NCBI GenBank assembly: GCA_003345555.1
Contig: PRDJ01000039.1
Coordinates: 1-32,000 of the forward strand
Direction: 5' to 3'
From: Candidatus Thorarchaeota archaeon
GTDB lineage: Archaea > Asgardarchaeota > Thorarchaeia > Thorarchaeales > Thorarchaeaceae
Length of the DNA stretch: 32,000 nt
Part shown: one piece after another, positions 1 to 32,000 of the stretch
How positions within the stretch are numbered: position 1 is the stretch's first letter
How the letters are laid out: every line of letters begins with the position of its first letter
The notes under the pieces: model-generated
What the model was told of the DNA's origin: nothing
Databases searched by the model: none
Seen by the model: the letters and a program-made list of their open reading frames with translations, nothing else
Translations under genes and position numbers: made by a program

Positions 1-421
1 ACTCATAGCTAACTGCTACAAGTGTTTGTACCCACCAGGCAAGTTCCTCGAGCGTTGTGCAAGGAGGCGTGGCCACCTCCAGAATCCACGTCAGGCTGGT
101 GACGTTCGGGTCGTGACCGACTAGGGTGAACTCACTAACCTCTCCTTCTGGGTTCTCGTAGCTCACCACGATTCGCGATCCTCTCTCGCCCTCTTCAGTC
201 TGGAGAGACCGCCTATACTTCTTCTTGACTGATGACAACTCTGCCGTCCTTATTCTCTTCTCCAACAGGTTCTTTGCATTTGAGACTAGCCTATCGAAGA
301 TTTGGAGTATCTCATTTCCCCTCATCCATGTGCCGTCTTTTCGTATGAGCTGCAATTCAATTTCGATGCCGTGAGGAAAAGGGAGCGGGGTCTCTTTCGA
401 TACCGAAGATTCAATCCGCAT
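1..421 (-). CDS. Glutamate--cysteine ligase family 2 (GCS2/YbdK-like carboxylate-amine ligase), N-terminal part, truncated by the window edge
   Basis: Not in the ORF track. Manual translation from ATG 421 gives MRIESSVSKETPLPFPHGIEIELQLIRKDGTW...WILEVATPPCTTLEELAWWVQTL, open to base 1. GxExELQL and LEVATPPC resemble the GCS2 GVEEEFQL and IELxTPxC motifs. Confidence 0.65.
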   Translation of the reverse strand, partial: MRIESSVSKETPLPFPHGIEIELQLIRKDGTWMRGNEILQIFDRLVSNAKNLLEKRIRTAELSSVKKKYRRSLQTEEGERGSRIVVSYENPEGEVSEFTLVGHDPNVTSLTWILEVATPPCTTLEELAWWVQTLVAVSYE

Positions 422-601
422 ATTCCTACACCTGGCATGAGGGATAGATGTGAGAGTGATTTTCTCACACACTCTACATTATGATACTGGGAGACGCAAA
501 TCAATCTAAGGACATTGCTTGTTGGCCCTCGAATCGTTCCATTGGTCTTCCTTTGCTGTTATTACCCTTGTTGATTGTTGCAGGAGATACCCGACTTCTC
601 G

Positions 602-1051
602 TCAGTCTGTTGAGACCAGTTGGTACGCTTCCCTCGCTTTCTTGCTTAGCTCATCAAGTCTGTACCACACAGTTTCCCTGCCGCGTCGTTGGGCAAGCAA
701 TTTAATCAATTGGCCGTAGTCAAACTCAGCTAGATCTCTGACCAGGACAATAGCTCTTTCGTCTTTGAAGTGACTTGAGTTGACCCTCCCGTCGCGAAGA
801 CGGACGGCAAGAGGCTGAAGCACCTTTTCAGCAGAGTCGAGTTTTATCAGAGCATTTCTGAAGTTCTTGGCGGGATCCTTCATGGCTAGGCCACCTACGA
901 AGGGAGTCAGAGTCATCCCGAAGTCTCCCTTTCCTATTTCGTTAAGTGTGTCCATGACCTCTTGGAACAGGGATTGCGCATCCGATAGGCATCTCCTTAT
1001 TCCATCAAGGGTTTTCGTCCGTTCTGGCACACTCACACCTCCCAATGACAT
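602..1051 (-). CDS. Hypothetical helical protein (about 142-149 aa)
   Basis: 3' part of track ORF 602..1264, whose upstream part overlaps oppF. Likely start is ATG 1051 or GTG 1030, the latter preceded by a GGAGGT SD. Confidence 0.6.
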   Translation of the reverse strand: MSLGGVSVPERTKTLDGIRRCLSDAQSLFQEVMDTLNEIGKGDFGMTLTPFVGGLAMKDPAKNFRNALIKLDSAEKVLQPLAVRLRDGRVNSSHFKDERAIVLVRDLAEFDYGQLIKLLAQRRGRETVWYRLDELSKKAREAYQLVSTD

Positions 1052-1115
1052 ACCGAACAACTCGTAGTTAATCAGTGCTGGGCTTCCGCACTGACACGAA
1101 AATAGGAATGCACCT

Positions 1116-2177
1116 CTAGGATCCGAGAGATCCGCCGAGCTCGCCGGCAAAGTGGCATGCGACAAAGTGCCCGTAGCCCATGTCTCTGTCCTCTGGGATT
1201 TCCCGTACACAAATCTCTTGAGCATAAGGGCACCGTGGATGAAACCTACAACCTGGCGGGACATTTATGGGGCTCGGAGGCTCACCTTTCAAAGACTCTA
1301 CTCGACGCTTTACAGTGGGGTCCCCAGAGGGCACCGCTGAGATCAGTGCTCGTGTATACGGATGCTCAGGTTTGAAGGCAATGTCATGAGCTGGCCCTAT
1401 TTCGACAATCTTGCCAAGGTACATGATGGCTATTCGGTCGGCGATGTATGTTGCCACGGCCAAGTCATGCGTTATGAAAAGGTAAGTTAGTCCCAAGTCT
1501 TTCCTGAGCTTCAGCAGCAGATTGAGGATTTCTGCACGAATTGATACATCAAGCATTGAAACGGGCTCGTCTGCAACCATGAATTGCGGGTGAAGGATCA
1601 GGGCTCGAGCTACCGAAATTCGTTGCCTCTGACCTCCTGACAGCTCATGAGGATACCTATCTATGTAGTCATCAGCTGGCGTTAAGGCCACGTTCTCAAG
1701 GACCTCAAGCACACGTTCCCTCCTTTGGCTAGGCGTGAGCGGGAGCTTGTGCACCATCAGCGGTTCTGACACTATGTTGAAGATACTCTGTTTTGGGTTG
1801 AGGGATTCGTAAGGATCTTGGAACGTAATCTGCATTCGCTTTCTGAGTTCTTTCATCTCGGTCCTGTCCAACGTTGCCAAGTCTACGCCAGCGTAGGAAA
1901 TCTGGCCATCTGTTGGGGTCTCAAGATAGAGCAAGCATCTACCGGTGGTTGTCTTGCCGCAGCCCGATTCGCCAGCTAGGACCAAGATTTCTCCTTTCTT
2001 TATGTCGAACGTGACACCGTCTACTGCTCTTACATACAGCTCCTGTTTGTAGAGCAACGAGGAGAGAAAGCCTGTGTTCACCGGGAACCACTTGCGTACA
2101 GCTCGTACAGATATCAGTGTCTCGCCGTCTGCTACATCTTGCATCTCGGTCAGGTACCTACTTGCCATTGTTGCCAT
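1116..2177 (-). CDS. oppF: Oligopeptide/dipeptide ABC transporter ATP-binding subunit (OppF/DppF)
   Basis: Walker [18 protein letters not shown], signature ELSGGQRQR, Walker B MVADEP, C-terminal [11 protein letters not shown]. Start moved to ATG 2177, just after the oppD stop. Confidence 0.93.
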   Translation of the reverse strand: MATMASRYLTEMQDVADGETLISVRAVRKWFPVNTGFLSSLLYKQELYVRAVDGVTFDIKKGEILVLAGESGCGKTTTGRCLLYLETPTDGQISYAGVDLATLDRTEMKELRKRMQITFQDPYESLNPKQSIFNIVSEPLMVHKLPLTPSQRRERVLEVLENVALTPADDYIDRYPHELSGGQRQRISVARALILHPQFMVADEPVSMLDVSIRAEILNLLLKLRKDLGLTYLFITHDLAVATYIADRIAIMYLGKIVEIGPAHDIAFKPEHPYTRALISAVPSGDPTVKRRVESLKGEPPSPINVPPGCRFHPRCPYAQEICVREIPEDRDMGYGHFVACHFAGELGGSLGS

Positions 2178-2188
2178 TTTCAATTCCC

Positions 2189-3196
2189 CTAGTCGAGTTC
2201 TATCTTTATCTGCCCCTTGAGCTGTCTTGCGAAGTGGCATGATACAAACCTGCCCGGCTCGATTTCATCAAGGACTGGATCCTCTTTGGTGCAGATGTCT
2301 TGAGAGTATGGACATCTCGGATGGAATCGACAGCCAGTTGGTGGCTCGATGAGGTCGGGCGGCGACCCCGGGATTGATGAGAGTGACTTCTTTTCAGCCT
2401 TCACCATGCTGGGGATTGCGCCGACAAGCCCAGTAGCATAGGGATGGATTGGATCCTTGAAGACCGACACGACGTCTGCAAGTTCTGCGATTCGCCCGGC
2501 GTACATTATCGCGACTTTGTCGCATGTTTCTGCGATGACACTCAAATCATGCGTGATTAGAATCAGTGACAAGCCAAGGTCTTTCTGTAGCTTCTGCATG
2601 AGTTTCAGGATCTGGGCCTGAATTGTTACGTCAAGAGCAGTCGTTGGCTCGTCTGCTATAACGAGATCTGGGTTGCATGCCAAGGCCATTGCTATCATGG
2701 CTCTTTGCCGCATGCCACCACTGAATTCGTGTGGATAGTTGTGTATTCGACTGGGGTCAAGCCCGACCATCTCAAAAAGCTTGGCACACCTGTCGAGAGC
2801 CTCTTCATCGGTAACATTCTCGTGCATCAAGATGGCTTCTGCGATTTGGTTTCCAATCTGAAAGACTGGATTCAGAGCGTTCATTGCGCCTTGGAAGACG
2901 ATTGCTATGTTCTTCCATCTGATGTCTCTCATCTCTCGTGGGCTCTTGCGCAGAAGATCCTCTCCTTTGAAATAGCAGTTGCCCCCCACGACGTTGGCCG
3001 CTGGTGGCAAGAGCTGCATGACAGAATATGCGAGACTGCTTTTGCCGCAGCCGCTTTCACCGGCAAGTCCAAGGGACTCGCCCGGCTCCAGCTGGAGAGA
3101 AACGTTGTCCACGGCCTTAACCAGACCCTTCTGTGTCTGATAATACATGCGCAGGTTTCTGATGTCGAGCAAAGGCATGTTTGTGTTCTCCGCCAA
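2189..3196 (-). CDS. oppD: Oligopeptide/dipeptide ABC transporter ATP-binding subunit (OppD/DppD)
   Basis: [55 protein letters not shown] start (alternative ATG 3178). Confidence 0.93.
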
Positions 3197-3469
3197 GCCT
3201 GTGGAATTCTACGTGGGTGTGGTCCTACCTCACCCTTCTAGGATGCCGAAGCTCTTGAGTGGGCTTAAATATGTTCCTTTCAAAGAAGTGGCAATTCGCA
3301 ATTCCGTTACGGACTTCAATGTACAATTAGGAATGTCGGTTGAATAAGTGTTCAATGTTCTCACGTCAGACAGACAGATATCACAGAGACCGTAACCACA
3401 CATGATGGCCGCGAAGAGATGCTTGAACCCCGCCCTATTCAATAATACTAAAAGGGAACTAGCGTTATC

Positions 3470-3799
3470 ATGAGATTGATTCAGATGCGAGGAAGACCAT
3501 TCCCGGAGACCGTGAGGGCGCCGAACAAACGAATCTTCTTGATTCCCGTTGCCCTTATCTTTGGCGGGTTGCTACTTACTTACCTGCACCCTTGGTTGTC
3601 GACCGGTTTCTTTGGCATCGTAATCTCGCTCGCTGGTGTGGTGTCCTTCTTCTTCGTGGGCCTGCTTTTCGCAGATTTCTGGGCCTCTGCCCATCTTACC
3701 AAGTCGCTCATGAAGGACAAGGGGGCGGTCGAAGTCGAAGAGGGAGAGAGAAGTTCCGTATCTGACCCGTTCGAAGATGAGTTGGACAGCGACAAGTGA
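3470..3799 (+). CDS. Small membrane protein (two hydrophobic helices, acidic C-terminus)
   Basis: 109-aa ORF filling the gap between the divergent opp blocks; hydrophobic segments IFLIPVALIFGGLLLTYL and FFGIVISLAGVVSFFFVGLLF. Confidence 0.7.
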   Translation: MRLIQMRGRPFPETVRAPNKRIFLIPVALIFGGLLLTYLHPWLSTGFFGIVISLAGVVSFFFVGLLFADFWASAHLTKSLMKDKGAVEVEEGERSSVSDPFEDELDSDK

Positions 3800-3956
3800 G
3801 AGAAGTCTCTCCTGCGGCGTAGCCCATTACTTCAACCAAACTGTTTTTTAGGCACCCGCCAGGGTTTGCTATGCACAAGAGTCATGGCTATAGGCGTGTC
3901 TGAGTCTCAGACCAACATTAGCAGCTGTTCTTGACTCTTCACAAGGAGGTCAGCAC

Positions 3957-5522
3957 TTGTCCCGGAAGACGAGTTGGAAAGACAGCAATTGGTACGTGAG
4001 CATTAGAGGGTTTGTGAGAGAGTATCGCAAACACCGTGTAGGCGTCTTTGGAGTTATCCTTCTACTCTTCTTCATTGGAATGGCGGTCTTCGCGCCCAAC
4101 CTTGCTACAAACGACCCGGGTCGCAGTGAGAGAGTAGCATCTCCTTTTGAAGCGCCCGGCTGGGCTCAGGTGTTTGACCCCAATGCGATTACGACGGGAG
4201 AGTATATGCCCGACCCGCTATTTGCTTCTGCACCAACAGAGGTGATAGCCGGAAACTCAACAGAGTTCGGTATGGTTCATCACGCAGCGGTCAACGAAGA
4301 GGATCCAAGCTATGTGAATCTGACATGGACACATACTGCAAACACTCCGCTTGATTTCGTTGTGCCACCCATACCGCTGAGCCAGTTGCCCGACTGTCGT
4401 GACTTCGTCTACATCAACGAGACTTTGGATTGGCCAAAGGATCGCTTGCCGAATGGAGTCAACTTCACCGTAAACTATGGGGTAACCCTGTCCGGAGATT
4501 TTCTAAACGAGACCAATGGCGGACTGATGTTCAAGGTTTACGCTTGGTTGATTGACACATCAAATGAGTGGACGATGATCTACTCTTCATCTCCGCCATA
4601 CACGCCCATCATTCAACCACGCCGTAGTCTGCTGAGTTCATTTGAAATCAACTATGCATGGGCCGGAATGATAAGGGAAAACGGAACACAAGAGGATCCT
4701 GCGGACCGGCTCACAGTTGCAATAGGGCTCGCCCCGACCAAACAATTCCGTTATTTCAGCGGTGAATATCCTTGGACGGAGTACAACGGGTCCGTTACTG
4801 TCCAAGTCATGTCAGTCAGTATGATTTGCTATGGCGGCTACTATGGAGTTATGGGGACTACGAATCAGGGAGCGGATGCTTGGAGCCAACTTGTGTTTGG
4901 TGCTAGGATGTCATTGACAATCGGAATTCTTGCCACTGCTTTGTCGACTGTCATCGGCGTTGTGGTTGGCTTGGTTGCTGGCTACTCGGGCGGCAAAGTG
5001 GATGAGGTACTCATGCGATTCGTGGACTTCCTGCTCGTTATCCCATTCCTGCCTCTAATGCTGGTTCTAGCTGTCTTCCTTGGACGGTCTGCTGCGAACA
5101 TAATATTCGTAATTGCGATACTGGGTTGGACCACCGTGGCCCGTCTTATTAGATCACAAGTGATGGCCGAGAAGAACAAGGCCTACGTTGAATCCGCCAG
5201 AGCAATCGGCGCATCGGACACGTATGTCATGTTCAAGCATATATTGCCTAACGTTACTCCTATTCTATTTGCCACCATAACGCTCGGGGTTGTAGGAGCA
5301 ATCCTGTCTGAAGCCGGCCTCGCTTTCTTGGGACTCACAGATGCTACCTACCCAAGCTGGGGCATCATGCTCTCCGATGCGCAGCAGAATGGGGCATTTG
5401 GCGTTGGTGCTTGGTGGGTTGTTCTGTTCCCCGGTCTAGCAATCACAGGTCTGTCGCTTTCCTTCACGTTCATAGGACATACACTTGACCAAGTGCTTAA
5501 TCCACGATTGAGAGAGAGGTGA
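3957..5522 (+). CDS. oppC: Peptide ABC transporter permease (OppC/DppC) with a large extracytoplasmic insertion
   Basis: OppC N-terminal helix and TM1, then about 245 aa of insert, then GTTNQGAD..SQLVFGARMSL, EAA loop YVESARAIGAS..HILPN, SWGIML. SD AAGGAGGT at 3943-3950, TTG start. Confidence 0.92.
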   Translation: MSRKTSWKDSNWYVSIRGFVREYRKHRVGVFGVILLLFFIGMAVFAPNLATNDPGRSERVASPFEAPGWAQVFDPNAITTGEYMPDPLFASAPTEVIAGNSTEFGMVHHAAVNEEDPSYVNLTWTHTANTPLDFVVPPIPLSQLPDCRDFVYINETLDWPKDRLPNGVNFTVNYGVTLSGDFLNETNGGLMFKVYAWLIDTSNEWTMIYSSSPPYTPIIQPRRSLLSSFEINYAWAGMIRENGTQEDPADRLTVAIGLAPTKQFRYFSGEYPWTEYNGSVTVQVMSVSMICYGGYYGVMGTTNQGADAWSQLVFGARMSLTIGILATALSTVIGVVVGLVAGYSGGKVDEVLMRFVDFLLVIPFLPLMLVLAVFLGRSAANIIFVIAILGWTTVARLIRSQVMAEKNKAYVESARAIGASDTYVMFKHILPNVTPILFATITLGVVGAILSEAGLAFLGLTDATYPSWGIMLSDAQQNGAFGVGAWWVVLFPGLAITGLSLSFTFIGHTLDQVLNPRLRER

Positions 5523-6589
5523 TGATAATGGGACTTCGTGAGTATGTGATTAGAAGAAGCATCTACATGTTCCTACTTATCATAGCGGTCATCTGTTTCA
5601 ATTTCCTTCTCTTCAGGCTTCCATCACTCGTGCTAGGTGTGAGCCCTGTGGACTTGATGATTAGTGATAGGTTGCGCCAGCGCATGTCGCGTGAACTGCT
5701 TCTGCAGCTCTACGCCAGATTTGGGCTTGTTCCTAACCCTGACATATTCGACTGGATCTATATGTTCTGGCGATACCTCGTCAGCATGCTGACAGGCAAC
5801 TTCGGCTATTCCTTTGCTACCCAGACGCCAGTAATAGGCGAGATCATGGAGCGATTGCCAAACACGCTCCTGCTGATGGGCACATCGTCGGTTGTGGCGA
5901 TTATCATCGGGATTTGGACTGGAGTGAAGGTTGCCGTTGATCCGGGCTCAAGAAGGGACGTTGGTTCGGTCACTGTCGCACTGTTCATCTTTGCTCTTCC
6001 CGTATTCTGGTTCGGGCTCATGTTGTTGATGATCTTCGGTTTCATGTTGCCTAATGCGACGCAGGCTCTTTTCGGTGTCCCGATAGGGTTTCCATTGGGA
6101 GGCACGATCGAATACGGCCTTTGGGTGCAGGCCCAACAGAGTCCGTTCGGTGCTATCATGATAGCTGGCGACATACTTTATCATCTGATTCTCCCGATGA
6201 TAGCCTTAGGTGTGGGCGGATACGGCGGCTACTTCATTTACATGCGCAACAACCTGATTGACGTGATGACGGAAGACTACATACTCACCGCTCGCGCCAA
6301 GGGACTCGACGAGAACCAGGTCTTGTACAAGCACGGAATGAAGAACGCGATGTTACCAATGGTGACCATAATCGCATTGACTTTTGGTGGTCTTATTGGC
6401 GGTGCTCCACTGACGGAGACCGTTTTCAACTGGCATGGGCTTGGCAGATATATACTGCAAAGTCTTGTTGCCTTGGACTACCCCGTCTCACAAGCGGCAT
6501 TCATGATTCTGTCGATAACAACTATTCTTGCTAACTTCGTCGCAGACATGCTGTACGGTGTCCTAGATCCCCGTATTAGGTACGCGTGA
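5519..6589 (+). CDS. oppB: Peptide ABC transporter permease (OppB/DppB)
   Basis: GNFGYSF, ERLPNTLLL, EAA loop EDYILTARAKGL..HGMKNA, ETVFNWHGLG, DPRIRY. 4-bp overlap (GTGA) with oppC. Confidence 0.93.
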   Translation: MMIMGLREYVIRRSIYMFLLIIAVICFNFLLFRLPSLVLGVSPVDLMISDRLRQRMSRELLLQLYARFGLVPNPDIFDWIYMFWRYLVSMLTGNFGYSFATQTPVIGEIMERLPNTLLLMGTSSVVAIIIGIWTGVKVAVDPGSRRDVGSVTVALFIFALPVFWFGLMLLMIFGFMLPNATQALFGVPIGFPLGGTIEYGLWVQAQQSPFGAIMIAGDILYHLILPMIALGVGGYGGYFIYMRNNLIDVMTEDYILTARAKGLDENQVLYKHGMKNAMLPMVTIIALTFGGLIGGAPLTETVFNWHGLGRYILQSLVALDYPVSQAAFMILSITTILANFVADMLYGVLDPRIRYA

Positions 6590-7006
6590 GCCCCGATTAC
6601 TGAATAAGGCGCAGGAAGGTCGCACGTTGTGTCATCACGAAATACTATGAGATAGGCAGGTTGAGCTGCCTTGTCTCTCTCCTCGTGATTACGCTCCTTG
6701 AACAAGGGTCGCCGGTTTTGTCTATCGTTGCCGGGACGCGGCGAGTTGTCTTCTTCCCTAGTCTCCTGCATTCGATCGCTTTCATCAATCGCATATTGGA
6801 CGAAGTGTCAAACCCCCTACTCAGGGAGAGCCAGTCGGAGATAAGGGCTCCCTATAGGTAGTGAAGTCTGCGGCTTTCGTCTCTCAAGCTCGCATGGTTT
6901 GTAAAGCAATCCTACCAGATGTGTCAGGCGTCCAACATAATGCTTTTATGTGGGCATCTTGATAGAGGGTCGAACCGCTCTAGACTCGGAGGAGATAGAG
7001 AGATAA

Positions 7007-8827
7007 ATGCTTACTAGTCGTGCGAAGAGGATACTCGGTATCAGCCTTGCCCTGACTTTCTTCTTGATGGCTGTGTCTCCGATGTTTGCTTCGGCAGCAA
7101 CGGTACCCGGAAACCAGAAGACGGGTCCGTACATCGACAAATTCATCCTGAAGAACAGAGCTTCTGATGTAGAAGTCCTCTCGCTTCTAAATAACGAGGT
7201 CGACCTTATCGGTGAGCAGGTCGATCCGCAATACCTGCCGTCTTTGCAGGCGGCAGACAATATCAATATTGAAAGCCTCCATAGAAATGGGTACGGTTTC
7301 ATTACTATGAAGTGTGACAAGTACCCGTTCAACATCACGAGCTTCAGAAGGGCCCTCGCCTTCGCAATAGACAAGTATTACATCTCGGACACGATATGGG
7401 CAGGTCTATCACAACCACAGGACTCCTGTGTTGCGGCAGTGAACCCGTATTCAATAGAGGGCTCGATGCCTTATACCTACTATGAATCCAACATGCCGCT
7501 AGCCCTGCAGATGCTGATCGATGCTGGTTTCTTGGACTCGAACGCCGACGGTTGGAGAGAGGCTCCTAACGGTGATTTATTCTCTCCCCAAGTGGTTTGC
7601 ACTGGAAGCGACTCTATAGCTAGTGCAAGTGGTGCATACACAGTCCAAGTTCTCCAATCTCTAGGAATCCATGCAATTTACAACGGAGCAGATTTCAACC
7701 AGTTCATCGCAGCCGTCAACAACCACCAGGACTATGACATTCTGTTCCATGGCATAGGATTCACCACATTTGATGTGGATTGGCTCGGTTACATGTTCTG
7801 GTCCGGCTATGTGAACGAACCCTATCAGAACGAACCATGCTGGAGCAACGCGAGCTACGATGCGTGGAGAGAACCGCTCCTGCATTCAACGAACTACACC
7901 GAAGTGTTCGAAGCAGCTCAGGAGATGCAGAAGATCTGGATCTACAACTGCCCAGAAATCATCTTCTACGAAAACACTTACCTGAGCGCCTACAGGACCG
8001 ACAAGTTCGAGGGAACTGTCAACGCTATCCAAGGTGTAGCCAACTGGTGGACGAACGAGAAAGTGCACTTGAAGGCATCTCTGGGAGGACCCTTTGGTGG
8101 TGACTACCGCTGGAGCCTTCCACAAGCCATTGAAGGCTTCAACATCCTCACAATAAGCTCGGCCTACTCATGGTATGTCGTGCAAGAGTTCTATGATGCG
8201 ATGATTATTGTAGATGCCAAGGGTAATGACGTGCCTTGGCTGGCTTCTTCGTGGACTATCGCGACACATGCTGATGACGATGCGGTGCCCGATGGTCACA
8301 CAAGGATTACCTTTGACATGATTCAGAATGCAACATGGACAGACGGAGCGCCTCTCACTGCAGCCGACGCAGCCTTTTCTCTTAACTTCTACAGGGATGC
8401 ACCGGGGAACCAGTTCGGGCCATACCTGACCGACATGACTGCAGCGTACGCAAAGACGCCATATCAACTCGTGGTTGAGTTCAGCACGGAGTCTTTGTGG
8501 CACCTGCATGCCTGCGGATACCAATCCATACTCCCGAAGCACTTCTTCCTCGAGCAGGGAATACTCACCACCAACTACAACACTTGGATTCCCGTTCCAC
8601 CAGGTGACGAAATGGTGACATCGGGACCATTCAATGTGTCCAACTATGTTGCAGGTGAGTTCGTTGAGATGACATACAACCCGAACTACTTCTATGGCAT
8701 CCAGCACACCACTACCACGACCACTACTGTAACAGGACCTGACCTCACCATGGCGATAGTTGCCGGTGCTGTCGGAGCCGCAGTGGTCATCCTCGTTGGT
8801 GGATATGTACTGATGAGACAGAAGTGA
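7007..8827 (+). CDS. oppA: Peptide ABC transporter substrate-binding protein (family 5), apparently circularly permuted; N-terminal signal peptide, C-terminal Thr-rich linker and TM anchor
   Basis: Family-5 motifs RRALAFAID, WSNASYD, PWLASSW, NATWTDGAPLTAADAAFSL, SGPF..YNPNYF. C-terminus T7-VTGPD followed by a hydrophobic helix and MRQK. Confidence 0.88.
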   Translation: MLTSRAKRILGISLALTFFLMAVSPMFASAATVPGNQKTGPYIDKFILKNRASDVEVLSLLNNEVDLIGEQVDPQYLPSLQAADNINIESLHRNGYGFITMKCDKYPFNITSFRRALAFAIDKYYISDTIWAGLSQPQDSCVAAVNPYSIEGSMPYTYYESNMPLALQMLIDAGFLDSNADGWREAPNGDLFSPQVVCTGSDSIASASGAYTVQVLQSLGIHAIYNGADFNQFIAAVNNHQDYDILFHGIGFTTFDVDWLGYMFWSGYVNEPYQNEPCWSNASYDAWREPLLHSTNYTEVFEAAQEMQKIWIYNCPEIIFYENTYLSAYRTDKFEGTVNAIQGVANWWTNEKVHLKASLGGPFGGDYRWSLPQAIEGFNILTISSAYSWYVVQEFYDAMIIVDAKGNDVPWLASSWTIATHADDDAVPDGHTRITFDMIQNATWTDGAPLTAADAAFSLNFYRDAPGNQFGPYLTDMTAAYAKTPYQLVVEFSTESLWHLHACGYQSILPKHFFLEQGILTTNYNTWIPVPPGDEMVTSGPFNVSNYVAGEFVEMTYNPNYFYGIQHTTTTTTTVTGPDLTMAIVAGAVGAAVVILVGGYVLMRQK

Positions 8828-8840
8828 GACAGTTTCGGCC

Positions 8841-8878
8841 GATAGGGGACGCTAGTCCCCTCTCTTCCTTTTTTTCAT
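8841..8878 (+). terminator. Stem-loop plus T-tract terminator after oppA
   Basis: AGGGGAC-GCTA-GTCCCCT (8844-8861) followed by CTCTTCC and T7, starting 17 nt after the stop codon. Confidence 0.7.
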
Positions 8879-8999
8879 GCCTCCTCAATCATTGTAAACC
8901 GACTGGCAAGTTTGCCCGAGGACAGTCATCCTCTCATTGCCTGTTGCTCTGAGAGATTCGCATATAACTCGTGGCAGAAAGTCTCTGATTGGTGCTCAA

Positions 9000-9872
9000 A
9001 TGAGGTTTGACAAGGATCGCGGTAAGCTTCTCATCCTTTCTCTGCTGCCGCTGATTCTGGGCTCGACAATCGCCCTGTCGGTCGCAGGTTCTTCGCTCAT
9101 GGGCCAGTTGCTTGTAAGCAGTCCCACCTTTTCTGCGGCTGAGATAGCTGTCCAAGCTGCGGTCTCTACTGTTCTCGGAATGACCGTAGTGCTGGCACTC
9201 TTTTGGATTACGGAGAGGGGTGGTCGAAGAGGACAGAAACTGGTAGTGGCACTTGTGATGTCACCTATGCTTGGATTCATTTCGCTATTCTCTGGCGAAT
9301 CCCTGCTTTTGGTGATGTTCAAGGGGTCAACAAATGTGCTGATGGCTATCGTGCTGATAGCGTCGCTCGGTGTCTCATTGATTTCAATCGTGTTGATACT
9401 GACCGACGTGATTCCCCCGATAGTCCGCGGCGCGTTTGCCGGATTCTATGGTAGCGTGTTCGGTACGTTTCTCGGAATCACGATGATGACATCAAGCATG
9501 ATTGTAATCGTGATGTCGATAGCAGTAGAAGACTACCTGCTCACAAGATATTCGCCGGCCGCAAGGGCAGAGCAGATAAGCGAGCAAGTTGGTTCGGATC
9601 CGTTTGACTATGCGCGCATCAAATCTGGAAGCGCAACAGTTGGGGCGGGAGACTACATAACTTACTCCCTCATAGCCGCCCAATCGATAGTCTTCTTTCC
9701 ATTCTATGTTTGGGCAATGACGGTGCTCCTACTGGTATTTGGAATGTTCATCAATGTGACAGTACTCGTGCGAGAGGGAATTATCCTCCCGGCAATACCC
9801 CTGCCAGCGCTCATTGCGCTTTTTCCTTGGTTTGTGCACTTGAGTGTCCTTGCATTATTGCCCGGTCTGTAG
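9000..9872 (+). CDS. Presenilin/signal-peptide-peptidase-type intramembrane aspartyl protease (GxGD family)
   Basis: Multi-TM protein with SIAVED (first Asp, 9531), VGAGD (GxGD, 9642-9653) and a C-terminal PAIPLP (PAL-like) motif. Start ATG 9000 preferred over the track start 8937. Confidence 0.78.
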   Translation: MRFDKDRGKLLILSLLPLILGSTIALSVAGSSLMGQLLVSSPTFSAAEIAVQAAVSTVLGMTVVLALFWITERGGRRGQKLVVALVMSPMLGFISLFSGESLLLVMFKGSTNVLMAIVLIASLGVSLISIVLILTDVIPPIVRGAFAGFYGSVFGTFLGITMMTSSMIVIVMSIAVEDYLLTRYSPAARAEQISEQVGSDPFDYARIKSGSATVGAGDYITYSLIAAQSIVFFPFYVWAMTVLLLVFGMFINVTVLVREGIILPAIPLPALIALFPWFVHLSVLALLPGL

Positions 9873-9935
9873 AGCACTTTGTGCGCTAAGCGGAAAGGAA
9901 ATATCTCAAGTGAATGTGTCGAGATTTGACACCTG

Positions 9936-10475
9936 ATGATAGCAAGCACGAAATCACAGAATATCATTGTGCTTTCCATGATTGTAATAGGTGTTATTAG
10001 CGGCGCCTGCCTAGTTTCGAATACTTACTCCTATGATGGCAGCTATGCCCTCCCTAGGCAACTAGCCGTGGGGCTTGTGGATATCCAGATAGCAAACCTC
10101 GACCCCTCAAACGAATCCATAAACCCAGGCCTTGTCATGGTTTTCAACCTTAAGGCTCCCGATTTCACGAATGGGCGAATGACTCTCACCCGCCTCTTGG
10201 CTTCTGTGCTCTTGAACAATGAGTCAATCGCATATGAGACGTTCCAGAATGTGGTTCCTCTTTCTGAGAGGAGTGTCACGGCAGGATACAACAAGAACCT
10301 CACAGTTGGCAGCACGGTTTTCGAGCTGGTTGACAAGCAGATTCTGTATGATGCCTCATTGAGTGGGAACTGGACGTTCGATGTGACCCTCACTGTAAGC
10401 TACTATCTATTTCAGGGTACGACGGGGTCTTGGCGAGTCTTCAATTTCGTCTATGAGGGGTACACACCGATTTGA
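9936..10475 (+). CDS. Hypothetical secreted or N-terminally anchored protein
   Basis: 179-aa ORF with an N-terminal hydrophobic helix, a beta-rich body and several N-x-S/T sequons. Confidence 0.7.
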   Translation: MIASTKSQNIIVLSMIVIGVISGACLVSNTYSYDGSYALPRQLAVGLVDIQIANLDPSNESINPGLVMVFNLKAPDFTNGRMTLTRLLASVLLNNESIAYETFQNVVPLSERSVTAGYNKNLTVGSTVFELVDKQILYDASLSGNWTFDVTLTVSYYLFQGTTGSWRVFNFVYEGYTPI

Positions 10476-10483
10476 GAGATCAG

Positions 10484-11506
10484 TTAGTGTGGACGTGCGA
10501 GCCTAGCCTTAAGGTCTGCAATCCTGTCCACACGAAGAGAATCGACGCCTCTGATGTCCGCCAGTTCGACTGAAACGGTGTCAAGGTAATGCGTCATAGC
10601 TAGTGCTTCCTCCACGCTGGATTCAGCGTCAACCATGACGCGGACCGGTCTGCAGCCCATGTCAGAGTATATCTCTGATACAGCATCGAGTCTTCTTGCC
10701 ATTCGCTTCTCTTCATACCTGCTTCTTAGGAATATAGGGACTATAGAATGATCAAGATAAGAAGCAGATGCTTCGATTTCGTTGTGGCTGGCTTCGGGCA
10801 TTTCTGACCACATCGACACACCCTTTGTATTCTCACATATCTGGCACTTGGCTCTGTAAGCGACAGCCGCTAGGTGTTTGCATCCTGCGAAGAGAGGTAT
10901 TGAGTTACCGAGCATTCGCGCAAGGTCGCCCGGGGACTGGCCCTTCTTTCCCCATGATTCTGCGGATCTTGATAGCTTTCTCGAGATTGCTTCAAAGTCT
11001 GTCTTTGCAAGATCCACGAGAGTTTCAACTAGCGTATGAAGGCCGCAGAACACTAGGGGAAGTGCTGCACGTGGCTGGAGCCCTTCCGGTATGAGGTGCG
11101 TAGTTCCTGCTTTTGCTCGTCGGGCAAGTTCGCCGCCTGCGGTGATATTGAGGACGGTGGCTTTCCTCGCCGCGGCCATTTCAAATGAAGAGAGAGTCTC
11201 TTCCGTGTTGCCTGAGTAACTGGTCACAATGACCGCCCAGTCCTTGCCGACTGCTGCTGGAATCGAGTAGTCTCTCGTTATGAGAACAGGTATCGGCGAC
11301 TCATCGATCACTAGACTACGTGAGATTTCGCCTGCGATTGCACTTCCTCCGATGCCGCACAAGCAGAGTCCTCTGATTCCACGGCGTGATGCTCTTGATG
11401 CATTCTGCTCTAAGGTCCCATCCAGTCTGCCTGCTACCAGAAGCTGAGGGAACGCCGCCACCATGCTTCTCATGCTGCCTAGGTCAATTCCATCCAATCC
11501 TTTCAT
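10484..11506 (-). CDS. Bifunctional phosphoglucose/phosphomannose isomerase (archaeal SIS-fold PGI/PMI)
   Basis: GIGGSAIAG, SYSGNTEET, GLQPRAA, ENTK, EASHN motifs. Confidence 0.88.
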   Translation of the reverse strand: MKGLDGIDLGSMRSMVAAFPQLLVAGRLDGTLEQNASRASRRGIRGLCLCGIGGSAIAGEISRSLVIDESPIPVLITRDYSIPAAVGKDWAVIVTSYSGNTEETLSSFEMAAARKATVLNITAGGELARRAKAGTTHLIPEGLQPRAALPLVFCGLHTLVETLVDLAKTDFEAISRKLSRSAESWGKKGQSPGDLARMLGNSIPLFAGCKHLAAVAYRAKCQICENTKGVSMWSEMPEASHNEIEASASYLDHSIVPIFLRSRYEEKRMARRLDAVSEIYSDMGCRPVRVMVDAESSVEEALAMTHYLDTVSVELADIRGVDSLRVDRIADLKARLARPH

Positions 11507-11778
11507 AGGACCGCCCTAGTTCAATGTCCGTTGGCTTGGCCTAAATAAGATTGTCCGCATTATTCACCGTGGTTTGAATCCGTAGTTTGTGGGTTAACGC
11601 CAGCGCCAGAGGCGAGACAGATGTCGACCATCTGGGTGTTCGTACGCGAAAACTGGTCTCAAGCGCGGGCTCAAGACCGATATCTATTAGGTCACAGACG
11701 AAAGGCAAGACTAATAGATGGATGGCATTTGCATTCATCCAGCCGACTGCCTGCTTGCAGGACATCGGAGGTCCACAA

Positions 11779-12279
11779 ATGGGAATAAAGAAAACAGCCG
11801 CCACAAGGGGTTTGATACCTGCAGGCAATAAGGTCACCGAACTCAGAGGCAACCTGATTCGGGTTATGACTGAAGTGCCTATAGTTATTGAAGAGAGGTT
11901 CGGTCAGAAAGGTCTTGACGCTGTCTCTGAAGTGTTTAGAAGGCTTGGGCAAGAGGACGCCGAAGCCATGAAGGCACGTTTGGGTCTCCATGACACGCTG
12001 AAAGACTCTCTTAATGCTTGGAAGGTCATAGGTCCCATAATGGGCGCCAGAATGGAGCCTCACTGGGTGTCGAAGGACCGCGTGGAGGCTTTCCATCCAT
12101 ACTGTCCTCAACATGAGGAGTTTGTCGCTCACGGCAAGGTCTATTGCGATGTGGTATGCCTCCCATACATGAAAGCATTGGCAGAAGGCGTCGCCCCAAG
12201 CGTGAAGATGGAGGTTGTCAGAGCTGCCACTAAAGATGCTACGTGTGTGAAGGCTTTGGTTACTCAGTCAACCGAATAG
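11779..12279 (+). CDS. V4R/ATC-hydrolase-like small ligand-binding domain protein
   Basis: SD GGAGGT 11767-11772 before ATG 11779; spaced Cys pattern HPYCPQH..YCDVVC..ATC with alpha/beta layout. Confidence 0.6.
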   Translation: MGIKKTAATRGLIPAGNKVTELRGNLIRVMTEVPIVIEERFGQKGLDAVSEVFRRLGQEDAEAMKARLGLHDTLKDSLNAWKVIGPIMGARMEPHWVSKDRVEAFHPYCPQHEEFVAHGKVYCDVVCLPYMKALAEGVAPSVKMEVVRAATKDATCVKALVTQSTE

Positions 12280-12377
12280 AAAAACAGAGAATGGATGCGG
12301 CGAGCCGCACGCGAGGTGGGCCCAACTCTACCGCTCGGCTGACTCGCTCGTTCAAGAATGTAGGATGTCTGGCTCAA

Positions 12378-13127
12378 GTGAGGCAGGGACACGACAATCG
12401 ACAGGAGCGGCCCAAGCTAAGGGCAGTGATATTCGATCTCGATGGTACGCTGACAGTACTCACTCTTCCTCTCGAAGCTATGCGCAGAGAGACCAAGCGA
12501 TACCTTTACGATAGGGGTTTGCCAAAGGGGATGATAGATCAATCCGACGGCATTTCGAGTTCCATATTCAAGGCAAAGTCTTACTTCCTATCTCATGACA
12601 TGACTCCAGCTCAATGGCGACAGCTGGAAGAACACATAGAGTCAATGCTAAGCGGGTATGAGGCTGGTGCGGCCAAGGACGTAAGACCGATTGACGGAGC
12701 GCTTGACGCTGTTGGCCTGCTGAAGGCAAGAGGTCTCAAGACAGCTATATTGACAAACAATGGTCGCCAAGCCGTTGACATCGTGCTTGAAATCATACCC
12801 ATGGCTTGTCTCTTCGATGTTATCCAAACTAGAAACGAGTCTCCCACACCAAAGCCCTTTCCTGATGGTCTGACGGCGATAGTCAGCAAACTGGGCGTGG
12901 ATTTGAGCGAGACCATATACGTCGGAGACGCCCCAATAGATGCGGTCGCAGCGGCGAGGGCTGGAATCGACTTCTGGGGAGTGACAACTGGAGAAACAAG
13001 TCGGGAGATCCTGTTATCAGCTGGGGCCCAATTGGTCGCGAGTTCTCTGCACGATATGATTCCATCAGTTGACGCTCGTTTAGGGCGTCGTCTCCGGAGA
13101 ACGCCAAACCTTCCGTCAGGTAATTAG
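12378..13127 (+). CDS. HAD-family hydrolase (phosphoglycolate-phosphatase-like)
   Basis: Motif I FDLDGTL, motif II TNN, motif III KP, motif IV GD..D. Start uncertain (GTG 12378 or ATG 12291). Confidence 0.85.
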   Translation: MRQGHDNRQERPKLRAVIFDLDGTLTVLTLPLEAMRRETKRYLYDRGLPKGMIDQSDGISSSIFKAKSYFLSHDMTPAQWRQLEEHIESMLSGYEAGAAKDVRPIDGALDAVGLLKARGLKTAILTNNGRQAVDIVLEIIPMACLFDVIQTRNESPTPKPFPDGLTAIVSKLGVDLSETIYVGDAPIDAVAAARAGIDFWGVTTGETSREILLSAGAQLVASSLHDMIPSVDARLGRRLRRTPNLPSGN

Positions 13128-13200
13128 GCAAGGCATCACAAGCTAGATTGATCCGTCTGTACCAGAGCTGTTGGTTTCTAGGCGGATTAGCGCCATCCTT

Positions 13201-14322
13201 ATGAAGCACAATCGGGTTGAATCTTCTAGGTCGACCTTCTTGAAACCGTTTTTCGTTGTAGGAACAAGGCCCGAGATTGTAAAGATGTCCCCAGTTATTC
13301 ATGAATGTGAGCGACGAGGAATCGAGTACTATCTCTTGCACACAGGGCAGCATTATACAGAGACCCTGAGTGAGTCGTTCTTTGTAGACATGGGTCTGCG
13401 CGAACCCGACAAGAACCTGAACATTGGTTCGGGGTCTCAGGCGGAACAGACTGCCAAAGCGCTCATTGGAATTGAAAAGGAGTTGCTCAGAGAGACCCCA
13501 AGTTTCGTAGCCGTCGAGGGAGATACAAACGCCGTCATGTCCGGAGCACTCGCTGCTGTCAAACTGCATATCCCTCTTGCTCATGTCGAGGCAGGACTCA
13601 GAAGTTATGATAAGAGAATGCCCGAGGAGTATAACCGAAGACTAACAGATCATGCATCTGATTACCTATTCGCACCCACTGAACGCTCTGCTGATATCCT
13701 TAGGCAGGAGCATGTCATGGGAGAGATCTTTGTCACTGGCAACACAGTGATAGACGCTCTCGAGACCATTCTGCCAAGAGCTAGGAAAAGGAAAATCCCT
13801 GTCGCCGGTCTGAAGGCGGGAAGCTTTGCTCTCATGACTCTGCACCGGGCGGAAAACGTGGACGACAAGGCTACTCTTGAGGGTCTTGTAGATGGGCTCA
13901 TTTCTCTCGACACCAAAATAGTATTCCCAGCTCATCCACGGACTGTGGCCCGTCTGAATGAGTTTGGTCTGATGAGCTTGCTTCGGAGTGGTGGATCCAT
14001 AGAGGTAATCGAGCCCCTCGGCTATCTCGATTTCCTTCGGCTCATGGACATGTGTTCTTACGTAATAACTGATTCAGGTGGGATTCAAGAAGAGGTAACG
14101 GCTCCATCTCTTAACAAGAGAGTCTTCGTGCTGCGAGTGACCACTGAGCGACCTGAGGCTGTCGAGTCTGGCCATGCAGTAGTCGTTGGTGTGGACCCTA
14201 CGAGATTTCCCGCCATGATTCGGGATGGAGTCGATTCGGGCCTTCACCCATCCAGACCCTGCCCTTACGGCTCAGGAGACGCTGCCAAGAGAATCATGGA
14301 CATTCTGATTGACAGGTTGTAG
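13201..14322 (+). CDS. wecB: UDP-N-acetylglucosamine 2-epimerase (non-hydrolysing)
   Basis: GTRPE, HTGQH, GDT, HVEAGLRS, PEEYNR, TGNT, HRAEN, DSGG. Start uncertain (ATG 13201 or TTG 13240). Confidence 0.93.
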   Translation: MKHNRVESSRSTFLKPFFVVGTRPEIVKMSPVIHECERRGIEYYLLHTGQHYTETLSESFFVDMGLREPDKNLNIGSGSQAEQTAKALIGIEKELLRETPSFVAVEGDTNAVMSGALAAVKLHIPLAHVEAGLRSYDKRMPEEYNRRLTDHASDYLFAPTERSADILRQEHVMGEIFVTGNTVIDALETILPRARKRKIPVAGLKAGSFALMTLHRAENVDDKATLEGLVDGLISLDTKIVFPAHPRTVARLNEFGLMSLLRSGGSIEVIEPLGYLDFLRLMDMCSYVITDSGGIQEEVTAPSLNKRVFVLRVTTERPEAVESGHAVVVGVDPTRFPAMIRDGVDSGLHPSRPCPYGSGDAAKRIMDILIDRL

Positions 14323-14444
14323 CGCCTTTACGAGCGATTGGCCTGTGTTCAAGCGCCTGAGTGACAAGAAAACACATTCTTCATGGCTGAAAAACCGCCA
14401 AAGAAGAGGCAAGAACGCCTTCTGAGCACCGTCTTCAGATAACG

Positions 14445-14452
14445 TTTAAAAG
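14445..14452 (+). promoter_or_regulatory. TATA box for the histone gene
   Basis: TTTAAAAG about 50 nt upstream of ATG 14502; matches the archaeal TTTAWA consensus. Confidence 0.55.
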
Positions 14453-14501
14453 GCACGTGCAGGCCATTCTACCTTACCATTAATAGTGGAGCTAAGTGCA
14501 A

Positions 14502-14672
14502 ATGAGCTTTGTAGTAAAGAGCAAGGTTCAGGAATTCGCAAAGAGCAAGGATCTACAAGTCAGCTCAGAGTTCTACGCTGCCCTCGACGCAAAGGTTCGT
14601 GACGTGCTTGAGCACGCAGCGAAGAGGACCGCAGGCAACAAGCGCAAGACCCTCAAGGATTACGATTTGTAA
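14502..14672 (+). CDS. Short histone-fold protein (56 aa, truncated alpha3)
   Basis: Below the track cutoff. MSFVVKSKVQEFAKSKDLQVSSEFYAALDAKVRDVLEHAAKRTAGNKRKTLKDYDL has the L2 motif RKTL with an Asp seven residues after the Arg (R-D clamp), plus its own TATA box and terminator. Confidence 0.85.
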   Translation: MSFVVKSKVQEFAKSKDLQVSSEFYAALDAKVRDVLEHAAKRTAGNKRKTLKDYDL

Positions 14673-14686
14673 ACCAGGTGGTCGAC

Positions 14687-14737
14687 GGGAGGGGAGGCAA
14701 GCTTAGGCTGCTTCCCGCCTCCCTTTTCCTTTTTCAT
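14687..14737 (+). terminator. Imperfect GC-rich stem-loop plus T-tract after the histone gene
   Basis: GGGAGGGGAGGCAAGC-TTAG-GCTGCTTCCCGCCTCCC followed by TTTTCCTTTTT. Confidence 0.6.
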
Positions 14738-14797
14738 CCGCTATTCTTATGAACCGTGTGGGGTCACGTCGGAGTCAGCAAGGCTTGGGAGAACCGA

Positions 14798-15589
14798 TTG
14801 TTGCATAAGATATGCTTGACGAACGACGATGGTCCAGCGAGTCCCGGGCTGTTGAGTCTTGCAGAGCATCTGAAAGATACCGCAGACCTGATTGTTGTCG
14901 TGCCCGACGGGCAAAGAAGCGCCTCCGGGAAGGGACAGACGCTGAATCGTCCGCTAAGAGTGACTCATGATGCCAACGCTATTGGCTACAGAATGATTAC
15001 CCACGATGGTCTGCCTGCCGACTCCGTGGTCATGGCTCAGCACTTCGCTAAGAATCTCGATCTCTTCGTGTCGGGCATAAACGCCGGTGCAAATGCGGGA
15101 TATCAAAGCATTCTCACAAGTGGCACAGTGGGAGCAGCAATCGAAGCCGCTCTGAGGGGTTATCCGGCTGTCGCGATATCCATGGAGGTCTCCTCCGACA
15201 ATTGGTTCTCGCAATCTGGAAAGGACACGGATTTTCATGTGATTTGTGAGATGGCAACACGCATCATCAATCGGATTCTTGAAACGGGCATGCCAAGAAA
15301 CACAAGTGTACTGAACCTGAACTTTCCGCGCGAAATCACCGACAGGACGCGGGTAGTCGTGACAAGACCAGCGAAAGCTCGGTTGAAGGACGAAATCGAA
15401 CGTAGGATTGACCCGAATGGTAGTCCCTACTACTGGGTTCGCGGTGTCGAAATCACTCCCCCAAAGGACACGGACGTTTATGAGGTCTTGACAAGAGGCA
15501 ACATTTCTCTCTCTCCGATTACCATCGAGGGCGTGACCGACGCCGAGCTCGACGCTGTGAGGGACTTCGTAAGGTCTCTATCTTTGTGA
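14798..15589 (+). CDS. surE: 5'/3'-nucleotidase SurE
   Basis: LTNDDG, QRSASG, GLPADSV, SGINAGAN, SGTVGAAIEA, PYYW. Start probably TTG 14798 or 14801 after GGGAG. Confidence 0.92.
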   Translation: MLHKICLTNDDGPASPGLLSLAEHLKDTADLIVVVPDGQRSASGKGQTLNRPLRVTHDANAIGYRMITHDGLPADSVVMAQHFAKNLDLFVSGINAGANAGYQSILTSGTVGAAIEAALRGYPAVAISMEVSSDNWFSQSGKDTDFHVICEMATRIINRILETGMPRNTSVLNLNFPREITDRTRVVVTRPAKARLKDEIERRIDPNGSPYYWVRGVEITPPKDTDVYEVLTRGNISLSPITIEGVTDAELDAVRDFVRSLSL

Positions 15590-16577
15590 GGGCGCCCCAT
15601 AGTGCGTCTGTGATAGGTCGGGGAAGAGTGCTTCTGCTTTTTCCCGATACGACCTCGCGCTTGCTCCGATCTTGGACTATGGTGCCTATGACTCTTGCCT
15701 CGATCCCATCTTTCTTGATTCTTCCGATGACTTCGTCAGCATGATTTGCATTGCAGGTCACAATCATACATCCGCTACTGATGAGTTCGAGCGGGTTTAT
15801 GTCGAGTTCGCGGCAGATCGATGCCGTTGAAGGATGAATGGGCACAGCATCGAGGTCCATCTCAAATCCAACATCGCTTGCATCACATACCTCATGTACG
15901 CCCCCAGCAAGACCTCCTTCCGTGGGATCGTGCATTGCAGTCACATAACCGGTCTTGAAGGCGGCCAGGCCTTCTCTGACTACGCTGATTTCATTTCGGA
16001 GGCGGCGTGCCTCACCAAGCATGGGCTGGCCGATTGCACCAGAGAGAACTTCTGCCCCTTCTGCCGCGAGGATAGCTGTCCCTTCAAGGCCTACGGTCTT
16101 AGTAATGATGATTGAGTCGCCGGGTTGTGCGCCAGAAGAGGTCACGTATTGTCCTTCACGCGTGATTCCCAGCATGAACCCTGCTACTATCGGCCTATCT
16201 GTGCCTCCGGTTACCTCCGTATGTCCCCCCGCTACTGCTATTCCCAGCGACTTAGAAGCATCATCAATCTGTTCCATGATTGGGCCAATGTCCACTTCGG
16301 CGCTGCCGCTTGGCAGCATTATCGATGCAAAGAACCATCTCGGAGCAACTCCAAAGGTTGCTATGTCGTTGGCATTAACATGGACCGAGAGCCAACCAAC
16401 GTCCTCAATAGAGCCAGTTATTGGATCCGTGGAGGCAACGAGGATACTCTCTCCAATTCTGATTAGTGCGGCATCTCGACCAGTGCCGGGGCCGAGCACC
16501 AAGTCGGGGTCCTTCCTGCCCAATCTTGTAAAAACAAGACTCTCTAGCACATCCGTGGGGAGTTTTCCGTGAAGCAC
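15519..16577 (-). CDS. AIR synthase-related (PurM/HypE/ThiL superfamily) protein
   Basis: GPGTGRDAA, STDPI, NANDIA, GGHTE, MHDPTEGGL motifs. Specific reaction not assignable. Confidence 0.85.
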   Translation of the reverse strand: MLHGKLPTDVLESLVFTRLGRKDPDLVLGPGTGRDAALIRIGESILVASTDPITGSIEDVGWLSVHVNANDIATFGVAPRWFFASIMLPSGSAEVDIGPIMEQIDDASKSLGIAVAGGHTEVTGGTDRPIVAGFMLGITREGQYVTSSGAQPGDSIIITKTVGLEGTAILAAEGAEVLSGAIGQPMLGEARRLRNEISVVREGLAAFKTGYVTAMHDPTEGGLAGGVHEVCDASDVGFEMDLDAVPIHPSTASICRELDINPLELISSGCMIVTCNANHADEVIGRIKKDGIEARVIGTIVQDRSKREVVSGKSRSTLPRPITDALWGALTKIETLRSPSQRRARRRSRPRW

Positions 16578-16772
16578 AATGGACAGCTCCTTTCTTTCAA
16601 CAGGGGGCGCATCAGTCCTGTACCATGATGCATGAAAAGCTGATTCATCGAAAACCCGCTAGGGGCTCTCCTCACTCACTATGACATCAGGCTGCTCTCG
16701 GACTGCATGCGCCCATTGAAGGAATCTGTCTTATGTTAAAAAACAATCGAGTCATCGCCGCTTGCGTTGGCA

Positions 16773-18203
16773 CTACTTGGCTACGTACGTTTCGGCTCTT
16801 CTCAGGTTCTGCGTGTTGTGCCTGTTCTGAGGTTGAGTTCCCTTTAGCATGAAACCTAGAGCTGAACGCTGCGCGAGAATCTCGCCTGAAAGGAACGCCT
16901 TACCACCACTTGCTCTTGCCACAAGAAAGGCACCAAACGATTTTCGGAACTCAGGAATACTGATGACAGTCTCTATGGAATCCTGAAAGCCTTCCTTTTT
17001 AGCCCTCAGCAACACTGCCAGTTCCATTGCATCGTGGTACGGCCTCTTGAGGAGCTTCGACCACTTTGACTGTTCGGCGTCAACGTTTACTGCTGCCAAT
17101 CGCACTCTCTGAGTTCTAAGCAATCTCGCGGCCCTTACGATATCGTGTACCGGAGAATAAGTGACATCCTCATGGTGTAAGGACGCGACCAATGGTATGT
17201 TGGGTGAGAAGTCCGAGACCATGATGATGAGAGACTCACCATTGCCTGCTCTAATGCGTTCTCGTCGTACTGTCTCCAAAGCCTTTGCCAGTCCGTCTGC
17301 CAGTGGTGTGAGACCAGAGATTCTGAGGCAAGCGAGAGCTCTGAATATCCTGTTCCAGTTTGAGGTCGGTGTCTGAACTTGGACTGCGCCGCTGTCCTTG
17401 AAGGCGACTATTCCAATCCTATCTTTCGAACCTCTCGTTTCCTGTTCGATTTTCTCCACGAGCCTGCGCACTTCATTCATGCTGCCTTTCATTGACAGAC
17501 TTGCATCAATGACAAGAATGATTGTAAGGGGAGCTCTTTGAGACAGAACCTTCTCTCGCAAATCCTCATCGCATATCTTCAGTCTCTCATGTCCTCTCGT
17601 CTTGCCCGTTCTGAGCGCGGCGGCAACAATGGTAGATCTAATGCTTGGCGTGGACACTTCACCATGAGGCATTCTTGCACGAACGAATCTGCCTGTTTGC
17701 CTGCTTTCCGACGCCTTGAGCGAACCCATGGCTCTAGAACTCACTCGCTTTCGGCACCAATTGCCTGATGACACGCTTGAACGCATCATCCCATGGGAGT
17801 GAAGCCGTTCTGGGTCGAAGAGGTTCTCGCCACTGGCTATGTCTGGGGGTTTCATGAAAAAACTCATATCGAGTCCGGTTGGACTGCTTCTGATGTCTGA
17901 CTTGGGACCGGTGATCTTTGGAGGCACCGTTGGTGTGTACGGGTGTGTTGCTTCTCCCCACTCGTCGCCTTGATCCGGCGTCGCGCCTTGGGGCTCCACA
18001 ACGTCAATTCCTGCCGCTGGTCCGCTCTCTCGTCTCATCATTCCCCTCAGCCAAGCACGAACGAGATAGTAGGCGCATGGGATGTACACGATGGTGTCTA
18101 GTGCCAGTACAAAGGGGCTCGGAAATGTGGCAGGGTTCAGGCCGTATATGAGGTTAATGGGACTGAAGAATATCCAGGCAAAATAAGTGAAGCCCACCAC
18201 CAT
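16773..18203 (-). CDS. ChlD-type vWA (integrin-I) domain ORF with an N-terminal TM hairpin; probably the 3' part of a frameshift fusion with the upstream AAA+ ORF
   Basis: ChlD-like GRFVRARMP..STIVAAALR..DLREKV; MIDAS DASLS, T (GLTPL), D (VSDF). The frame is open upstream of ATG 18203 through the A9 run to a TGA near 18338. Confidence 0.85.
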   Translation of the reverse strand: MVVGFTYFAWIFFSPINLIYGLNPATFPSPFVLALDTIVYIPCAYYLVRAWLRGMMRRESGPAAGIDVVEPQGATPDQGDEWGEATHPYTPTVPPKITGPKSDIRSSPTGLDMSFFMKPPDIASGENLFDPERLHSHGMMRSSVSSGNWCRKRVSSRAMGSLKASESRQTGRFVRARMPHGEVSTPSIRSTIVAAALRTGKTRGHERLKICDEDLREKVLSQRAPLTIILVIDASLSMKGSMNEVRRLVEKIEQETRGSKDRIGIVAFKDSGAVQVQTPTSNWNRIFRALACLRISGLTPLADGLAKALETVRRERIRAGNGESLIIMVSDFSPNIPLVASLHHEDVTYSPVHDIVRAARLLRTQRVRLAAVNVDAEQSKWSKLLKRPYHDAMELAVLLRAKKEGFQDSIETVISIPEFRKSFGAFLVARASGGKAFLSGEILAQRSALGFMLKGTQPQNRHNTQNLRRAETYVAK

Positions 18204-18250
18204 TATGACCGCACAAATGGTTCCCCTTATTGGGTCACCACGGGGTCTCC

Positions 18251-19444
18251 TTATCCCTTGTTTAGCTTTTTTTTTACGTCTGTTGCCCCGGCTTCTGCCG
18301 TTCTCTGCTGGCGGCCGAACACTCCTCCTGTGCGTCGTTCAGTCTGCTTCTCTGGCGTAGGAGGAACCTCTGTAGGCGATTGTCGACGATCTCGCTTTCG
18401 GACGACTTCCTCAGCCTTGACAATCGCAGTATCAATTTCATCCGCCGAAGGAGGCTCCAGCAATCCACCTCTCCTTGTTCGGTGGCTCAGTGCCAGCTGC
18501 GCAGCAAGCTTCATGTCCTCGAGAGTCACTTCCTTGCGACCCTCCAATGCAGCGTTAGCTAAGGCTGTCTTGCTGATGATGATGTCCGGTCTTACGCCAT
18601 CAACTTCGAGTGCATCACATGCCATGGCTATAGCTCTCAGCCTCGACTCGGGAAGCACAACATCTTGGAGTATCTCCTTCGCATGAACGACTTTCCGCTT
18701 CAAACTGGATTGACGTTCTGACCATTCATCCTTGAATTGCTTTGGATTTCTTTCGAAGGCCAGATTCCGTTTGACGAGCTCCATTCGATCCTCGACGCTC
18801 AAACCGCCGCCAACGGCAACGTGAAGTGGAAACCTATCTAACAGCTGGGGTCTCAGTTCTCCTTCTTCCGGGTTCATGGTTCCCACCAGAACGAAGTCAG
18901 ACGGATGGACGAATGATATGCCCTCTCTCTCAATCACATTGACTTTGGTTGCTGCCGCGTCAAGCAAGTCATCAACCAAGTGGTCTGGCAAAAGGTTCAC
19001 TTCGTCGACGTAGAGGATATTCTGGTTTGCTTCGGCCAAGATTCCGGGCCTGAGTGCTTGAACGCCCTCCTTCAATACACGCTCTATGTCAAGAGATCCG
19101 ATAAGTCGGTCTTCAGTTGTCGAAAGTGGAAGATTGACTACGCGCATCTTCCGCCGCAGCAATCTGAGTTCCTGTCCCTCCTCATGCCGTCCCCGACAAT
19201 CCGGACAAAGTGAATCGCCCGCCGGATCGCATCCGAAGACACAACCCTCCACAATGGTGACTTCCGGCAGGAGGTCTGCAAGCGCCCTGACCGCAGTTGT
19301 CTTGCCAGTTCCTTTCGGGCCTGATATCAGGACGCCGCCGATTCTCGGGCTCACACCATTGAGAATGAGAGCAAGCTTCAGCTTCTCTAATCCAACGAGG
19401 GCGGCGAATGGCATCACAGACCGTTCAAGTTCGGTCAAGGACAC
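18251..19444 (-). CDS. chlI: Magnesium/cobalt chelatase ChlI-like AAA+ ATPase
   Basis: PFAALVG, Walker [23 protein letters not shown], Walker [31 protein letters not shown] start. Confidence 0.88.
18266..18275 (-). other. Candidate -1 programmed frameshift or transcriptional slippage site (A9G; heptamers A_AAA_AAA and A_AAA_AAG)
   Basis: Minus strand reads GAC GTA AAA AAA AAG CTA AAC AAG GGA TAA. The -1 frame reads AAA GCT AAA CAA GGG ATA...GTC ATA ATG into the vWA ORF with no stop. Confidence 0.75.
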
Positions 19445-19525
19445 ACCAACTCAGATCTCAACAACGATTCCTTGGTGATAGTGACCTTTAAGCCTGAGTG
19501 TCCGTGTAACCTCGAATGATAGGCC

Positions 19526-20713
19526 TTGAGCTCGAAAATCGTGATCCTGCAATGCCCTGCATGTGGACATGAATTCTCAGTTGATAGAATCGTTGGATAC
19601 TGTGCATGCGGTTCTCCTTTGCTGGCCAAGTACGATACCGATAGCGTGAGAGAGATCGTGTCCTCGCGGAAGTTTCCTTCGTCTGTGAGTTCGATGTGGC
19701 GCTACGCGGAGCTGCTTCCTGTCAGGTCATGGTCCTCAGTGGTGAGCCTAGGTGAAGGGTGGACACCTATGCTCAGCTCTCGTGGTCTTGCTAGGAACTT
19801 GGGAATGCAGAGAGTCTTCATCAAAGATGAGTCGCGTAATCCAACATTCTCGTTCAAAGATCGAGGGCTCTGTGTTGCCATATCGAAGCACATAGAGCTA
19901 GGCGCAGTGTCCTTCGCGCTGCCTTCCGCGGGCAACGCAGCAGTAAGCATGTGCGCATACTGTGCCGCGGCAGGTGTTCGCGCGCACGTCTTCATGCCTG
20001 CTGATACGCCTCCGGTTTTCTTCCGAGAGTGTGAAATGTATGGCGCAGAGACAATGCGAGTTCCGGGCACGATTGCGGACTGTGGAACAAGAATGAAGAA
20101 ACTTGCAGGTGATTGGGTCGATTTGTCTACAACCAGAGAGCCATACAGGGTTGAAGGCAAGAAGACTATCGGCTTTGAGATTTCCGAGCAGCTGGGATGG
20201 AATGCTCCTGATGCAGTTATTTGTCCAACTGGCGGCGGAACAGCAATCGTCGGGATTTGGAAAGCATTCAACGAACTCGAGGAAATTGGCTTGGCGGGGA
20301 ACAAGCGGCCCCGTTTGTACGCGATTCAGACTGAGGGCTGTGCCCCGGTTGTGCGCGCAATTGAGAATGGTCAAGACGACATCGAACTGTGGCAGGAGTG
20401 TAGAACAAGGGCGTTGGGTCTAAGGGTTCCAAAGCCCTTTGCAGGGCAACTTATCCTACGAGCAATTCGTGAGTCTGGCGGTAGTGCCTTGAGTGTGTCC
20501 GAGTCTGCCATTGACTCAATGCGGGACGCCGTGGCACGTGCAGAAGGGCTGAATGTCTGCCCAGAGACCGCGGTCGCGTGCTTGGGCCTCAAACGATTGA
20601 TTGAGCTCGGTAAAGTGCAGACCGATGAGAACGTAGTCGTCTTGAACACGGGTGCAGGATACCGTTACTCTACATCGATATCGGTCAATGGACGAAATCC
20701 AGTATACCTCTGA
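19526..20713 (+). CDS. thrC: Threonine synthase (PLP-dependent)
   Basis: N-terminal CxxC..CxC, SMWRY, SLGEGWTP, NPTFSFKDRG (PLP Lys), SAGNAA, EGKKT, PTGGG. Confidence 0.88.
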   Translation: MSSKIVILQCPACGHEFSVDRIVGYCACGSPLLAKYDTDSVREIVSSRKFPSSVSSMWRYAELLPVRSWSSVVSLGEGWTPMLSSRGLARNLGMQRVFIKDESRNPTFSFKDRGLCVAISKHIELGAVSFALPSAGNAAVSMCAYCAAAGVRAHVFMPADTPPVFFRECEMYGAETMRVPGTIADCGTRMKKLAGDWVDLSTTREPYRVEGKKTIGFEISEQLGWNAPDAVICPTGGGTAIVGIWKAFNELEEIGLAGNKRPRLYAIQTEGCAPVVRAIENGQDDIELWQECRTRALGLRVPKPFAGQLILRAIRESGGSALSVSESAIDSMRDAVARAEGLNVCPETAVACLGLKRLIELGKVQTDENVVVLNTGAGYRYSTSISVNGRNPVYL

Positions 20714-21317
20714 GATCATCATCGCGAACCACAGCTTGAGCGGCGTCTGCGACTTCCTGCCTCTCCGGCCTGAATGCTATGGACAGGCCAACTCGTCGAA
20801 ACACACTGATGTCATTTAGACCATCTCCAACAAAAGCAGTCTCCTTGAGAGACACTGCAAAGTGGTCTGCGACTTGTTTGATATGCCGTACTTTCCGGCC
20901 CCACTCCACGAGCACCTCCACCTCGCCGGTCAGCATGCCATTTGTGTGACGAAGCTTGTTCGTCATGACGTAATCTATTCCTACGCGTGCTGCGACGTCG
21001 TCGGCGAGGAGATCCACACCTCCGGACAAAATGGCCACATTGATACCCATTTTCTTGAGAGCACTGACGGTTTCCTTGGCGCCGGGTACCAGCTCGGTTG
21101 TTCGGACTATCTCCATGACCCGACTCAGAGACTTGCCTTTCCACAAGCTTGCATCGGAGTTGGCCCACTGTCGGTATGTAATCTCTCCCGCGAAATACTT
21201 GTCAAAGAAGACCCTTCCTTCCTCTTGAGTACCGAACACCTCATGAAGTCGCCACCATATACTCGTGTGACGCGTCAACGTACCGTCAACGTCGAAAACG
21301 ACCAGCTTTATTGTCAT
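20685..21317 (-). CDS. serB: Phosphoserine-phosphatase-like HAD hydrolase
   Basis: FDVDGTL, LVPGA, ILSGG, GDGLND, GLSIAF motifs. Confidence 0.72.
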   Translation of the reverse strand: MTIKLVVFDVDGTLTRHTSIWWRLHEVFGTQEEGRVFFDKYFAGEITYRQWANSDASLWKGKSLSRVMEIVRTTELVPGAKETVSALKKMGINVAILSGGVDLLADDVAARVGIDYVMTNKLRHTNGMLTGEVEVLVEWGRKVRHIKQVADHFAVSLKETAFVGDGLNDISVFRRVGLSIAFRPERQEVADAAQAVVRDDDLRGILDFVH

Positions 21318-21357
21318 CTAAGCACCTGCAAAGTCATCAAAGGGCAATATGGCCCGA

Positions 21358-22017
21358 CTACTTCTCTGCCTCTCGCTCTTTCTCCTCACGTGCCTCTCGT
21401 TCGAGATCTGCCAGAAGGTCGTCAATCCTTTTCTCTTCGGTGCGAGGTTTGCGGCCAGATTCTTTCTGCTTCTGCTTAGCGAGCGGCGGCAAGACCTTCT
21501 CCTTTTCCAGCATGATTTCTGCCTCCATGGCCTCTAGCTCCTGATTGATTCTCTTTTCCATCTCGACTGTGGTTCCACTCGTGGAGAGGTCTTCAGAGAG
21601 CAGTTCGCCTGCCTCAGATATTTGTTCGAACGATTGTGTGAGTTTATCCAGCTGCATCTGTATCTCAACCGGGCTGAGCATGGCCTGCGCTTTTGAGAGT
21701 GCATCATTCGCTATCTTGAACGCTCCCAAGACATCAGTCTGGTCTTTTGCCTCCTCGATGTTCATGAGCGCTGTCTCAAGCGTGAGGAATTGCTGACGAT
21801 ATCTGGCCCTGCGGTTGTCCAAATCAAGCATGATTGACAGGTGCGACCGGGCCAACGACTTTTCACCCCCGGCCATAGCCTCTTTCGCAGATTTTCGCTC
21901 TTCCTGCATTCGCGTTTCGAGCCTGCGAGTCCTAAGGGTCAGGGCATTCATGGTTCCTTTGATTTCGAGGATTCCTCGTTCGGTGTCCACTTTTTTCTTG
22001 CCGCTCAGAAAGCCCAT
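21358..22017 (-). CDS. ESCRT-III protein, Snf7 (Vps20/32/60-type) family
   Basis: MGFLSGKKK start, long basic helical hairpin, LETALMNIEEAKDQTDVLGAFKIANDAL core, acidic C-terminal half, IDDLLADLE tail. Start at ATG 22017. Confidence 0.8.
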   Translation of the reverse strand: MGFLSGKKKVDTERGILEIKGTMNALTLRTRRLETRMQEERKSAKEAMAGGEKSLARSHLSIMLDLDNRRARYRQQFLTLETALMNIEEAKDQTDVLGAFKIANDALSKAQAMLSPVEIQMQLDKLTQSFEQISEAGELLSEDLSTSGTTVEMEKRINQELEAMEAEIMLEKEKVLPPLAKQKQKESGRKPRTEEKRIDDLLADLEREAREEKEREAEK

Positions 22018-22041
22018 TGCGTGCACCGTTCCTATCGTAAC

Positions 22042-22060
22042 CAGCTGAGGTCCTCAGCTG
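22042..22060. promoter_or_regulatory. Perfect palindrome, candidate operator in the snf7/IMPase divergent promoter
   Basis: CAGCTGAGG-T-CCTCAGCTG, adjacent to TTTAAA at 22066-22071. Confidence 0.55.
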
Positions 22061-22133
22061 ACACATTTAAACGATTGCACATCCGCCCTTCGTCGAAAGA
22101 ATCGTACCTGATTCGGAGAACAGAGGTCTCAGC

Positions 22134-22949
22134 ATGACAATAGCCAAAATCCTGAAAGCTGCCTTGGAATATTCAAGAAAGGCAGTACTTGAGAACTTGC
22201 AGCGCGCGGCTGAGTCTACAGATAGTCTCAACCCTTTCGGCGACGTGACTCTTGCGGCAGACATATTGGCAGAAGATGAAATAATCAGAGTATTGCATGA
22301 GTCGGGATTAGGCTTTAACATCTTGACCGAAGAAAGAGGATTGATAGAGGCAGAAAGCCTGCCCGAGTTCTTGGCTGTCGTTGATCCTCTTGATGGCTCG
22401 GCAAACTTCGAACGAGGACTCCCCTTGTGTTGTGGAGGAATATCCGTCATACCATTCTCCGATCAGATGACCACTGATCGAATTGAGACCAGTGTAATCA
22501 GTTCGTATTTCACCAAGGACGTCTACGTTGCGGTCACTGGGAAAGGAGTGAGGCGAAACGGGAAGTCTGTCAGTGTGGCTAGTCCAAAACATGTTGAAGA
22601 GTCAGTCGTGTCTTACGATACAAAGGCGTCTTGGCTGGGAGACTTCGCATCAGGTTCGCTCCGTGTGTTGGGGCACGTGAAGGACATGCGGAGAGCAGGT
22701 AGCAATCTGCTCGACCTCTGTTGGACGGCTTGTGGCGTTCTTGATGCAATGGTTGACCTTAGGGATATTCTTCCCATCGTCCATGTGTCAGGTACACATA
22801 TAGTCTGTGAAGCCGGTGGGTTTGTGATCGCTGCAAATGGCAGTCGTTTGTTGCTACCACTACGCATCGATTGCAGAATGAGCTTTGTTGCCGCGTCAAC
22901 GAAGGAGTTGGCTCGAGAGATACTTCGTCTGTTTCAGGGTGGTCGGTGA
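22134..22949 (+). CDS. Inositol monophosphatase/FBPase family protein
   Basis: GDVT..AD, ILTEE, VVDPLDGSANF, RRAGS..LDLC, EAGG. The third motif WD is replaced. Confidence 0.82.
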   Translation: MTIAKILKAALEYSRKAVLENLQRAAESTDSLNPFGDVTLAADILAEDEIIRVLHESGLGFNILTEERGLIEAESLPEFLAVVDPLDGSANFERGLPLCCGGISVIPFSDQMTTDRIETSVISSYFTKDVYVAVTGKGVRRNGKSVSVASPKHVEESVVSYDTKASWLGDFASGSLRVLGHVKDMRRAGSNLLDLCWTACGVLDAMVDLRDILPIVHVSGTHIVCEAGGFVIAANGSRLLLPLRIDCRMSFVAASTKELAREILRLFQGGR

Positions 22950-23038
22950 TGTACCTGCGCCTGCTGGGTGTCAGTATTATCGCGCTACTAAGCCTGATGA
23001 AGTCCTTGCTCAGTCCGAACTCGTCTTGCCGAATGGGC

Positions 23039-23488
23039 TCAGTTCTCTGTCTCCTCGTTTTCCTCGTCTAGCTCAGAAGCTCCAGATTGTTCTTCGGCTT
23101 CTGCAGGCTCGCGGGCTGCCTCTTTCTCCTCGGCAATGGTCTCGGCTTCAATCTCGGGCTCCTCTTCCATCGCAGCCATTGCCTTCTTCTTCTCTCGAGG
23201 CACTGTCTTCGGTTTGGTCTTGATAACATACACATAGCCGATCAAGATGCTTGCTGCAGATAACCCAAGCATGACCGCGACGGCTCCGAGGTACCCGAAC
23301 AACGAAAGAGGGTTCAAGGCGAGATTGGACGCGGGAACTCGAAGCAGGGTATACTGAATCCACATAGGAACTACAAAGACAAGTGGAAGACAGATGATAA
23401 GAAGCAACACAATCGACATGATGATGTCGGCCAGTTCTGTTACGACGCGGCTCCCGGTGCCAGCTGCTGATTTCTTGGGGGTCGACAT
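23039..23488 (-). CDS. Hypothetical membrane protein with acidic C-terminal tail
   Basis: 149-aa ORF with two hydrophobic helices and a Glu-rich tail; TATA-like TTTTAAAG at 23523-23530 upstream. Confidence 0.75.
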   Translation of the reverse strand: MSTPKKSAAGTGSRVVTELADIIMSIVLLLIICLPLVFVVPMWIQYTLLRVPASNLALNPLSLFGYLGAVAVMLGLSAASILIGYVYVIKTKPKTVPREKKKAMAAMEEEPEIEAETIAEEKEAAREPAEAEEQSGASELDEENEETEN

Positions 23489-24173
23489 TTTGTTGCTCTT
23501 CGCGATGGCCCGCCGGGGCTCCCTTTAAAACTTTGCCAAAGCTGGAGGCTTGTGTGACACCAGCTCACGCTACTCCGAGTCAATGCCTGGGGCCTGAGAA
23601 AGGAGGAGGATCGAGCACTTTTTGCTCTTGGAGGAGAGAGAGTTCAAGCGGAGAGAACTTGGTCCCAGACAGAATATGAATATGGTATAATGATAGATAA
23701 GCGTATGTTGCTCGTAACTTCAGAACGGGGTGAAATCATCGTGCTATGAGTGCAGTCGCGGATAGTTTCGCTAGAACCGGGACTGAATCGTCGGCTTCGA
23801 GGATCCCAGGAAGGCATGTCTACGAATAACGACAATGAGATTGTCGCGAGGTCACCATTTTGAAGCTTCACTCCTCGTAGCTAATCATCTGAGACACCAC
23901 TTGTCAGTCGCCCCTTCTTCATGATGTTCACAGCATGGGCCTCCGATTACATTGACCTCGTCAACGTACTCTGTTCGTCGCACCTAACACAAGTCGTTGT
24001 TGGCGAAGTTGCGCATTCTCAAGACGGTCTCATTGCGAACCGAATGTGTACTCCGGAAGGAACCAATCACGCTAGCTCCCTCTTCTAGCGCGTAATCAGT
24101 ATCCTGCCCATGTTCATTCGGAACAAGGAGTCTCCGCGCGATATGTTTAAGGCCTGACAAAGGGACCGTCGAA

Positions 24174-25040
24174 ATGAAGAGGTCGAGTTCATACATGAGA
24201 TACGCTTACGGCTTGTTCTTCGGGGCCATGCTGCCAGCAGTGATATTTGCGGAGATAGCAGTCCTAAAGATAGCCGGTTACGGAGTCACAGATCCGGTTG
24301 CATTGGCTGGGCTATGGGGCCTCTTCTTGATTTGGGTAGGAATATGTGTAATCATACTGGTCGCGCCTCCCCTCGCTGTCTTTTTCACGAATAGAACCAT
24401 GTTCAGAGAAGTCATGCTATACGAGGTCGGAGGCTTGGCCCTATTCACCCCCATATGGTTCGCAATTTCGACGGAACTGTCAGGTGGTTCGTGGATTGCC
24501 ACTCTTTTGACTGGGGTCAAAAGCGCAATCCCTGTTCTTGGAGAGGGCTGGACGATTGTAGGAGCGGATGTCGGTCCAGTAATACTCGCGCCATCGCTAC
24601 TTGTCATGATTATACTTGGTGCAATACTATTGCGACCTTCCTTCATAGAAAGGTATAGTCTGCCGGCAGAGTCCCGAGAGGCACGCGCACCGAAGGAGAA
24701 ACCTGTGACACCGAAAGAGAAACCTGTGACGCCAAAGGCAAAACCTGTTGCGCCAAAAGCGAAACCAACACCCGAGGGAGAATCCATTGAGACAGAGATG
24801 CCAGGAGTCGCCGCTCCGGTTCCTGACGAGAGAAGTGTCAACGAACTCAAGTCGTTGCTGAACGAGATTGGGGCATCAGATGCAATTGTGAGGGCAATTA
24901 TGGGGGCAGGCATTGCCACAGTGACAGACTTGGTTTCAACGAGTCCGGAACAGCTAGTAGCCATGACAGGACTAGACCGGACGACTGCTGAGAATCTTCA
25001 CGTGGCTGCGCAGAAGAAGGTGTGGTTTGGCGGCATATAA
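24174..25040 (+). CDS. Multi-pass membrane protein with Lys/Pro repeat linker and C-terminal helix-hairpin-helix-like domain
   Basis: About four hydrophobic helices, PKEKPVT-type repeats, then IGASDAIVRAIMGAGIATVTDL..QLVAMTGLDRTTAENL. Start may be ATG 24195. Confidence 0.78.
   Translation: MKRSSSYMRYAYGLFFGAMLPAVIFAEIAVLKIAGYGVTDPVALAGLWGLFLIWVGICVIILVAPPLAVFFTNRTMFREVMLYEVGGLALFTPIWFAISTELSGGSWIATLLTGVKSAIPVLGEGWTIVGADVGPVILAPSLLVMIILGAILLRPSFIERYSLPAESREARAPKEKPVTPKEKPVTPKAKPVAPKAKPTPEGESIETEMPGVAAPVPDERSVNELKSLLNEIGASDAIVRAIMGAGIATVTDLVSTSPEQLVAMTGLDRTTAENLHVAAQKKVWFGGI
24690..24773 (+). repeat. In-frame 21-bp tandem repeat x4 (PKEKPVT, PKEKPVT, PKAKPVA, PKAKPTP)
   Basis: CCGAAGGAGAAACCTGTGACA / CCGAAAGAGAAACCTGTGACG / CCAAAGGCAAAACCTGTTGCG / CCAAAAGCGAAACCAACACCC. 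Confidence 0.9.
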
Positions 25041-25189
25041 GGAAACGACGCAATCACAGTGCCTAGCCGTTCTAAGGAGGCAATGCGGCATGCTGCCAGA
25101 CAGTGTCAGACGGTTACTTGTCATATGAGAACGAGGGCGGCCTATTCGTACGAGGTTGAACCTAGTTTCCAGAGAAGCAGAAGCCCCAC

Positions 25190-25936
25190 CTAGCGATTCG
25201 CCATTTTCTTCAGTGCATCAAGAGCTACGAGCGTGAGGTTGTCTATCTTAGGCTTTCCCACGATTTTCGCTTCCTTGTCAATCGATTCCCCCACTATCAC
25301 ACATGCAGTGCCGACTCTGACTTGCCTGACCTGACCCAGAACAAAAAGTGCAGCAGATTCCATTTCTGTGGCGATGACATTCGCCCTACGGAGCGTCTGC
25401 CAGTAGTTGCGCATCCGTTCTGGGTCTGTGACCATCTCCGGGAATTCGCTGTAGAATGCATCTTTGGTATGTCCAATCCCCATCCGATATTTCACTCCTC
25501 TTGCCTTTGCAGAGTCAGCCAGTGCTCTCACAATTCCGGGATCAGCGACGGCAGGGAACTCGATTGGGGCGTATTGTCTGGATGTTCCTTCGTCTCGGAC
25601 TGCTCCTGTGAATATGACGAGGTCCCCGGCCTTGAGAGAGGGCTCAATAGCACCCGCAGTACCAACTCGTATGAATGTTGTACAGCCGACCTTAATCAGC
25701 TCCTCTAGGGCAATCGCGGCTGATGGGCATCCGATACCCGTTGAACATACGCCAACAGAGACTCCTTCATACTTACCCCTGTAGCTCCAGTACTCCCTGT
25801 GCCGGGCAATCTCCTGTGAATCCTTGAAGAATCCCTCTGCGATTAAACGGGCTCTATCCGGATCCCCCGGCAGAAGTACTAACGGCGGAATCTCACCGGG
25901 CGCGATGGCTATGTGATACTCAGGTTCACGGGTCAC
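25190..25936 (-). CDS. Nucleoside phosphorylase, NP-I family (PNP/UDP/MTAP-like)
   Basis: PGDPDRA, HREY, STGIGCPS, IRVGTAG, RDEGTS, DAFY, EMESA. Start set at GTG 25936 after GGTGAT. It lacks the Udp-type Q-x-R after DxFY, so it is not called udp. Confidence 0.88.
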   Translation of the reverse strand: MTREPEYHIAIAPGEIPPLVLLPGDPDRARLIAEGFFKDSQEIARHREYWSYRGKYEGVSVGVCSTGIGCPSAAIALEELIKVGCTTFIRVGTAGAIEPSLKAGDLVIFTGAVRDEGTSRQYAPIEFPAVADPGIVRALADSAKARGVKYRMGIGHTKDAFYSEFPEMVTDPERMRNYWQTLRRANVIATEMESAALFVLGQVRQVRVGTACVIVGESIDKEAKIVGKPKIDNLTLVALDALKKMANR

Positions 25937-26080
25937 CCAATCACCAACGAGTGGGCCGCCGTGCAATTCTAATAAAAAGCGTTTCTCCGGGACTCTCCTT
26001 TGGCATTGATCGTGAGACGCGTGCTGCCGAGGAATTCATCGACATAGTTAAAAGTGCTAATCAGAGGCCGCCCAGAAGTG

Positions 26081-26317
26081 ATGACTATGAGCAGCGATCT
26101 TACAGATCTTGAACAAAAGGTTCTGAGTCTTGTCAAGAAAGACAGTCATAGACCCTCGGCTATCGCAAGAACACTTACTGCACGTCATGTTGCGTGTGAT
26201 CAGAACCAGATAGTCGCTGCGCTTGTAAGCCTTGAGAGCAGAGGGCTAGTGGAAAGATTCACCTCCAAGACCTGGGTGGCTACGTCCAAAGGCCAGTCTG
26301 AGGCAGAGCAGACCTAG
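26081..26317 (+). CDS. Small winged-helix protein
   Basis: LTDLEQKVLSLV..PSAIARTL..IVAALVSLESRGLVER..W pattern. Start ATG 26081 or 26087. Confidence 0.65.
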   Translation: MTMSSDLTDLEQKVLSLVKKDSHRPSAIARTLTARHVACDQNQIVAALVSLESRGLVERFTSKTWVATSKGQSEAEQT

Positions 26318-27972
26318 GTCAGCTTCAATCCGCATTTCGGACAGGATTTGCTGGCACCCGGTACTTCGCTTCCACACTTGGGACATTTTCCAGCATATCT
26401 GTCCCACTCTGCGATAACATGTTCCTTGACCCCTTCTTTCAACAACTGCCTTGCATCGATTTGATCCAAACCCGACTCCATTTGCGCCCGAGCTCCTCCA
26501 GCAAGGAGCATGTTGCCTTCGAGACATGTTTTCTGGAGGCTGTTCCTGAATGCCGAGATGGTTCCGGAAAGGTCAGAGATCATGGTTTGGAGATATCCGT
26601 CAAGGTTTCGGTCAACCGGGACCTCTTTGAGTGGAACAGAAAACCTCTCTGAGGGCAGCATCGAAGGCGTGAAGACCTTCGTCTCTCCAGCATCATATAT
26701 GGCAACAAACACTTCGATGTCGAGATGGGTCAAGGGAGCTAAATCCCTGATTCTGTTGCTTTCGAATTCAAACGCAGCGAGGTTCAGCGCCTCGGTTCTT
26801 AGTTCATCGATGCGCTGTCCAATTGCTCTCTTCAGTGCACCAACAGATTCTGTGGCCGCATCCAGAATCTCATCGAGCTCGTTCTCGTGTTCAGTGTGCT
26901 CCATATCGAACTCGACGATTCGATGCTGGTGTTCTCTAATCTGAGAGTCCAGCGATTCTGCTATCTTTGCCTTTTCCCCGTCTATTGTCCGAGTGAGAAC
27001 GGCCACCTTCTCGAGGGTTTGTGTCGCCTTCGCTTTTACATCGTCTATGCTCTCTGTGTATTGACTGATATGCCCTGAAAGGAAACCGACAAGACTATCG
27101 AATTCATCGATCGCCCCGTCTATGTCTTCTCCCTTTTGTCCAATGACGATGCGGCTCTCTCTTATCTTGTCAAGTATCTGAACAAAGAACTGCTCCAACG
27201 CCGTGCTTTCTCTTGCGAACTCTGCAGTAAGGGCGCGTAGACCGATTCTGTACTTCGTTTCAATGTCGGAGAGAGCATCTCTCTTCTTCTCTGCCATTTC
27301 TGCCGATTCAAGATTGACGATATCCTCCAGTGATTGTGATCGCCTCCTCCATCGTTCCTTCTCCGTCTTCACAGTGTCGGACAGAGTCTCGCCTCGCGAG
27401 GCGATTCTTTCCTCGGCAAGCCTCTGGAGTTCCTGGCAGGCCGCTATTCTGTTGTCTCGTGATTCTATGATATGTTGAAATTGCTGGCTTATACTGAGTG
27501 CTCCTTGCGAGTCGAGTCTGGAATCAGGTCTGTTAGGTCTGTATGTTGGTTCGGTCTCTTCAAACCAACTTGCTGTACTCACGACCGCATCTGGTTTTTC
27601 GAGGTGCCTGACGTAATCCGCTTTGCGTTCAACACTGCCTAGGTATGTCAATGCTTGCTCGACAGCTGGAGGGATATCTCTTGGCTCAGGGACCTCACCT
27701 AACGACTTCCTCAGAGATCCGGTCGCTGTATTCTCGGTGAACTCAAGGGCGGTGGTTCTGTCACTCATTTCAGAGAGCAGTATCGAGCTCGTGCTTGACA
27801 CCTGAACTATCCAGAATGGGATTGAGACTGGGGCGAGAATCGCGATTCTCTTCCCGGCACCATAAGAATCCGCTAGCATAAACCCGAGAGAAGTGGCGAT
27901 GTGGTTCGGCTCGCTCTTGGGCCTGCCACCGACCACGGAATTCGCAAAGCTCATACATATCTGACGGACCAT
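26314..27972 (-). CDS. Long coiled-coil protein with C-terminal double zinc ribbon
   Basis: Heptad-rich middle region; C-terminal CPKCGSEVPGASKSCPKCG. Start probably ATG 27972 after GAGGT. Confidence 0.8.
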   Translation of the reverse strand: MVRQICMSFANSVVGGRPKSEPNHIATSLGFMLADSYGAGKRIAILAPVSIPFWIVQVSSTSSILLSEMSDRTTALEFTENTATGSLRKSLGEVPEPRDIPPAVEQALTYLGSVERKADYVRHLEKPDAVVSTASWFEETEPTYRPNRPDSRLDSQGALSISQQFQHIIESRDNRIAACQELQRLAEERIASRGETLSDTVKTEKERWRRRSQSLEDIVNLESAEMAEKKRDALSDIETKYRIGLRALTAEFARESTALEQFFVQILDKIRESRIVIGQKGEDIDGAIDEFDSLVGFLSGHISQYTESIDDVKAKATQTLEKVAVLTRTIDGEKAKIAESLDSQIREHQHRIVEFDMEHTEHENELDEILDAATESVGALKRAIGQRIDELRTEALNLAAFEFESNRIRDLAPLTHLDIEVFVAIYDAGETKVFTPSMLPSERFSVPLKEVPVDRNLDGYLQTMISDLSGTISAFRNSLQKTCLEGNMLLAGGARAQMESGLDQIDARQLLKEGVKEHVIAEWDRYAGKCPKCGSEVPGASKSCPKCGLKLT

Positions 27973-28049
27973 ACCACTAACCTCTGACAGGCCGCCAGTG
28001 CACACTCGGGTAATTATGTGTTGTCGGTAATCAGCGTCAAATTACATCG

Positions 28050-29036
28050 CTAGATTGTCTTCACTAGCGAATCAACGACGTTGTATGTGCTCTCTGGTCT
28101 TCGCTCGCAGAACACGTGCGTATGTATTGTGTTGGATGTCACTATGCGTCCCCGACTCTTATCGACGAGGTTCTCAAGAAGCTGTTCACCCTTGTCCGCG
28201 AGTGGCATCACGTGAACCACAGCCAGTCCCACATCAGATGCGCCCTGAGCCTTGAGTCTCTCGGCTGCTTTCAGCAAAGTTGTGCCGCTCTTCGTTAAGT
28301 CGTCAATCAGAATGACCTTCTTACCTTTGACGCTCACATCTCCTGAAAGCTGCACCGAATAGGAGTTGTCGCGCTTCTTTCCGAAGCCCTCTACTGCGAA
28401 TCGCTCTTGACCTCCCTCGTCAGGGGTGACGATAGAGTACTTATCAAACCCAAACTTCGCAGCTGCGAACTTGATTAGGTCCGGCATGATATCGATTTCT
28501 TCGTAAACACCTTTAGCTGCGACTGCTTTCACCCATGGAAGATTCGGGTTTGCATGCGGATTGACGACCCACACTTTGTTGCATGCCCTTGCTATCTGCT
28601 CTGCCGCCCATTTGCATGATATTGCTTCGCCCGTCTTGAATGCTTTGTCTTGGAGAGCGAACGGTTGAAAAGTGAGGACGACCTCAACGTGAGAAGGGGA
28701 CACGATTGGCTCGCATTGGTACTGCTTATGACCCACTTCCTCTACACGACAGGGTTTTGCAAGAATGTCGAGTATCAGAAGTAGCTCCACCACTCGGTCA
28801 GATGTGGTAAACACTTCCTTGTCAGTTCGACTGGATCCAGTACAACTCTGAATAACGATAACCTTACGATCGGATAGCATTTCGACATCCGGAATGCGCG
28901 CGTATACGTCCGCATTGGGAAACATCCGTCGGCCATCATAGTTCATCGCGCATTTGAAAACACGATATCCATGCTTCTCAAAACCCTCTCTAAGGTGTTC
29001 AGCACCACTGGCAAGGACTACGTCGTATTCCTTCAT
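28050..29036 (-). CDS. Divergent ribose-phosphate pyrophosphokinase-like (two-domain PRTase) protein
   Basis: FPNADVYARI, KVIVIQS, LQDKAFKTGEAIS, VVNPH, VTPDEGG, VKGKKVILIDDLTKSGTTL, GLAVVH. Confidence 0.7.
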   Translation of the reverse strand: MKEYDVVLASGAEHLREGFEKHGYRVFKCAMNYDGRRMFPNADVYARIPDVEMLSDRKVIVIQSCTGSSRTDKEVFTTSDRVVELLLILDILAKPCRVEEVGHKQYQCEPIVSPSHVEVVLTFQPFALQDKAFKTGEAISCKWAAEQIARACNKVWVVNPHANPNLPWVKAVAAKGVYEEIDIMPDLIKFAAAKFGFDKYSIVTPDEGGQERFAVEGFGKKRDNSYSVQLSGDVSVKGKKVILIDDLTKSGTTLLKAAERLKAQGASDVGLAVVHVMPLADKGEQLLENLVDKSRGRIVTSNTIHTHVFCERRPESTYNVVDSLVKTI

Positions 29037-29201
29037 GTTCGTCAGGCCGCGAGGAACGGCCCTCTAATAGAGTTGTCCCCTTCCCAAGCTGGGAAAGGTC
29101 GGGGCCATTCTGTTTGGAATTCTTGTTCTTTGACATTGATATGACATGTACGACAACCTAAAATGAATTGTGTGGCGAAGGAAGCATAATAGAAAAGGTA
29201 C

Positions 29202-29930
29202 GTGCTCTTAGTGATTCTCACAGCCCGTGATCTGTTGCGAAAGATTGCCCAGGATTCGGGCCTAGACTACCCAGAGGTAGCTAAGCGGGTCAATCGAGAC
29301 ATGAGCAAGGGCAGGGGCTTTCTCCAGTCGGTGGGAATCATCGTTGAACAGATCGGGCTGAATCCTGAGCAGTACCGTTTAAACCCCGTATCAATAGTGG
29401 ATGAGGCATTGAGAATACTGCGTCGAGATTATTCGCAGACCCTAATGATGTCTGCAGTTCTGGCACGAATGGTGGAATCAGATGCAAAGGACGCTCTTCC
29501 TCCTCCCGCTTTTTTTGCTTTTCTTGAGTTACTATCGGCTATTCCAGACGCTCCCCAGCACAATAAGAGTGAACGGAGTGTCGCAGTGGATGAGGACACC
29601 ACTAGGGTCATTGAGCTCCTTACAACACTCGTTTCACTTGTGTGTGAGTGGTCGAAGGACGGGATTCGGGGAGTTGCCACGGACTGTCCGGAGTCCCTTG
29701 TTCCGATAGCCCGGTCTGTGTTTCGAAAGACCAAGCTTTACCAAGGGGGCCTCTGGACCTGCATATCGTGTGGAAGAATAGTGGGAATCAAAGAGACACA
29801 CGCGCTGGTCTGCGATGAGTGCGATGTAAAGATGTCTCGTGTTCTCCCAGTGGTGGATCGCTTGACTTCGAAGGAGCCTGAAAGAAGGGTCTACGGGCGT
29901 GCTGACCACGGTGAGCCTTTCAAGAGATAG
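29202..29930 (+). CDS. Hypothetical protein with C-terminal CxxC..CxxC zinc finger
   Basis: 242-aa ORF; WTCISCG..LVCDECD. Confidence 0.72.
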   Translation: MLLVILTARDLLRKIAQDSGLDYPEVAKRVNRDMSKGRGFLQSVGIIVEQIGLNPEQYRLNPVSIVDEALRILRRDYSQTLMMSAVLARMVESDAKDALPPPAFFAFLELLSAIPDAPQHNKSERSVAVDEDTTRVIELLTTLVSLVCEWSKDGIRGVATDCPESLVPIARSVFRKTKLYQGGLWTCISCGRIVGIKETHALVCDECDVKMSRVLPVVDRLTSKEPERRVYGRADHGEPFKR

Positions 29931-30087
29931 CTTCAAGGGTACCTCAATAACGAGATTGCCAGCGCCTTAGGGAGAAATAGTGTGACGTGGGTGTCCTCCG
30001 TGTCGGCAATGCGATATTCACGGGGGCCCGCACGTCTTTGGTTAATCTAGATCCGGATTCCGTCCCCTTTCGCCAGGCACCATCTGC

Positions 30088-30372
30088 CTAGTGATGAGTC
30101 AGGGCCTCTTCAACAACGCTGAGTGAGACCTTGGGACTTGCAGACTCCATTTCCTTTAGTTGCTTGCGCGCTTTCTCGGTAATCTCGAATCGAGGACCGC
30201 CTGTCAGAGACCAATCCCTGGACTCGACACGTCGAGCAAGCCCTGCCTTCTCGAGAGACTCAAGAATCGGCAACGGTTCTGCAATATTCGTATGCAATGA
30301 CACGAAACCCAGTGGGCAGGATCCCTTAGCCATATCCAGCGCTTGTAGTACAGTAATCATTTTCTTGTCCAT
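30088..30372 (-). CDS. Small winged-helix-like protein
   Basis: 94 aa; LPILESLEKAGLARR..FEITEKARKQL wing pattern; 24 nt downstream of gdhA. Confidence 0.65.
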   Translation of the reverse strand: MDKKMITVLQALDMAKGSCPLGFVSLHTNIAEPLPILESLEKAGLARRVESRDWSLTGGPRFEITEKARKQLKEMESASPKVSLSVVEEALTHH

Positions 30373-30396
30373 TCTTTCACCTCATTTCGTTCTTGA

Positions 30397-31623
30397 TCAA
30401 TGACTCCCCTTGTTGATGCGTCGTTCCATTGCTTTCTGGACCCTTTCCTTTGCAATCATCATTGCAACGGCCCTCGGAAGCATCACGACATCACCGCTGA
30501 TTGAGCTGGTCAACACCAGCTTCGTGTTCTCCCTGATCTTGGAATCGATCATGGCGAACGCTTCATCGATGCTCTTGCCAAGATACTCAGCATAAGAGCC
30601 TATCACGCCTCCAGAGTTGGCAAGCATATCGGGCAGAATTAGAATGCCCTTCTTGAAGAGTATCTCTTCTCCGGCTGGAGTCGTCGGGTTGTTTGCACCT
30701 TCAACTATGAGCCCTGCTCTGATCTTGCTTGCATTGCGGTCCGTGATGACATTTCCAACCGCAGCCGGAATCAGCACATCACATTCTACTTCGAGAACCT
30801 CGTCTCTGCCAATCTCTTTGGCTCCCTTGCAGTGTTTACAGGAGTGTGCCTCATCTGTTGCGTACGCATGCTTCATTGCTACGTCAATGTCAATGCCTTT
30901 GGCACTGTAAGCTCCTCCCCAGAAGTCTCCTATGGCTACGATTTTTGCACCCTTGCGAACGAGATACTTAGCCACTTCCGATCCCACATTGCCAAATCCA
31001 TGGATTGCGACTGTGAGACCATCGACTGTCTTTTGGACCGGGACAAACTCAGAGAGTATGCCTAGCGTTGTCTCTATACCGACCCCAAGTCCGAAACCCG
31101 TCGTTCCAAGTTCATGAGGAATTCCTCCCATTCTCTCAGGCTTTCCAGTTGCAGCCTTCTTGTCGCCAATGACTTCGACAAATGCTGCGATTTCTTCTTC
31201 ACCTACGTTCATGTCAGGGGCAGAAACCCATTCGTCTGGCACGTGAGCTGATACAGCTCTTGCGAATGACCTGACATAGGACAGCTTGTCAATTGAATAT
31301 GGATCTGCATTAATGCCGCCTTTGGCTCCTCCGAATGGAAGACCCGCAAGTGAGCATTTCCAGGTCATTGTCCTCGCTAGGCCGAAGACTTCATGCGGCG
31401 TTAGGCCTGCTCTGATTCTAAAGCCGCCCTTTCCTGGGCCCAGTGCCGTATTGTCTATGATGAGCATCCCTTCCATACCCAGGTTCGGGTCATAGACACG
31501 AAGGACCTTCTCAGGGCCCCATTTGTCACTGAAAGCAGCAACGTTAACATCCTCGAGCATTCGCTCGAGCATAGCCATCTGCTGCGATTGAACTTCTGTC
31601 GATGCATCCTTCAATGTTGCCAT
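30397..31623 (-). CDS. gdhA: Glutamate dehydrogenase (Glu/Leu/Phe/Val dehydrogenase family)
   Basis: GPGKGGFR, MTWKC, GGAKGGI, APDM, GFGNVG, IPAA, EGANNP, NSGGVIGSY. Confidence 0.9.
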   Translation of the reverse strand: MATLKDASTEVQSQQMAMLERMLEDVNVAAFSDKWGPEKVLRVYDPNLGMEGMLIIDNTALGPGKGGFRIRAGLTPHEVFGLARTMTWKCSLAGLPFGGAKGGINADPYSIDKLSYVRSFARAVSAHVPDEWVSAPDMNVGEEEIAAFVEVIGDKKAATGKPERMGGIPHELGTTGFGLGVGIETTLGILSEFVPVQKTVDGLTVAIHGFGNVGSEVAKYLVRKGAKIVAIGDFWGGAYSAKGIDIDVAMKHAYATDEAHSCKHCKGAKEIGRDEVLEVECDVLIPAAVGNVITDRNASKIRAGLIVEGANNPTTPAGEEILFKKGILILPDMLANSGGVIGSYAEYLGKSIDEAFAMIDSKIRENTKLVLTSSISGDVVMLPRAVAMMIAKERVQKAMERRINKGSH

Positions 31624-32000
31624 TCTTCATCGCTCTTCTGGCTTCTTTGTTGAAGCTCGTGCCTTTCTCGCCGAGTGGAGTACACTTAACTCCGGTGGAC
31701 CCCCGACCGGAGACCAGTGCCAAAGAATGTACCAAAGTGGCTTGGAAAGTGCATTTGCATACCATTCATCCAGACGTTATGTGCAGAAAGTACACTTATA
31801 GTGGGCTTGCCTACCGCTGGCATTTTTGGTATTGCATTCACACAAAAGTATTAATTATGTCACATTGGTCCCATCTGTGTGCCAGATCTTCTATCCGACA
31901 AGAGCAATCTCACTATTCTTGAGGAATTGGTATCGGGACAAGCGGTTGGTGTCAATCTTAGCGAACTTTCTCGGGTTCTAGGTCATCATAGGCACACAAT

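Follow-up and report, generated by a model that had tools for sequence, protein, structure and literature searches.

A poly-A slip site in a Thorarchaeota chlD-type gene probably couples a short ChlI-like ATPase to a predicted membrane-anchored ATPase-vWA protein

Introduction

Do the two ORFs at 16773..19444 of this Thorarchaeota contig represent two genes or one, and if one, how is its second half read? The first is a ChlI-type AAA+ ATPase ORF that ends just past a run of nine A's. The second lies in the -1 frame relative to it and is listed separately in databases as 'VWA domain-containing protein'. A preliminary description of the window, the whole stretch of 32,000 nucleotides analysed here, had proposed that one gene gives ChlI-like and ChlD-like products via a -1 shift at the A-run, and had guessed the source to be a probable Asgard archaeon. 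The guess was right, the organism being a member of the Thorarchaeota, and the one-gene proposal is now supported by orthologues and by selection on the junction codons. The same description had mentioned earlier reports of programmed frameshifting in chlD genes; these are indeed published, archaeal genes included (PMC3711429, PMC9227772). We consider it very likely that the locus is one chlD-type gene in which a selected A9 run leads to a short product and a shifted product of ~890 aa. What is new is the lineage and the protein architecture; the mechanism has already been published for chlD genes.

Results

One profile model spans two reading frames

ORF1 (18251..19444, minus strand, as are the other features of the locus) encodes a ChlI-type AAA+ ATPase of 397 aa, which is the short product obtained by standard decoding. 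It matched TIGR02030 (BchI-ChlI) with an E-value of 1e-114 over model positions 2-332 of 337, as well as PF07728, PF17863 and PF01078. Both its Walker A (GPKGTGKT, 19298-19321) and Walker B (LYVDEVN, 18995-19015) motifs are intact. ORF2 (16773..18203, 476 aa, -1 frame relative to ORF1) comprises a predicted transmembrane hairpin followed by a ChlD-type linker and a vWA domain, whose MIDAS motif (DxSxS, here DASLS, 17493-17507) is intact. It matched PF13519 and PF00092, and its sole PDB sequence match was the BchD I-domain (2x31). The 641-position model TIGR02442 was split over both ORFs, with positions 2-343 in ORF1 and 403-619 in ORF2. Because this one model spans both halves, ORF1 and ORF2 are best read as one gene, and the HMM matches settle the domain architecture. 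Downstream of the gene lies an AIR-synthase-family gene (HypE/ThiL-like, below all cut-offs), and a divergent neighbour encodes threonine synthase. Both neighbours are syntenic across the host family and not beyond it, and we draw no functional inference from them.

Re-reading of the junction confirmed the end of ORF1, the A9G run, the stop 12 nt further on and the -1 frame that continues into the vWA ORF. The slip site is an A9 run (T9 on the plus strand) at 18267..18275, read in frame 0 as GTA AAA AAA AAG and followed by a G at 18266. The frame-0 tail 3′ of the run (18251..18266) consists of that G of AAG, the codons CTA AAC AAG GGA and the TAA stop (18253..18251, 12 nt past A9G), and the short product ends in ...KKKLNKG. 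The -1 frame has no stops from 18338 through the run to ATG 18203 of ORF2; the part of it that lies 5′ of the run (18276..18338) is also open in the host genome, an openness that is not conserved. Between the run and the ATG are 21 junction codons (18204..18266) that can be translated in the -1 frame solely after a shift and that encode a basic patch and then the beginning of predicted transmembrane helix 1. Hydropathy predicts a membrane hairpin (18060..18218) directly after the slip site, with two hydrophobic helices, ICAVIMVVGFTYFAWIFF and FVLALDTIVYIPCAYYLV, and basic flanks. Helix 1 begins 5 codons 5′ of ATG 18203. The long product of a -1 shift would measure ~890 aa.

The homopolymer and the -1 arrangement are conserved in the host family

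We surveyed 64 species genomes of the host family. Aligning the orthologues, a check proposed in the preliminary description, revealed that the run, the -1 junction and a nearby frame-0 stop are kept in 57 of the 64, and these 57 genomes belong to 15 genera. In 53 of the 57, the frame-0 stop lies 0-13 nt past the run. A run of 8-11 A's is present in 63 of the 64 genomes, with A9 in 46, A10 in 12 and A11 in 4 (62/64). The run occurs in codon phases 0, 1 and 2 among the relatives, and the wobble base of the codon before it is A in all phase-2 cases. Such conservation of homopolymer length irrespective of phase (A8 or more, 63/64) is as expected for programmed transcriptional realignment. The A_AAA_AAG slippery heptamer emphasised in the preliminary description is present in the window, but most relatives have C rather than G as the next base after A9. 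These comparisons suggest that what is conserved is an A9-A11 homopolymer, whichever its codon phase, and not the A_AAA_AAG heptamer.

Although the heptamer with its final G is not conserved, an in-phase heptamer of the general form X_XXY_YYZ is present in every -1 allele. The genome G052 has lost the long run and retains an in-phase A_AAA_AAA heptamer alone, directly before the stop; in G012, a heptamer of the A_AAA_AAA type sits next to the stop in addition to an A9 run. In 10 relatives the -1 frame is closed by a TAA that shares its end with the run's first A's, and the shift must therefore take place in the run. Some A10 and A11 alleles still hold the -1 frame, which indicates that the frame relation is maintained and not merely the number of A's. 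From this comparative evidence, recoding at the A-run is highly probable.

The run and the junction codons are under selection

The host assembly (2.28 Mb, 51% GC) contains 3 A/T runs of at least 8, compared to ~44 expected from its composition, a ~15-fold depletion. Only 2 runs in the assembly reach a length of at least 9; the slip-site run is one of them, and no other run of 9 falls inside long ORFs. Of the two Lys codons, AAA is the less used (33-37%). Since homopolymers of at least 8 are depleted genome-wide and AAA is the minority Lys codon, we conclude that the A9 run is selected, beyond chance. Aragorn found no tRNA-Lys in the host MAG, in which it found 15-17 tRNAs in all.

To the 3′ side of the run, the 16 codons between the frame-0 stop and the annotated ATG showed a pN/pS of 0.20 in the -1 frame and of 1.6-1.9 in the other frames. 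Entropy by codon position across the junction was 0.55/0.30/1.53, highest at the third position. These values suggest that the junction codons 5′ of Met 18203 are under purifying selection in the -1 frame. No ATG, GTG or TTG lies 5′ of the annotated ATG in 17 of 21 split loci. A Met at or beside the annotated ORF2 start is conserved in the host family, so a vWA-only protein may to some extent be initiated independently; inspection by eye showed no suitably spaced SD-like sequence ahead of ATG 18203.

The run probably arose from a fused ancestor

Seven of the 64 host-family genomes deviate from the -1 arrangement, five being fused and two having ORF2 in the +1 frame. This suggests either that the configuration is not absolutely required or that some MAGs contain homopolymer errors. 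The fused and +1 alleles differ from those of their congeners by plus or minus one A, and they retain the short-product tail and its stop in a neighbouring frame. On the tree, fused alleles originated independently at least 4 times and +1 alleles at least twice, at shallow tips only. The -1 state persists along branches of 0.3-0.8 substitutions per site, and 57 of the 59 shifted alleles are in the -1 direction. Fused and +1 alleles are thus short-lived. One fused allele is common to two species (G080 and G092) and to two JGI samples, which identifies it as real DNA.

In-frame fusions were found in the five host-family genomes, in JGI P0152 and throughout the sister family, where all 19 genomes (one with the gene cut by a contig end) have the fusion and no run at that position. 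G204 was considered as a split form in the sister family and rejected, the gene being merely cut by the contig end. Fused homologues of 856-913 aa in the sister family and in other Asgard families have the same hydrophobic hairpin, which is conserved in the host family and in the fused Asgard homologues L026, L027, L030 and G203. Because the sister family is uniformly fused without a run, the host-family run appears to have arisen independently from a fused ancestor.

Assembly error, separate genes and phase variation

Homopolymers are error-prone, and fused A10/A11 alleles do occur in 5 of the 64 relatives and in JGI contigs, so the true gene could be an A10 allele encoding a plain in-frame fusion. 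We regard this as extremely improbable. The -1 state recurs in 57 independently assembled genomes from 15 genera, and in the A10 and A11 alleles that hold the -1 frame it is the frame relation that has been maintained. An identity look-up, which is blind to A10 alleles, located the exact A9-dependent ORF1 product of 397 aa on 7 contigs; these come from at least 3 independent public assemblies, and this recurrence makes an assembly error in the host species unlikely. Among proteins of >833 aa there was no fused protein near the host species, compared to at least 167 split clusters. The same split could also reflect two independent genes, the vWA gene having initiated at ATG 18203 since an ancient frameshift mutation and any shift product being unimportant. 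Gene callers and NCBI annotate two genes, many organisms have separate genes for ChlI and ChlD-like proteins, and the Met at or beside the ATG 18203 position is conserved. Two independent genes are nevertheless highly unlikely, given that the 16 codons 5′ of the ATG, past the ORF1 stop and lacking a start codon, are subject to strong purifying selection in the frame of ORF2, that transmembrane helix 1 starts 5′ of the ATG and that no SD-like sequence was seen by eye at a usable distance from it. Persistence of the A-run, in a genome that avoids such runs and prefers the other Lys codon, would also be left unexplained. Finally, replication slippage could toggle A9 and A10 in populations and so switch the long protein off and on at the DNA level. 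On the tree, the one-A fused and +1 alleles have at least 6 origins, and the allele common to G080, G092 and two JGI samples is real DNA. Against such phase variation, the deviants are rare (7/64 genomes, 1 of ~168 protein clusters) and shallow only, the -1 state is stable over 0.3-0.8 substitutions per site, and 'off' would be the norm; we judge this explanation very unlikely as well.

Polymerase or ribosomal slippage

In the proposed mechanism, standard decoding would halt 4 codons past the run and yield a soluble 397-aa ChlI-like AAA+ ATPase. A shift on the run to the -1 frame, through an extra A added by RNA polymerase or through a ribosomal -1 slip, would yield a long protein in which the same AAA+ module is followed by the basic patch, the two-helix membrane hairpin, the ChlD linker and the vWA/MIDAS domain. 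If BchI/BchD is a guide, the two forms may assemble as a mixed membrane-tethered AAA+ complex, and the slip frequency would set the short:long ratio.

The preliminary description had named a GGGG 10 nt 5′ of the run and weak downstream hairpins as candidate helpers. The GGGG is present, but it was found in the two closest genomes only and is not conserved. The hairpins exist as sequence, but they are not conserved and fold no more stably than shuffles (z -0.38). No covariation was detected for the proposed downstream hairpin, which starts ~25 nt past the run, too far for a stimulator, and whose pairing was possible in 72% of cells compared to 70% in shuffles. RNAalifold gave no consensus RNA structure for 22 junctions, and the junction flanks were no more stable than shuffled sequences (z -0.38 and -0.02). 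With no conserved or stable structure, the hairpins were rejected as frameshift stimulators, and no SD-like stimulator is conserved either.

We lean towards RNA-polymerase slippage as the main route, a judgement we hold with even confidence. It is favoured because at least nine A's are kept whatever the codon phase, because the wobble base before phase-2 runs is always A and because neither a conserved or stable RNA structure nor a conserved SD-like motif was found. It is also favoured because longer runs gave higher efficiency when chlD cassettes were assayed in E. coli reporters, with published values of 10, 40 and 63% for 7, 9 and 11 A's (PMC3711429), and because Thermus dnaX, as cited in that paper, uses A9 transcriptionally. 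Against a polymerase route, 57 of the 59 shifted alleles are -1, and a constant shift direction was taken by Antonov et al. as a sign of ribosomal frameshifting (PMC3711429); moreover, the A_AAA_AAA of G052 is a typical site for ribosomal frameshifting and a short one for a slipping polymerase. Ribosomal -1 frameshifting as the main route is possible, though it falls short of an even chance. A purely ribosomal -1 frameshift on a dnaX-type A_AAA_AAG, with help from a G-rich SD-like element before it and a hairpin after it, is an equally tentative proposition. It would fit the in-phase heptamer of every -1 allele, the near-constant direction of the shift, and the presence of only an A7 heptamer beside the stop in G052 and of a heptamer plus A9 in G012. 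It also has an archaeal precedent in Saccharolobus fucA1, where -1 frameshifting occurs on A_AAA_AAT (reviewed in PMC8211752). It fits poorly with the base after the run, which is mostly C following A9 and not a conserved G, with the retention of at least nine A's in all three phases though seven would do, and with the results on structure and GGGG given above. A comparable contribution of polymerase and ribosome is unlikely.

Discussion

Frameshifted chlD (fs-chlD) genes were described as the 'magnesium chelatase' fs-gene cluster by Antonov 2013 (PMC3711429) and Kuznetsov 2022 (PMC9227772), and frameshifted chlD is also the subject of Antonov 2020 (MBE), as described in PMC9227772. The Thorarchaeota gene resembles them in having a ChlI-type AAA+ ORF followed by a vWA half in the -1 frame, a poly-A slip site in the linker, a short product by standard decoding and a long one by a shift, and fused orthologues. 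Archaeal examples come from Methanocaldococcus and Methanococcus, and there are 'orphan' cases with neither a large subunit nor a pathway (PMC3711429, PMC9227772). Unlike the described fs-chlD genes, the present one belongs to an Asgard lineage and would have originated independently from a fused ancestor. It also differs from those in PMC9227772 by the predicted transmembrane hairpin right after the slip site, membrane anchoring being unmentioned there, and by having no downstream structure, whereas slippery sites with downstream structures are described in that paper.

Full-length and truncated AAA+ products of one gene with an A-rich slip site, acting in one complex (here a proposed one), are also known from dnaX. 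Thermus thermophilus dnaX, cited in PMC3711429 as a case of programmed transcriptional realignment on A9, is similar in that its A9 run needs no structure. In contrast, the upstream SD and downstream hairpin of E. coli dnaX, summarised in the same paper as an A_AAA_AAG ribosomal -1 frameshift, have no conserved counterpart in Thorarchaeota. The shifted product is the long one in Thorarchaeota and the short one in dnaX.

As in BchI/BchD (ChlI/ChlD; 2x31) and CobS/CobT, an AAA+ small subunit is paired with a medium subunit of AAA+, linker and vWA/MIDAS. The ChlH/CobN large subunit (PF02514) was found in 0 of 86 host-family genomes, of which 23 have a completeness of at least 90%, by a search that was positive in 5 reference genomes. 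Classical Mg/Co chelatase function is doubtful since no large subunit was found, and the label 'chelatase subunits' used in the preliminary description is doubtful with it. Further differences from BchI/BchD, the class I Mg-chelatase subunits, are the membrane hairpin in the linker and the AAA+ module of the long form, which matches the short-form module exactly instead of being degenerate. A defence system was considered and rejected, as PADLOC gave just a weak generic AAA+ match.

We tentatively propose, with rather less than even confidence, that RNA-polymerase slippage on A9 sets the soluble versus the membrane-anchored ATPase-vWA form in Thorarchaeota, in a role which, given that the large subunit was not found, would be other than chelation. 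If true, how often slippage occurs would determine the stoichiometry in a membrane-tethered AAA+/MIDAS machine lacking a chelatase large subunit. In the literature searched, no archaeal cellular gene was reported to use programmed transcriptional realignment and no ChlD relative to be membrane-anchored, and nothing relevant turned up on Thorarchaeota chelatases or Asgard frameshifting.

With this locus the chlD recoding family gains an Asgard lineage, and recoding is linked to predicted membrane anchoring at one site. A poly-A site that was apparently acquired independently and kept across 15 genera argues that the short:long ratio is under selection. It offers a natural test case, free of helper structures, for slippage of an archaeal (Pol II-like) RNA polymerase or of the ribosome on A9. 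The role of ChlI/ChlD pairs without a large subunit is a question raised in PMC9227772, and a membrane-tethered version narrows the search for their partners. At least 167 database clusters carry the name 'VWA domain-containing protein' or 'Mg-chelatase subunit ChlD', as if they were stand-alone proteins, and among the gene calls some begin inside or past the membrane hairpin, with the result that the predicted long product and its anchor are missed.

Two halves of one chlD-type gene

ORF1 (18251–19444, minus strand; 397 aa) ends GTA AAA AAA AAG CTA AAC AAG GGA TAA, with the A9 run at 18275–18267 and the TAA stop codon at 18253–18251. The -1 frame is stop-free from 18338, across the run and into the annotated ATG (18203) of ORF2 (16773–18203, minus strand; 476 aa). 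When rechecked on the minus strand, the ORFs, run, stop and -1 frame all had the coordinates reported in the preliminary description. ORF1 matched the TIGR02030 profile (E 1e-114, model positions 2–332 of 337) and contains AAA_5, AAA_lid_2 and Mg_chelatase domains with intact Walker A and Walker B motifs, and it encodes a complete ChlI-type AAA+ ATPase. ORF2 has a ChlD-type linker followed by a vWA domain whose MIDAS motif is DASLS, and its sole match among PDB sequences was the BchD I-domain, 2x31. Since TIGR02442, a single full-length model of 641 positions, spans both ORF1 (2–343) and ORF2 (403–619), the two are halves of one chlD-type gene. The suspected Asgard origin of the DNA was borne out by an ESCRT-III/Snf7 gene inside the window and by close homologues that carry the name Candidatus Thorarchaeota. 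The Snf7 gene, a stand-alone one (21358–22026, minus strand), adjoins a phosphoserine-phosphatase-like HAD gene, a neighbourhood also kept in JGI contigs L033 and L034.

Conservation and selection at the junction

Within the taxonomic family of the source organism, we compared the junction across 64 genomes, each representing one species, from 15 genera. ORF2 was in the -1 frame relative to ORF1 in 57 genomes, in frame in five and in the +1 frame in two. The run was A9 in 46 genomes, A10 in 12, A11 in four, and A8 and A7 in one each. With a frame-0 stop 0–13 nt past the run in 53 of the 57 genomes with the -1 arrangement, the run, junction and nearby stop are kept among orthologues. Between this stop and the annotated ATG, past the end of ORF1, the -1 frame translates into a conserved peptide with the consensus (I/V)RNPRG(D/N)PIKGTICAI. 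Codon-position entropies in this stretch were 0.55, 0.30 and 1.53, and pN/pS was 0.20 compared to 1.6 and 1.9 for the same bases in the other two frames. No ATG, GTG or TTG was found upstream of the stretch in 17 of 21 split loci, and in 10 genomes a T and the run's first two A's together make a TAA that closes the -1 frame. Because a coding-like and usually start-free stretch lies past ORF1, with an upstream TAA in 10 genomes, the -1 frame can be entered only through a shift inside the run. The junction conservation and the pN/pS of 0.20 support the original proposal that -1 recoding of one gene yields ChlI-like and ChlD-like products.

The 2.28-Mb assembly has three A/T runs of at least 8, against ~44 expected; the junction run is the only run of nine within its long ORFs, and AAA is the minority Lys codon (33–37%). 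The A-run itself is under selection. The assembly has just one other A/T run of nine, a T9 at contig C75:5444–5452, where open frames do not exceed 74 codons and which is probably intergenic. An identity look-up, able to find A9 alleles only, placed the exact ORF1 product on seven contigs, which come from three or more independent assemblies, and no fused protein close to the source species was present among proteins >833 aa. The A9 state of the source species is reproducible across assemblies.

Origin of the slip site

Fused proteins with the same hydrophobic hairpin (see below) were found in 19 of 19 sister-family genomes, one being cut by a contig end. Such fused homologues, of 856–913 aa, occur in the sister family and other Asgard families, and none has an A-run at the equivalent position. 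The slip site is therefore derived within the family, independently of the Methanocaldococcus and bacterial cases. Each in-frame allele within the family (genomes G014, G077, G101 and the pair G080/G092, plus the JGI protein P0152, A11) equals its congener's run plus one A. In a tree of the flanking sequence, in-frame alleles had at least four origins and +1 alleles two, all at tips or shallow nodes, and the -1 state spanned branches of 0.3–0.8 substitutions per site. The fused alleles are real DNA, since one is common to G080 and G092, and to two JGI samples. In the neighbouring frame they retain the short-product tail with its stop, so slippage would still give both products. At locus L051 (G067), A9 is present and one base is lost just upstream (CAAGAGGC vs CAGGAAGGC in congeners), placing ORF2 in the +1 frame; this is either a real variant, which would need a different slip, or an error in the MAG.

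A predicted membrane hairpin past the slip site

A two-helix hydrophobic hairpin with basic residues on both sides is encoded at 18060–18218 (minus strand), ~15 codons past the slip site, and its helix 1 begins upstream of ATG 18203. Given this position, the short product is predicted to be a soluble AAA+ ATPase; the long product would be the same ATPase, membrane-tethered and with a MIDAS domain. The hairpin sits in the linker of the ChlD-like long product, and the same insertion is found in the 856–913-aa fused homologues of other Asgard families (L026, L027, L030, L088), L030 seemingly having four hydrophobic segments. Shorter paralogues of 640–720 aa (L028, L029, L031, L032) do not have it. 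Public gene calls for ORF2 of the source species begin 55 codons 3' of ATG 18203, and this 421-aa product is without the whole hairpin.

Mechanism of the shift

RNAalifold found no consensus structure around 22 junctions, and the window's junction flanks folded no better than shuffles. The hairpin proposed as a downstream stimulator, which starts ~25 nt past the run, was paired in 72% of cells vs 70% in shuffles, without covariation, and was not borne out. The GGGG upstream of the run lies where it had been placed, but only the two closest genomes have it. There is thus no helper element.

Either RNA-polymerase slippage or ribosomal -1 frameshifting at the run would make the long product. We give polymerase slippage roughly an even chance. 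The run keeps at least nine A's, though seven are enough for a ribosomal heptamer; it is found in all three codon phases, and wherever it is in phase 2, the codon before it (Val, Ala or Gly) invariably has A at its wobble position. By analogy, the A9 of Thermus dnaX is described as working by transcriptional slippage, and chlD cassettes in E. coli reporters gave 10, 40 and 63% at 7, 9 and 11 A's (PMC3711429). The almost constant -1 direction, which is Antonov's criterion for ribosomal frameshifting (PMC3711429), points instead to the ribosome, as does G052, which has lost the long run to decay and retains just an in-phase A_AAA_AAA heptamer right before the stop; its congener G012 carries both slip sites. 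Ribosomal frameshifting is thus a credible, if somewhat less probable, source of the shift, and a combination of both routes is unlikely. The second site reads CCA AAA AAA TAA, an in-phase A7 heptamer that directly adjoins the stop; it is present at L073 (G052) and L022 (G012) and lies 5 nt past the A9 run, which in G052 has become AAA AAG AAA. Aragorn found 15–17 tRNA genes and no tRNA-Lys in the window's own MAG (rated 93% complete); the tRNAs may have many introns or be split, or may just not have been assembled.

Relation to known chlD genes and genomic context

Publications already describe chlD genes that are frameshifted at poly-A sites, including archaeal ones from Methanocaldococcus and Methanococcus and some in genomes without the large subunit, and such genes have been tested in E. 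coli reporters (PMC3711429, PMC9227772, PMC8211752); the recoding device itself is therefore not new. What is new is the Asgard lineage, the independent origin of the slip site from a fused ancestor, the stimulator-free site and the predicted membrane hairpin right past it, of which there was no mention in PMC9227772 or in the searched literature on Thorarchaeota chelatases and Asgard frameshifting.

With positive controls, CobN/ChlH (PF02514) was found neither in the own genome (93% complete) nor in any of 86 family genomes, and there is no second ChlI gene. ORF1 and ORF2 are thus an 'orphan' ChlI/ChlD pair, which recalls stage 1 as described by Kuznetsov et al. (PMC9227772), except that it is probably membrane-bound. 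Overall, the observation in the preliminary description is confirmed and its interpretation supported, with the signal anatomy corrected and the 'chelatase subunits' label judged doubtful. The gene lies between threonine synthase on its upstream side and an AIR-synthase-family gene on its downstream side, a context syntenic inside the family only and giving no functional hint; PADLOC returned nothing. The AIR-synthase-family protein (15519–16577, minus strand; PF00586/PF02769) reached none of the cut-offs for HypE, ThiL and SelD. Its gene directly follows the chlD-like one in all family loci examined, and in the window it overlaps the convergent surE ORF (14756–15589) by ~70 nt at its 3' end.

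Follow-up and report, generated by a model that had tools for sequence, protein, structure and literature searches.

A poly-A slip site and a predicted membrane hairpin between the AAA+ and vWA parts of a ChlI/ChlD-type motor in Thorarchaeota

The closest described systems to the locus considered here are the ChlI/ChlD (BchI/BchD) and CobS/CobT motors, and the chlD genes that are read by frameshifting (fs-chlD, the 'magnesium chelatase' recoding cluster). The poly-A frameshift in chlD genes is already published (Antonov et al., 2013, PMC3711429; Kuznetsov et al., 2022, PMC9227772). In fs-chlD genes the ChlI-type ORF stops shortly after a poly-A run, beyond which the vWA part lies in the -1 frame, and a single gene yields both a small and a medium subunit. 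In reporters, the poly-A runs of chelatase fs-genes gave 10-63% frameshifting (PMC3711429). In-frame fusions are found among the relatives of these genes, and there are orphan cases that lack the large subunit or the pathway. The linker of the published proteins is soluble, and the words 'membrane' and 'transmembrane' are absent from PMC9227772. As to how such motors work, a ring-plus-adaptor mechanism is expected, the vWA domain docking on the AAA+ pore (bioRxiv 10.64898/2026.10.09.757910). Another AAA+/vWA pair is NorQ/NorD, whose client is the integral membrane nitric oxide reductase encoded by an adjacent gene (PMC9976466).

Anchored vWA proteins and slippage on A-runs are each familiar from elsewhere. 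BatA/BatB-type vWA proteins carry N-terminal transmembrane (TM) helices and are encoded beside MoxR ATPases. They resemble our candidate as membrane-anchored vWA proteins that work with an AAA+ ATPase, but differ in the AAA+ class, the separate genes, the lack of a frameshift and the N-terminal position of the anchor. In dnaX, tau and gamma arise through an A_AAA_AAG frameshift in E. coli and through transcriptional slippage on an A-run in Thermus. The slippery motif is the same as at our locus, and, as proposed here, two products share an N-terminal AAA+ module and belong to one complex; the dnaX shift, however, leads to the short product, while here it would lead to the long, membrane-anchored one. 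The fs-chlD genes are also said to be the subject of a 2020 article by Antonov in MBE, which Kuznetsov and colleagues cite.

The window (the whole 32,000-nucleotide stretch of Thorarchaeota DNA that was analysed) carries on its minus strand the following features, with residues numbered after P0001, the frame open from 18338 to 16773.

18251..19444, minus strand: ChlI-type AAA+ ORF, zero frame, 397 aa (NCBIfam TIGR02030 BchI-ChlI, 1e-114; PDB ChlI 8osf, 4e-95)
18267..18275, minus strand: A9 slip site, a run that lies in both open frames and is kept in kin
18222..18266, minus strand: -1-frame stretch of 15 residues from the slip site to TM1, the N-terminal basic flank (codon-position entropy)
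18138..18221, minus strand: predicted TM helix 1 (T40-L67); W conserved, kink at S-P-I-N (alignment, hydropathy, AlphaFold2)
18117..18137, minus strand: uncharged short loop N-P-A-T-F-P-S, predicted to lie outside the cytoplasm (alignment, AlphaFold2, charge count)
18060..18116, minus strand: predicted TM helix 2 (P75-V93); D/N-T and P conserved (alignment, hydropathy, AlphaFold2)
18030..18059, minus strand: C-terminal basic flank R-A-W-L-R-G-M-M-R-R (K+R count, 58 loci)
17523..18029, minus strand: conserved linker with many invariant residues, modelled at low confidence (pLDDT <50)
17067..17522, minus strand: vWA domain with intact MIDAS D278, S280, S282, T344, D376 (Pfam VWA_2 2.7e-11, VWA 1.1e-7)
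16773..17066, minus strand: extra C-terminal helical domain of ~95 aa with stop codon (pLDDT ~87-92)

The AAA+ module has Walker A (GPKGTGKT) and Walker B (YVDEVN) motifs and a lid, matches the Pfam families AAA_5, AAA_lid_2 and Mg_chelatase, and is the sole ChlI-type gene found in a search of its own genome. Its stop codon, TAA, lies at 18253-18251. The other half carries the MIDAS vWA domain, which a ChlD-type segment precedes, as in ChlI/ChlD and CobS/CobT. The linker holds the motifs SGPAAGID..GDEWG.., KS.IR, FF.K.PD and VSSG.W..KRVSSR ahead of the ChlD-type GR..R.R.P / PST..AA segment; the DxSxS, T and D columns of the MIDAS are invariant in an alignment of 21 sequences, and the profile of this half matches BchD 2x31. 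Alignment and profile matches bear out the order of linker, ChlD-type segment and intact MIDAS that a first, sequence-only reading had placed after the hairpin. A Foldseek search returned generic vWA folds only, with the vWA domain of NorD (9qhe) among the best structural matches. The C-terminal helical domain, which the fs-chlD proteins lack, has no Pfam match, no informative atlas match and no known family. All the strings quoted in the first reading, 73 residues and the MIDAS D-A-S-L-S, were located in the frame 18338-16773, with the hydrophobic pair and the basic patches.

The two halves would be joined at the A9 run, which reads GTA AAA AAA AAG in the zero frame and CGT AAA AAA AAA GCT in the -1 frame. 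In all of 58 loci compared, seven A's of the run stay unchanged, while the adjoining third positions vary. The run is A9 at 42 loci, A10 at ten and A11 at four, within an overall range of A8 to A11; A9-A11 stands at the same position in 57/60 loci, and two more (L038 and L045) also have A9. The sole locus without the run, L048, carries CCA AAA AAA TAA and shows the -1 relationship too. The vWA frame is -1 in every locus except one, L001 (A8), which needs +1. Fusions in frame are rare: the four loci of this kind carry A10 or A11, and L013, L016, L033, L053 and P0010 each hold exactly one extra A compared with unfused relatives in the same run context. A conserved slip site at the end of the ChlI part, a -1 frame into the vWA part and fused homologues are all features of the fs-chlD class.

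The reading frame past the run also bears the mark of coding. Across 58 loci, the 15 codons from the zero-frame stop to the first conserved ATG have entropies of 0.51, 0.29 and 1.50 bits at codon positions 1, 2 and 3. The stretch at 18222..18266 shares bases with the zero-frame stop and lacks a start codon of its own; no ATG, GTG or TTG occurs among the 15 codons in 41/60 loci, and no start codon upstream of the conserved ATG is conserved across loci. As the first reading had proposed, these codons are strongly supported as coding in the -1 frame, as judged from the codon-position pattern. An ATG at one or more of two 'MM' positions is nevertheless kept in 60/60 loci, and a stand-alone hairpin-vWA protein starting there could be a third product. 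Termination-reinitiation at the stop overlap was considered as a general mechanism and rejected: the overlapping codon is ATA here and GTA, GTG, ATA or ATT in kin, mostly ATA or GTA, with GTG in ~9/60 loci and ATG one codon downstream in two.

RNAalifold, run on 32 loci over the run and 100 nt on either side of it, predicted no pairs. As the run is not flanked by any conserved RNA structure, there is no support for a classical stimulated -1 frameshift; in this the locus differs from fs-chlD genes. The long form could arise through ribosomal -1 frameshifting at A_AAA_AAG or through an extra A added by RNA polymerase. A search for RNA runs containing the locus gave none. Among the contigs compared with the locus, only X1, which may be the source sample, spans the A-run, X6 covers only 17908-18069, and X3 and X5 give none; an independent Logan assembly of one run gives A9 at depth 12, which may derive from the source reads.

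The segment 18218-18060 (I41 to V93) comprises both hydrophobic segments and the loop between them. Over a 19-residue window with a threshold of 1.6, the Kyte-Doolittle peaks are 2.17 for TM1 and 1.61 for TM2, the latter barely above the threshold; on the Wimley-White octanol scale the two segments come to -12.4 and -6.1 kcal/mol. A hydropathy scan of both ORFs found no further comparable segment. AlphaFold2, run with 118 homologues, gives helices at 36-58 and 60-64, a loop, and a helix at 75-102, at pLDDT ~80-88. With the helix placed at 36-58, TM1 begins ~10 residues upstream of the ATG at 18203, which lies inside it, in agreement with what was first read from the letters. Six residues (W55, P60, N62, P73, P87, W96) do not vary in an alignment of 21 sequences, and among 118 sequences each is still invariant or conserved to at least 90%; the hairpin is kept in about 60 Thorarchaeota species or related loci, so it is not a product of chance.

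The charges around the hairpin are distributed unevenly. The K+R count is 3.86 in the N-terminal flank and, as a mean over 12 residues and 58 loci, 4.71 in the C-terminal flank, whereas the loop and TM2 together hold 0.05 per locus. This pattern fits the positive-inside rule with an N-in/C-in topology, and the basic flanks and uncharged loop fit the earlier prediction that both domains are cytoplasmic. The computed features are those of an integral N-in/C-in hairpin, with positive flanks and a short loop that joins two hydrophobic helices, each 19 residues long or more. Hydropathy, the AlphaFold2 model, the alignment and the charge pattern all agree that the helices are TM-competent and conserved, these predictions being based on hydropathy scales and the model. 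Where a chelatase motor would have a soluble linker, the AAA+/vWA junction has two TM-like helices. The N-terminal flank includes a P-R-G-D-P string whose R varies (R/Q/E/L/H/W/M/V); an RGD motif was rejected on this ground, as there is no conserved integrin-type motif.

The hairpin is not peculiar to this gene, which itself is present in 66/76 genomes of the family. In rare Thorarchaeota loci and in the whole sister Asgard family (f12, 19/19 genomes), AAA+ module, hairpin and vWA domain form a single ORF; the f12 hairpin is related and has a W-P-I-N motif, and the AAA+ modules of f12 and Thorarchaeota group as sisters at 97% support. The predicted membrane anchor was also found in Heimdall-, Hod- and Bathyarchaeota and in Thermoprotei. 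Relatives have two, four or six or more hydrophobic segments at the hairpin position; those of 600-680 aa have none between AAA+ and vWA. A survey of Asgard ChlD homologues, which the first reading had called for, finds the hairpin across Thorarchaeota, f12 and other archaea. The proposed place of the hairpin between AAA+ and vWA stands by the one-ORF order, and the hairpin is an old trait shared across a broad clade of archaea. An AIR-synthase-related gene lies directly downstream in 62/66 loci; synteny extends to SurE, ThrC-like and HAD genes. None of the four is found beside the fused gene in other Asgard families; the neighbourhood is family-level synteny, and it was rejected as a functional link.

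TIGR02442, whose positions 403-619 match P0001 198-425, gives the two halves 445.8 and 113.1 bits against a cut-off of 779.45, TIGR02030 gives 383.2 against 466.95 and TIGR02031 69.1 against 499.55. All these NCBIfam scores are far under the curated family cut-offs, and the natural fusion P0010 scores 547.5. CobN/ChlH (PF02514) was found neither in the gene's own genome (0/1, 93.5% complete) nor in the order (0/81 genomes), with positive controls; the absence of this partner, noted at first for the window alone, thus extends to the order. HemB (PF00490) turned up in none of the 41 genomes with a completeness of 90% or more, nor HemC (PF01379) in the gene's own genome. With neither CobN/ChlH nor tetrapyrrole synthesis, a porphyrin-binding chelatase subunit would not be the client. 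In these respects the locus departs from ChlI/ChlD and CobS/CobT. It shares the AAA+/vWA pairing with NorQ/NorD, but NorQ is of the MoxR class rather than the ChlI class, NorD is not reported to be membrane-anchored, and no nor genes are present at the locus.

Several other readings of the locus were weighed. It might consist of two ordinary adjacent genes, with a vWA protein of 476 aa started at ATG 18203, anchored at its N-terminus and never fused, in which case the hairpin would not separate two domains. Gene callers do give stand-alone proteins of 475-477 aa in most relatives, an ATG is always retained at the 'MM' positions, and TM1 would keep 22 residues. However, purifying selection is stronger in the 15 codons before the ATG than after it, the period-3 wobble follows the vWA frame, these codons hold no conserved start, the A-run is invariant, and in-frame fusions occur in kin and throughout the sister family. 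A start at this ATG may add to the fusion but cannot replace it, and we judge separate genes to be improbable. There is somewhat more room for a hairpin that does not cross the bilayer but either wedges into it, in a monotopic or re-entrant manner, or lies buried as an oligomerisation element. The loop of ~7 uncharged residues, the conserved Pro/Asn kink in TM1, the Asp/Asn in TM2 and the marginal hydrophobicity of TM2 all suit such an arrangement. Helical segments of 19-28 residues with strongly favourable octanol energies, flanks that follow the positive-inside rule, and relatives with two, four or six or more segments at the same site, as expected of true spans, make it unlikely; monotopic insertion would in any case anchor the protein.

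Two further readings touch the gene itself and its pathway. Homopolymers are error-prone, assemblies differ in run length (A8 to A11) and a small number of loci show no frame break, which would suit a sequencing or assembly error, or a pseudogene, in what is really a plain in-frame fusion. Yet the same -1 offset and a zero-frame stop at the same site recur in about 50 independent assemblies from many studies, the Logan assembly agrees on A9 (from what may be the source reads), and both ORFs are under purifying selection; an artefact is very improbable. Hardly any weight is left for an ordinary Mg- or Co-chelatase motor with an unrecognised large subunit or tetrapyrrole substrate. The best matches are indeed BchI/ChlI, BchD/ChlD and TIGR02442 'putative cobaltochelatase', and the ChlI/ChlD homologues of Bathyarchaeota were read in this way (PMC7110647). 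Against it stand the missing CobN/ChlH, HemB and HemC, the low family scores and the documented orphan fs-chlD genes without a pathway (PMC9227772).

We consider that the locus probably encodes an orphan two-subunit ChlI/ChlD-type AAA+/vWA motor, both subunits coming from one locus and the long form being membrane-anchored. Normal reading would yield a soluble ChlI-like ATPase of 397 aa that ends five codons past the A9 run. A backward shift of one base on the run would instead yield a protein of ~890 aa, in which the ATPase is followed by a basic patch, the hairpin, a second basic patch, the linker, the MIDAS vWA domain and the small helical domain. The hairpin would insert from the cytoplasmic side and would span the membrane. 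Short and long forms may then co-assemble into a ring, by analogy with ChlI/ChlD, CobS/CobT and NorQ/NorD, which the hairpin would hold at the membrane while the vWA/MIDAS engages the client. The slip, by whichever mechanism and with whatever efficiency, would set the ratio of the subunits, and the client may be a membrane protein.

What is new here is the predicted membrane anchor and the Asgard lineage, the poly-A frameshift in chlD being known already; we found no paper in the literature on a membrane anchor of a ChlD-like motor. ChlI/ChlD homologues of uncultured archaea are routinely annotated as 'Mg-chelatase', and were even taken as a hint of chlorophyll synthesis (PMC7110647). The Thorarchaeota case points to another role for a large archaeal branch of the family, apparently at the membrane, and its anchor, MIDAS and slip site offer a concrete target in the search for the client. 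It would also be an unusual case in which recoding decides between a soluble and a membrane-bound ATPase subunit. The case also touches a published view in which chelatase motors have their ancestral state in orphan fs-chlD genes. We tentatively suggest, as a possibility somewhat short of an even chance, that membrane-tethered ChlI/ChlD-type AAA+/vWA motors are widespread in Asgard and TACK archaea, with poly-A slippage setting the share of free and anchored subunits within the ring in Thorarchaeota. Such motors may act on the cytoplasmic side of the membrane, with a client other than a tetrapyrrole, for example in inserting a metal cofactor into a membrane protein complex or remodelling it. 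In that case the chelatase motor would have been recruited later from an older, more general remodelling machine associated with the membrane.

The hairpin that the sequence-only reading had placed between the AAA+ and vWA domains of a ChlD-like protein is upheld by junction coding, by in-frame fusions and by single open reading frames (ORFs) in f12, a sister Asgard family, while its insertion into a membrane is predicted only. The AAA+/hairpin/vWA architecture is well supported, and all strings quoted in that reading were found at their coordinates.

Features of the locus and its surroundings (all on the minus strand; residue numbers are those of P0001, the window's -1-frame protein)
19444-18251: ChlI-type AAA+ ATPase ORF, 397 aa (TIGR02030, 1e-114; ChlI structure 8osf, 4e-95), with the C-terminus D-V-K-K-K-L-N-K-G-stop
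18275-18267: A9 run, to which the three Lys codons of the ATPase C-terminus belong
18338 to 16773: open -1 frame
T40-L67: hydrophobic stretch 1 (TM1), in the -1 frame after the N-terminal residues downstream of A9
Between the two hydrophobic stretches: loop N-P-A-T-F-P-S
P75-V93: hydrophobic stretch 2 (TM2)
Directly after stretch 2: basic patch R-A-W-L-R-G-M-M-R-R
Between that patch and the vWA domain: linker, ~170 residues
After the linker: vWA domain, its metal site (MIDAS) complete with D-x-S-x-S, T and D
16773-17066: C-terminal helical domain, ~95 aa, following vWA and confidently folded in the model
15519-16577: AIR-synthase-related (PurM/HypE-like) gene, directly downstream and co-oriented in 62/66 Thorarchaeota loci
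21358-22026: stand-alone Snf7/ESCRT-III homologue (PF03357, 6.9e-14)

The two proposed helices pass the Kyte-Doolittle threshold of 1.6 (peaks 2.17 and 1.61), and their energies on the Wimley-White octanol scale are favourable too (-12.4 and -6.1 kcal/mol); the hydropathy scan found no comparable segment elsewhere in the ATPase or vWA ORF. The AlphaFold2 model, built with 118 homologues, shows helix-loop-helix (36-58 plus 60-64, then 75-102) at pLDDT of about 80-88, followed by a disordered linker and confident vWA and C-terminal domains. An alignment of 21 sequences shows no variation at W55, P60, N62, P73, P87 and W96, and with 118 sequences each of these residues is either invariant or at least 90% conserved. 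Over 58 loci, K+R comes to 3.86 in the 15 residues before TM1, 4.71 in the 12 after TM2 and 0.05 in the loop plus TM2. Judged from sequence, this charge distribution is what the positive-inside rule predicts for an N-in/C-in hairpin, and therefore the AAA+ and vWA parts would both be cytoplasmic once the hairpin had inserted. The C-terminal domain, which canonical ChlD lacks, had no match in Pfam, PDB or atlas searches; it is kept across the Thorarchaeota family and partly in f12.

In the databases, most homologues are annotated as separate proteins of 475-477 aa with an N-terminus, M-M-V-V, inside TM1; some are called at 492 aa, and one as an 880-aa fusion. The junction comparison covered 65 related loci, each from a Thorarchaeota-type MAG. 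Every locus but one has an A-run at the same place (A9 in 42 loci, A10 in 10, A11 in 4, A8 in one). Entropy is zero at seven positions of the run, third codon positions included, against ~1.5 bits at neighbouring third positions, and a zero-frame stop nearly always lies five codons past the run. Relative to the ATPase, vWA is read in the -1 frame, with the A8 locus, L001, as the lone exception. The 15 codons from this stop to the first conserved ATG ('MM') have entropies of 0.51/0.29/1.50 bits at vWA-frame positions 1/2/3, a stronger coding signature than that of the codons past the ATG (0.92/0.67/1.49 bits). No start codon is conserved in this stretch among the loci compared: the stop is overlapped by ATA, GTA, GTG, ATT or GTC, and 41/60 loci (38/56 unfused loci) have no ATG, GTG or TTG upstream of 'MM'. 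In-frame fusions occur in loci L013, L016, L033 and L053 and in the homologue P0010, each with one A more than unfused relatives of the same run context. From these results it follows that the basic patch ahead of TM1 and the TM1 start are translated, which bears out the claim that the -1 frame is coding upstream of ATG 18203; on sequence grounds, the ATPase frame appears to be the only general route into them.

Two loci depart from the common run. In L048 (region about 4013-4127) the A9 run is lost (GGG AAA AAG AAA CAG), and a seven-A site, CCA AAA AAA TAA, lies directly before the stop with the vWA frame still at -1, which looks like a relocated slip site; L045 has both the A9 run and the seven-A site. 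L001 (4079-4193), the closest relative at 73% identity, has A8 and hence a vWA frame of +1, which may be either a homopolymer miscall or real run-length variation.

A shift on the A9 run is predicted to give a product of 393 + 497 = 890 residues. The zero-frame context is A_AAA_AAG in the window and A_AAA_AAA in most kin, which allows tRNA-Lys a perfect re-pairing in the -1 frame. RNAalifold found no conserved RNA structure on either side of the run, selection maintains nine or more A's and not seven, and in-frame genotypes exist, from which the short form could still arise if one A were lost in the transcript; together these lean towards transcriptional slippage, though the shift may instead be ribosomal. 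A9 also appears when one DNA run is assembled independently, but that run may be the source of the window's own assembly, and no RNA runs holding the window's locus were found. Recoding itself is of a known kind, since chelatase fs-genes, Methanocaldococcus genes among them, shifted in reporters by 63%, 40% and 10% for 11, 9 and 7 A's (Antonov et al., 2013; PMC3711429). Slippage would set a ratio of short to long form.

The hairpin extends beyond the window among Asgard ChlD homologues. In a profile search over 301 Asgard genomes, a full-length orthologue was present in 66/76 genomes of the window's family, and 19/19 f12 genomes gave weaker matches, each lying within one ORF of 856-892 aa. These run from a ChlI-type ATPase through R-F-F-G…P-R-R-G-P-G-G-R-C, a hairpin with W-P-I-N and a basic R-I-Y-R-Y-H-K-R-P-G to vWA, the same domain order with a recognisably related hairpin and no frame break. 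Three f12 loci (L070, L071 and L079; genomes G135, G146 and G165) each have one in-frame ORF (862-883 aa when counted from its first start codon, in an open frame of 873-892 aa), no A-run before TM1 and no separate chlI gene. The whole Thorarchaeota family forms one 50%-identity cluster in an exhaustive HMMER search, and its fusion is sister to the f12 form in the AAA+ tree (97% support).

Among the 39 nearest relatives with a Walker A module, 23 carry two to six or more TM-like segments in the ATPase-vWA interval. These proteins belong to Heimdall-, Hod- and Bathyarchaeota and Thermoprotei, have no fuller annotation than 'VWA domain-containing protein' or 'AAA family ATPase', and match TIGR02442 in two stretches with the insert between; no hydrophobic segment lies in that interval in relatives 600-680 aa long. 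The TM label is clustered on the tree (7 changes vs 12.6 for shuffles), whose backbone is poorly resolved. In some Heimdall- and Hodarchaeota relatives the anchor seems to have expanded to a multi-pass membrane domain. The locus L076 (genome G301) and the homologues P0145, P0147, P0166 and P0168, from these lineages, have 945-1060 aa and four to six or more TM-like segments.

The absence of ChlH/CobN, first remarked for the window, holds more widely: PF02514, positive in five control genomes, was found neither in the window's genome (93.5% complete) nor in any of 81 genomes from its order, of which 24 are of high quality. HemB was absent from all 41 genomes at least 90% complete, and HemC was not found in the window's own genome, where this is the only ChlI-type gene; its NCBIfam scores are all well below curated cut-offs. 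The locus works like the ChlI/ChlD motor, descends from it and belongs to the published fs-chlD class of chlD genes with a poly-A frameshift, but it lacks the large subunit, the pathway, the soluble linker and the scores above family cut-offs that define a chelatase. Orphan fs-chlD genes of unknown function are described from organisms without the pathways in a text in which the words membrane and transmembrane do not occur (Kuznetsov et al., 2022; PMC9227772). The predicted membrane anchor is the new element; we found no paper describing it in the literature searched, itself of limited breadth. ChlI/ChlD homologues in Bathyarchaeota MAGs without cobalamin genes were read as a possible chlorophyll-pathway Mg-chelatase (PMC7110647). 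Two Bathyarchaeota relatives, P0132 and P0144, are of the membrane-anchored fused type, which calls for caution over that reading.

Neighbouring genes (AIR-synthase-related, SurE, ThrC-like, HAD) hold no clue to the client: their synteny is within the family only, and the AIR-synthase-related gene has no link to the fused gene outside Thorarchaeota. This gene has an Arg-rich 3' end and a convergent overlap of ~70 nt with surE. The Snf7/ESCRT-III homologue is flanked by a HAD phosphatase gene and an inositol-monophosphatase-like gene.

ATP binding in CobST brings the vWA domain onto the AAA+ pore (bioRxiv 10.64898/2026.10.09.757910), and in NorQD, a pair that matures a membrane enzyme, vWA plugs the pore (PMC9976466); the best structural matches for the AlphaFold2 model include the vWA domain of NorD. 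By homology, the ATPase would form a ring with the vWA/MIDAS domain as its adaptor. Candidate sites for interaction are the conserved polar residues of the hairpin (Asn of S-P-I-N; Asp/Asn of TM2), the linker, which is disordered yet strongly conserved, and the C-terminal domain. The hairpin would tether this motor to the membrane's inner face.
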